A DNA stretch of 62,594 bases, the filler included, from Perkinsus olseni (taxonomy: Eukaryota), in assembly GCA_013115125.1 (NCBI GenBank). It is 3 parts of 3 records of this genome, joined end to end, with 100 filler letters (N's around TTAATTAATTAA, not from the genome) between each part and the next. Parts side by side here need not be neighbours in the genome. Positions count along the whole stretch, not along the records: positions 41,815 to 62,594 come from JABANN010000570.1; 2 more parts are not named here. One strand, 5' to 3'. Position numbers and translations under genes: made by a program. Positions 1 through 62,594 of the stretch are shown in pieces (position 1 is the stretch's first letter; each line of letters begins with the position of its first letter). The notes under the pieces were generated by a model. It was not told where the DNA came from and did no database searches. It saw only the letters and a program-made list of their open reading frames with translations.

Positions 1-455
1 TGCTCGGGACATACTCAGGACCAACCAACCGAGTATAGGAGCATCGGTAGTAGGCAATCTGCACCCACAACACGGGTCTTCCCCCACAACTGCCTTGTGC
101 ATGCGTGCAGTGACTTCGCTCCACTCGGCAGCCCTACTAAGGGCAGTTGCTCTGGACCGTTGGTTTCTTATGGGGTTAGTCGTGACCAGTAACCGCTACT
201 GCTACGGTTGGCCCCAGAGCGACAGCGTCAACTGTGTTGTTGAAAATTGCCATTTTTGCATCGCTTCGCTCCGCGTCACGAATTCTCACCGCGCCACAAA
301 ATTATTAGGGTCCCTCATTGTTACGTGAAATAAGCTATGAGCTCGTTATTTCGTAGTGGTTGGTGTTAGACGCCCCCTTGGGGTCGGAGATGGGCTCGGG
401 TGGCTTCCCTCTAGACTTTGATGCTTCTCGTTAGTTCCTTAACGTACTAGTCATC

Positions 456-2571
456 ATGGCCAAGCCCGCGCCGAAGAAGGTCGTCGAGTCTTCCAGTGAC
501 GAGTCCTCATCAGATGAGGAGGTCCAGGCTACCACTAAGCCTATTGTACATAAGAAGCACGCCGCCGCTGCTAAGAAGAAGGCCGAGAAGAAGCCCGTTG
601 TCGAAGACAGCAGCAGCAGCGACTCCGATTCTTCCGTGGACGAGGCTCCGGCACCTAAGGCCAAGAAGGCGGTAGCTAAGAAGGCCCCTGCCCCTAAGAA
701 GGCTGCTAAGAAGGCCGCTGAGTCGTCTTCCAGCTCTGATGAGAGCAGCAGTGACGAGGAGGAGGTTCCCGCTAAGAAGGCCCCGGCCAAGAAGGCCCCC
801 GTCAAGAAGGCCCCTGTTGAGGAGAGCTCGAGCGACGACGATTCTTCGTCCAGCGAGGACGAGAAGCCCGCTCCCAAGAAGGCCAAGAAGGCTGCTGCTG
901 CTCCTGCTGCTTCTAAGAAGGTAGTGGAGAGTGAGGACTCTTCTTCTTCTGATTCTAGCGACTCTGATTCGGACGCTAGTGACATGCCCTCGGCTAAGGC
1001 CGTCGCCAATGCTAAGGCTCGGTTAGCGGGTGCCTCTAAAAAGGCTGCGCAGAGCTCCGATTCCGAGTCTAGCGATGATGATGAGGAAGAGAAGAAGCCT
1101 GCTGTTCAGGCTCCTAAGAAGGCCGCCCCCGCCAAGAAGGCCGAGGAGTCGGATTCCAGCAGTGACTCTAGCAGTGACGAGGAGGAAGAGAAGCCCGCTG
1201 CCAAGAAGGCCAAGGCCTCTCCCAAGAAGGCTGCCCCCAAGAAGGCCGCCGCTGAGGAGTCCAGCTCCAGCGACTCCGACTCTAGCGAGGACGAGGCCCC
1301 CGCTAAGAAGCCCGCTGCCAAGGCCAAGGCTGCCCCCAAGAAGGCCGCCGCTGAGGAGTCCAGCTCCAGCGACTCTGATTCTAGTGAGGACGAGGCTCCT
1401 GCTAAGAAGGCTGCTCCTAAGGCTAAGGCTGCCGCCAAGAAGGCCGAAGAGGAGTCCAGCTCTAGCGACTCTGACTCCGATGAGGAGATGGAGGATGCCA
1501 AGCCCGCTGCCAAGGCTGCTGCCAAGGCCGCCGCTGCTGAGTCCAGCGATAGCGACAGTGACAGTGATGATGAGGAAGAGGAGGCCCCTAAGAAGGTCAA
1601 GGCCGCCGCTGTCGCCGAGGAGGAGGAGGAGGAGAGCGAGGATTCTGGTAAGTTGTGGTATTCCTGCATGAGATATGTCTCAATTGATTTGTGTCTTAGA
1701 TGATGAGATGGAAGATGCTCCCGCTGCCGGCAAGCGTACCGCTTCCGAGGCCACCACCGAGGAGGACGAGGCGCCTGCTCAGAAGAAGACTAAGATGAAC
1801 GACGGTTCCGCTCAGGACTCTGTTGAGAGGTCCAAGTCTGTCTTCGTCGGCAACCTTCCCTTCTCCATGACCAAGGAGTGGCTCGAGCAGATCTTCAGCT
1901 GGTGCGGTGACATTGAGCGTGTGAGTCTCCCTACTGACTGGGAGAGTGGCAAGATCAAGGGCTTCGCTTTCCTTGACTTCGCCGATGAGGACTCCGCCGA
2001 GAAGGCCGTTGGCAAGAACGGTGAGGACTGTGAGGGTCGCGACTTGCGCATCAACTACAGTTTCCCCAAGAACGACCATGGCGGCAAGGGTAAGGGCAAG
2101 GGTGGCAAGGGTAAGGGCAAGGGCCACCATGAGCTCGGCGAGAAGTCCGCTTCGGTGTTTGTTGGTAACCTTCCCTGGTCCATGACCCAGGACTGGCTCT
2201 ATGAGGTCTTCGGTGACTGCGGTAGCATCACTCGGTGCTTCATGCCCACTGACAGGGAGACTGGCAACCCTCGTGGCTTCGCCTACATCGACTTCGACTC
2301 TGAGGACTCTGCTGAGAAGGCTACTAAGCTTAGCGGCACTGACCTCGAGGGCCGACAGATCCGGGTTAACTACAACCAGCCTCGCGAGTCCAGTGGCAAG
2401 GGTGGCAAGGGCAAGGGAAAGGGAGGCAAGGGAAAGGGTGGCAAGGGTAAGGGCAAGGGCAAGGGTAAGGGCAAGGGCTCTGGTATTGCCGCCGCCGCCA
2501 GGGGAACTATCCAGGAGTTCGCCGGCCATAAGACCACCTTCGCCGACGACGATGACTCCGACTCGGATTAA
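456..2571 (+). CDS. Nucleolin/Nsr1/Gar2-like nucleolar RNA-binding protein (2 exons: 456-1647, 1700-2571)
   Basis: The long N-terminus alternates Ser/Asp/Glu tracts with Lys/Ala/Pro tracts. A 52-bp GT-AG intron (1648-1699) joins it in frame to two RRMs (VFVGNLP...KGFAFLDF; VFVGNLP...RGFAYIDF). A GK-rich region precedes the C-terminal 'GTIQEFAGHKTTFADD' motif typical of nucleolin/Nsr1. Confidence 0.92.
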
Positions 2572-3557
2572 ACACGTACAGTTGATAGCTACAGTCAAGA
2601 TGTGTTGATAGTCTTCTCATCAGAGGCTCGTGCTGCTGATCCTGATGTTCTTGTTGTTGAAGCTGTCGTCGTAGAGTAGCGTGCTGTTGGTCTGACAATT
2701 GTCTCATTTACCAAGCGACATCATCACCCGCGGTATGCACTATTGACCGATCACTGGCAGCAGCAGCAGCGGCGATAGCATTATCATCATCATCATCATG
2801 TATGCCTCGCTACGTTTCCTTATCTGTGTACCGGGTCTCCGGACACGGTACGTCTATTCTCCTCTGTTTTCATACTACACTTTATTTTGCGTTCTAGTGT
2901 CACCACCGGAGAGTTCCAAAGCCCCTGGGCCAGGTGACGCCAGTTAACCTGGCGTTCGGACGAGAAAAGTGTTCTTGACAATGGCTTGCGGCGGGAGCTG
3001 TATTGAATGGCAACAGCCCCTTCCTGCCTAGTCACCTGTACGATCGGCTGGTTGCGACGGCGGAACTCGAGGAATGCTGAGGACGTTAAGGGGGAACTGA
3101 ATAGCTGAGTGCTGATAAGCTGACTAACTCGACCCCGTGTACCGAGACGTGCGATGGTTACCACCATGAAATGCTATGGCGTTCATTGCAATCGCATGTA
3201 GGAGCTTTGGTCCTGTCAGGACAGTAGGAGACGAACTGCATTTAAACTCACTGATTAGCTCAACAGACAGCTGACCGCTATGTTGCTATGTGCCGAGGTC
3301 ATCGGCTTCCAGTGACGGGCGCCAAACTGGTAAACACACCAATATATTGAATACAAGTATCTACTCTTTTTGGGATGTGTAGCCCAGTAATCGACAGGCG
3401 ACGGACCAGAGGCAGTATTGCCGAGGCCGCGCTGTGTTGGCCAACAGTCTTACCTCCTCTGCTACTACGAGTGGCGACGTCGCAGATTATTGTAGAGCTC
3501 AAGGGTGTGGCTTCATGTGAGAAACGACTCTTTAAAAACTAATACATGCAGTTGAAC

Positions 3558-5108
3558 TCAGAAGAGAGCGCTCCCGTCTCTGTCAATGCACTTCTGGGCT
3601 TCATCCCTCCATAACTCCGCGACCGATACGCTGTGCCGCGTGGCCAGAGCCAACCCGCGCAGCAGCATCGCCACTCTGTACCTGAAAGCAGCAACTGCTT
3701 CAGCGACGCGAGAGTAGGCCGATTCTGTCTACCCCATCAAACTCTCGCCAGGGAGGGACTCCAGTTGATCTGACTTGTGCAGTTGGATGTGGAATTGGGG
3801 GTCCAGCATGTAGGGCTCTATGCGACCGAAGAGGAGTCTTGCCATGATACTGAGGTACCGCTCATCTTTCCTAGAGCTTCTTATCCCTGCTTCTAGCATA
3901 GCTCTAGCCTCCTCCTCGGGAGCGCCCTCGGCGACAGCCACTACCAACTTGGCGAGCTTCAGTCGTGTGTCGCTGCTCATACGTTTGCACTGACCGTAGT
4001 CGATGAGGCCCACTTTACCCGAAGCCAGATCGACCAATAGATTCCCTGGGTGGGGGTCACCGTTGAAAAGGGAACAGGAGAAGAGCTCGTAGCCATGCAC
4101 GCGGATGGCGGTGTCGATGAAGCGGCTCATGTCCAGACATGGCGGGGACCAAAGCCTCCACGCCCACAGGCCGCCACGGACCACCCAGCCAGGCAGCCAG
4201 GAGGCCCATCCAAGGCCGGAATCGAGGACCTGCCGGTCGCGCTGTTGTTTTCGTAGCCACTCTCTGAAGTCGGGCCCGATGTCCACCCCTCGCTTCTCCC
4301 AGTCCTTTCTGATAACAGTCTCTAGCTTCTCCCCCGGCACTAGTGTCATGCAAAGCACCTTGTCTGTGGTGTACTCAGGAATGACCTCGGGTAGGTTGAC
4401 CAGACCACGCCACTCTTCGGTAGCCTCGAGGACTTCACGACGGACCTCTGTAATGTTACGTGCTTCGTTGTGGTAGTCGAGCTCGGTCAAGAACTGAGTC
4501 TCGAATTCCTCCATGATTTGGGAGAAAGCTGGTAGGGCCCAAGCAGCCAGCGTAGAAAGACAGTGTAGGTCGACTTCGAACTGCCGCTTGGCGTCCGGGT
4601 ACTGTACTTTGAGGACAACTTCGCGACCATCTACTAGGGTCGCAGCATGGGCCTGGCCAATACTAGCCGAGCCGAGCGGGACTGGATCCACCCAGGAGAA
4701 GAGGTCGAGGAGCGGTAGCCCCAGAGAGCCCTCCAGCGTCGGCTTGATAACGCCATCAAAGGGAACAGGCCGAGCGGTGTCTTGCAACTTGGCGAATTCG
4801 AGCCTGTATGCGTCAGGAAGGAGCTCAGGCCGTACGGACAGGACCTGACCCATCTTGATGTAGAGGCCCCCGAGCTCTTCGCAGATCTGCCGGGCACGGG
4901 GAGAGTACCGCTGATGAAGGGCGTCAAGGTCCAGGCCGCGGATAGTGTATAGGAAGTACCGCGCAGCTATCGGGGACACCCTCCGCCAAAACTCGACTTC
5001 TCGCCGGAAGCCGGGGTCGTAGAGGTAGAAGCCCGCCACGCCAGAGCCTAGTGCTGCTGTCGAAACAAAAGATACTCGCTTGAAGGTCCGCCATAAGGAG
5101 GCCCGCAT
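3558..5108 (-). CDS. ABC1/UbiB/ADCK-family atypical protein kinase (exons 5108-3733, 3681-3558)
   Basis: Motifs LGGLYIKMGQ, LGSASIGQAH, VLKVQYP, ELDY, NGDPHPGN and LIDYGQ. A 51-bp intron (3682-3732) extends the frame to YRVAMLLRGLA...ALF*. The N-terminus resembles a mitochondrial transit peptide. Confidence 0.9.
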
Positions 5109-5548
5109 TCAACCAGTGAACTTGAAGGGGAATAATCCGATCGGACGCGTACAGGGCGAGGACGTTCCGTGATTGTGAACAAGCTCGAAAGCCGCCTCCC
5201 TGGATTTTGCAACAGGGAAAAGAGCATCGTGTGTGATGACTTGCCAAGCCGGGTGTTCAATAGATCTCTCCAGAGAGCGCTTCCAGGTTCCGCAGGTTGA
5301 CCCCATTCATTCTGCGCAGCTTGAGATTTTTGGGCGCGCGCGATATTCCATTAGATCGATCAGAACGGCGTAGCGAGTGCTCATTTTTGATACGACCGTG
5401 CCGAGGTCCAACACGCTTGATGCTCGTTAGTTGTTTTTCCCGCCGTTCTTCGCTTGGCTCCCTGAACTGCTCTGGCCGTCTTCAACAGCTTGGAATAACA
5501 AGGACATTAACAACATCACATTCAAGTCGAAAACAAAAGCATATTGAT

Positions 5549-8500
5549 ATGAAGTAGTGGCAGTGCTAATTTTGAGAGTAGCAGTTGGGGTGGTACTAGG
5601 TATACGTTCGAACCCGTAGCAGAGAAGCCATCCTTCCCTAAGGAGGAAGAGAGAGTCCTCGCCTTCTGGGACGAGATAGACGCCTTCCAGACGTCTAATA
5701 AGATGAGCGAAGGCAAGCCGGAGTATGTTTTCTACGACGGCCCACCCTTCGCTACGGGCCTACCTCATTATGGCCATATCCTTGCTGGTAAGAGAAAGGG
5801 AGGGGGCGATTGGCTCTTCCGCGGTGTGGCCTTGTTTTTCTCTAGGGAGGTTGCCTAGGTACTATTAAGGACGTGGTGACACGCTACGCTCATCAAACTG
5901 GCCATCATGTCGAGCGACGATTTGGCTGGGATTGCCACGGCCTTCCGGTGGAGCACGAGATCGACAAGGCCCACAACATCAACTCCAAGGCTGATGTTAT
6001 GAACTGGGGAATCGCAAAGTACTAGTCGCAGTCGTAGGGGCACCGGTAGCGGACTGTTGTTGCTGCTGGTAGCTACAACGAAGCTTGCCGTTCTATCGTT
6101 ACCCGGTATACGAAGGAGTGGAGGGATATTGTCACTCGGTTCGGCCGGTGGATAGACTTCGATAACGATTACAAGACTATGGACAGGAACTTTATGGAGA
6201 GTGTAAGCGGGCACCTCAGGCATGGTCGGGGGTGCAAGAGCGGACGGCTCTTAGGTCTGGTGGGTTTTCAAGCAGCTTTACAACAAGGGTCTAGTCTACA
6301 GGGCCTTCCGGGTCATGCCCTACTCCACCGCCCTCTGCACGCCCTTGTCTAATTTTGAGGTAGTGATGCTGGAGCGGCTGGTTTATGAGGAGTCTTCGTA
6401 TTGGTCTAGGTTGCTCAAGGTTATAAGGACGTCAGCGATCCCTCAATCATAGTAGCCTTCCCGAGGAGGGATAAGGAGAACTCGTAAGGCTGGGGAGGAT
6501 GGCAGTCTCTGGGTAATCGACACTGACAGGTACTTGCTGATCTGGACTACCACACCTTGGACTCTTCCGTCCAACCAGGCCGTCTCCGTTAACCCCACTT
6601 TCAAGTACCTGAGGGTCATCAATAAGAAGAACGGTAATGAGGGGGAGGGGTAGAGGTGTGAAGGAGCAGCGTGTCGCGGGCAGGTGCCGAGTACATTCTG
6701 GCCAAGGACAGGAAAGATTGGATCTACAAGTGTTTGAAGTTGAACGAGAAGAAGGATATCGAGGTCGAGGAAACCCTCCTCGGCACTGACCTCGTCGGCA
6801 TCCCTTACGAGCCGCCGTTCGAGTACGCTTGCCTCAGCGGACGGTAGTGCGTTGGTGGGATCGCCATGACCTTAGTTTCTTCAAGAAGCACGAGCGTCCT
6901 GGAAAGACCTGGACGGTCCTCTCTGCGGACTACGTCACTGCTGATAGCGGTACTGGACTTGTGCATCAGGTGGGGGAAGGGTCATCATGTTTTGGTGGGG
7001 CTCATTTTCTTTATTTACTCAGTCGCCTGGATTCGGTGAGGATGATTACCAGACCTGTGTTAAGAACGGTATCATCTCTAAGGACGGCACGGATATGAAC
7101 CTTCCCGTGGACGAGGCCGGCCGCTTCACTGATGAGGTGACTTTGCCTCAGTCGTCCCTACTTTAGCTCATACTGGTGGCTACAGGTTCCGCCGTACAAG
7201 GGCATGCACGTGAAGGAGGCCGACAAGGACATCAAGGACGATTTGAAGAAGCGCGGCCTCTTACTGTACAACGGAATGGAGGTACTGGTAGCCTGCTAGG
7301 GTTTGCTGTTGCACTTGGGTTGACTTAGATTCACTCCTATCCTCACTGTTGGCGTTCGGATACTCCTCTCATCTACCGTGCCATTGGCTCCTGGTTCATC
7401 AAGGTTGAGGACATCCACGAACAACTACTCGCCAACAACGAGAAGTCCACCTGGGGTAATAAGGGCTGAGGATGAGAGTGTATTAAGTCAGCTGGCGCTG
7501 TGCCATCTCATTCTTGTTGTTGTTGCGGCTCTAGAGTGACTGTGCCTGAACAGTTCCTCGTCACGTGCAAGAGGGTCGCTTCAAGAACTGGTTGGCTGAG
7601 GCTCGTGACTGGGGTGTTTCCAGGAACAGGTATTGTCCAGAGGGCTTAGCGGTGTCGGTGGCGATCCTGCTGGTAGATACTGGGGTACGCCCATCCCTAT
7701 CTGGGTCTCTGATGACTATCAGGAGGTCGTTTGCATCGGCAGTGTTGCTGAGCTGGAGCAGTACGCTGGCCACCCTATCCCGGACATCCACAGGTAGTGT
7801 CTCGGCAGGGACGCTGGAGTAGAGGGACGTGGTGATTCAGGCACTTCATCGATGGCATCAAGATCCCCAGTAAGACCGGTCGTGGTTACCTCCATCGTGT
7901 TGATGAGGTATTTGACTGCTGGTAAGTTGCAGTAGCGGAGGCGCTCTTTGATGAGGTCCTGTTGTAGGTTCGAGTCTGGCTCAATGCCTTACGCCCAAGT
8001 GCATTACCCCTTCGAGAACAAGCAGAAGTTCGAGCAGAATTTCCCGGCTGACTTCGTCGCCGAGGGTCTCGATCAGACTCGAGGTTGGTTCTACACCCTC
8101 ACGGTCATAGCCACCCACCTCTTCAACCAACCCGCCTTCAAGAACCTTATTGTTAACGGACTGGTAGCCTAGCGCTGAGGGGATTGGAAGGTTCGAATGT
8201 GCTGGCTCTTGACAGATCCTCGCTGCTGATGGCAAGAAGATGTCTAAGAGGCTGAAGAACTACCCCGACCCATCTGAGGTCTTCGATCGCTACGGCGCGG
8301 ACGCGGTAAGGCCGATCAAGCTGCGTGGGCCGTCGCCGCACTCTCACCGATGCAGGTCCGAATGTACATGTGCAACTCGCCTGTTGTGCGTGCGGAGCCT
8401 TTGAAGTTCCGAGAAGAGGGTGTCCGAGACACTGTGAAGGAAGTCTTCTTGCCCCTTTACAACGCCTACAGGTTCCTAGTACAGGAGACGTGCCGCTTTG

Positions 8501-10727
8501 AGAAGCAGCAGAACACCAAGTTCGTCCCCGATCGCTCGGTAAGTCACCGGGCCGGCCGTCGCTCGATTCGCAGTGCCTGGCTGTCTCAGTACATTCTCAA
8601 GTCCAGCAATCCTACTGACCACTGGATCTACGCCACCTCCCAGGAGCTGCTCGATTACACTAGGAAGGAGCTGGAGGCCTACAGGCTCTACACCATCGTT
8701 GGGAAGTAGCAGGCAAATTGTTGCGGATGTTGTGGTATGGACCCCTCCCTTAGGTTGGTGTCTTTCCTTGATGATCTTACCAACTGGTACATCCGTATGA
8801 ACCGTGACCGTATGCGCGGTGGTGTTGATAAGGTCAACACTCTGGAGAGTCTGAACACTCTGTTTGATGTAGGAAATGGCGACGGCCTTAGCGGAGCGAA
8901 GCATGATTTTTAGGTCATGCTGAACTTGACGATCGTTCTGGCTCCCATCACGCCCTTCATCACGGAACTCATCTACCAGAACTTGCGGTTGGCTCTACCC
9001 GATGGGGACCCGAGGAAGGAGAGGAGCGTCCATTTCGTAGGCTTAGCGCGGCCAGGCGGACCTCGGGATTTCCCTCCTGCAGGTGATGATGCCCGATCCG
9101 GACGTCGAGGGATTGGACCCTGCCATCGTCACTGCCCTTAATCGTGTACAGACTGTTGTGACTATGGGCCGATTGGTACGTTGTCTTACCGCCTGTCTCG
9201 CTGCTTTATAGCTCGGCTCAGTTGCGTGACCATCGTACGGTCGGTCTGAAGACTCCCCTCCGCCGCATCAGAGTCATCGCGGAGGACCAGTCCTACCTTG
9301 ATGACATCAACCGCCTTGAGAACTACGTCAAGGATGAGCTTAATGTAAGTGTATTAGGACAGTCGTTAGTGGCGGCTTGGGGGCCGTCTCTCTCGTCCCT
9401 CTGCCACGGGGCTGAGAGGATCCCCGTCGTTGGTATCTTCGGTCCGGCCCAGCTGAGTGGTGGGTGGCGTTGTCCTCCTGCATAGTTGATTTTCGATGTT
9501 GTGGTTGCATGTCTGTCTATGACAGGTCATGAACTTGGAGACCTCCTCGGATACCAGTATGCTGGCTACTGAGGTAGCCCCTAACTTCCGGGCCCTTGGT
9601 GGGTTGGTAGGCAAGCAAATGAAAAAGGTTGTGGCTGACGTAGGAGGCTCTGATGGCGTGGGATGATGAGGTTGGAGGCGTTGTTACTGTTAGATAAAGG
9701 CCATGAACCCCGCCCAGATCAAGGAGTTCCAGAACACCAATTCTGTCAAGGTACGCTTTCTGGGCTTTCAGGTTTAATGGCATTAGGTCGGCTCTAGTAT
9801 TGCGTGAGGATGACGGATGCTCGTTCCACTCGCGAGATGTACCAGTTGATTGGTGTCTCTCAGATCCAAGGCTTTGATCTCTCCTCGGACCATATCACTG
9901 TCACTCACTCCATCAAGGATCTCGGCGATCCTAATCTGGAAGCCACCAGTCAGGGAGACGTCACCGTGAGTCCTCCCTCTGCTGCTTATGAGTGGCGGCA
10001 TGGCGCCTCGTTAGGTCATCCTCGACTTCACCAAGGACGAGGATCTCCTCCAGCTTGCCTTGGCCAGAGAGATTACCAACAGGGTGGGCTCGCCTGTGCT
10101 CGGCAATCGTTGTGGGCATCCTCGATGGCGCAGGTTCAGAAGCTCCGTAAGGAGGTCGGCTTGCAGCAAGACGATCCTGTGGAGATGTGGGCCAGCTCGG
10201 ACGTGAAGGAGGTGATAGCGCGACGGACTTGGGAACGCTTTTGCTTGACAGGAGAGTTCAGGTTAACGAAGTCTTGAAGAGGAAGTCGGATTATATCGAC
10301 CGTCTATTGAGGAGGCCTTTGATGAACGCCAAGAACATGCAGGGTCATGAGGTGCGTGGCACTTGCTGCCATGGAGTAGGAGTTGGAGTTGTTATGGTAG
10401 GTGGCCATAGTGTCTGAGAAGTTCGACATCGACAAGGAGAACTCTTTCACGGTGACGATCACCCGTACCGGACCCCACTTCAACAAGGAAGAGTTGGAAA
10501 AGCTCAGCGATGGGAAACAGGAAGTGGAGGAGATGCTCAAGCAATACGTAGGCTTTCGGTCGGACTGGAGGAGGCGATTGCTGTGTCCCTTATAGGTGAT
10601 GTCCCACTCGTCCGCTGAGCTCAACTCCGGCCTCAAGCCCGTCTGCTTGAACGGTGTTGCTTATTCCTTGAAGAACGGCGTCCATTACACTGCCAACGGT
10701 GCGGCCTCCGCTCCTTGGGGTGCGTAA
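5549..10727 (+). CDS. IARS1: Isoleucyl-tRNA synthetase, cytosolic type (~30 short introns)
   Basis: Spliced exons give [20 protein letters not shown] (HIGH), [55 protein letters not shown] and KMSKR (KMSKS). Predicted start is ATGAA|gtag (5549-5553); stop is TAA at 10725-10727. Confidence 0.95.
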
Positions 10728-11125
10728 AATAAATAGCGGAGCGAAGCGCGGACTATCCAGAAGAACAACTATGTACAATTGTCTGCATAGAATAGGTTCA
10801 GTTCCTTACGCCGAGTAGCTGCTGCTGCCCTACTGAGCACTCTGAAATGATCACTGTCAGCCGCTCGTCTCTATCGTCGTGGCTCGTTGATATATGAGTA
10901 TATGTACTTGATACGTTTCTTCGCGAAAAGATGGTATTGCTTCGGTCAATATTTGGGCTGATTTTTAGTGGTCTTTCATAGTTTACTTATTCTATGGCTT
11001 CTCCTTGCAAGGTTGTTGTTCGCACGAAGGTGGTCAAGTTCTTCGGTCAGGCGGTGGTATCTTTCGTGTAATAGGGGGAGGGGTGGTAGTAGCGGGTAAT
11101 TCAGGATTCTCCATGATGACGATCG

Positions 11126-12563
11126 ATGGTTGAATGCCCACGCGAAGAGCAGGAGGAAGCGTTCTATAAGAAATTCAGTTTGGGAATGGTCGTATGGGGG
11201 CTGTCTGTTCTCGTTATTCAGGGTGATGGGACTGAACCTCCACAGGTATACTCTTCTCGACCGGAGTTTGACGATCGTAGTCTTGGACGCAGCGGCTCCG
11301 TCGAACGTCGAGAGCCTGGCTATTGGTGAGCGGCTGTGATACGGGAGTCGACAGTAGGCGTCTTCCTCAGGCATGCAGGGGACGGCGAGTGATGCCTTGG
11401 ACCTTGACCAGCAGAATGTAGGGCTCACAATGGCTAAGTAGGCGGTAGTAGGCGGCGGGGCAAGGCTACATGTGGGCTTTTTAGACTCTTGTCAAAACGC
11501 TTCGCTCCGCTACAAGTGGTCGTATCTTTCAACCTCGTGGATGCCGAGGATGAGCTGATGAATGCAGTACAGGTAGTGTTGAGGTCTGTAGCGTGATCTC
11601 CCGACGGACGTTCATGATTAATTCTTTGTAGCGCGAGATCATTGCTGAAGTCAAATGCCGGGATGCCTGGGAAGGCCTCGCTGAGAGTCGGCCGGCTGCC
11701 AGGGAGAATGTTTCTGAGTGAAAGCGAGGGTGTTGTGTATGTTAATGGAAGGGCCTCGTGGAGGTTGTCGGCTCAGTTGTCTTCTAGGTGATGTTCTCTC
11801 GCACTGGCGACCGGCCCTCGCTTCCCTGCACGACGCCACTGACCAAGGAGGAGGTGCGGCCCGCGCATGGTGCTCTGGGAAGCGCCATGATGTCTCAGGT
11901 CATGCGCCTTCCGCGGCCCTCTCTGGGCCGCCCTCAGCCTTTAGTGCCACAGCGGTCTCTGCTGAAGCGTGCCCTAGCTGTTCTTGAGTAGGCAGGAGAG
12001 ATCACGCGTTGCCTAGAGGGCGTGGCGACCCTTGTGCAATGGGGATCGATGTGTTGGGGTTAGGCCTGAGAGGAGGGATTTACGGCGTCGATTGGAAGAA
12101 GTCTCTCCGGTAGGTGGGGAGCTGCTCCTCCATGACTTGATTCATGCGGACTGTAGCCCACCAAGCCGTCTCCTTGCGCACCTTCCACCTCTTCGACGAC
12201 GCCTGCGGGGACGCCGACAGCCTCTCCAGGCACCGTCAGGCTGCGGATCGGAACTCCTGAGGTGCGAGGATGCTCTGCCCGAACCATGTAGCGGGAGGGA
12301 TGGTCAGGTGGCCCTCCATTCCAGTGCAGCGTCCGCGCTGAAGTCGTCGCTGCGCAAGTCGCCGGAGGTCAAGGTGAGTGCGGACTCCTTTCCAGGATGA
12401 AGGTCTCGGTCAGACCTCGTCGGCCATGGAGTGCCCGTCGTCAGCAGGGATCCTCATGGGAGGGCCGCCTCCGGACGTGGAAGGATGCCCGCGTCCGCTG
12501 GTCACCAGAAGTTGTTCGAGGCTGCGTTCATTAAGCACCCCAGGTGCGCCTTATTTTCGCTAG
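11126..12563 (+). CDS. Multi-exon hypothetical protein (boundaries approximate)
   Basis: A series of short open segments bounded by GT/AG at ~50-bp spacing (e.g. LLSKRFAPLQVVVSFNLVDAEDELMNAVQ|REIIAEVKCRDAWEGLAES). No family recognised. Confidence 0.35.
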
Positions 12564-12637
12564 ATTCATCAATTCAGGCTCAGCGCGAAGCAGCTGGGTC
12601 TGGCCATGAGTACTTTCGCCGTTCTCGGCGGAGGCAT

Positions 12638-15600
12638 ATGATAACATCATCGTCATACTGGCGAAGTGAAGGTGTTTATTTTTTCCCTTTGCCGGGCTGT
12701 TGCGTGGATGGTTTCGTGAACTGTCGAGTGCTTGGTCGTCTCAGCCATTACTCTTTTCACATTGTTATTATTAAAAATACACTGTCTAGTCCATCGGTGG
12801 GTTTTAGTGGCAGCGGCCCTCCACCAAGGGACAAGCGCCCAGGGCGTCTTCAATTTGAAGGGCTTTAACTCCACCAGCGTTGCTCCAGCTCCTTTTGGAG
12901 CCGACCAGGCCGCATTGGCCGTTCCGCCGCCAAGGCCGATTTCACCTCTGGATCCGTTTGGCACGCAGCCGGATGAGCATGATATAGTGGAGATGATAAA
13001 CGAGAACGGGACGGATCCAATTTCAGTGAGGAACTTGGAGCCAGGTAGTAGGCAAGAGGATGGACGAGGGGCTCATGTGGCGTGGCAGGGGAGAGCTGCA
13101 ATGACGACTGCCTGCACGCGAAGTTCGAGGCGTTGGAGAGGATGCAGCTGAGGCTCAACAGCTCACTGGAACCAGTAGGCGTCGCTGTGCTTGGGGCGGC
13201 TCAGCACTGGTTGTCCTGCAGGTCGCTGATCGGGGCTTTTTACATGAGGCCGCTTCTAGAGAGAAACTAACGGACTTCAAAGGGCGATTGTAGTAGTGGT
13301 GGGCGCCGCTTGGCCTCTACCCACTGGCGGTCAGGTTCAAGGTAGAGGACGTCATTGAAGGGAGAGGGGGCTCTGACGCGGGCCTGATTGGCAGGGTCAA
13401 TGAGGTCAAGCCCGCTGGGGTGTCCATAGGGAAACTGTTGGTGAGGGGCGACTCTGAGGATGCTGCTGCTGACGACTTCTTGGCGTTCAGGATACGACCA
13501 TGTCGAAGCTGTTCAGCAACCTGCAGGATCTCCAGAAGAACGGTGCACGGGAGATTAGGGTATCTAAGGAGAAGTACAAGGTGCAGATAGGATCGGTAGT
13601 AGCCGGGAGGGTGCCGGGGAGGAGGGGAGGGAAGGCAGCGCATCAGGTACAAGACTCGGTGAATGCTATGCTGAAGAGGATTGGGAATAGCATGGTGGTT
13701 AACAGTTATGCTCTGGAGGACACCATGGGCAAGCGGCTCAATGTAACTGTGTGCATCTTTGGTTGAAGCTTGATAGTCGTGGTAGGCTGCAACCAGTGGA
13801 GTGGCGGCAAGACAGCGTAGCTCGGTGAGGGATGCCAACGGCGTTGACAGGAAGATCTCGAAAGCAGGGGGAATGGTGAGGAAGCGTTGAAGTGGATCGG
13901 AAGCTGAGAGAAGCGGTCGTGATCAGGTGGATAAAAACACAGCACAGTTTACTGCTGGCCTAGACGACGCTGCGGATGATATTAAGAAACTGCTCTCGAA
14001 GGGCAGAGTCAGTATCAGGAAGTTCAACACGTAGGAGGACAGCGGCAGTGTGGGGAGTCTACTGGACTTTGGCGTCTATGCAGGGACCTTCTGAAGGACT
14101 TGGATCGGATGACGTCAAGGGAGAGGGCGTTGCTTGGTCAGAGAGTCAAGGCAGCCAAGCATGCCGAGGAGATCAGAGTCGAGCAGGCGGCCAGGCAGAT
14201 GCAAGGCAGACTCTCTCAGTCCAGTCAGGTGAGCCATCGGTTCGGCGACGGGAAAGTTGCCGACGCGGTATCATACAGCCACCTACCTTCTCCGCTCTTA
14301 ATTGGGTTCTATCAGCCATTCTGATGATTCTGCTAATTTCAGTTTTTCAACTCCCTCACTGCCGACGCACAGAAGAATTTTACAGCGGAGATCGCGGCCG
14401 CTGGCATTGGTCTGGAGGGAGTCAACAAATTGACGGACAAGGCCCTCAGCGATCTGTTCGAGCGGATGGAACACGGAGTTGGTCGCCTCTCACGGGAGGA
14501 CGCCAGGGCGGTGCTAGCTCAGCACAAAATCGCCGTAGAGCTTCAGAAGGACATATCCCTCCAAGAGGAGCTCACCAAACGCATGAGCTCGTCTGATGCT
14601 GATGCCCTGTCGAAGATTCGAGAGGCTCTGGGACAGGACTCGGCCACTGCGGAGAAAGTGCTGATGTTAATGGCGAAGAGTCTCGAAGGGGAGACGCGTC
14701 ACGAGGCCAGCAGCATCGAGGCTGACTTGGCCGCGGTCGCCTTGAAGAGCAGACAGGGGGCTCTCGCCTTTGAGCAGGCGTTGGGCGGCGACACGGCGAA
14801 GCTTCAACACTCTATACGAGAGCTAGAGGTCAAATTGAGTCCCCAGATGGACGGGGCGGGTAAGGCGCTGCGAGACTCTGAGGGTGTGGTAGAGGGGAAC
14901 TTGAGGGACATGGTATTCCGAAAGGAGGGTTCATTGAAGGGGATGAGCCGGGGCGTCACCGGTCATATCAGCGGGATTGGGCGTGAAGCGGCTAAGTCCA
15001 AGAGGGCGAGGATTGAACGGGGGAAGGAAACTCTGAAGGGAATCATGGTGAGACTAGGGGGTGATTGATGTTCTCACCGAATTTCTTCACGACTTCTCGC
15101 GCGCCGCGAAATTATGTCGGTCTTGCTTTCTCAGGAAGAGCTGTCTGTTGAGAAGTCGAGTGATCTTCACGAGCTTTTGGGCGATCTACAGAAAGACGAA
15201 CGCGCCCATAATGAGCTGCTCGCGCTCATCGGGGGATCCTCAGTGGTCTCCCTCAAGGCGATACGCCACCTCGCTACGGCGATAAGGGGAACGGGCACCG
15301 CCCTTGGCAGCGGTACCGCAGGGATGGACAGGCTGAAGAACGGTCTCATGAAACTGGCAGGGAGAGGGGATAGGGAATTAGGGTAGGCATTTCGTGGCGC
15401 GCGGTCAACCGGGCTGGGAGGAGCCTGCCACTTCCCTTTTCAGGGCGCTGTCGACGCTTCTGACGCAGATGGCAGCACGCAATGAGGCGGCTCTGAAGAC
15501 TCAATGGGCTCAGTGAGTTCTGCCAGGATCAACCTTGGATTCTTCTCATATGCGGTCCAATACAGGTCCACTATGGAGTTCGACGAATCCCGAAGGGATG

Positions 15601-18360
15601 TCGGTGCTCTGCTGCATCGCATGGTGAAGGAAGCCAAGGGGAACACTACAGTAGGATGCTTGGCCAAGGGTCGCCCGTTCAGCACATGTTTCAGGCTAAG
15701 ATACCTGAGCTGCTGCGAGCCTTCGTCAAGGAGGTCCAGGGCATCGAAGCTAGCACGGCTGACATCAGGGCCATCGTGGCTGCCTCGGATGATGATGTCC
15801 AAAGACTGGGTAGGGACGGTGACTCTTGTCTTTTTCGCCGAGGCGTTTGACTGACAGGTGCGAAGCTCCGAGCCAATCGAGCTGGCATAGAGATATCGAG
15901 GAATGAGCTGAAACAGACTATGGGAAGTCTATTACAACACGTGGATGCTTCCGACTCGAAGTAGCGACTCCCGCTAGGAGTGTATCAGGAAGGGAAGCTT
16001 CCCTTTAGATACCTCCTCGAGTTAGCCGACCAATCGGCCAAGTGGAGTCGCTACTCGTCGGACCAGATGAAGCACTACCTCGACACCGAGACCAAGGCCT
16101 TGGTCGACCACGCTGACATGCAGGGAGTCTCGGCCGACAGGATCGTAAGCTTGGGCTCCGGAGCGGGTGGGTCGAGCTAGGCGTCTCGTCGTGCAGTACA
16201 CTGCGTTGAGCAACATACAGCATAAGCTGTCCACCGGAGACGCTGTATTGGACGCGCGGCTCATGGCGGAGGAGTCGGAGCTGTCTAGGGAGTCCAAGGC
16301 GCACAAAAAAAAGATGATGGCGCTCGGCAAACACTTCATAGGTGACCACGTGGGCCAACTGGGGAAAGCCGGGACGTGCTGATGCAGATACCATCGGGGA
16401 GGACTCAGAGGAGGTCAAAGATCTGCACAAAAAACTATCGCGTGTGGTCGCCGAGAACGGCCGTGCGATCGATGAGGTCACGGGAGGGCTTCGTCACGGC
16501 CTTAGGAACATCACTGCTGCTTTGGTAGTGCTTGGAGGGCGGGCTCTTGGCGCTCGTCACGGCACGCACGCCCTGCAGGTCCGCAGCGCCTTGGGAGTGA
16601 AGCACCATTACCTCTATGGGCAAGAGGTTCTGAGGAAGCTGGTGGATCAGTTCAGAGCGGCCATGCGCATCGAAGAGCAGGCCGAAGAGGAACGGCGGAT
16701 AAAGCAGGTAAACAGCGGTGGCTGCACGCTGGTCGATCGTCGGCACTGGTGGATTCTTGTAATTCAGCATACCTACGTGATAACGCAGCTGCTCAAAGTG
16801 GCGAAGAGGCAGGAGAGTGAGAGGGCCAAAGCTGAGGGGAAGAGTGACCAGGTGAGTTGCCTTGGCATCGGGAGTTGCGGACATGGGTGATGATCGCTGA
16901 CTGTAGGCGCTGGAGCAGAATGCCCGCCAAGCACTAGGCGTAGCCGACATCCTTCGTAAGCTGATGGTGGCAACAGGGTAAGATGATTCCCATACAGTGA
17001 CTCGCCAGCTGTGTCCTTGCCAGGGCTGTTGACAATAGCCAGCTGAGTGGTGCTAGGGCTGCTGAGGGCGATATGGCCAACCTTACTCAGCGGACTGATG
17101 CAATCGTCGGTGATCTACGCAGTGACATCGCTAAGGGCATACAGGTAAAAATCTAGGAAGGGCAGGGGAGAGGCTAGGGCTTATGGGCTGGCATATCAGG
17201 AGACGCGCAAGGCCCACGAAGGCGAGGGAGATGAAGTTGGACATAATCTGAGGGGAAGCGTCGCTACCGCGGCTCGCAAGTCTGGTGAGACCCTCGGGAT
17301 GAGCCCTCAGTGGTCTCTATGACGGGCCCGCTGTATCTCAGGCAACCTTGATCACGAGATGTATGATATGTCGGTCCTGACTGCCCGCCAGGCTGGTAAG
17401 GTGCTCGACATTCACGCCGCTGTGGTCGTACATCATCGCTCTCAGCTAGTGATGCCTCGCACCTCTCTGAAAACGCGAGGGACCTCGACTCGGCAGCTGG
17501 CACGGTCGCCATGTTCGGCCATGTCAGTGGCAATGAGCTGCGTGCTCTTGCTCATCACGCACAGTAACGACACTCGTCCAACCTCGACCCTCTTGAGCGT
17601 TGTTCTCCCCTCAGCGCTTCCAATGAAGCGATGCATCGAGAGATAGCGCGGACGCACGGTGTTAACCTTGATCGTGTATCCCGGCTTGACGACGTCGTCC
17701 ACACCTTCGTCACGCTGACTGAAGGGTGGGTGTATCGAGCATCGTAGTGACAGTCGGCCATACACGGGCAGGTTCATAAACGAGACCAAGGATACGATGA
17801 ACGAGATCCACCATGAGATGAATGATGCCGCTCGGTTGTCATCGGAGCAGCTCTCCCATGCTTCGTGAGCTGATCGCTAGGCATGTTTGCCGTGACTCGG
17901 CCCGCAGGTTCCGAGAGACCGACGTAGCGAAGAGTGCTACGGCGAGAGCTCATGCGGTGAGCTGGTGTTTAGCGGAACGGGGAAGATGGAACTGTCTTTG
18001 TAGATCCTGCAAGCGCTCGAGGACCACAGGGCCACCTCTAAGACTATATCCGGCCAGCTGCGACGGAGACTCAATGAGCTCGAGGCTCTCAGCATCGAGA
18101 TGGACCGGAATCAAATGTGAGTTATGGCCTAAGCCCGAGAAGCAATCAACGGCTGGCTTGTTTCAGTGCGCAGCAGAACGGAGTGGAAGCGATGCTGGCC
18201 GACGCGCGAGAGAAGGTCGCGCAGTCACAGGGGGCCATCAAGAAGGGTGTGCATGATTGGATCAAGGTACCTCCTCTCATGTGAATCGTGTCGATTTCAC
18301 CACGGCCCTCAGGACGCTACTTCCCGCTACACGCAACAGCTGATCGATGCCCAACGATGA
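12638..18360 (+). CDS. Very large multi-exon alpha-helical/coiled-coil protein, possibly secreted
   Basis: Chain of in-frame exons rich in A/L/E/S/R with heptad-like character (e.g. ORF 14430-15068). A plausible first exon 12638-12671 and intron 12672-12789 give MITSSSYWRSEVHRWVLVAAALHQGTSAQG. The last exon ends ...LIDAQR* at 18360. Confidence 0.55.
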
Positions 18361-18425
18361 GGTATATCGAGGGAGCGTACGTGTCCCGTGCATGGCTATG
18401 CAAACATAGTTGAAGTTGTTGTTGA

Positions 18426-19160
18426 CTAACTTGTTACTGTTGCGTTCACGGGAGTGAACGCCGAATCTACACTGGTGTGCAAGGTCGTGAACTCCTTTGA
18501 AACATCGGTACCGGCGTTCTGGACGTGCTTATCCAAAGTGGTGAGAGTGGTCTCATCGAAGTCAACCTTGGGGGTGGCGTGAGAGAACCAGGGCATGATG
18601 GTGACACCAGCGTGACCACCAATAACAGGGACGGTGACCTTGTTAACATCGGACTTCGTCTCCTTGGCGACGAAGGTCTCGGCCCTGATGGTATCCAAAA
18701 GAGAGACACCAAGAACCTTGTTGGGGTTGAAGACACCGGCCTGCTTGTAGACCTCAGCGCAGGCGGGAACAATGGAGTTCACGGGGTTGGTGACGATGCA
18801 GAAGATAGCTTTGGGAGCGTACTTGGCGCAGGCCTTGGCGAGACCCTTGGCGATGCCAGCGTTGATCGCGAAGAGATCATCTCTGGTCATACCGGGCTTA
18901 CGAGGAACACCGGCAGTCATGACGATGAGCTTGCTACCAGTAAGGCAAGCCTCGAGCTCCTCCTCACCGGCGTAACCCTTAACCTCGGCGGGGGTGTTAA
19001 TGTGGCTCAAATCCTCAGCAACACCGGCGCAAGGAGTACGGGCCTGCTTGATATCGTAAAGAGCCAACTCAGAGATCTTCTGGTTGAGCTTCAAAAGAAG
19101 AGCGAGAGGTTGTCCGATACCACCGCAAGCACCGAGAAGAGCGACCTTGAATGATGACAT
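18426..19160 (-). pseudogene. MDH: Malate dehydrogenase (mitochondrial/bacterial-type), 3'-truncated tandem copy
   Basis: Motifs KVALLGACGGIGQPL, AGVPRKPGMTRDDLF, VTNPVNS, LDTIRA and IGGHAG. Identity with the second copy stops at 18501 (NAGTDV), followed by 24 unrelated codons and a stop. Confidence 0.85.
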
Positions 19161-20152
19161 GACTGATAAAAAAAACAAACTTATGTGTAGTAGATGATGA
19201 CGAAGAAACTGCGAATAAAGTACGAGCTAGCCATGAGCTTAGCTATATGAATCTTGGGCGACGGAGATACGCCCACGACACAGCCGAGCTTCATTGCACG
19301 AAGTTGACACTCGCTGGGATACCGGTTGGGATTCCTGAGACGAGCCTCGAACGGCTAGAGCGTCCTTGACATCACTGCAACGTCAAATAGGAGCACATCC
19401 AATGCCTGAGAGGTTCGCTTCCAATCCGTCGACAGTTCTCTAGCGAAAGCGCGGAAAGAAAGAACCTTCTCGGAGTTGCTCGTGATGAGACAAGTCTTCA
19501 CCACACGCACGCTAGTTTCGCGTTGACTACCGCGAGCTCGTCGCATATCCCGAGCCGGCGATGAAATACCCACTACACAAGAGCGGTTCTTGAGGAAGCA
19601 TCCGAAAATAAGGCAAGGATTCACTTTGTACGGAATAACCCTTTCCAGCAGTTTTACTCCGAACAAGCAAGCACAACCTCCCAGCTCTAGACATCAAGTA
19701 AGGAAAGTCTCTCAGCTATAGACATGAATGAAGGAGAGCCTACCCATCCACGACATCAGCGAGTAGAGTCTCCCCGCCCTAGACGTCAACGAGGCAGAGC
19801 CCCTCACACTGAAAGATTGAGGCCTAGGCACAGAATGCTAGGTATCAACTGGGCCCTACACAACCTAGTGGAACTCGTCTACTCTTTTGAAAAGAGGCTC
19901 GTCACCATAGTATAGATTCTAGACTATAGAACAACTTCAGGTGGAGTCTGGTGCGTGGATACAAAACCTCCACCAGATCTCAATGAGAACTTCTCATGAA
20001 GGAATCTTAATTACTCTGCACACAACACAGAACATCGAAGTTTGGAGGAAACAATTCCCACACTTGAATATAGCTGCATAGCAAAAAGTTATAGGAGTGG
20101 GCGCATAAGAACAACAGCCCATCCCGCGCTCAGTTAGCGACGGGAAATCAAC

Positions 20153-20820
20153 TTACTCCTGCTTGTTGGCGAAGTCGATACCCCTCTGGATATCAACCTT
20201 CAGCTTGCCGATGACCTCCTGGAGTCTGCCGGACTCGTGATCGCTCAAGCCCTCGATGGGATGAACCTTGGAGACACCCTCAGGTCCGAAGTCACACAAG
20301 TAAGAGAAGAACTGAACATCACCGTAGGGGTGGTTGAAATAGGTAGAAGCGCTGGCTTGTTCGCCGTGCATGCCGCGGATGACGACCTCAACGAAGCGAG
20401 CGGCGGCGTAAGCCATGGCGAGGGTGGCAGATCCAGCACCAGCCTTGGCGTTCACAACATCGGTACCGGCGTTCTGGACGTGCTTATCCAAAGTGGTGAG
20501 AGTGGTCTCATCGAAGTCAACCTTGGGGGTGGCGTGAGAGAACCAGGGCATGATGGTGACACCAGCGTGACCACCAATAACAGGGACGGTAACCTTGTTA
20601 ACATCGGACTTCGTCTCCTTGGCGACGAAGGTCTCGGCCCTGATGGTATCCAAAAGAGAGACACCAAGAACCTTGTTGGGATTGAAGACACCGGCCTGCT
20701 TGTAGACCTCAGCGCAGGCGGGAACAATAGAGTTCACGGGGTTGGTCACGATGCAGAAGATGGCTTCGGGAGCGTACTTGGCGCAGGCCTTGGCGAGACC
20801 CTTGGCGATGCCAGCGTTGA
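20153..20820 (-). CDS. MDH: Malate dehydrogenase, second tandem copy (5' part lost in assembly gap)
   Basis: Near-identical to the first copy at a 1955-bp offset, but continues through VVNAKAGAGSATLAMAYA to ...GIDFANKQE*. Confidence 0.9.
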
Positions 20821-20920
20821 NNNNNNNNNNNNNNNNNNNNNNNNNNNNNNNNNNNNNNNNNNNNTTAATTAATTAANNNNNNNNNNNNNNNNNNNNNNNN
20901 NNNNNNNNNNNNNNNNNNNN
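20821..20920. other. Assembly gap with artificial six-frame stop spacer
   Basis: N runs flank TTAATTAATTAA; the same spacer occurs at the second gap. Confidence 0.97.

Positions 20921-20991
<71 letters not shown>
20921..20991. repeat. Poly-C homopolymer (71 nt) at contig edge
   Basis: Directly visible; abuts the gap. Confidence 0.9.
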
Positions 20992-20993
<2 letters not shown>

Positions 20994-21795
20994 GACTCAG
21001 CATCCAGGTCCCCATCTGTGACATCCCGGAGGATACTTGACTGATGATCAGTCACTGATCTGTAGACCTCTCCGTCACTGACACCATCAGTCTAACACCC
21101 GCTGGCAGGTAGGGCGCCTGATTATTCTCTCCTCGAAACTCGTCAGCAAGCTCGCGATGGCGTTTCTTGTAAGAGAGGCAGACCTGTACGCATCTTTGAA
21201 GATGAAGAAGGTGGTACGCTCAGAGTGACCTGGACTCTGCACTACCCGCGTAGGCGTTGATATTGATGGACTCTATCAATATTATCAATTGCTCACGACT
21301 CGCGTGCTCATTGCAGGTCGTTCAGAACGATTCCTGCTTGTCTGGTCTTGACTCCTTGATACGGAGCCGGATTGGTTTAGCCGATGGAGTAGCATATCAA
21401 TCAAAATAGATGCGGATCTGTGATTGTGTGGTCACACAATCCACTTGTCCCCTAGAGCTAGTAGCATTTGTTCCTGTTGTATTCATAAAAGATCAGGCTC
21501 TTATCAGTATTACCCTTGTCGAGTTCGGGTGAAAACAGGATCATCGCGTTTAATTGATGGTTGTTGGTCGAGGACATTCGGGTGGAATAATCTGTTCGCA
21601 TCGTCAGTCGAGTCGACTGAGTCGACGATGTCAGACTGGGGGCGAAAAATGCTCGTTCGGACCACCCGCCGGGACAGCCGAGTGGGTGGTCGAATAACCT
21701 GCATTGGCGTTCTTCATCAAAAGTTATCCCATAGAGGGAAGTCTGCCGGATCGCTCCGGGCAGCCCATGCTATTGGCCCAACACTGAAAGGAGTG

Positions 21796-23842
21796 TGTGA
21801 TGGTTGACACAATAATTGTCTACATTGTTCCTTATCGATCATTAGCTATGAGCTGTTCGTCTGTGCTACTCGTTCAGTCTGTTGCCATATCCACACCACA
21901 CTGCTTTGTCTTCGGAGTATCACACGTGGTGCCCAGACTATGGAACATAACAATAATAGTGGTGGAAACGATCAGCAGATCGGAGATACTGTTGAGCAAG
22001 TTGATAATGACCAGCAGGTCGAAGGTGATGAAAGAGGCTCAGGTGAACAGTCTGAGTATGAGTCGGTTCGTGAAGCGGACGACGGATTGAAAGAAGCGAG
22101 TAGCGGAGGCGAGCTTCAGGCTCGAATCCAAAACTTGCAGGAGGAGATAGTGAGATTGAGAGACTCCAAAAAAGAGTCGAGTTCGGAAATGAGTCGTGCC
22201 TTAGCTATCACGAGAGCTATCGTACCATACGACCCTCGAAAGCAGACTCTCGAAGAATGGAGAGCCAAGTTTGAAGGTAGAGCTAGATTGCTCAGACTCC
22301 ATTTCAAGGAGCTTCTAGAGTTTATGGGGCTATGTCTTACGGACAAAGCCTGGGATACCTATAATCGGCGACTGGTATATAATCCGACTGAGGAACCAGA
22401 ACGTACGTATTATGGCATTATTGCCGAATTGACAAAGCAATACAGTGAGAGCCCGAAACATGCCTTTAGCTCCCTTTGTAAGCTCAAGTATAAAGAAGAT
22501 ATATTCCGGCATTCGACGGAAATATACAGATTGACAAAGTTGGCATTTCCGAACATGGCGTCAGATGCGAGAGATCAAATCTGCGTTCAGGTTTTTTGGA
22601 AAAGTCTTCCGCTAGTACCGACGAGAGTCACTGCCTCAGAGGCAGTGACTCTCGTCGGTACTAGTTTTGATGGTCCCGATGAGGATGCCACAGAAGAGTC
22701 GAAGAAGGAGGACGGCGAGAACAAGGATGTATTAGTAACAGCAGCAGCACATTGGCCGTATTACGCCAAAGGAAAAGGCGGCAAGGGCAAAGGCAAAGGT
22801 TGGTATTCAAATTATGGTTACGGATATCAGAAAGGTTACGGTTCGAGGAAAGGTTATGGATATTCGAAAGGAAAAGGAAAAGGAGGCAAGGGCAAAGGAA
22901 AATACAAGCGCCGCATTTCCGAAGTCGACAATGACAATGAGGAGTCGGATATTAAAAAGCTAAAGGTAATAGAAACATCGGTATGGACCGATGAATGTGA
23001 GGTAGGACATCCGTCAAGATATGTAGATGTAGGTAACAAGCAGCTAAGTCGAGTACGAGCAGTTCTCGATACGGGAAGTTCAACCACATTGATATCGAAA
23101 AGAGTTGCTAATAGTATTGATAATAATAATGATAATGATGATGATTGTATTGTAGATCATAATAGTTATATAGTTAGCCTTACAGGCAATGTTAACGTTG
23201 TTCGTTATATTGATGTAGTGATCAATAATTGTGTTGCATTAAAATGTCCAGTAGTCAATACTGATGGGAGTGTAATAAGGATGAATGGTAAAGATGTAGA
23301 TATATTATTAGGAATGGACTATTGTAGTCATTATGAAACAATCGTATACAAAAATATAGTTAAGAATATGTCGAATTATCATGATATAATAATTAGTACG
23401 AAAGAGGTAGCAGTAGAATCGGTTGTGAGTGAAGATGTTCATTTGAAACATAGCGATTTTGATGCGATAAGAAAACATGGTAAATGGGAGATAGCTTGGA
23501 CATGGAAGCACGAACCGACAGAGAGGCAGCTTCGCCCCCCATTTTATGAGCAACAAATTGAAGCACTCACAACACAACAACGGCAATTATTTAAGGATGA
23601 AATAGCGTTATGGATCGAAAAGAAATACATCCGACCTTGTACGGAGCAATACGTACAAGCAACATATACGATAATGCCGCAGGTCCAAATGCATAAAGTG
23701 ACGACGCCAGTGCGTCCAGTATTGAATCTAAAACCATCAAATAACATCATTAAAAGCTTTCCGAACGAACAATCGGACCCATTGGCGTGTGGCAACACGC
23801 TGCGTAAGTGGCGATGCAAGTACGGACCAAAGACGTATCACA
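21796..23842 (+). mobile_element. Internally deleted LTR retrotransposon with 5-bp TSD (GAGTG)
   Basis: GAGTG at 21791-21795 and 23843-23847 flanks TGTGAT...GTATCACA. The 5' LTR (21796-21924) has inverted termini TGTGAT/ATCACA. A PBS-like TGGTGCCCAG starts at 21927, followed by a gag-protease-RT ORF with lower GC than host genes. Confidence 0.85.
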
Positions 23843-23850
23843 GAGTGTGA
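21940..23850 (+). CDS. Gag-protease-partial reverse transcriptase polyprotein (truncated)
   Basis: Gag-like helical region, aspartic protease motif VLDTGS with downstream ILLGMD, then RT N-terminus (KWEIAWTWK...KVTTPVRPVLN...CGNTLRKWR). The ORF ends before the RT catalytic aspartates. Confidence 0.85.
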   Translation: MEHNNNSGGNDQQIGDTVEQVDNDQQVEGDERGSGEQSEYESVREADDGLKEASSGGELQARIQNLQEEIVRLRDSKKESSSEMSRALAITRAIVPYDPRKQTLEEWRAKFEGRARLLRLHFKELLEFMGLCLTDKAWDTYNRRLVYNPTEEPERTYYGIIAELTKQYSESPKHAFSSLCKLKYKEDIFRHSTEIYRLTKLAFPNMASDARDQICVQVFWKSLPLVPTRVTASEAVTLVGTSFDGPDEDATEESKKEDGENKDVLVTAAAHWPYYAKGKGGKGKGKGWYSNYGYGYQKGYGSRKGYGYSKGKGKGGKGKGKYKRRISEVDNDNEESDIKKLKVIETSVWTDECEVGHPSRYVDVGNKQLSRVRAVLDTGSSTTLISKRVANSIDNNNDNDDDCIVDHNSYIVSLTGNVNVVRYIDVVINNCVALKCPVVNTDGSVIRMNGKDVDILLGMDYCSHYETIVYKNIVKNMSNYHDIIISTKEVAVESVVSEDVHLKHSDFDAIRKHGKWEIAWTWKHEPTERQLRPPFYEQQIEALTTQQRQLFKDEIALWIEKKYIRPCTEQYVQATYTIMPQVQMHKVTTPVRPVLNLKPSNNIIKSFPNEQSDPLACGNTLRKWRCKYGPKTYHRV

Positions 23851-24847
23851 GAGTTAATAGGCGCTGAGTAGTGAACAAAAATATGTTAAAATGATAGAAA
23901 AAAGGAAAATGGCTACTCGAAGTGTTTGACGGCGATCCAGCATCATCCCTCAAGGTTATTAATCTTGATGAAAAAAGGGGCCATTGGCGCCTTCGAGATT
24001 TCGCAAGGAATCCAGGGTGAAGGCATCTTCACCAATGGTTGCTGAATTTCAACAGCTAAAATTGCCGGAGATATACGGTATTGGCGACATTATGTCACCG
24101 TCATACAATTTCCGAAAGCGGTACCCTACATCAGCATTACTCCCACTGGGCCACTGGCAGTGGCTGTTGGTTCTGATAGAAAAAGGGAATGGCTATTGAA
24201 AGTACTCGACAGCGATTCTTCACGTCAGCACCATCAAACTAAAAGCTAGTGAATGGCGTTTCTGGGTAAACTCTTAGGATTCCACTAACCATATCCCTAT
24301 TCAATTCTGGAATTCTCAATGGTTAACACCTAGCACCATTGTCAATGTTGCTTGCGTTAAAACAGCTGAGGAAACTCCTTTGGACTGGGAGGCCTAATGT
24401 ACCTCTCGATTCGAGAGTCTCGAGGGGTCGGCATGATAGCCGCGTTCAACTGCTGCGTTCGGTTGATGTTTTTCCATAGCGAGTGCCGTTCCAGAGCACT
24501 GCTCTGCTGGAAACTCGTTTACTCCGAGTAGACGAGTTTCCGCTGCCTGTGCGTGTCTCCACCAAACTGGACATCACAAGCCGAAGCAAAGAAAAGGCGG
24601 GTGTTGACCTAATGACAACCCCCCGGCCGTGCGCCACAGCCCACCAGGCACCTCGCTAGCAGCTATGGACACCTGGAATGATTGTGAACAGCCCCATGTA
24701 GACCATTGACAACAGCTCTGAAAGAACATCTCTTAGGGTTCCGGTAACACGCATGATATGCGGTGGACAACACTGCTATTCATCAATAGCTCTTCAGATG
24801 CTGTATTGTACAGCAAGTAAGGAGGACCCCTTGTGAATACGCTATCC

Positions 24848-25108
24848 TCACTCATCGCGAGGCTCGCACCACTTGTAGCATGTCTTCATATCTCTGGTCA
24901 ATTTCCTACAATATTCGTGCTTCTTTTCACTCCTGTAACACACGCAAGGATCAGAGGTGCCCGAGTCGTCGTCTGCGCCACAGTGGAACGGCTTCTTCAA
25001 GGCTTTTATCAATCGGTGATCTTTCTTCTTCCCGCGTGCACGTACGGCCAGTCCGTGTAATAAAATAGCGGAGATGATGAGGAATCTCAGGAGGAAAAGC
25101 CAGGCCAT
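24848..25108 (-). CDS. Small secreted cysteine-rich protein (86 aa)
   Basis: ATG-initiated single exon with a hydrophobic signal peptide (MAWLFLLRFLIISAILLHGLAVRA), a basic linker, and six Cys in the last ~45 aa. Confidence 0.55.
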   Translation of the reverse strand: MAWLFLLRFLIISAILLHGLAVRARGKKKDHRLIKALKKPFHCGADDDSGTSDPCVCYRSEKKHEYCRKLTRDMKTCYKWCEPRDE

Positions 25109-25190
25109 CGTGCGGAGAAAAACCGAGTAAACTATAAGTGTATCGGCTCCTAGTTAGTGTCGCTGCCTTGACGTCGTTGTATAGACGACC

Positions 25191-25470
25191 GGGTGAAGTA
25201 CAAAATCCAAGGGAAAGGTACAAAATCCAAGGAAGCGCGTGCGGCAGGGAGGCAAAATCAACAGAAAAAAACCCTGAACTGTGGGTGAAGGCAGGAACGG
25301 GGAACCAGAAACCCCTCCCGAAATCCGACAGGGCAACGGTTGCCCGGCAACCAGATCCCGAAACTGTTACCTAGGGCAACCAGAAACCCGAACTGTTGCC
25401 CAGGTACAGCAGATCCCGGAAAACGCTTCCTTGGATTTTGTACCTTTCCCTTGGATTTTGGGAATTACCC
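25191..25470. mobile_element. Non-autonomous Mutator-like MITE (280 bp)
   Basis: Perfect 37-bp inverted repeat (25201-25237 vs 25424-25460), termini GGGT...ACCC, and a 10-bp direct repeat ATAGACGACC at 25181-25190 and 25471-25480. Confidence 0.85.
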
Positions 25471-26156
25471 ATAGACGACCGGACTTGTCAATATGGGAAA
25501 AACCATATTTCTAAAGAATGTGGCCATTTTCTAAAGAACGTTCGCGCTCGCCCGGGAGAGGAATGGGACCACGCTATTGACTCTAGGTGATGGTCGCCCG
25601 AAGGGCGACCTGAGTCGGGTTTTGGGTTGACGGGGGTTACGGTCAGTACTCCACTAGGTCTTTTTTTCTTCAGTTTTTCTCCTTCTTTAGATTTTCGCCC
25701 TCTCGCTTAGATTTTCACCGTCTACCTGTCAATATTGCGTTGACAAAATAAGGGAAATGCAAGTGAAGCTAGAGAGTCAAGATTTGGTGAGCAGGCAAAA
25801 AACTGAATTCCCGGAGGTCGCTCTGTGCGCTCTCTGGCAGTCCTTCTGCTTCTATAGCGCTTTCAACCAGTAGAAGTGAGCTTCGTTGACGCTGCGGCTG
25901 GGTGTAACTTATGCGGCGCTTGAGGGAAGTTTTTTTTGGGCAGTGAGGAGGTCTCTTATACGTCATTGCTGTACATGTTACACTTGCCGAGTCTTTCTGC
26001 ACTAAGGGCGCTGGCAGTCACGCCAATTATACACGAAAGTGGTCTTCAAAAACTCTTTCAGATGCCAGTTGCTGCAGTATTAAGCCTCTCTGAGGAGTTC
26101 CCTTAGTCACTCGAGTTTTCTCTTGCGTAGTTTCTTCGTCTTTCCCTCCCGTCAAG

Positions 26157-29100
26157 ATGTCGTCCAACACTGCAGGGCAGCAGACATCTCCTGCAGTGGC
26201 TGCTGCCCATGAACGATGGTTCAGTAAATGTACTATAGACCAATTAAAGGACATAGCCCGGTAGTCGTACTCGATGATCGGAGTGGGCCTGAGTATATCG
26301 GGCTTGTCACTAGGCACTTCCGACTGCGCGTGGGAGGCAGGAAACAAGAGCTCATCGGGCGACTTATCAATTACGTTATAGAGAACCCGCATGCATGGCA
26401 GGAACTTCAACGGACCGGGAGTAAGTGCTGGAAGAGCTGCCAGCGGCCAGCTGTGGGGTGTAGGTAATTCAGTATTTGGAGGTGGTGGATGGTCGCAGGG
26501 AGCTCATTATGGGGCCTCAAGTTCTTCTCGCGGCGATATGTACTTTAGCCATGCTGAGAACGCTGCTAGGACTTTCGGCGGTAGGAGAGTATCCAAGGTC
26601 GAAGCTGGTTAATGAGAGATAGTTGGATATTCTGTAGGGTCCTCGTCGACCGCGGCAGATAGAGGAGGGCTTCCTGGGCAAGCGGTGAAGGACCCAGATT
26701 TGGAAGAAGTGTTTGAGGCTATGGATCCCTTCTGGGAGGCGGCGCCCTCAGCGGTAGTATCGGTGGCGGGGTAGGGCGGTGCAACGAACGCCGCTAGAAG
26801 GGAACGTGATGACGACCTCTCCGGAAAGAAGCGCTCCGACGTCTGAACTTCTGCGCCCGCACTTATTACATTCGCCTTGGCGACACTGGAATCGGTGGGA
26901 GGGGTATATTGACATTTGTTTCTCGAGAGGCTTCAAATTTTCTCTGCTGGCCTCTCTTGTATTCGTCATACCGCTGTCGTCACGATGGGAACAATGAACA
27001 TATGATCCGTGAGTCACCATCATGATGGTAGCCTTCAGTGTGCAGTTGTGACTAGTGGATGAGGATGGTCTGATTTGTGAAAACTTTGGTATGGCCCGAT
27101 TGATACTTGAAGTATTGGGAGTAAGCGTTGGAACCGTGGTAACTTGTGGTATATTCGTCGTGCCACTGTCGTCGTGATATTTACAACGGAAATAACACAT
27201 GTAGGTCGTTATCATGAGAATTGCCTTCGGTGCCTTAGTGCAAGTGGGCGACTTGAACTGGTGAAGTTTTGGTATGATCAGGTAAATAGTCGGGCAGTAT
27301 TGGGGATGTGGAGGCTGAGCTATGGTAAATTCTTTGCGGAACTGAATGCGAAGCACGTGAAGGAATGGCGACGACAAGGGGCGAGAGTTTTTGCTCGGAT
27401 GATACGCTGCCCTGCGAAGAGGTAGGCGCAGGTTCGATCCCCGGTGACGATATTTATCGGAACTTTTATCAGTCGTATGAGACTATCGAGTGAGCGAATC
27501 ACGCACCAATGGCCGTACACTCTGGAGGTCCGAATAAATAATAGTGAAGCAGTGAAGGTGAGGTGGTATCTTAGGTTGAAGCTGGCGTACAGTGCAACCA
27601 AAGATATCACACTGGTGGGATGGACTTATCCTTGTAGATTGACCCTCCAAAGCATCTGAAGGTCCGCAGGGATGAGCCAATTGACATCACAACCTGTCTG
27701 AGTTCTCACGAGGAAGTGAACCGCATCACGGTAATAATCTGGGTCGTCCATTGGAAGCCTCCCTCCCCCACGATTGTTGGTCTAGGTATCGTCTACGCCG
27801 TCTCCTAAGGGAGGGAGCAAGCCCGAGGAGTTCGTCCTGGCCTTGGTACTGTGTGTACGTCGAACCACGGATGATTTAGTGAAATCGGTGAGTCATGCAG
27901 GGTTGGAGGGGAGACTCGTACGGGCTTCGGTTGGAGGGTATCACCTCATTGAAGGGTTGAACAGTGCTAAACGCGGGAGAAAAGATACGCTTCGGAATTT
28001 TCTATGGTGAAAAGGGTAACAGAAGTAGTGGCCATGCGAGTGAAAACGTATCTTCAGTGAACGGTGGTCCACACCGGGTAAATGGAATCTTTCCGATTGT
28101 GCTCCGTCTTGGGGGGAACCTCTTCGCTTCGCCACCTTGCAGTTACTTTCTGCCGCCTCTCGTGGACAGGGGGCGACTGTTTCTATTTTGCACGCAACTC
28201 TCGACCGTGCCACCAAGTGAATCACGCGGTCTTCTTTTTTTCTCTGCTATGGTTGGCGCCATACCGTCGTCACCATGGTGGCGTTTAGTGTACCATTGGT
28301 CGTCCAATCAGTCTCGTATTATGAGCTCGGCTGTGCTGGTTGGACTCTGTGTGGTCCTCAGGTACCGATTCTTAGCACTGCAGAGTGCCGGGCGAGGATA
28401 GGTCGAGTGTTGAACAGAGAAGGGCTGCATGATGATGGCGAGGTGGAGATAGAAGGCAGCAGGGAGGAGCTAGAGGGCAACACTAGGTGACGATGGTGGT
28501 GCTCCTTCAGGGGGATAGCTCCTCGTTCAGGGTACTGCCTTTGACGTGTCCGCTGTCGATGTGCCCGATGAGCATGCCAGCTCGAGGCAAGAACTGCACC
28601 CACATGCAGGTAGGCTTGACCCTCCTGTGGCCGGTGGAAGGGTGTTGCCTTAGTGCTTCGATTTGGAGATGTTCATCGGGACACAGCCTAGGATGTCCGC
28701 CTTCAACAACCGATGGAAGTGCGGTGTGTGCTCGCGAGTAGTGAGACCGGATGACCTGGTGGTGGATGGCTTCGTTTTGGATGTGATAAAGGCCACAGCG
28801 GACGCTTCCGGACGTCCCACATGCGACTCAGTAAGGGTAGAACAGGTATTGGTGGTGGTGACTGACGGCGCCTGTAGGTCCATCTTGATAAGAGGACCCT
28901 GGATTGGTCGGTGGACCCCTCGGATTATGCTTCCGGTAGTGACGATGGTGATAGTGAGGGGGAGGAAGGAAGGACGTCGACTAAGAAGGAAGAGGAGGTC
29001 AGTTGAAGACGGGCTGTGGGTCACTTCGGGCCTGGCCGGCGTCACCTGTGATTCAACCGAGGACCTCGTACGTGAATGTTGAAGAGTACCTTCTTGCTCA

Positions 29101-29773
29101 TCAGGATGACTCTACGACGGCTCCTGCCGATAGCCACGGATCATCACACCGGCCACGGGAGACGACCATGGTGGATCTGATGGGCAGCTCTTCATCTAGT
29201 GAGGATGAAACACCGCTGTTGTCCAGACCGCGATATCCGGTACGTCTAATAAAGTTAGTCACGTTGCGGTGTTTTTATGGTATTGGAGTAGTTACTTCCG
29301 AGCTCTCATCATGCACCAATTGGTGGTGTGATGCAGCATGGGCCTCCGCCCTCGGTTGAGGACATCGTAGCGAACCGACTGAATGCTGCTGGCAGTGGTA
29401 GTGGACCGTCCTCTTCGTCGTCCACCTCGACGTCCCTGGACAAGGACTGGTACTTGCAGGAGGTAGTTGTGGTATTGGTAGCGTGCAGGAGATGGACTAG
29501 CCCTTTCAGTACCCGATCCTCCCTCCTACTGCGGCCAATGGCGTGCCGCCGCCGCCGGTGATGATGGCCGATGGTCGGTGTTGCGTGTCTAGCGGTGTGC
29601 TGCCCTCCCCGAGGAAGGGAGACCAACGGCAGTACAGTGCAGCGTTGTTGACCCAGGCCTACAGGCCTTATGAAGAGGCGGAGAGGGAACGGAGCAGGAA
29701 GAGAAGGTTGAGGAAATGCGAGATGGACCAAGATAGCAAGAAATCTAGACGGCGGAAGCGCCATGGGCAGTAA
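26157..29773 (+). CDS. SIZ1: SIZ/PIAS-family SUMO E3 ligase (SAP + PINIT + SP-RING/MIZ), multi-exon
   Basis: SAP domain (CTIDQLKDIAR|HFRLRVGGRKQELIGRL), DPFW, HQWPYTLEVRINN...EPIDIT (PINIT), SP-RING (LTCPLSMCPMSMPARGKNCTHMQ|CFDLE...WKCGVC), and a SIM-like MVDLMGSSSSSEDE. The 3' end is approximate. Confidence 0.88.
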
Positions 29774-31019
29774 GGCAGTGTCCGTAGGGAGGACGAACTT
29801 TACTTTTGTTTCTCTCAGAGGTGCGATCCCTCGGGGCCCTATTGGGAAGGTTCTCGAAGGGGGGCTCATCGACCTATGCGACAGTGATTGAAATGGTCCC
29901 ACTGTGTAATGAGAATCTTGCTCTCTTACATTTCCTCAACGGTCGGTAGTCGTCCAAGCAGATCCGAGAGATTGTGCAGTGGAAACCATTTGTAGTATTT
30001 GTCGTTCAATAGGCGGCTACGCCACATACGTAAGTTCTAGAGCTTCGGAAGGGAGGAGTTTGTCGCGTTGTGAAATCGCAAGAGAACAAGATTTGCAAGT
30101 GGTGGTCGAGTCTGGTCCTCAGTCGATGTACTTGCCGCATGTCTTCTGAGTCGAGGAAACGCAGCAAGAGAAAGGAGAAGAGCTCAGCAGGTAGGGAGAT
30201 TCCGGGATCGATCCCAGCAACCGGTATTTTTCCGTCGTTTAGATAAGTCTGATCGAGACGATAAGAAGCAAGAGCGCAGAGTTTGGCGGTCTGCTTTGAA
30301 AAATAAAGTGAGGAGGCTAGTGAGTTGTTCTGAGCTCGGGTAGTCTGGGGGCTTTCTGACCGGGTTAGTGGTCACCGCTGAAGGAGGGTAGAAAATGCTA
30401 CAGTAGTAGCCTTAGGAAGTAGATTTGCCAGTGGGAGGTTCGTCTGTATCACAGCGCAAGGGTGGGGGTATAGCGCTTGGGATTTGTTGAAGGGGTGGTA
30501 TCTGTGCTGTCCGTGGGAGTATTTCTATCGAAGAGGGTCGTAGATACAGCCAGCCCGGGGCTTCGGACCGGAGTCTAGCAGCAGGGCGGCGTCTTCGGAC
30601 CGAAGGGTTAAGGGAAGGTGGAGTAGATGGGTGATGGAGGGGTTTAATCTATTGGGAGAGGTTATGATAGCTGAGAGTGTCGGAGGGTACGCGATGGACG
30701 CTAGAGAGGAGGCTGAGAGGTTGGAGAAAATCAAGATGGGCCGACAGAAAGTGAGCTTCAGGCGAAGGTGGTCTCGGTTAGCTCAGGAGTTGAGTGCTGG
30801 AGGCTGTGTGTTCTTGTGCGAGTTGGTGAAGATATGGTATGGAAAATGTTGTGAGGCGTGCATGGTACAGCCCGATTTGGGTGCTTTCCTAAATATGACT
30901 ATTTGCTCCTGCCAGGAATCGAACCTGCGCGGATACAGTCCTCATCGGAAAAGTGTTGTCCACGATGTCAAAACTTTTTTAGCGCGTGCCTCTTTTTTCT
31001 ACCTCTTGTCCCAAATTTG

Positions 31020-31190
31020 TTCTCCCGCCTTCACCCACCTAAAAGCTCGGGTTTCTGGTCCCCTTGGGAGCAGCTTGGCCTTGGATAACAGTTCGGGTTT
31101 CTGGCTGCCCTATCGGGTTTCGGGTGGGGTTTCGGGTTTCCCTTTCTCGGCTCTCACCCGCAGTCCTTCGTTTCTTTTCCTGTCCTACGA
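31020..31190 (-). repeat. Diverged copy of the internal sequence of the 25191-25470 MITE
   Basis: The reverse complement contains TAGGGCAGCCAGAAACCCGAACTGTTATCCAAGG (MITE: TAGGGCAACCAGAAACCCGAACTGTTGCCCAGG) and GTGGGTGAAGGC. Confidence 0.65.
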
Positions 31191-31785
31191 ATTAGTTTTA
31201 ACCTGCAGCTGAGATTGGATTCAGCAATACCGTCTCACTTGAGCTCAGAGTCAGTTAGTTACTAACTTTGAGTAAGATGGCCTTACTTACACCCTCTTAG
31301 AACTTTGGAAGGGATTCGTGACATCACTGATTACTTTATTGACAACTGCAGGATATTTGTGACATCCGTGACAAATTAAGGGCGCCCGAAAAAATCCGTC
31401 TTCATGATCAGGTCCTACGAGGCTTACTACTAAGCAGCACCAGCTGGATAAATGACCAGGTCGTATGCACTTCCGCCACGAGCAAGGCGCGGGACATTTC
31501 CGGTAACGGGAGAGGTCGAGTGCTCTGGAGCAGGATTTCCACCCTTCAGCGCCTGAGAACGAGTTCATAAATCCCAAGCAGGAAGATAGACTGCTGAGCG
31601 TCAGCAAGTCGAGGTCGCTAGTCCAACTCCATTACGATTAGGATACTCCTCCTGGCCGCCAGGTACACGGTTATATCGGTGGACTATGGCGGCTGCATTG
31701 GGCTCATGACACGACCTGCCTTCGCCGAAGTGAAAGGCAAGCCGAAGACCCTGGGGGGAGCAGCAACTCCAGCAAGTGGTCAGTT

Positions 31786-32484
31786 AGTGTATTCGTCGCT
31801 CGAGTGGGAGCTTCCTTGTCATAGGGCACCCAGTGAACAGCCCGAGATCTGGAGGGGGTCAGGAGGCGGGGCGGTACTTTAAGAGTTGGCAGGGGGCGGC
31901 TACAGGGGATACGGCTCTCCACATGGCTGTTAGGTAGGGTCCTGCAGGTGGTAGACTGAATAGTCCTTAGTAGAGTGCACGACCGTCTGCTGGTGGCGGC
32001 GTTGATGATGATGGGAGCGGACATGGAGGCGAGGAATGGCGATGGGATGACACCTGACAAGGCACTCAAGTTCAACCCGACAGAACGGCTCGATGCTGGC
32101 CTCAAGATGAGCCCTTTGGTGGGGTGCTGCTGCTGGTGCTGCTGCTGGTGCTGCTGGTTCGGGGGAGGTAATAGTCACTCTCTTCAGGACCCTCGTATAG
32201 GGGGCAGGGATTACCTGGAAGGGCTGTACTATCGTGTGGCCAAGCCCGACAGTGCGGATGATTCTTCGCAACTCAACCCGCCGAACTCCAAGGCTTCGGT
32301 GGGCGTCTGGTGGGAGTCCCTTCAGGGTTCGAGTAGGCTGCTGTGGTCGCAGGGTAATGACTACTTCGGAACGGTGGCAGCGGCCGAGGCGCAGTCCCAG
32401 TCGTTGGTGGCTGATGGTACCCTCTGGCAGGAAGAGATATTGATGTCGATACGTAAAGCGGTGAACGGGAGTGCAGCCCTTTGA
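31786..32484 (+). CDS. Ankyrin-repeat protein (5' end not resolved)
   Basis: Spliced reading GDTALHMAVR|VHDRLLVAALMMMGADMEARNGDGMTP matches the ankyrin consensus. Confidence 0.55.
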
Positions 32485-33292
32485 GATGGGATGAGGAAAT
32501 CCGTTCCGTCGCAACCACTCGCCTGTTGTTGTGATCGCCGCACCTAATACATTCTGGGAAGTACCCTAGTGCAGTGTGAACCAAAAACCGTAATCATCTT
32601 GCTCAACCTGGAGAGCTACTTCGCCACCTAGTTGGAAGCTGCTGAGTACAGTCCAATCGGGAAAGAATTTCCCAAGTCCTTCATGTCACCATTGGCCCAA
32701 ACTTCATCGAATTGTCTTCTGACAATTTCCTCTGTTCACACGGGCTTGTATTTATATTGTTCTCGGCCGTCCCAATCGTGCCGATGTCGTACTGCACGTA
32801 GTGGTTAGAAGAAATTCGAGGCAGCAACTTATTTTCTCTCGATTGATCTCCTTTGGGTCGCCATACACCGACATAGTTCCCTTTTTGCCGTCTTTTGGGA
32901 GCGCTCAGCGGGCCAGTGCCTTTGCTGGAGGGTGGTGCTTTTCAGAGAGGTTCAGCGCGTACCGGAGGGCCCCATCGGATGCTGCGCAGCTGGAGATTGC
33001 TACTGACATCATAGCGACCCTTTGCCGACAGGTAATAGGAAAAGTAGTTGAAGCTGCACTGCTTCGAATGATCGTTGGGACACCTCTTTCGTGGCGTTCG
33101 TTTTTATGCTACTTTCCAAGCTTCAACAGTCAGGAAACACTCGTGTAGTGATGCTAGGGCAGTAATATTTCGACGGCTTCATTCGGTCTCATTTTTTGTC
33201 ATTTCTTTCTTCTAACTTTTGTAGTACTGTTTTCACCGGGTACTGTTTATTTGGTCTTTACTCGACCGACTGAGCTCTGCTGGGACTGTATT

Positions 33293-34435
33293 ATGTCGAT
33301 CAGGGGGCGATCGAGGGGGTGTTCTCGGCTGACGCCCCTCGATTCAAGTGGTTGGTCCTAGCTAGTGAAGCCACTCGGTCGAGGGGGCCGTCTCGTCGTC
33401 GGCCTCGCGAGGAAGAACAGCAGACGGCGCAGAATGTCTGGAGCGAGTCGAGGGTGTGGATGGGGAAGTAGGGGCGGCTGGCAGCCTGTGGAGGTGAGGA
33501 CTTGGACAGGTGCGAGGAGTTGTACCCGGGGGGACCGTCGCGGCTGTTGAGCTTACCAGAAGCGGCAGAGCAACTGAGTGTTGCTGAACGATCGGGGGGC
33601 ATTGGGCCCCTGTTGGGAGGGCAGGCACGGTCAGGAGGGGGGTCTGGTAAAGCCCTGAAGCTTCCAACGCAGCGGCTGTTAAAGATGAGGATAGAGGGCG
33701 AGAAGGGAGGCGGAAAAACTGCGGTAATGTTGAGCTTTGGCCGGGCCTTGAGGAGAGTTTTGTAGTCGCCGGACGAGTCGGGTAATAGGGAGAATAGTAG
33801 AGGGTACTATGACGATAGAGAAGATGAGATCTTGCCGATCGAGGGCGAGATACTCCGGTACAGGGGCCTTCGCTTTGGTAACGCTCGAACGTAAGAGGGG
33901 CTCCGTGCTCATAGGTCATGCGGTGGAGGTCCAATTTTCAGGACCATTTTCCAGTCCCCGAATTTTGAGATCGCTAACGGTGACACTCTGCTGCACGTGG
34001 CGATACGGATGAGGAATTACTATCTTATCAGGTGAGACTTCTTTGAGGAGGAGTTGGTGGATGTTTGGTAGGTTTTTGTTGGCTTGCGCTGCTGCTAGAG
34101 GACAGCGGCGTATGGTGATAGGGCTGAAGAACAGCGAGGTAGTTGAGGAAATGCAAGTCGTTGCAAGAGCGCAAGATTTTGTAAATCTTTTGCAGGGTGT
34201 CACGTGCAGTAGATTGTCCGACATGGAAGGGCTCGGCTCTCTTGGAGAACTATGCCCGAAAATGAATAAGGCGAAGCGAAACAAGAAGGGCCTGCCGATC
34301 GTGGAACTTCTCCTGAGTAGAGATGGTCTAGGGTGGCCTTCTCCACAGCACGGGTTTGAATACTATCAGGCGTCTTGCGGTTCAAGAGACCACAAGGGAA
34401 GCAGAGCGGGAAGCTATCGCAGTTCCTTAGTCTGA
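33293..34435 (+). CDS. Ankyrin-repeat-containing hypothetical protein, multi-exon
   Basis: Exon chain includes NGDTLLHVAIRMRNYYLIR|FLL (ankyrin-like). Ends are approximate. Confidence 0.45.
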
Positions 34436-34653
34436 AGAAGAAGTACGGCACGTATAAGTACGGTGGGGTGTTGGATTTGAGCGATGGATGGTATGGGTTT
34501 CTTAGAATTAAGAAGAAAACGTAGCTACATCATGCGTACCATACGGTCGGATGTTTTCGTCGCTTCACGCTGTTGCGTTAGGAGGGGGACTAGGGTTCGA
34601 TTCTCTCTGTCAGCAATTCTAACTCTTTTTCTTTTTCCCGGTGCCCCTTGGAA

Positions 34654-36276
34654 ATGTTGGAAGCCTTCGCGCGGCCTGGGAGTATCGGAGTGGTCCTCCT
34701 TCTTCTGGCCTGCATGGCTATCAACTTGGGGATGATCTTCCAAAAATTGGCCACCGTGAAGTCGGGCGTCGGCACGGCAGGGTTCTGGGCAAGCTGTGGC
34801 TTCAGCATGGAATACCTTACCAACGGGTAATACGGGCTCTCAATACTGATGACCGCCTGATGGCTGGGTGAGGATTGCGGAAGCTTCTGAACTGCGGCCG
34901 GGTCCTCCTGGCATCCAGTTGGGCAATGTCTTCGCTCTTCTCCGGTCAAGTCGGTGGGCTCGAGCGGCTAATAAGAGTCGTTCACGCTTGGTGACTGTTG
35001 CTAGGTATCTTTGGTTGGGCCTGGTCTTATACAGTGTAGGACAGTACGGCTGTCTCCATGCTCTGGCCATGGCGCCCCACTTCACCTATGCCTCCCTCAA
35101 TGCTCTCATCATCATCAGCAACTCCATCCTATCCCCGTTGTTACTCGGAGAGAAGCATAAGGGGTAGTACTGCGCTCACTCGGTAGGGTGGTAGTACTCT
35201 GGCGCAGGTGGTCGTTGCAATGCGCATGGCTGATGGCAGCAGGATCGACTGCCGTCCTGATGGCCGATGGCTCCACCTTGATCGGCCTGTTGGTCGACGG
35301 CAGCGGTAGTAGCCCTGTGAAGGAGCATGTATGGCAGAGGGAAGCACAGCTCGAGTCACAGTAGGGGTCTGACGGGCGTGCCGAGGGTCATGTCCTTTTT
35401 CGCTTAGCTTCGCCCAACGGCCTTTCTTGGTCTTGATATCCATCATCGCCTTTGCCGTTGTGGCAGCAGCCCTCGTGAAGATGTAAGTGCCGAGAGCCTG
35501 CTTTTCGTGGGGTTGACTTTGCCAAACTCAGCCTGTCGGTGACGTCATCTCGCCTTCATTGGGTGAGGCATACAAGCGTCGACATTCTCCTCTTCGCTGT
35601 CCCTGCTGCTATGCTGGCCTCGCTGGCTCTACTCTTCGTGAGGTACTTCCTGCCCTCTGGTCGCAGCCGGTTGAAGGGCTTCTTTCCCTCTTCAGATCTG
35701 TAGTTCATCTCGCACTGACGTCACTCTCTCATCCGGAGACCATCTGGTTCCTAACGAAGCCTCAGTGGGGCATCATAGCCGTGGGGGCGACCGCAGGTGC
35801 AGGAGGGCTCTTCTTGCTCAACTTGGGATTGATGAGGTTCAACGTGAGATTCCTGCATCATCAATGCTTCTCCCTGCTACTCCGTCGCCCTTATCAGACA
35901 CTATGGTTCCTGCCCGTCTACTACTCAGTGGCGGCTGTCCTCCAGGCGGTCGTGGCAGGAATCTATTTCGAAGGTGACGTCGCCTTCACCCGGCAGAGTT
36001 TTCCAGCTCTTGTCCGCTTTAGAATTCCGTCACCTTGGGGCGCGGTCGATGATGTTGGTCGGGCTGGGAGGAGTGATGAACGTGGCTGCGGTGTGGATGC
36101 TGCTGAGGACGGCGCCTGATGATGACGAGGGACTGCAGATGGAGAGAACGAGGATATGTCTCACGGCCCGCCTGCCCGACCTCTACATGGAGGAGGATGG
36201 TGGTGGTGATAGGGCGACCAGCCAATGGCCAGGGACCGCCTCTAGTCTGACAGGTCGGGGGTCTGTCTTTCCGTGA
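34654..36276 (+). CDS. NIPA/DUF803 magnesium-transporter family protein, copy A (multi-exon)
   Basis: INLGMIFQK, LWLGLVLYSVGQ...AMAPHFTYASLNALIIISNSILSPLLLGE, and FLPVYY...AGIYFEE; multiple hydrophobic segments. Confidence 0.8.
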
Positions 36277-37173
36277 TGCCGCTTCCACGATACCTGTTTC
36301 AGCTGCCTCGCTGTTCAAGCTCGCTGGCCTTCACCTGGCTGAGATCTCGCCGGCGTCGACTCTTCGACTGGGGCGTGAGAGGCGTCCTTACATGGTTGGG
36401 AGCGAGGAAGGGGACTCGTCGATATGGTCCTGGTCTGCGGCTGGGTCCGAGGCTGCTGGACCGTCCGTTGGAGGAGAGCGACCGGAGGTCTGTCTGGTGC
36501 CCTCAGGAATCGACTGGGATGGTAGGTCTCTCCTGCCTCTCTGCACGGCTGCTATCTTGCGTCCGCAGCCTCCGTGATCGGGGTCGAGGAAAATCACCCT
36601 CGAGAGGAGGATGGATGGATGAAGGGTCTTTTTTCCGTATACGGCGCTGATCCATGCAGTCTGTACCGAAAAATGTATTTAAAAATGGGGCCACTATGCC
36701 ACACGCAGAAATGAGGCCACTATGTCGAGACAGACCTCGACCTTCTCAGGGCTGGAAGGAGAGACGGAAGCTTCGAGCGGTGCGAGTGTCCAATCAGCGA
36801 AGGCCAAGGCACCGGCAAAGGCATCGGAATCTTCCCGTTGGGGGTTCCCTTCCCGTTTCTCCCGCACCCGAGAGGCCTCGAGGTACCCTTTGCCGGGCGT
36901 TGCTCTCAGAAGCAGTACTTCCTTTTCAGTACCTCGAGGGCAGCAGCAGCAGCATACGGCGACGTTGGCAGTTCAGAGAAATCGCCTTGTCGTGCTGCGT
37001 AGTGTCACTGAGTGACTCTCACCACGCTCCTCGCATAACATGTTCAGCATGAGCTGTGAATCATCCAAGGCCGTATTGAAACGGTGGTTGAGTTAGGGGG
37101 CGGAGTGCCGGTCGGGCGCAGTGGACCCTCCTTGTAGTTGACAGGGTTTATATATCGTTTGACGTCCTCTTCT

Positions 37174-38374
37174 ATGATACAGCCCAGCACCATCATCACA
37201 CTCATACCGCGATGGGTGCTCGGTGCCCTTCTTTGCATCTTCAGCTGCGTCGTCATCAACTTGGGCATGATACTGCAGAAGCGCAGCGTGAAGGTTTCTC
37301 GTAGTGGAAGGCCGCCCTATCTGCAGCCCCTCTGGGTAGGTGGCTTCACAGTCTTCCTTCTTGGTCAAGTATTATCCCTCTGGTCGCTGAGCATGGCACC
37401 ACAGTCGATGCTGTCGTCCCTGGGCAGCTCCTCTCTCGTCAGCAACTCCATTCTCGCCCCGATTCTTTTGGGGGAGAAGCATACGGCTGTGTCCCTATAC
37501 TCTACCGGTATCCTGCTGGCTGGGAGCCTGCTGGTCGTCTCCTGCTCGAGTCGCGCCTCCCAGGAGTTCACCCCTGCCTCATTGATGGGCTTATTCTCAA
37601 TGCCGCAGTTCTTGGCGATGAGTGGCGGGATACTGGCCCTGATGGCCTACCTTGGCTGTCGAAGGATCCGCACGGGTCAGCTGGAGTCCGTGTACTTCGG
37701 AACTCTGAGCGCGCTCCTCGGGGCCTTGTCGGTCCTCTTCGCTAAGTGCGTCTCTATACTGGTATTGGGAGGCCGCTCGGAGAGCTTGCAGTCATCAGAG
37801 ACGGCGGTTCGGGTTGGCTATGCTGCCCTGGTTGTTCTTAATGTTACTTTTTCTATTCTCAGTGTATACGTGATGAACCTAGGGATCATCCGATATCGGG
37901 TAAGTCAGAGTCCCTGCTCCATTGGCTATTGGTCGTGGCAGGCACTGGAGATCCTTCCCGTCTACTACTCCTTGGCGGTCGTCTTCCAGACCGTCACAGG
38001 CGGTGTCTTCTTCCAAGGTGGGCACCGCTCATCAACATCGAAGTTGCATTTTCTTCTACTTGTCAGAATTCGTCCACTTGTCGTCCCAGAAGTGCTTGGG
38101 TTTGGCCTTTGGAGTCCTCCTGACGTGCGTGGGCGTCCAGACTCTCGCCACCGGTGCTGAGTCGACCGAAGCGGAAGGCGGTCCTGTCTTCACTCGCGAA
38201 CCCCTGCTAAGAGAGCACCAACATATTCAGAGGTCGTACTCAGAGGCAGTTGTTCGGGAGAAACAGCGACCGGTTGGAGCGGAGCCCTGCACTCTCTCCT
38301 TGCATCGAGTTCCCGCAGGATCGCCCTCCCTGGCTTGCCTGGATTTTGGCCTCACTCGCCGGAAGTCGTCTTAG
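37174..38374 (+). CDS. NIPA/DUF803 magnesium-transporter family protein, copy B
   Basis: INLGMILQK, PLWVGGF...APQSMLSSLGSSSLVSNSILAPILLGE, SVLFAK, and ILPVYY...GGVFFQE; two short 3' introns. Confidence 0.88.
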
Positions 38375-38718
38375 TCCCCTCAGGGTGTCTAACCTATCTT
38401 TTGCTCAGAAGTTGCCACTCTGAGCTCTCCTGCTATATACATCTCATGCACGACCTCTCGAATGAATTCTCTGAAGTCCGTCGACTAGGTTGCAATAGTA
38501 ACATTCCGCGCTTAATGGTGTACTCCCTGCTCTCCTCGTCCGTATGACCATATAACCCGAGGGAGATTGCCTTTCCGTACGGTTCTGTGAAGGTTAGCGA
38601 TACATTTTACTTACCAACGCTCGCGGTCTTGCGTTACTGGGCCTCGTGGCGATGCTGTATCTTCCGAGACAGGAAGGCATCAATTCCTGCTCAGTGGCAG
38701 CTTTCCTCCCATCTCTCT

Positions 38719-41306
38719 ATGGGATTGCGAGAATGGGAAGTGGGCGTTGGCCTTTGCCTCGCTGCCTGTGTTATCTCCAATGTGGGTATGGTGGTCCAAA
38801 AGTTGAGTGTCTATCGTCACGAGGAATCTGCCAAGTCCAGACGCAGCAACAGCGAAGCTTCAGCTGAGGAGTCGGAGGAGCTCCCCCGAGGGACGCCTAG
38901 CGCTGCGAACGGTGGAGGGGCCTCTTCCCTGTCTGACGGCCTCCTACCGAAGGAGCCTATGATGGTCCCTGTGTACCGGCAACCACTATGGCTGTTGGGC
39001 TTTGCGGTTTTCCTGTCGGGGCAGCTGATATCAATGTGGGCGCTGGGTATGGCCCCCCAGTCGATGCTGTCGTCTCTCGGCAGCTTCAGTCTGGTCAGCA
39101 ACTCCCTCTTGGCCCCTCTTATCCTTAACGAGCAACACAACTCAATGTCGATTTACGCTACGGTCCTGCTGGTAGCGGGGAGTGTGATGGTGGTCATTTT
39201 CTCTCATCACAGTGACCAGGAGAATACTCCTGAAGAGCTGGCGCGGAATCTCAGAGGCTTCCCATTCATCGTCATGATGGCGACCATCGTGGCCTTGCTG
39301 ATCGGCTTGGCCACGCGAGCGTATCGACTGAGGAAGATACAACAGATGTTGGAGCCCATCTACTTTGGCATGGTCTCGGCCCTCCTCGGCGCGTTGTCGG
39401 TCCTCTTCGCTAAGTGTGTGTCCACCCTCCTGCACACGCTGGTGGCCACTGAAGGGGGGAGTGGCGGTATTGGTATCGCTACCGGTACCACTATACTCAT
39501 ATTCTCACTCAGTGCTCTGTGCTCTCTCATGAGCGTTTACTTCATGAACCTAGGGCTGATATGTTTCAAGGTGGGTTAGCGGACGAGAGAGCATTGAGCC
39601 TTCTAGTGTGGCGTCTCCACAGGCACTCTACATCCTGCCGGTCTACTACTCCCTGGCGATAGTATTCCAGACCATCACGGGCGGTGTCTTTTTCAGAGGT
39701 AATATGGTGGGGTTTGCATTGTAAAATGATATCGGGTACAACCGCCGTTGTCTTCACGTTGTCCAGTACAGCGCGGGAAATCCGAAAAGGGTTTCGGGCG
39801 ACGATCTTATTTCTATTGAGCTCGAGCTCGTATTGCCTTTATTATCGATACTTTTCCCCCTTCTCCCTTATTCGCATTCTGCAAGTAAGTCACCAATGGG
39901 CGGTGGCTCAGAATGAATGCTGATGGGAGGAGAACCCCTCCCTTGACTGCGCGTAGAATGATGCCATGTGACGGTGGAGGCGACGGTAGTAATTTCATAA
40001 CGCTGTGATAACAGGAGAGGCGATTATTAAGAGAATCGGTGGTGACTCGTCGGTGTGGTCATTGACCGTAGCATTAATTTTCGCGTGCCAAGACAGGCGC
40101 AACTTGTGTTTTTTTTCTCAGAATTTTCCACCTTCACAGTTCCACAGGCTCTCGGCTTCAGCGGTGGCGTGGTCCTGACGGTGGTTGGTGTATGGGTGCT
40201 CACCACCGCTGATCTTGCGACTACCTGTCCGGAGGACAGTAGCGAGGACGATGAAGCTTCTATTGAGGAGGAGGAGCAGCAGCAGCAGGCCCCAGTGGTG
40301 GAGGTTGTTGGTGACATAAATGAGGCCGACTTGGAATCTGGGTAGGCAGGCCTCGTGTGCTGGCTCTGGGTGATGCGTGGTCTCCTTAGACCGTGCAGCA
40401 CGAAGGGGTTCAGTCCGGAGAGTTCTGCGCTTCACGCGGCCTGGGTAGCAGCCCAGGTGACGGAGTCGCTGGAGAGCTACAGCCGGTCATCAACGCTCCC
40501 TACGACGGTGCCGAGCAGCTACAGTAACCCCAACCTTTATGGGCTGGATGCCATCACGCCAGCTACGTCCCCAAGGGCCGATGGACTCACGCTGGACCTT
40601 AGGAGACCGAGAGTAAGACTGGCCCGGCTATCAGGCGGTTGATGCTTTACCGCTGTGTAGGTGCCGTCGTATAGCGCTCCGATAACCCCTCGAGGAAGTA
40701 GTCACCGACTCGGTCACGCCAATACGATTACGGCCGGGTGCGGCGGCACGCATCGTCATGGGGGAAGGCAGCGGCATAGTGCTGCTACTCCGCTGACTCC
40801 CGCTGCACTGGCAAGGAGGGCTAGCACGGCGCTGCAGCATGCAATGGTGAGACCCTAGGCGACCTCGCTTGACAAGAAGTTGTTGTCTGCAGTTCGATAC
40901 TACGCCGAGGGACTGGCTGCCTTTGCTGGATGGGCAGGAGACGGGTCCACACCTAGCTGTGGATTGGCAGCCGACCCGTCAGAGACCGAGAGGATACTCC
41001 TACCAACCAGCTGGCTCTGCGAACATCGGGCTGATGAGTTCTACCGCTATGGACATGTCCTCTGTCACGCTCCTAGCTGCACAGGTGAGATTTTCTGTCG
41101 GTAGCGGCAGTCATGATTGGTTTCCTTTGTAGATGGTGGACTGCGGTGCCCGACTGGACAGGGCACATACATGCGAAGGGCTGTCACCTCGCTGCACGGG
41201 TCGATCTGCGTGGGCTCAGCACCGGCGTAGCGTACCTGATGGGGAGCGTCGTCGGCGGAGCGAAGGAGGAGGAAGATTTTATATGGGAGCTGAGAACGTA
41301 CACTAG
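38719..41306 (+). CDS. NIPA/DUF803 magnesium-transporter family protein, copy C, with long multi-exon C-terminal tail
   Basis: NVGMVVQK, PLWLLGF...APQSMLSSLGSFSLVSNSLLAPLILNE, SVLFAK, and ILPVYY...GGVFFRE. Its first two intron positions match copy B. Stop inferred at 41304-41306. Confidence 0.85.
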
Positions 41307-41714
41307 AAGGGCGTAGTGGTGTCATCTACTACTGTAAAGTTGCTGTTTTTATGAACCATTTTAACTGATTTATGTACACTTGCGTCGTCTATGTGCTGTA
41401 CACTGATAATGTTACTACCACTCCACCACCAACTCTGAGTGTAGTGGACTGACCTTTGACCTCGTATGCTACGCGAGGGACTTGAGTTCAGTTTTGTATA
41501 ATAGTGAAGGGAACTGTTGCTGCTGCTGGTCGGCCCGCACAGCATCTGGAAGGGGGAAATATCGGATCGGTGCGGAGATCTGTGGAAGGAGTGGTACGGA
41601 ATGGGCTTGGCAATACTACACCTTTTCCCGAGCAAATAAAATGTTTTTTCGTTTGATTTAAAAGGGCCTGGAAAACCGAAGTTTGTTTTAAAAAAGTTTT
41701 CATCCACTTTAAAC

Positions 41715-41814
41715 NNNNNNNNNNNNNNNNNNNNNNNNNNNNNNNNNNNNNNNNNNNNTTAATTAATTAANNNNNNNNNNNNNNNNNNNNNNNNNNNNNN
41801 NNNNNNNNNNNNNN
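41715..41814. other. Assembly gap with artificial six-frame stop spacer
   Basis: N runs flank TTAATTAATTAA. Confidence 0.97.
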
Positions 41815-42112
41815 CACCATTATCAGGGTTCGCGGGTAATTTTTTCCGATTCACCATTTTCAGGATTCACCATTTTCATGGACAACCCAACCCTCTTACA
41901 TGAGCCGTTACCGGAGCCAAGCCGAATGCGCATCCAGGGGCGTTTCGTGGTCTGCAATTTCGCGCGCCCTAGATTCCCTCGGCTATGTTAGTAGTTATTC
42001 ATGTGGTTTAAGGCGCTCACGAGATCTACAATACGCTGGTATTCAGTTGACCTTGATTCCGTTCGTACACTGGGGAATGTACTAAAGTTTCTGATAGTTG
42101 CTTTCCCCCACT

Positions 42113-43651
42113 ATGGATCCACTGCTTTGGAAGCTCGCCGTTCTGGCACTCTTCACGATCGATGTTATCCCAGCGACATCCGGTGGGTCCAGCGTTGATC
42201 AGAGAATCCTCGAGCTGGAAGAGAAAACTGCCAAACTCGAAAGGCTTCTCGAAGCTTCCACCTCCGCTACTCGCAGAGCCCTCGACGACGGCCCCACCGT
42301 TAACGGTCTCGCTGATTCCACCGATACTATCTGGCTCATAGTGTGCGGTGCTCTGGTGATGCTCATGCAGTTCGGCTTCGCGGCTTTGGAGTCAGGCTCC
42401 GTCAGGGCCGGCAATGTCCAGAATATTTTACTCAAGAACCTGCTTGACGTGTCAGTCGGTACCCTGTGTTGGTGGGCATTCGGATTCGCCATCGCTTACG
42501 GCGTTGGTGACGCTCACGGCTTCTTCGGCAACGGACTGTACGAGTACAAGGATGGCAGCTCTGCCCCGTCACCTGGCGAGTATGCCTTTAAAGACTGGTT
42601 CTTCCAGTGGGCATTCTGTGCCACCGCTGCGACTATTGTTTCAGGTGGCGTCGCTGAGCGTGTGCGCTCAAGCAGCTATTTCGTCTATTCGGCCGTGATG
42701 AGCGCCTTCATCTACCCTGCGGTAGTTCAGTTCACCTGGAGTGGTGATGGATGGCTCTCAACCTCCTTCGACTCCCCTTACTACGATTTTGCTGGTAGCG
42801 GTATAGTCCACCTTACGGGTGGTATCGGAGCTCTGACCGGCGCTCTCATCCTCGGCCCGCGCTGTGGTCGCTTCAACAGCGATTACGATCAGAGCGAGTT
42901 CCATCCACATTCGATCCCCCTGATCGTCCTCGGCACATTCGTACTGTGGTTTGGTTGGTTCGGCTTCAACGCTGGTTCTACCCTTGCTATGCGCTCTAGC
43001 GAGGATGCTTGGGTGGCCTCTTTGGCTGCTGTGAATACTGCTCTGGCCGCGGCAGCTGGGGGCTTCGTAACCTTTCTGATACGTTTTATCTTCGTAAAGA
43101 AGTACGACGTTGTCGGTGTCTGCAACGGAATCCTCGCTGGCCTGGTCTCGATCACTGCTGGCTGCGCTAATGTTGTACCGGGCAGCGCCATTTGCATCGC
43201 CACGATCGGAGCTGTTGTTTATCAGTTCGCTTCTTGGAGCATCCAGAAACTGAAGATTGACGATCCAATCGACGCCTTCGCGGTGCATGGGGCTTGTGGC
43301 ATTTGGGGCGTCCTTGCTGCTCCTCTGTGGGATTTCTATTCGGGATTCGACGAGTTCAGCGCTTCGCCGATCGTCTCTGTCGGCTATCAATTTGGTATCC
43401 AGCTTTTGGGTGTGGTCGTGATAATCTCCTTCGTTGGTACTAGCAGTGCCGTCATATTCGGGCTGATGCGCCTCTTCAAGATTTTCCGCATAGAGGAGCA
43501 CCATGAGATGGCTGGAGCGGATGCTGCCAAGCATTACCATGCCCAAGCCTACAGACTATCTCCAGTTATGTCGAAGGAGTCTATGATCACTGGTGGCTCT
43601 GGAATCGAGGCTGGTGACATATCCTTCGGCGGTTGTGAGCAAGGAAAGTAA
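42113..43651 (+). CDS. AMT1: Ammonium transporter (Amt/Mep/Rh family, AMT1-type), intronless
   Basis: MQFGFAALESG, NILLKN, FFQWAF, IVSGGVAER, DFAGSGIVH, LWFGWFGFNAGS, NGILAGLVSITAG and IDDPIDAFAVHG; both conserved pore histidines present. Confidence 0.96.
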   Translation: MDPLLWKLAVLALFTIDVIPATSGGSSVDQRILELEEKTAKLERLLEASTSATRRALDDGPTVNGLADSTDTIWLIVCGALVMLMQFGFAALESGSVRAGNVQNILLKNLLDVSVGTLCWWAFGFAIAYGVGDAHGFFGNGLYEYKDGSSAPSPGEYAFKDWFFQWAFCATAATIVSGGVAERVRSSSYFVYSAVMSAFIYPAVVQFTWSGDGWLSTSFDSPYYDFAGSGIVHLTGGIGALTGALILGPRCGRFNSDYDQSEFHPHSIPLIVLGTFVLWFGWFGFNAGSTLAMRSSEDAWVASLAAVNTALAAAAGGFVTFLIRFIFVKKYDVVGVCNGILAGLVSITAGCANVVPGSAICIATIGAVVYQFASWSIQKLKIDDPIDAFAVHGACGIWGVLAAPLWDFYSGFDEFSASPIVSVGYQFGIQLLGVVVIISFVGTSSAVIFGLMRLFKIFRIEEHHEMAGADAAKHYHAQAYRLSPVMSKESMITGGSGIEAGDISFGGCEQGK

Positions 43652-44407
43652 TTTGAGGTTTTCAGAAGATTATTAGAGCTGTCATACGTCTATTGGATGG
43701 CTACGGTACTTTTGTGACGTATATGGTTTCATTTGAGTCTTGATGAGGCCAGCGGAATTTTCTCCGTAGCCTGTATATTTTCGTCCCCGTCCTAATGATG
43801 CTCCTCTCCCTCCGGGTGAGATGATTTTGCCAAGCATCATTTGCAACTATTTCTGGTAATGGGCTACGTACCCAGCGAGATGATTTGTGAGCGTCGATTG
43901 AGTCAGTCGCTGAGACAGCGAGATGTCCTTGAAGTGGTAGTTAGATGTCGGAGGTCGAGTGATGTCTCTCATAGATAGTCTATTTGGTCAACCGTGGCTC
44001 GTACGGGTTACGGACTAGATTGAATTATGTCATTTGGTGATGACCAAGGCTTTGTGTTTTCTAGTTAGCGGAGGGGGTACCGTCAACCATGTCCTGATCT
44101 TCGAGTTGCTGAAGTTGTGCGCACGGAATGGATGGCCCCCGGGAAGTCGCCAGCCAACTAGACGTTAAGAACGTTTAGTACGATGCTCTCCAGGTGCATC
44201 ACTCGGCGCCCGGAGTAATACTGTTGAAATGCAATGTGGTTGGTTGGATTGGGGGCTGCAGCTCACGAAGTTGTGCAGTGATGAAGAAAAAAGACTGAAA
44301 AGGGAAAGAATTGGGGGTATGCCGCACGTATGCCCAGGTGGTCCGAGGGAAATTCCCGCAAGGAAGCTTCGCAGCTGCATCTCGATGTGTTAGACTTCTA
44401 TCCAACT

Positions 44408-44448
44408 CGTGTGCTCATCGTGTGCTCATCGTGTGCTCATCGTGTGCT
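44408..44448. repeat. Minisatellite, 11-bp unit CGTGTGCTCAT x3.7
   Basis: Directly visible perfect tandem repeat. Confidence 0.9.
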
Positions 44449-44987
44449 GCGGCGTGTACTCGGCCGCATCATCATCAGAGTGGTTCGTCTGTCCAGTGTC
44501 TCCTTCATTCGATTTTTCGCTGATTGTTATGAGGAAGACACGTCACAGCGAGAAGCGGGTCCTCATCTCCTATCGTTGTTCACTTGCTTTCTTCTCCGTT
44601 CTGTGCCCCGCCGAGTCGACTTCCCCCACTGGCCTTCTTATTGTCATTTCAATCGCTTGGCGATGCAAGTAGGGCTGAGCCTCAGTGAACAGAGTAATCT
44701 GACTCCGCAACGAAGTGCAGCAAGTCGGCGTGAGCAGTCTATCGTCGCTACTTCGCGAGCGTCATATCATGTCTCGTGGAGACGTGCGTCACTCTTTATC
44801 GCGGGAGGTGTAGGACTCCGCTTGTGTAAGACTCCGCTCCCTTTAAGTGTAGGAGGGATGCAGTCAAAATCACACAATCATCTGATGACAGCTGAGATAT
44901 AACATCACGTTGCATCACAGCGCAACTGCTGCACATCACCAGCCCAGCCGGCCTGTGACCTCGTTGTTGCCTTGTCACGCACACCAC

Positions 44988-45152
44988 CAGTGCCGTACTC
45001 AGGGGTGGGCAAATCGGGCACTTGTCCAGGGGCCCCGAAAGGACTCCCACTCGGAAAGGGCCCGAGGTGGGACCGCCTCCGCCCGACGGGGGGCCTGTGT
45101 GCTCGATTTGCCCAGGGCCCGAGCTTTCGAAAAAATCGAGAATACGGCACTG
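44988..45152. mobile_element. Non-autonomous hAT-superfamily MITE (165 bp)
   Basis: TIRs CAGTGCCGTA...TACGGCACTG with an 8-bp TSD CACACCAC (44980-44987 and 45153-45160), plus subterminal inverted GGGCAAATCG/CGATTTGCCC. Confidence 0.9.
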
Positions 45153-45532
45153 CACACCACCTAATCACCCTGTTGAACGTGTTTTGAGGTTTGGGTGGGC
45201 GAGAGGAGACGGGAGAAGGCAGAAGTGTCCTCTCACCTTCAACAGCAAGGCCGGATACGGTATTCATAATATCCCTCATGACACTGCTCTCGGAGGCGAA
45301 AAATCCGAGCGCGAGCAGCTCTTCACAGCCGAGCAAAGACGCCAGGCCTGGGCCGTGTGGTTGCCGTGGCCGCCACGGCGTGGCGTGGGGCGTGTCTTAA
45401 GATTTCCGTGTACTTCGTTCCCCTCACTCGCTCGTGTTACGCCTCTTCCGGTTATTCGCGAAAGATGAGACGCGAACTCGAAAATAACCGAGAGTGGTTT
45501 AACTACTGAGAACTCAAAGCGATAGTATTGAA

Positions 45533-46971
45533 TCAAAGAACCTTATGTATTCGGGCAATGAACAGCCCACCAGCATCGACCCGAGCCAGATCATTGTCTG
45601 CAGGGTCGAACCTGCACGCACAAACAGCATCAGCCTCATCCTTCATGGCAGCCCGGCAAGGCACCGTGTAGAGGTCGAAGGGAAGCGGAGTGAGTACAGC
45701 GGAATCTCTCTCCTTCAGTAGGTACTCGACGATGCTCTCGTCTTGCCTCCTCGCCATGCTACAAGTTGAGTACACCATAGTTCCACCGGGTTTGAGAGCC
45801 TCAAAAGCAGCCATGATGAGACCACGCTGAAGAGACTCCAACTCGTCGAGATTGCCGAGCCAAGGCATGGGGTGGCCGCGGCCGTCTTGTTGCTGCCAGA
45901 AGCCGACCACACCCGAGCTGTTCCCCCCTGGTGCTTCTAAATGCTTTAGCATATGCTTCACACTCCCATCGTGGGTACACTCCGCGTCGCATAAAACGTA
46001 GTCCCAACTGCCCGCCTGGAGGGTTGTGGTCTCCACGGAGGCCTCTGACGGAGAACCTCGCCGTTGCCGTTTGCGTCCTCGTGATTTCCTCTTCGCTATT
46101 GTGAGCCTCTCCATAGGTTTATTGCAGATGTATCGGGCGTCACCATGATAAAGCTCAACGTCGTGAGAACCATATTTGGTAAGAAGGCTACGGCACACCA
46201 TCAACCTCTCACGCTTTATATCGACCCCCGCCACACGGCTGCCCCTACACAGCTCCGACAGCATGAGCAACTTCGTGCCAGGGGCGCAGCAGAGATCAAG
46301 AACGGCCGAACCTGGCTCGGGGCCATGCTCCCCTAGTAGGGCGAACACGGCGGATGCACTGGAGACGTCAAGACCGAAAAGCCGACCTGTAAGAAGACGG
46401 CCGTCGGGGTTTGGCAAGAGCGTGAGATTGGCTACCGTCCTTGTACGAGCTCAGCCGGCTCATCTGCGTGTCCGCAGGTATCGAGAAGAACTTTGGACCC
46501 GACCCGAAGCGGGTGGCGGTGAGAGGCTCCAGCCACTCTATCGGAGTGACACTGCGCGGTGCCTTGTCGGTACCTGTTGAGAACCACAGGCACGCACAGG
46601 GGATACGACAAGAGAATAGATCGACAGTGATGATGATCATTTACCGACGGTGGACCACAGCTACGGCTCCCCACTAAGATGGGTTTTAGACCTACCCTCT
46701 GACAAGTTCCCATCTTCAGCCTGTTGTACTTCCTTCTGTAATTCCTCCTCTATACTCGGTCCGTCGAAGCGTTGTCTTACAGTCCTCACAGTAGGTTGAC
46801 GAGTGGGGCCTGAAGGGGCCCGGAAATTGTAGCGCTTGACCGACTGTGTGATACACCAATGGAATCACTACCGTAGATCCGTAGCGGGATTTGGTTGTCC
46901 CAGAGGAACTGTTCGATTTCGGGCGGGAATCGGAACTCCTGCCTGGCTGCTGATGCTGCTGTTGTGGTCAT
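45533..46971 (-). CDS. NOL1/NOP2/Sun (NSUN/RsmB-F) RNA m5C methyltransferase, multi-exon
   Basis: VLDLCCAPGTK, YVLCDAECTHDGS and LKPGGTMVYSTCS. Upstream exons splice back to MTTTAASAARQEF at 46971. Confidence 0.88.
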
Positions 46972-47169
46972 TCGGTGTGTTTGGCAGGGGCCGGATATGG
47001 CGAAGTGGCACAACCGCACCAGCCTAGCGTGAAAGCGCTACACCCCGACGCAGCCCTAACGACGCATCACCCCGACGCAACACAATGACTTAGCAACGTC
47101 GGAGGGCAACCACGGGCATGACACGGACATGAAGCCAGCAAGCTCGACAGATTCCCCTAACTCTCCTTA

Positions 47170-48919
47170 GCCAGGTCCCAGTAGAGGCCTACTCGATGCG
47201 AACCTGTATGGAGCGAGCAGGTGTGACTACTGACGAGGAAGCTGGCCTACGCATCGACACGAACGCCACAGCCGACCTTCCACACTTCATCGTCTTCAAA
47301 ACCCGACCGGCGGCAGCGACCTGCTATCACGGATGGGATCGCTGTAAGGCAACCCATGCTCACCCCGCGATGATGACGGCGACTGCCTCGTAGTGGGCTG
47401 GTGGCCAGGCTGGAGCGAAGCTGATGGACGGGCGAGCAGTGGGCCCTTCGACGGCATGTAGACCTCAGCGGTAGCAGCCATATGCTCACGGTAAGCCTGC
47501 ATCGGGTAGCAGCACAGCCATCGACTTCGCAGGGTGTCATCATTGCACACCTGAGAGTAGCTCTCCCCAACGCCCCTGCGCAGATGGGCTTGCCGACAGA
47601 CCCTGGGTGGTCGGAGGTTCTGAAGTCGAAGTCATCACAGAGGGGCCTTGGTGGAGACTTACAGCCTGAGGACGGGTCGTTCGGCCAGTGCTGGGTTGAA
47701 CGACGTTTAATAGTCGTAGCAGAGATTTTCCTCTATCACGAGCACTGAGAACCGAGACCATAAGGATCTTAGGTTGAAGCTTGGAGGATACGGAAGAGGC
47801 CAACCTACGTTGCCACGGTGCTCGCCGACGTTGAGGGCCGGGAACGAGCGGACTCGAGCGGCCTCCGTTCCCTCCTGCTTGTCTCCCTTGTACAGGTAGA
47901 GGTCGATGCCGGCCGCGATGTTGCTGGCAGCACTGAGGTCTTGTTGTGCACTGCTCGTTGATGCCTGTTAGACTTCTGCGACGGGCGGTCAGGCTGTGAG
48001 CTTCGACATGCCGCCTTCAGCCGAGCCAGATTAAACTCCATCCGCAAATACTCTACTCGGGGATCTTCTGACCCGCTTGGGTCCGCCGAATCAGGAGAGC
48101 ACCACATGAGCCATCGCGGTGATGACCGAAATGAAGAGGCCTAGGGAAGCCTCTTTCCGCTATGGCTTCGACGATGAGTTGAAAGCGATCCGGTCTGTAC
48201 CTCCCACTATGGTTGAACACAACAGCTGGTTGGTCCACTACAAAAAAGGTAAAGATATGGTACGTCGAGAGGGCCAGAAAGAAGCATAATGTTAGTAGCC
48301 ATGCTGATGGACGGCATCGTCGAAGATGCGGTCCTTAATGAAGTCTGCTACGTGCATCCAGGTCGTGGAGCTGATGACGGCACTGTAATGGCCGCAATGC
48401 CACAGGCAGACATCCGTGAAGGTGGACGAGTTGCGGAGTGGAGGGTGAGGGTTGGATGGGTCCCGAGAGACAATAAGATCAGTATCTGAGAAGGCCAGGA
48501 GTTGATCATGGTGGCTAGGTAACTCGCCTACCAGCAGCCCGTTTGCCAGTTGTCGAGGCGGTGACGCGGGTCTTGAGGGGGACGTGACTCGCCTGGGCAG
48601 GTCCTGAGAAAAACCCAACTGCTGGTCCCACTCCTGCGAGATTACCCCTACCCTCCCCTCCGTCGTCGACGACGACTTTACGGAGGCGAGTGCCGGAGAA
48701 GGCGTCCCACGCCGCATGCATGTGCATCCTGTGGAAGGACTTAGCCAGACCAGTCGGATCTGAGCCGAACGAGCTGATCGCATCATTACGACAGACCGCG
48801 AGGTTACCTATCCTGATATCATCGTCGTCATCAATCCCAGTTGCAGTGAGAGGTAGGCTCAGTTCGGCGAGCTTCTCCTCCCCGGGTATTGGTGGATGCC
48901 TGACAACGACTGGAGTCAT
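47170..48919 (-). CDS. Multi-exon hypothetical protein (3' end approximate)
   Basis: ATG-initiated ORF MTPVVVRHPPIPGEEKL... followed by further GT/AG-bounded Ser/Pro/Arg-rich open segments. No family recognised. Confidence 0.35.
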
Positions 48920-48940
48920 TTGAGCGTGGCCTCGAACTAT

Positions 48941-50928
48941 CTACTCCTCCTTCCAGTCTTCACCCCACACGGCTGTACAGAAAAGATGCCGAAGCCACAC
49001 CAAGACCAAAGCGAGGCTGCTGTACTCCGGCCTGGAGAAGGCGGAACTGCCAAAACAGTCTCCAATACTTCCGCGCCTCAACAATGAGACTACCTGTCTG
49101 AGGACCTCGAAATGGGGGAAGGGGATACCTCGGCAATACGGCGTAGGGGCCCTCTACTCCTGCTGGTGCTGCAACCTACGATAGTGGGCGTTGAGGGCTG
49201 CCGGGAAGAGACCCTTCTTACGATGATGATCATCGTGGATGTCCCTCAGTAATGTGCTGTGCTTCCGATGTAAGGAGAGATGCACCTGAAGGCAGCCGGG
49301 TGATGGATGGGTGAAGAAGGGGGGCTTACTCCGTGACGAAGCTCGGGGGGTATCAATGAAACCACCTTGGCACCATCGAAAGGCGAACAGATGCAGATGA
49401 CTCCACCGACGGGTACTGATAGAGGGAGCATGCTAGACATGGCATGGGTGGAGGAGGAGGCCTACCAGGATCTTCGTTCCCATCTTGAGCCAGCATCCAC
49501 CCCCGACGGGATCGGCAGTAGTCCTCACAAATAAGGCCCCCGAGACTGTGGCCGATGAGCACCTAGGAACAGATCACCTCGGATGTCCCACAATGACGCG
49601 GATCTGTCTTCACGCTAACGAATGATCGATGGACCTCGCCTTGCCTTCTCATCTTACGATGTTGTCACGCTTAGCATCGCCACCTAGGCCTCTGAGATGC
49701 TCATGAAGTATGGTTATATACCCATCAACGGTCTCTTCGGGTTGATGGTCGTTCTCGAGCCATCCTCCGGTGTGAAGGTTGATAGAGCTAGTGTGAATTC
49801 TGAGAGAACGCAAGGCGGACTCGAAGGGTGGCAGTGGAGAAGCACTTACCTCCGCTGGGTGGAATGGAGGAGACGAGGGAGGAGGATACGACCGACCATC
49901 CACTGGCTGTCGTTAAAGTCAAGACCGTGTACCTAGGAAAGGCAGCACCGATTACCGCCACCGCCGAAAGGGGATGTTAGATGTTACAAAAACTATGAAG
50001 GTTGTGCCTTCACTAGACTGCTGGTTGGACGATTCACCATTGGTCGTGGACGGCCAAGCACTGTGGTTGATGCTTGCCCTCTCTTTGCCGTGTGACCGAC
50101 TGAATAGGAGTATGCTCGCTGTTAGCGCCGTTGAAGTCCCACCTCAGAAGCACTCCGATGAGAGCGGTAGCCATGGCTGGGCAGACGGTGGAGAGTTCGG
50201 ACCAGATGGATGCAACGAGGCATATCTGAGAAGGAGGGTTAGGGAGGACGGTAACGGCTGAGTTGTAGTACCCAGGCGTTAGGTTGCCATTTTGGCACCC
50301 AGGACGGGGGATGCTTTTCCCAAGAGAAAGTTCGTTTGGGAAAGAGAAATAGTAGTGTGCCTGGCAGGGAGATGCTCCTAGTTGAGCGGGTTGAAGTGAG
50401 GGAACTACAGTGAAAACAAAGATGGCCCACTGGATGAAAGAGCCAAAGTAGGCCGAAAGAGGCGTCGCGGAGGCAGAGGGCGAGAAGCCCGGGGACGATG
50501 GCTGTGGTGAACTGATAAGAATCTGTATCTGAGGGTATGCTGGAGGCCTACTACCTGTACAGGAAGTAATGCCACTTGGGTCAGTAACCAGGAGGACACA
50601 CAGGCGATGGCAGCTGGGGCTCTGAAACCAAACGGTAGTGCGGAGCTCCACCCATCTCCCTCCCCCCTTACCCGCAGTATACGTATATTATGGTAGTGGC
50701 TGTGACACAGATTATGCTGGTAACTGAGGCCGCTCTTGTAAAAGGTGATACCCAGAATGGCATGAGCCACCAAGTGCCTGTATGAACTGTGCAAGAGGGA
50801 AGGGATATACTGTCAGTACCATAAGAGATAAGTAAGCCGCCCAGTACGCACGGCAGTACTCTCAGGAGACCACTCCCTCCATTGAAGAGAAGGCAGAATA
50901 GGAGGAAGACGGTCTCCATGACCCCCAT
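48941..50928 (-). CDS. Alpha/beta hydrolase (lipase/PGAP1-like) with hydrophobic N-terminus, multi-exon
   Basis: Spliced motifs FIVF|VHGLDFN (oxyanion region), NI|VLIGHSLGGL (GxSxG nucleophile elbow) and GVICICSPFDG. Ends approximate. Confidence 0.7.
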
Positions 50929-51860
50929 GGTTATAATAGAGTAATTGCTGACCGATGCAAATACATCATCTTCCGCCCACCGTCGGGGTACTACACCGTC
51001 TCGACAACTCCAGAGGAGTGGCGGCGACTCCCGCTGAACAACAATTCTGATGTGATAACTATGGTTGAATACTAGGCCTTCGCGACGAAGGGGCGGTGCA
51101 TACGCAGGCACGAAGTTATCGTGAAGTGAGGGACTACGCTCCGCTCGCTCCGCGATGAGGTGTGTGAAGCCACCTGCCCTATCTCATTCGGATCTGGCAT
51201 CTTCTATGTACTCGCGTCCTTGTTGACGACGCTGTGTGTCGACGTGCTGTCTTCATGAGCTGCGCGGCCGCCGGTCGTCACCCTCCTCGATAGCAGGACT
51301 ACAACGTAGGGAGCGGTGCGGGTTCGATCCTCCCTCTGCCTTCCTCTTCCTAAGTCGCTTCGTTCATCCCTCGGTCTGCCCGGAGCGGAGAATTCGCCGT
51401 GGTCCCACCCCCAGTCCCCATTACTACCAGCAAATGGCACGTCCCCGGCCGGCGGGCGACAATGCTCTCCCGTCACCGTGGACTCTCTCGCGTTTTCCAT
51501 CCTCGTCTTAGCGCTTCGACCCTCACCTGTTCGTATCGCAGTAACTTCTTGAGCCACTTGTGATTCAAAAACGGGGGAACGCGGAGGATTACGGAAAGAG
51601 ATGGTACCAAGTGCAAATCCGAATTACGGGAGAAGGCCCCCCTCCCAGAACCCGAGAGGGCATGCTGAGGCCCGATGGCTGTTGGACAAGCAGGAGAATG
51701 ATGCCGAAGGAAGAAGATTCGCCGTTCGTTCGCGTGAGTCCCAACGAGTTGGAAATCGTGACAGTTCCTCGGAGTTGAGGAATTTCAAGATTGGTGAAGA
51801 TTGCAAGTTCATTGCTCTCTTGTCGGCCGAAGTGTTGTCGTTGCTCCCCTTCCTGTAAGC

Positions 51861-52540
51861 ATGTCCACATCATCTGCTGAGTATCGGAGGGCCGTTGAGG
51901 AGGAACGTGAGCAAGAGGCGGTACAGAGCGCCCGGGCCGCGGCCAGTAGTACTCAGAAAAGTAGGCATCATGCGTCCTCGATTCTGACCCTCTCTGAGGG
52001 AATATCTAATCTGTGAAGCGTGGAAAGAATAATCCGGTTGTTGTGGAGACATGACGTCCCGCCCGCCTTACGTCCTCTCGTTACACCAGATCCGGTCACC
52101 TCCGGGGCAGCTTATCCTTGGTTAGGGACTGACAAGATGACCCCTAGTGAGATAGAGAAGCGTCGAGTGGAACGGAAGCATAAGGCGGAGAAGGCATACA
52201 TGTACTGGGGGAGGGCACTGCAGTGGATAGGGGAGGGAAGCGGTAGGCTGCTGCTGCTCAGGTTTACTCGTCTGACGGAGCAGTTCGCCTCAAAGACGCG
52301 GCCTTGTAGTGGACGTTAGGGTTTCTCTTCACGTACGTGGACGTGTGTGTTTCAGCCATCGCCAAGCAACGGCAGGAGCGTAAAGCTGCCAAGTCCCGGG
52401 GGTCGAGGGTTCGTTTGGTCGTACCGGCTGGGCAGAGTCGCAAAGAGGATTGGACGGAGGAGACTGTGGCGGGAGTCAGTGCCCAGTGGGAAGACTCAAA
52501 GCGGAGGGGTAGTAAGGCCAGGTCCCAGATACGATGGTAG
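51861..52540 (+). CDS. Hypothetical basic protein, multi-exon
   Basis: MSTSSAEYRRAVEEERE...|IRLLWRHDVPP...EKRRVERKHKAEKAYMYWG...; splice-compatible segments only. Confidence 0.4.
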
Positions 52541-52637
52541 CACCCGACAACGTTTCGGATGGTGATGGGCTTGTGTCGGGGATGGGAGAGAGATGGTATG
52601 GGCGGCGGTCGTTCTGGTTCGCTCCCTGTTTGAACTA

Positions 52638-55600
52638 ATGCCTCGAGGGTCCTCACGAAGAGACCGTCATTACAGGAGTCCATCTCCAAGGGGGAGGACG
52701 AGAGGGAATAGAGGAAGCGATAGAGACTCTAACTACCGGGATGATCATCGCAGGGACGACCGATCCCGAAGAGGTGGTAGTGGTGGGGCGGGAAAGGGTG
52801 CGTTTGTTGATCGAGAGGTGTCTGGTTCGAATCTCGTGTGCGGATCCAACTTCGGTTAAATTTTCGCCTTATTTGCCTAGTACAGGACGTGGGCCTTTAA
52901 CAGGTGCCGGAGGCCACAGGGGCCGCATGGCGAGTAGGTCGCGGTCTCGGTCACACGACAAGTCTCGGCTACACGAGAAGGCCCCACCACCGCCCCCTGC
53001 TGAAGAGGAGGAGCTGCCTCCTCCCGCTGCTGACGCCGTTGATGACGGGTCGGACGGTGAACTGCCGTTCCCATACAATCAGATGGGTAACAGCGGTGTT
53101 AGTGATGATGATGAGGATCCTCTGGGTTATGGAGATGATTCTCCGACCAGTGGCGGTCCTGAAGGGGAGGGCCAAGCTAAGGAGGGTATAGACGGGAGGA
53201 GGGGCGTTGCTGCTGGTGACGCCTTAGCCCTTCAGAGAACTCAGCGAGTAAGGCCGAGGACAACACCCCTTGGTGGCAGCGCTTCCATCCGGCTAAGCCG
53301 CCTCCGCCCAAACCGGAAGGCATGAATGATGACGATATGGCAGCTCAGTTCGGGTAGGGAGAAGCGTTTGGGGCCGGAAGACTGTGAGTTGGGTAGTAGG
53401 TATGGTGACGATGATGATGATCTCACTGCGGCCTTTGGGGGAGGACCTTCAACGACAGCGCCACCGTCGGTTACAGCAGCGACCTGGGGAAGTGCGCAGT
53501 AGGAAGATTCTTGGGGAGGAATCTTTGCTCTAGTCACGGACCTTTGATAGATACGCAGGACAGCAGCAGCCTTGGGGGCAGCCAGCTGGCCAGCCAGGGA
53601 ACCCAACGTAAGGAGGGTTAGGAAAGTATCCTTTATTTTGTATCTAGCAGGTTTCAACCTCGCCAGATGAATGCTCCCCTACCGCCGCAGTTCCCCCCAC
53701 CCCCACCAGTTGCCGGTAGTAAACTCCCAGCGGGAGGGGTGGCTCGACTGAGCGGATCTGATGTAGGTGCCGGAGGATATGGACAACAACAGCAGCCTCC
53801 ACCACCCCCTCCGAGAGCGCCGCCGCCTAGCACTCTGGTAGGGGCAATTTCGTGGCGCAGTGACGGATTATGTGACGATAATCAGATACTGAGTAACATT
53901 CCTTCGGACGTGTCTCTACCGGCGTTATTCCAGCATTGCCAGAAATACGGGTAGAGGGGGCTGTGGTGGTGGTAGGGCGATGGTGGTGTTGTTCAGGGAA
54001 GTGAGCGGGGTGCACTGCAAGCTCGAGGAAGGCAATGCTACTGTAGAGTTTACGTAATAATAATCCTGAGGTCCGGTGAGAACTGCGAGTTACGATTGTT
54101 TTGGTACGTTAGTAATCGGCAGTCGGCTATAGCGATGATGGCAGAGCCCGTTTTGGGTCACCCAGAGATTCAGGTAGGGGGAAGATGTTCCGTCACCAGG
54201 GTTCGAACCCGGGTCGAGCATCGCGTATCAGGTGAAATGGCAAGTCACCAACCTACCGGCTGGTGCGCCCTCAGTGATGCCCCAAATGAGCGGACCTGGA
54301 GGTATTAACGATCGGGGTCGAAGCTTGCTGTGGGGGGAAATAATGACGTCGTGCTGATGATGTTAGGTGCTTCTCCGGGTGGTGGGAGACAGGGCGGAGG
54401 GGGCCGAGGTGGGTATCGTGAAGGTGGAGGGAAGGGTAGTAGGGGTGAGGGTAGGGTGATGTGGATGGCTGCAGTTTAGGGTTCCGACAGCAACAGCCTC
54501 GGCATGCTGGTAATTTAGTATTGGAGAATGCTGAGCATCAGCATCAACGGGCGGTAGGTGGTGGTGGGTGGTGTCCTGATGGTTATGGATGGTGTCAGGC
54601 GAGGGAGGCTAAGCAAGCACAGGAGATGCAGCGGGTAGCAGTCCTGTCTAGGATGTCAGAAACTGTTAAACAGTTGCTGTCTAAGCTGACTGATGAGAAG
54701 TAGTACCAAGAGAAGGGGGAGGAGTGGTACTGTGTAGAGGGCTTTGAACGAGCGGGGGTTGACGAGGATGTTGGGGATGAGTTGGCTGTTGTTAGGACGT
54801 CAGAGGCACAGAGGGAGATGTATAAGAAGATGCTGGGTGAGTTGGGAGGAGAGGAGGTCGTGGGTTCGAGTCCTGGGGGTGGCATACTGTTCTCTGTCTC
54901 TATCAGAGAAAGTGAAGGAGCAAATGCATGCGCTGTCGGAGGACATGCAAAAGGAGAAGGCTGAGAAGGCTAAGGTAGGAGGGACGAGGTCTCGTGTTCA
55001 AATCCCGGTCGAGGTGTTTTGCCAGGAATTTTACCGGTCGTGCTTTCAGGCTCGCGATGCAGCCATTCGAGCACGGTATGCGGGCATGCAAGCGCTCCAG
55101 AAGAATCAGTCGAAGGAGGTACTGATAACTTGCTTATCTTGCACATCTTGCCATTCCTCAACGCTTTCAGTCTCAAGATCGGATGACATTGGACAATCGG
55201 CCAAGAGCAGTGCTACTGGAGGAGATGGACTCGGACTTTGATTCCGTCCCTGTTGTGATGGAGTATTTCAGGGTGAGTTGCGGGAAAGTTGGTATGGTGT
55301 AGCACGTATGCACACGATTTGCAGGTCCTTGACGTTAAGGGTGTTCGCGATTTCATCTGGAGGGAGGATAGTTGCATCGTACGGTTCGAGAGCCGTTGGG
55401 CCGCGGAGGAGTTTGTCAAACAGTCAACTAAATACCCCTTCAAATGGTAGTAGTACCAAGCAGGAGTGGAGGAGGCGCGGGGAATCATTGAGAATTTGAG
55501 ACGCTCCGAAAGGGTGATTTGATAAAGGCTGTCCTGACCGACCGTAGGATGGCCTGTCGAGTTGTCCGTGGAGAGCTGCTAGGCATGAATCGTGGTTCTG

Positions 55601-55957
55601 GATAGTTCCTATTTGGCCAACGAGACAGCTGATGCAGCGGCTAAGGTAACGGAGCCGACGCAGCCCCTGCCTCCGGAGGCTGGTGCTGTTATTGGAGCAG
55701 AAGTAGAAGGGGTGGGCACTAGGGAGGCGGCTGCTGTGGTAGTGTTGATGGCATCAGATTCCCGAGGACGACGAGCAGCCGGCTGTTGAGCAGCAGGGCG
55801 GAGGTGATCCGCAGCAAGACGATGAAGCACAACAGCAGGCTGAGGTGATGGAGGTCGGAGAGGACGAGGATCGACCGGTAGTGGTGGACGGGAGAGGGCA
55901 GTGGGGTTGAAGTGGTAGTGTGGTCAGGAGCATCCAGGTGTGTATGCAGAAGAGTAG
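52638..55957 (+). CDS. RBM26/RBM27-like RRM RNA-binding protein, multi-exon
   Basis: RS/RD-rich N-terminus and poly-Pro, then RRM1 (STL|ILSNIP...LFQHCQKYG|EV...ATVEF...EPVLGHPEIQ|VKW), a coiled coil, and LDNRPR leading into a degenerate RRM2. Confidence 0.7.
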
Positions 55958-56732
55958 TAGCGGCTTAGACGTAGTTCACGATCACAATCGTCGTCGTACC
56001 GAACTTGTAACTGAGATCCTTTCTATTTCTGTTATGCTTTTGTGTTGAAGTGCATGACTAGAGGGAGTGCTAGTCACGGTTTCCTGGTCGACTGCTGGCG
56101 TAGAGGCTCTTCGAGGTATTTAGGAGGGCTCATGCTGTGCTCACGGGGGCAATTGATGCCCTTCTTGTTTGCTTTGTGGCAACAGTGGACTCTGTTGTAG
56201 AAAGAGGGGACATGGATTTGGCGAAGGAGTGGTACGGGGCGGGTCCTTGACTTGATCTTAGTCGAGCTACCTTGGAGAGGGGAAAGGACTATTCTTCATC
56301 ACAACAGTGGTCCTTGACATGGTAGTGTAGTTTTTCTAATGCGGAGTAGTAGAGGCACAGCAGCAGGAGGAGGAGGGACGGCTCTGTCGCGGCAGTCGTC
56401 ACCATCATCATCAGTAGCGGACTCAGCCTCGAGTGAATGGATTTTGATGAGCTCCCGGACGAGGGAGAGGAAGGAAAAAAAGATGGAAAAAGCTGTTTTA
56501 ACGGGGTGGAAAATTCGGACCCAAAAAGAGCGGGAAATTTTCGAGGTACTTGTCGTCGTTGTTACTTCCCTATGGACAGCCCATGTGATGCTGAGGGCAG
56601 TGAGGATGACCTTCTCAGGCTTATCTGGAGTCCACTGATCTTAAGAAACTTCGAGTGCCGATTGATCGTTTGTTCGAGCGTGCGGTCCCCTCCGCTACCT
56701 CATCAGCCCTCTCTCGATCGTTTGATCGGTAT

Positions 56733-57051
56733 ATGACGGGTCCGGAGGGGAAGTGGCTGGAGGAGGTCAGGAAGGTGGCTAAGCTGGTACTACGGCTCTT
56801 CTGGGGTGCCTCATCTCCTCGACCCGTCCTCGTGCTTGACACGGGAGTGGTTGTCGTTCCTTCAGGAGTCTATCAAGTACTGTGATTACGGCAAGGAGCG
56901 GTTCATAGTATTGTTGGCACCGAGCAGCGTATCATTGGAGGATGGTCGACTGTGTTTGGAGGCCCACGCTTCCTATTACGACGTCCATAACCAAATGGCT
57001 GAGCTCGAACGGAAGGATCCGAGGTTGAAGCCGAGCGAATCCAAGAAATAA
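56733..57051 (+). CDS. Small two-exon hypothetical protein
   Basis: MTGPEGKWLEEVRKVAKL|ESIKYCDYGKERFIVLL...PSESKK*, with a phase-0 GT-AG intron. Confidence 0.3.
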
Positions 57052-57279
57052 GATTTCTTTTCCTGTGTCCTGTATAAGAGTAGATCTTACAGTCATTTGT
57101 AGCGAGTGAAAGGTTTGGTGGTGGCGGCTTGGGTTTCTAAATAATGGTATCCTCGAGCGTGCGGGAAGGTCTTCCGTTGCTGTTGAGAACGGGGATGCCT
57201 TGAGAGCTCTGTAGTGTCAGGGGGAGTGGGCGTGACTCGTAGCATCACTGCGTTTCCCTGGAGGTTTTGATTCTCTCGG

Positions 57280-59217
57280 ATGGTTGACCGGCAGAAGTTC
57301 TTGGAGGAGGTGGAGTCGATCAAGACCTTGTGTGCAGGGGAGAGGTACTCTGGAGGATGGAAGAGGCTGCTGGCGCTGGGGAAAATGCCGGAGGCGCGGA
57401 TCGAACCTGCGCGGATCATCTTGGAACAGCTTCGAGAACGGCTCCGTCATGACAGCGTGGATGAGTGGCACCTTCGAATGCTCAACGATGGTGGTAGGAA
57501 TCGAGCCTACCGGAGAGCGATAGTCAAAGCGATTCGGGACAGAGGGGAGGAAATCGATCACGTGATCGATGTTGGTTGCGGGACGGGTATACTGAGCTGT
57601 TACCTGGCAGAGTGCGCACCCCCGAAAACGAAAATAACGGCATGTGACTGTAGTTGGGCAATTTGCGAGGTGGCAAGGCGGGCGTGTGGCTCTCGAGTAG
57701 ATGTCGTGCAAGTTGATTCTGCCGATCTGGCGCTGGAGACGCCAGCGGACATGGTCGTAGCGGAGCTGATGGATTGTGCGTTGTTGGGGGAGGGGTTTGT
57801 GGACGTCGTGAAGGATTTGAGATCTCGAGGGCAGATGAAGGAAGAGGCCGTGGTGATTCCGGAGTGTGGTCGAGTCTTTGGTTGCGTTGTTGAGTCGGAG
57901 GCGATACGCGATCGAGGTTACTACTTCAGTGAGAGTGTTCGTCTGGAGGAGGCTTATGCAAGCGTGCACAAGAGTGAGGGGCTTCGATATAGGAAGCTGA
58001 CGGATACCTTTACGGTATGTACAGCTGACTTCAGGAGGGGGGAGATAGGGGGGCTTGGTCGGAGGGAGGTGGAGGTCCGGGAAGGAGGATTGTGTGCATG
58101 CGTGCTGGTGTGGTGGGAGGCCACGCTGTACGGTGATATTAGGATTGATAGCGTTGTCGACTGCGACTGGGATTATGCAGTGTTCCCGTGCCCTCCAAGG
58201 GAGGTTGAGAAGGGGCAGAAGATGGGCGTTAGAGTGTCGTGTGAGGACTCTAAGCTTTCCGTGACTTTTGATGGCTCTTATGTGACGGGGGCACCTGGGG
58301 TCTCCGAGTTCGATATTATGACCGCCAGTCGTATAAGAAGGGAGGGATATGCCGGGATTCGATCCGGAGGCCTTTCGAATGATGGTGTGGTGATTGATCT
58401 CACTGGAGTAGGTCACTCGGTCATTCCGTGTCTGCTCGCCAACGGCTGTCGGGGTCCATTTGTATCGTGGATGCCGAGGGAAGGCGACGGCCTGTGGTCC
58501 ATCTTGAGAGACCAACTTGAGCACTTCCGCATCTTCCCCGAGGACTTCGCCAAAAGTGTCCGAGTGGTCGAGGCGGACTCGCAACAAGAGTTCTTCGAAG
58601 AGGTCCTGCATGTCGGCATGCTGCAGCGGTACCACCTTGGGGAGGTCATCCGTCAACCGGTTCTCCCCTGGGGAGCAATTGATGCTGAATCGTTGAAGTT
58701 GGTATCGATGTTGAGCGAAAGAGTTGGTATCAGTCCGACGAGGGTGTTACACTGTAAGGGCTGCTGGACCACGAGCGCGGCAGTGAGGGCAGCATCGGAA
58801 GTGGAGGAGGGGACTGTGCCGGAGGCCATCAGGGATGAGGCCAATCGTGGGGAGCTGCTCAGAGTGGGAAGGTTGATGGACTTCCCATTGGAAGACCTGA
58901 ACACAGTGGGAGAGGCTGTGCCTTTGTTTATTATCGATTTCCTCAGTCGGGAGTTTCGCATGGAGGGTTGTTCAACTCGGGAGGAAGGCGGGTTTCTATT
59001 TGGCAGGATCCCGGTTCGAATCCCCGAGGGGGCTACGGGTTTGGTATTGCTGTACACCCCTTCGCCTCTGCCGAGTACTGGTCGCTGCGTGATTCCCTAC
59101 AGAGGGGTTGGTGGAGAAGGGGAAATCAGGATAACGTGCAGACCTGGGTCGGATCTTACCACGCTGACTTTGCCGTGGATCGAGCTTGTCAGCAGCAGTA
59201 GTCGGGACGGTTCATGA
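57280..59217 (+). CDS. Protein arginine methyltransferase, PRMT9/PRMT7-like, intronless
   Basis: WHLRMLND..RNRAYRRAI, VIDVGCGTGILS, double-E loop ELMDCALLGEG, and LVWWE; followed by a degenerate second methyltransferase module. Confidence 0.85.
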   Translation: MVDRQKFLEEVESIKTLCAGERYSGGWKRLLALGKMPEARIEPARIILEQLRERLRHDSVDEWHLRMLNDGGRNRAYRRAIVKAIRDRGEEIDHVIDVGCGTGILSCYLAECAPPKTKITACDCSWAICEVARRACGSRVDVVQVDSADLALETPADMVVAELMDCALLGEGFVDVVKDLRSRGQMKEEAVVIPECGRVFGCVVESEAIRDRGYYFSESVRLEEAYASVHKSEGLRYRKLTDTFTVCTADFRRGEIGGLGRREVEVREGGLCACVLVWWEATLYGDIRIDSVVDCDWDYAVFPCPPREVEKGQKMGVRVSCEDSKLSVTFDGSYVTGAPGVSEFDIMTASRIRREGYAGIRSGGLSNDGVVIDLTGVGHSVIPCLLANGCRGPFVSWMPREGDGLWSILRDQLEHFRIFPEDFAKSVRVVEADSQQEFFEEVLHVGMLQRYHLGEVIRQPVLPWGAIDAESLKLVSMLSERVGISPTRVLHCKGCWTTSAAVRAASEVEEGTVPEAIRDEANRGELLRVGRLMDFPLEDLNTVGEAVPLFIIDFLSREFRMEGCSTREEGGFLFGRIPVRIPEGATGLVLLYTPSPLPSTGRCVIPYRGVGGEGEIRITCRPGSDLTTLTLPWIELVSSSSRDGS

Positions 59218-59370
59218 AGGCCGACGTGCCTACCCCTGCTGACCCTAGGACGAGGAGCACGTGCCACCGGTGGGAGAGTGAGCTTGTTGTGGATCGAGTG
59301 GAGATCGTTTCCTAGGAAGCTGAGTTGTGTCCCAGCGATGTTTTTCTGGAAGCTTTCCTTATACATCGTT

Positions 59371-59455
59371 ACCGTAGCCATCTTGGCTGAAGGTAAATAT
59401 CAGGTCTGCTGGCTAGGCTGCAGCCGGAAGGTCCTAGCGATGTAACCGTTGCAGC
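59371..59455 (+). ncRNA. Spliced-leader (SL) RNA gene or SL-RNA-derived copy; SL exon 59371-59392, 3' end uncertain
   Basis: ACCGTAGCCATCTTGGCTGAAG matches the 22-nt Perkinsus SL as I recall it (ACCGTAGCCATCTTGGCTCAAG) at 21/22 positions. It is immediately followed by a GTAAAT splice donor. Confidence 0.75.
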
Positions 59456-59511
59456 ATTTCCCTCATTCTACACCCTACAGTGTTTGTATTATTTTTCCTT
59501 ACCATCCTTCC

Positions 59512-61300
59512 ATGCTCTCTCGTGGTGGCGGTCACTTGTTTTCTCGACCGCTGTTATCTTCAGTAGCTCTTCATTGGTCTCGAGGCATCGCTCTGCCAGC
59601 GGCAGCAGCAGCCTCGCAGGGGGGCCTAGTGGACCAGTGGGCGGTGGAGGGCGACGTACCGCAACAAACTTTGAAGGACTTTGTATGCTATCTCCACTGG
59701 GGCAACTGGTATCACGTGCTGCTCAGGTATTCTCCGGGCTGGCTAAGAGGCAGGTAGAAAGTCTGTGTCCTAAGGAGTTCTCCCCGCAGAAGCAGTAGGG
59801 GTGGTGGTGGGCATCTCCTCGAGCCAGCGTGGGTTCAGATACTTTGACCAGTACTTGCCGGAGGGCAGCAAGCAAGCGTTGAAGGCTTTGGTGAGGAGGG
59901 GGTTGGGAGTGGCTAGGTGGAGATCTGCGGTGGGGGTTGTTGTGGCAGGCCAGCGAGGTCACGTCGGAGCGGATGTCTGACCCTCGGTATGTTGAGACGA
60001 TTGAAGAGTCCTTGATGGAGGCTATTAATGAAGGGAGGAAGATACGAAAGGTGAAAGTTGCGGTGAAGAAGTGGTATGGAACCTTACTAGCACTGAGTAT
60101 TAACTTTTAGAAGTTCTACAGTCGGCTGTGATCGTGATGTAGGGTGGGAGTGGTGGCGCAGTAGTAGTGCCATCATAACCGTCACCAAGGCTGGTCTGAT
60201 TCACTTCGTCGTATCAACCACGGGTCGCGGACGAGTCATGGGTTGCAAAGCTGTAGAGGAATTGATACCACTATGAGCGTTGGTGCTGCCTCTCTGTACT
60301 GTGAGACCATCATCGTGGACGGAGGGGTAGAACTTGGCAGGGGCAATCCTCCGATATCCAATGGCGATGGATACGCCTTGAGAACAGGGATCACCGCCCT
60401 TAGACAGCTTGTTTGCAGGAGTCTGGCTACGAGTTGGAAGTGGAGATTCTTGACATCCCCAAGGTCAGCATACAGCGGGTTAACCTGGTCGTTGGAGGCT
60501 CACGCCGATTGAATAAGGACTTCTTCAAGGGGAAGTGAGTGCTGGGGTATAGCAAAGCACTGCTATCTCGTTCGCCAAATTCCACCCCATCCTATAATAA
60601 AGTGCCAAAGGAGGGGTATCAGACGTTGCGTGTGGTATCAGAGCTTGAGGAGGCCTTTTGCGAATATTGAATCATGATGCTGTTGTTGCTGGTTAGGATG
60701 CTGGTGAATCCGGTATTGATGCCGCAGCTGTATGTAGTTCTGTCAGAAGATCAGCTTGAGCGGAGCGGAGGCCAATTTTCGTAGGAATACCGCAGCTGCT
60801 TCTCCTCCTCAATGCCCTTCCCCTCCTCAGTCCCTTCATGGACATCTTCAACACCACCATTGGCTGCGGAGCCGCTGTCTTGGTCGACGTTCGAGTGAGG
60901 CCGGCCTGCAGCCCCTCCCTGGCCCCTCGAGTACCCTTCCTGTCAGATGGAATGCCAGCAACGATATTGTGTGAGAGGCCTGCCTGAGGAAGCTGATGCC
61001 GCACCAGCCGAGGAGACTGCTGTTCACGAGATTAGGATGGAGATGACGCTGAATCGTTAGGGTCCACTTGAGCGCAGTCCGCATCGTGACGATTGCTTCT
61101 GTTAGCGATACCCGGCAGCGGCAGCTACCCGGTGGACGGTCGATTCACGGGAGGGCATTGGCAGGTTACTGACTTCAATCGGGTTCTTAATGTGAGCATC
61201 TGTGGGTGGTGATAGTACGGGCTAGCTTTGCTGAGGTCGAATAGGTGGTGATGTAAAGGTTGAGTGATGTGCGTAGAAGCTAGTTCGGTTTACCAATTGC
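59512..61300 (+). CDS. Multi-exon hypothetical protein with mitochondrial-presequence-like N-terminus (3' end approximate)
   Basis: MLSRGGGHLFSRPLLSSVALHWSRGIA... is R/S/L-rich and lacks acidic residues; GT/AG-bounded exons follow. Confidence 0.45.
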
Positions 61301-61902
61301 ATGCATTTGATGGAGTTTTGCTGTCGCTGATGGAGGGCCTGGAGTAGTGTTCTTAGGGTAACTTCCCCATTCCTCTGCCCCTTCTCAATCGTGAGTCCTT
61401 CGACGCGGGTACGTACAAAAGTCCGGGGGCCGGTGGAGAGAGTCGGGCGGGGAGGGAGAAGATAACTGATTGGCCTGATACTGATGAGAGCAGTAGCAGC
61501 AGCAAGCAGCGTTAAGCTGGCAACAACAGCAGCAGCAACATCTGTTCCATATTATCGTTTCACTCCTGATCGGCAGCGGCGTTTTCAATCCCGTCCACTT
61601 TTTTGGCTGGGTAGGTTGGCCTTCATACGACCTCTATCACGATCGAAAGAAGCGGTGTAGAAGAGCTCGGCTTAACTCCTGTTGTCCTCCGGAGAATTCT
61701 GTTTTCTTGTCTCCACGTCTGTGGCTGCTAGCGGGCCGCTGCTGGTTTGGTCTAGCTGTATAGCGCGACCAAGAAGAGGAGGAGGCCTGGGGCGATTGAC
61801 GTTCCCGAAAGAGAAAAAAAAGTTCTTCACGTCGCGATGCCAAAGGGAACAGCGTTGGGTTTTGCGCATGCTATGCTGTTGGCATCAGATTGTTTTACCA
61901 GC

Positions 61903-62594
61903 ATGCATCCGCTGAGTCGGCCTGGGCCAGCTCTCCTTCGCTCGGGCATTCGCGATGTCCCTGCCCTGTGTGGCCAGATCCGTCATTTCGCGGGAGTGCA
62001 GGGCACCATGGGGTCCTACGCTAAGGCCTTCCGATGGGGGTCTCAGAGAAAGAAGGGCCGATGGTAGTGCGGAGGAAAAGAAGTATAACATCGCTGGTAG
62101 TTGTTATTGCGGCGCCAGCAGCGTGCGAGTACAGTACGATGTGAGGAGGTCGACCGCTCAGCGCCCAATGCCCAAAAGTTTACGAATTAACTTTGAAAAT
62201 CCAAAAATTTTTCCGAAAATTTCTCAGTACTGGTTGCTCCTCGACCAAATAGGAGTGATTAGTATGGAAGTGCCTGACTGCGGATGTGTAGGTATTATCG
62301 ATACCACAAGCCTCTCGGTCATGGTAACTGGCAGAAGTACATTGAACGGTATGAGACGCCGAGAGAACTGGAGTCAAGGCAGAGACTGGTCTTCTCGACA
62401 CGAGCTGATTACAGGACGTAGTTGCTGCAGTGGCGTAGTAGAGCAGGAAGGGTGGGGTTAGGTACAAGCAGGCCATCAGTTGGCAATGGAAGCTCCCAAA
62501 GGCGATAGCAGAGGCCACTACGGTTGATGAGGTACCTCCGTCACGGGGTAGGGGCTGAGGCTGGGTCTTGGGAAATCGCCAGGTCCTGGATGCG
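61903..62594 (+). CDS. Probable mitochondrial protein, 5' part (runs off window)
   Basis: Spliced reading MHPLSRPGPALLRS...QIRHFAG...RKKGRW|YYRYHKPLGHGNWQKYIERYETPRE...DYRT|YKQAISWQWKLPK, with a presequence-like start. Confidence 0.5.

Follow-up and report, generated by a model that had tools for sequence, protein, structure and literature searches.

The window, i.e. the whole stretch of Perkinsus olseni DNA that was analysed (62,594 nucleotides, filler included), carries between positions 55500 and 62594 at least four or five tightly packed co-directional genes, an arrangement deduced from the 15 introns listed near the element described below, all of which are of the GT..AG type, lie on the + strand and measure 44-368 nt. 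Ten of these 15 confirmed introns have lengths of 44-58 nt, three of them measuring exactly 44 nt, this class of short introns including 59683-59726, 59795-59838 and 62418-62461. The gene upstream of the spacer of interest (57280-59217, + strand) has no intron in the stretch and encodes a class I SAM-methyltransferase domain (PF13649, E 8.7e-10); its open reading frame spans 57271-59217, is covered by contigs without joints and ends on a TGA at 59215-59217, 153 nt before the spliced leader (SL)-like exon. The downstream gene (59481-61845, + strand) is composed of 10 exons and 9 GT..AG introns, whose joints are present in three RNA-type runs (X7, X8 and X14). This RNA evidence consists of assembled Logan contigs, which show presence and not absence, drop rare variants and give no RNA starts, ends or levels; X7 and X8 were only guessed to be RNA, and the spliced joints show RNA in both.

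The 5' UTR of the downstream gene (59481-59511) is a T/C-rich stretch of 31 nt leading to the first ATG at 59512, and the ten joined exons, read from 59481, form a single open frame of about 345 codons that ends in exon 10. The joints and this continuous frame establish as real both the 59480 acceptor and the 59512 ATG, first proposed from the DNA alone. Judged by eye, the N-terminus of the predicted protein seems to resemble a targeting presequence. A Pfam search with the stretches 59512-59727, 59774-59889 and 59895-60107, picked before the joints were known and overlapping introns, returned 0 families. Two side observations concern the contigs over these genes. The 368-nt intron 60051-60418, removed in the main contigs, is still present in an X7 contig (60022-60446, depth 15); this is intron retention, pre-mRNA or DNA, and unspliced material is present in X7. 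At 57920, in the methyltransferase gene, one low-depth X8 contig (depth 2.9) has a single A>T, which might come from strain variation or be erroneous.

The spacer between both genes contains the 22-nt SL-like exon ACCGTAGCCATCTTGGCTGAAG (59371-59392, + strand), immediately followed on its 3' side by GTAAAT, the donor context at 59392/59393 being AAG/GTAAAT. Since CCCTACAG terminates at 59480, the interval from exon to acceptor (59393-59480) amounts to 88 nt. The succession of SL exon, GT donor, AG acceptor 88 nt further on and ATG at 59512 is therefore as the earlier note had described it, and so is the single occurrence of the exon in the window: the 22-mer was found once with up to 3 mismatches allowed, 0 of 100 dinucleotide-preserving shuffles matched, and a looser 12-mer search of the window returned only a single unrelated site with 1 mismatch. 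Compared with the L-type leader of Perkinsus, the exon is identical at 21 of 22 positions, the sole difference being a C>G at position 19 (59389). In P. marinus, PmaSL1 is the same 22-mer with a C at position 19 (PMC3101222), which bears out both the leader sequence given in the earlier note and the lone variant base; PmaSL2 is a 21-nt leader form (PMC3101222; repeated in PMC9399869). The G at 59389 holds as a variant marker in all contig pieces that span the site, namely records 7 and 8 of the DNA run X3 and record 17 of X7, each of which agrees with the window with 0 other letters; as the window itself may derive from X3, the support of that run for the G is not independent. An Sm-like motif, ATCTTGG (59380-59386), is intact inside the exon. 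It had been remarked that no clear U-rich Sm site follows the donor, and this agrees with the literature, as the only candidate Sm site of Perkinsus and dinoflagellates sits inside the SL exon (PMC3101222).

Likeness to SL RNA genes extends beyond the exon. Three P. marinus SL 3'-RACE primers that run from exon into intron (Table 1 of PMC3101222) were compared with the window across the exon-intron junction: the degenerate PmaSL-LS-F2 matches at 25 of 28 positions, with C19G as one of the mismatches, the L-type primer LNF3 at 22/26 and the S-type primer S2F3 at 21/26; the local GT donor junction matches the S-type junction of the published primers. In run X3, the summed contig depth reaches 40,345 in the bin of the element and about 99 in other bins, and 60-nt contigs placed on 59371-59432 show 5 other letters, i.e. 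about 55/60 matching. On these sequence grounds, the element belongs as a diverged copy to the SL RNA genes, a very high-copy family. It is the homology running 40 nt past the donor (GT donor and first 40 nt of the SL-RNA intron, 59393-59432, + strand, delimited from the published primers and X3 contigs) that identifies a copy of the SL RNA gene, as the earlier note had supposed, and that rules out a relic left by mRNA retroposition, which would have no SL intron behind its exon; that candidate was rejected on this count and on the 9 introns of the neighbouring gene.

The homology stops at 59432. The contigs of the high-copy family depart from the window at 59431/59432 into a different sequence (X3, with the same continuation in X7) of about 25 nt with a final C-T5-G; an RNA ending there would come to about the 80-83 nt known from publications. 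This T-run is the poly-T termination element, of the form CT4-7G/A (PMC9399869), described at the 3' end of Perkinsus and dinoflagellate SL RNAs (PMC3101222 and PMC9399869). The 62 nt from 59371 to 59432 are thus all that is homologous to the 80-83-nt SL RNA, and the family's 3' part of about 25 nt, with its CT5G terminator, has no counterpart in the window before the acceptor. Indeed, a 30-nt family tail compared with 59425-59520 gave no significant match (219 of 1000 shuffles scored equally well), and a residual likeness of this tail (ACCCT...TTTGTAT) to the window near the acceptor was discarded as not significant. The next run of at least four T after the element is a T5 at 59492-59496, within the 5' UTR of the downstream gene. 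On the upstream side, two family contigs read CCCTATAG before 59368 and the window differs, with mismatches beyond -3. The homologous block therefore extends from about 59368 to 59432 and comprises the exon and 40 nt of intron, without the upstream flank or the 3' end of the family; it is followed by a 48-nt spacer without SL RNA 3' homology (59433-59480, + strand) that ends in the acceptor AG (59479-59480).

A direct repeat surrounds the element. Its left copy, GTCC[C/T]AGCGATGT, lies at 59329-59341 and its right copy at 59431-59443 (both on the + strand, 12/13 identical, found by repeat search), the latter beginning exactly at the breakpoint of the SL family homology. The left copy is located 29 nt upstream of the exon, in sequence unlike the flank of two family contigs, and is directly followed on its 3' side by a T5 run. 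When 5000 places of the window were drawn at random, 55 (about 1.1%) showed an equal or better repeat, in what was a post hoc test. The repeat hints at a target-site duplication of an insertion of about 89 nt and is offered as a lead only; under such an insertion, an empty site is expected to carry the unit singly, as GTCCNAGCGATGT.

Other scans of the locus were negative. Rfam gave no family at gathering score over the whole window and two chance-level matches only (E 0.89 and 2.4) over 58000-61000; the predicted RNA fold of 59371-59500 is no more stable than shuffles (z -0.16); and a promoter and terminator scan of 59200-59560 found nothing with bacterial-type models, which are not suited to a eukaryote. 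In a metagenome scan for the exon followed by GTA, one contig (L001, 401-470 and 690-763) was found with the exact 22-nt C-type Perkinsus leader and a GT donor. Its intron is unrelated to that of the window and much shorter, ending in T5 about 55 nt from the start, and was for this reason rejected as a yardstick for the SL intron studied here. About 220 nt farther downstream the contig has a tRNA-Asn(GTT) gene, and the leader locus might represent the SL RNA gene of a relative not yet sampled.

The base at position 19 distinguishes a leader supplied by the local exon from one supplied by canonical SL RNA genes. Two contigs from two studies read into the leader at the 59480 acceptor, the letters before 59479 being TCTTGGCTCA in X7 and CTTGGCTCA in X14; the diagnostic position is a C in both, which therefore read GGCTCA(AG) and not GGCTGA(AG), the AG being common to leader and acceptor and followed by TGTTTGTATT. 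This C, in place of the local G, in both leader-bearing contigs indicates that the leader of the downstream mRNA is supplied in trans by canonical SL RNA and joined at 59480/59481. The X8 contig begins at 59484, short of the leader. The joint 59392>59481 is not listed in X7, X8 or X14, i.e. in assembled contigs that drop rare variants, unlike the 9 introns of the downstream gene, all of which are joined in each of the three runs. Cis-splicing of the local exon onto the downstream gene, one of the options put forward earlier, is thus not supported: the G-marked leader that was to reveal it is absent from both contigs that read the leader, and its joint from the three RNA-type runs. By bin-depth arithmetic, X8 and X14 contigs do not cover 59311-59478, and this uncovered part counts as no evidence.

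The same usage is seen at neighbouring acceptors. SL-bearing X7 contig ends before 56324 and before 61887 likewise read ...GCTCA, so that three trans-splice acceptors (56324-56325, 59479-59480 and 61887-61888, + strand) are recognised from contig ends in ...GCTCA before the shared AG, and all readable leaders in the stretch examined (3/3) are of the C type. The exon of the local copy is consequently not the leader found on mRNAs, with a G at position 19 locally and a C in the three readable leaders as well as in the published leaders. No obvious polypyrimidine tract was seen upstream of the three acceptors. The exons that follow start T-rich (TGTAGTTTTTC, TGTTTGTATTATTTTTCC and ATTGTTTTACC), and the T-rich stretch noticed earlier ahead of the ATG may thus reflect the way 5' UTRs generally begin in this region.

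As for the element itself, record 17 of X7 runs unbroken from 58064 to 59475, from the methyltransferase gene through the element and its donor, with a G at 59389, and is the only contig covering the element, unspliced from the upstream gene. In X7 the element thus belongs, unspliced, to a longer sequence, whether this is a 3' UTR, an outron, read-through or DNA contamination. This contig stops 5 nt before the next acceptor, and in itself could correspond to read-through, polycistronic transcription, a long 3' UTR or contaminating DNA.

Taken together, we favour, with a probability of roughly three in four, that the 5' fragment of an SL RNA gene between these two co-directional genes is inert and that the exon-intron-acceptor layout is incidental. 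A 5' fragment of about 65 nt of a Perkinsus-type SL RNA gene (59368-59432, exon and first 40 nt of intron), diverged by about 8%, sits in the spacer between two co-directional protein genes, where its position 88 nt before a trans-splice acceptor mimics an SL exon followed by its intron. The downstream pre-mRNA is trans-spliced at 59480/59481 to the C19 leader provided by the high-copy SL RNA genes, and where RNA-type contigs show the element, it is unspliced and runs on from the upstream gene. The limits of the homology, the lack of a terminator, the use of the acceptor and the C-type leader of the mRNA are direct observations; we infer that the element is a non-functional relic (pseudogene) and makes no small RNA, as we do its route of arrival. 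Counted against a relic are the exon, intact but for one base, and the intact Sm-like ATCTTGG and GT donor; furthermore, in the predicted exon hairpin, G19 would only add a U5-G19 wobble pair. Of the features of a functional SL RNA gene, the copy has the GT donor directly after the exon and the candidate Sm site in the exon, and lacks three defining ones, namely an exon identical to the leader, a conserved full-length RNA and a poly-T terminator. Among the three options listed in the earlier note (a dispersed variant SL RNA gene, a truncated pseudogene or a cis-spliced exon), the truncated pseudogene fares best, the canonical 3' part and poly-T terminator being missing.

Alternatively, the copy might be a functional variant SL RNA gene, in which a small RNA with an unusual 3' half would start at 59371 and donate the G19 leader in trans. 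The intact exon, exon-internal Sm-like site and donor speak for it, as does the coexistence of two natural leader variants in the genus (PMC3101222 and PMC9399869); moreover, it is normal in P. marinus for L-type SL RNA genes to be single and dispersed (PMC3101222), so that a solitary location is no argument against function. We nevertheless consider it unlikely: the copy is without the conserved last 25 nt or so and CT5G, the next run of at least four T already belonging to the 5' UTR of the neighbour, its upstream flank is unlike that of the family beyond -3, G is found in 0/3 readable leaders of the stretch, and the one contig over the element carries on from the upstream gene, with no start at 59371. 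Quite improbable also is a mis-assembly, in which two loci would have been mis-joined through the high-copy SL repeat and the exon and the downstream gene would not be adjacent, to the point that we give it the least credit of all. It has in its favour that the X3 assembly is interrupted within the element (record 7 extends as far as 59397 and shares 30 nt with record 8, which begins at 59368), where the repeat, or error words from the family of about 40,000x, branches the assembly graph; this break could reflect further G19 copies or equally error words of the high-copy family. However, record 17 of X7, which belongs to a different study, spans the entire element without a break (58064-59475) and with 0 other letters, and what X3 records 7 and 8 have in common is the G19 version specific to this locus, at the depth of a single copy (about 99).

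The local exon might also serve as a minor or conditional cis-spliced leader, its own transcript or a read-through RNA being spliced from 59392 to 59481, rarely or in a particular life stage, in competition with trans-splicing at that acceptor. Nothing in the sequence forbids cis use of the donor: AAG/GTAAAT is plausible and 88 nt fall within the local intron range of 44-368 nt. In addition, record 17 of X7 includes the donor and ends 5 nt short of the acceptor, and in flatworms cis- and trans-splicing commonly make use of a shared acceptor (PMC12582326). Against this, no such joint is found in 3/3 RNA-type runs, versus 9/9 introns joined in each, and both readable leaders carry C; besides, a cis form on read-through RNA would fuse the 3' end of the upstream gene and would not give a capped 22-nt leader. 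We regard such a minor form as unlikely. A related and very unlikely proposal is that the fragment is an intermediate on the way from trans to cis, in which the start of the SL intron and the end of the outron would together form a conventional-looking 88-nt intron in a trans-spliced gene, and which would provide a low-level or stage-specific G19 leader in cis, competing with the SL snRNP.

Comparison with known systems places the preferred reading, an inert fragment of an SL RNA gene, among documented cases. Like the L- and S-type SL RNA genes of P. marinus (PMC3101222), the local copy has a GT donor and an intron start (GTAAATATCAGGTC) as in the published primers, a 22-nt L-type exon (21/22 identical) and an Sm-like site in the exon, and it resembles L-type genes by its solitary, dispersed location (Zhang et al. 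2011, PMC3101222). Unlike P. marinus SL RNA genes, it has C19G, 62 of the 80-83 nt and no CT4-7G/A terminator, and its upstream flank differs from that of the high-copy SL RNA family of X3. P. marinus also has more than 100 SL-like genomic sequences without a recognisable intron and with no clear 3' RACE or RNA-blot product (PMC3101222), which makes non-functional SL copies a known feature of the genus, and dinoflagellates have SL relics that go back to the recycling of cDNAs (Slamovits and Keeling 2008, as described in PMC3101222). The local copy shares with both an SL exon beside or upstream of protein genes and no evidence of SL RNA gene function. These copies are described as having no SL intron, mostly a T start and often a tandem arrangement, whereas the local one starts with an A, is single and has kept the donor and 40 nt of intron, which traces it to an SL RNA gene, or to SL RNA before splicing, and not to a mature trans-spliced mRNA. 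In parasitic flatworms, diverged SL-RNA-like loci with negligible evidence of trans-splicing in transcriptomes were read as pseudogenes (PMC12582326); their donor is not conserved, while in the local copy the donor is intact and the 3' part is missing.

A second comparison bears on splicing. The local arrangement can be set beside outron-donor constructs of C. elegans in that a trans-splice acceptor is preceded, on its own strand, by a 5' splice site. With these constructs, Conrad et al. reportedly found in the early 1990s that a donor placed in the outron switches trans-splicing to cis-splicing. The local assembled mRNAs, unlike them, keep the trans leader, and the switch is not seen as a major form.

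For annotation, the local copy is best classed as an SL RNA pseudogene or fragment, of a kind already known, and should not be annotated as an SL RNA gene or as a 5' exon, SL-like copies occurring in Perkinsus genomes; the locus confirms three trans-splice acceptors and a 10-exon gene model. The part of the SL intron that was kept points to a route other than the mRNA recycling that explains dinoflagellate SL relics. Furthermore, the locus is a modest natural experiment, with a competent-looking donor 88 nt before a trans-splice acceptor of the same strand and assembled mRNAs that yet carry the trans leader, and the G/C marker makes cis use (GGCTGAAG-TGTTTGTATT) and trans use (GGCTCAAG-TGTTTGTATT) countable in raw reads. 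Should the intermediate between trans- and cis-splicing prove true, the locus would offer a natural read-out of the competition between cis-splicing and the SL snRNP at one acceptor.
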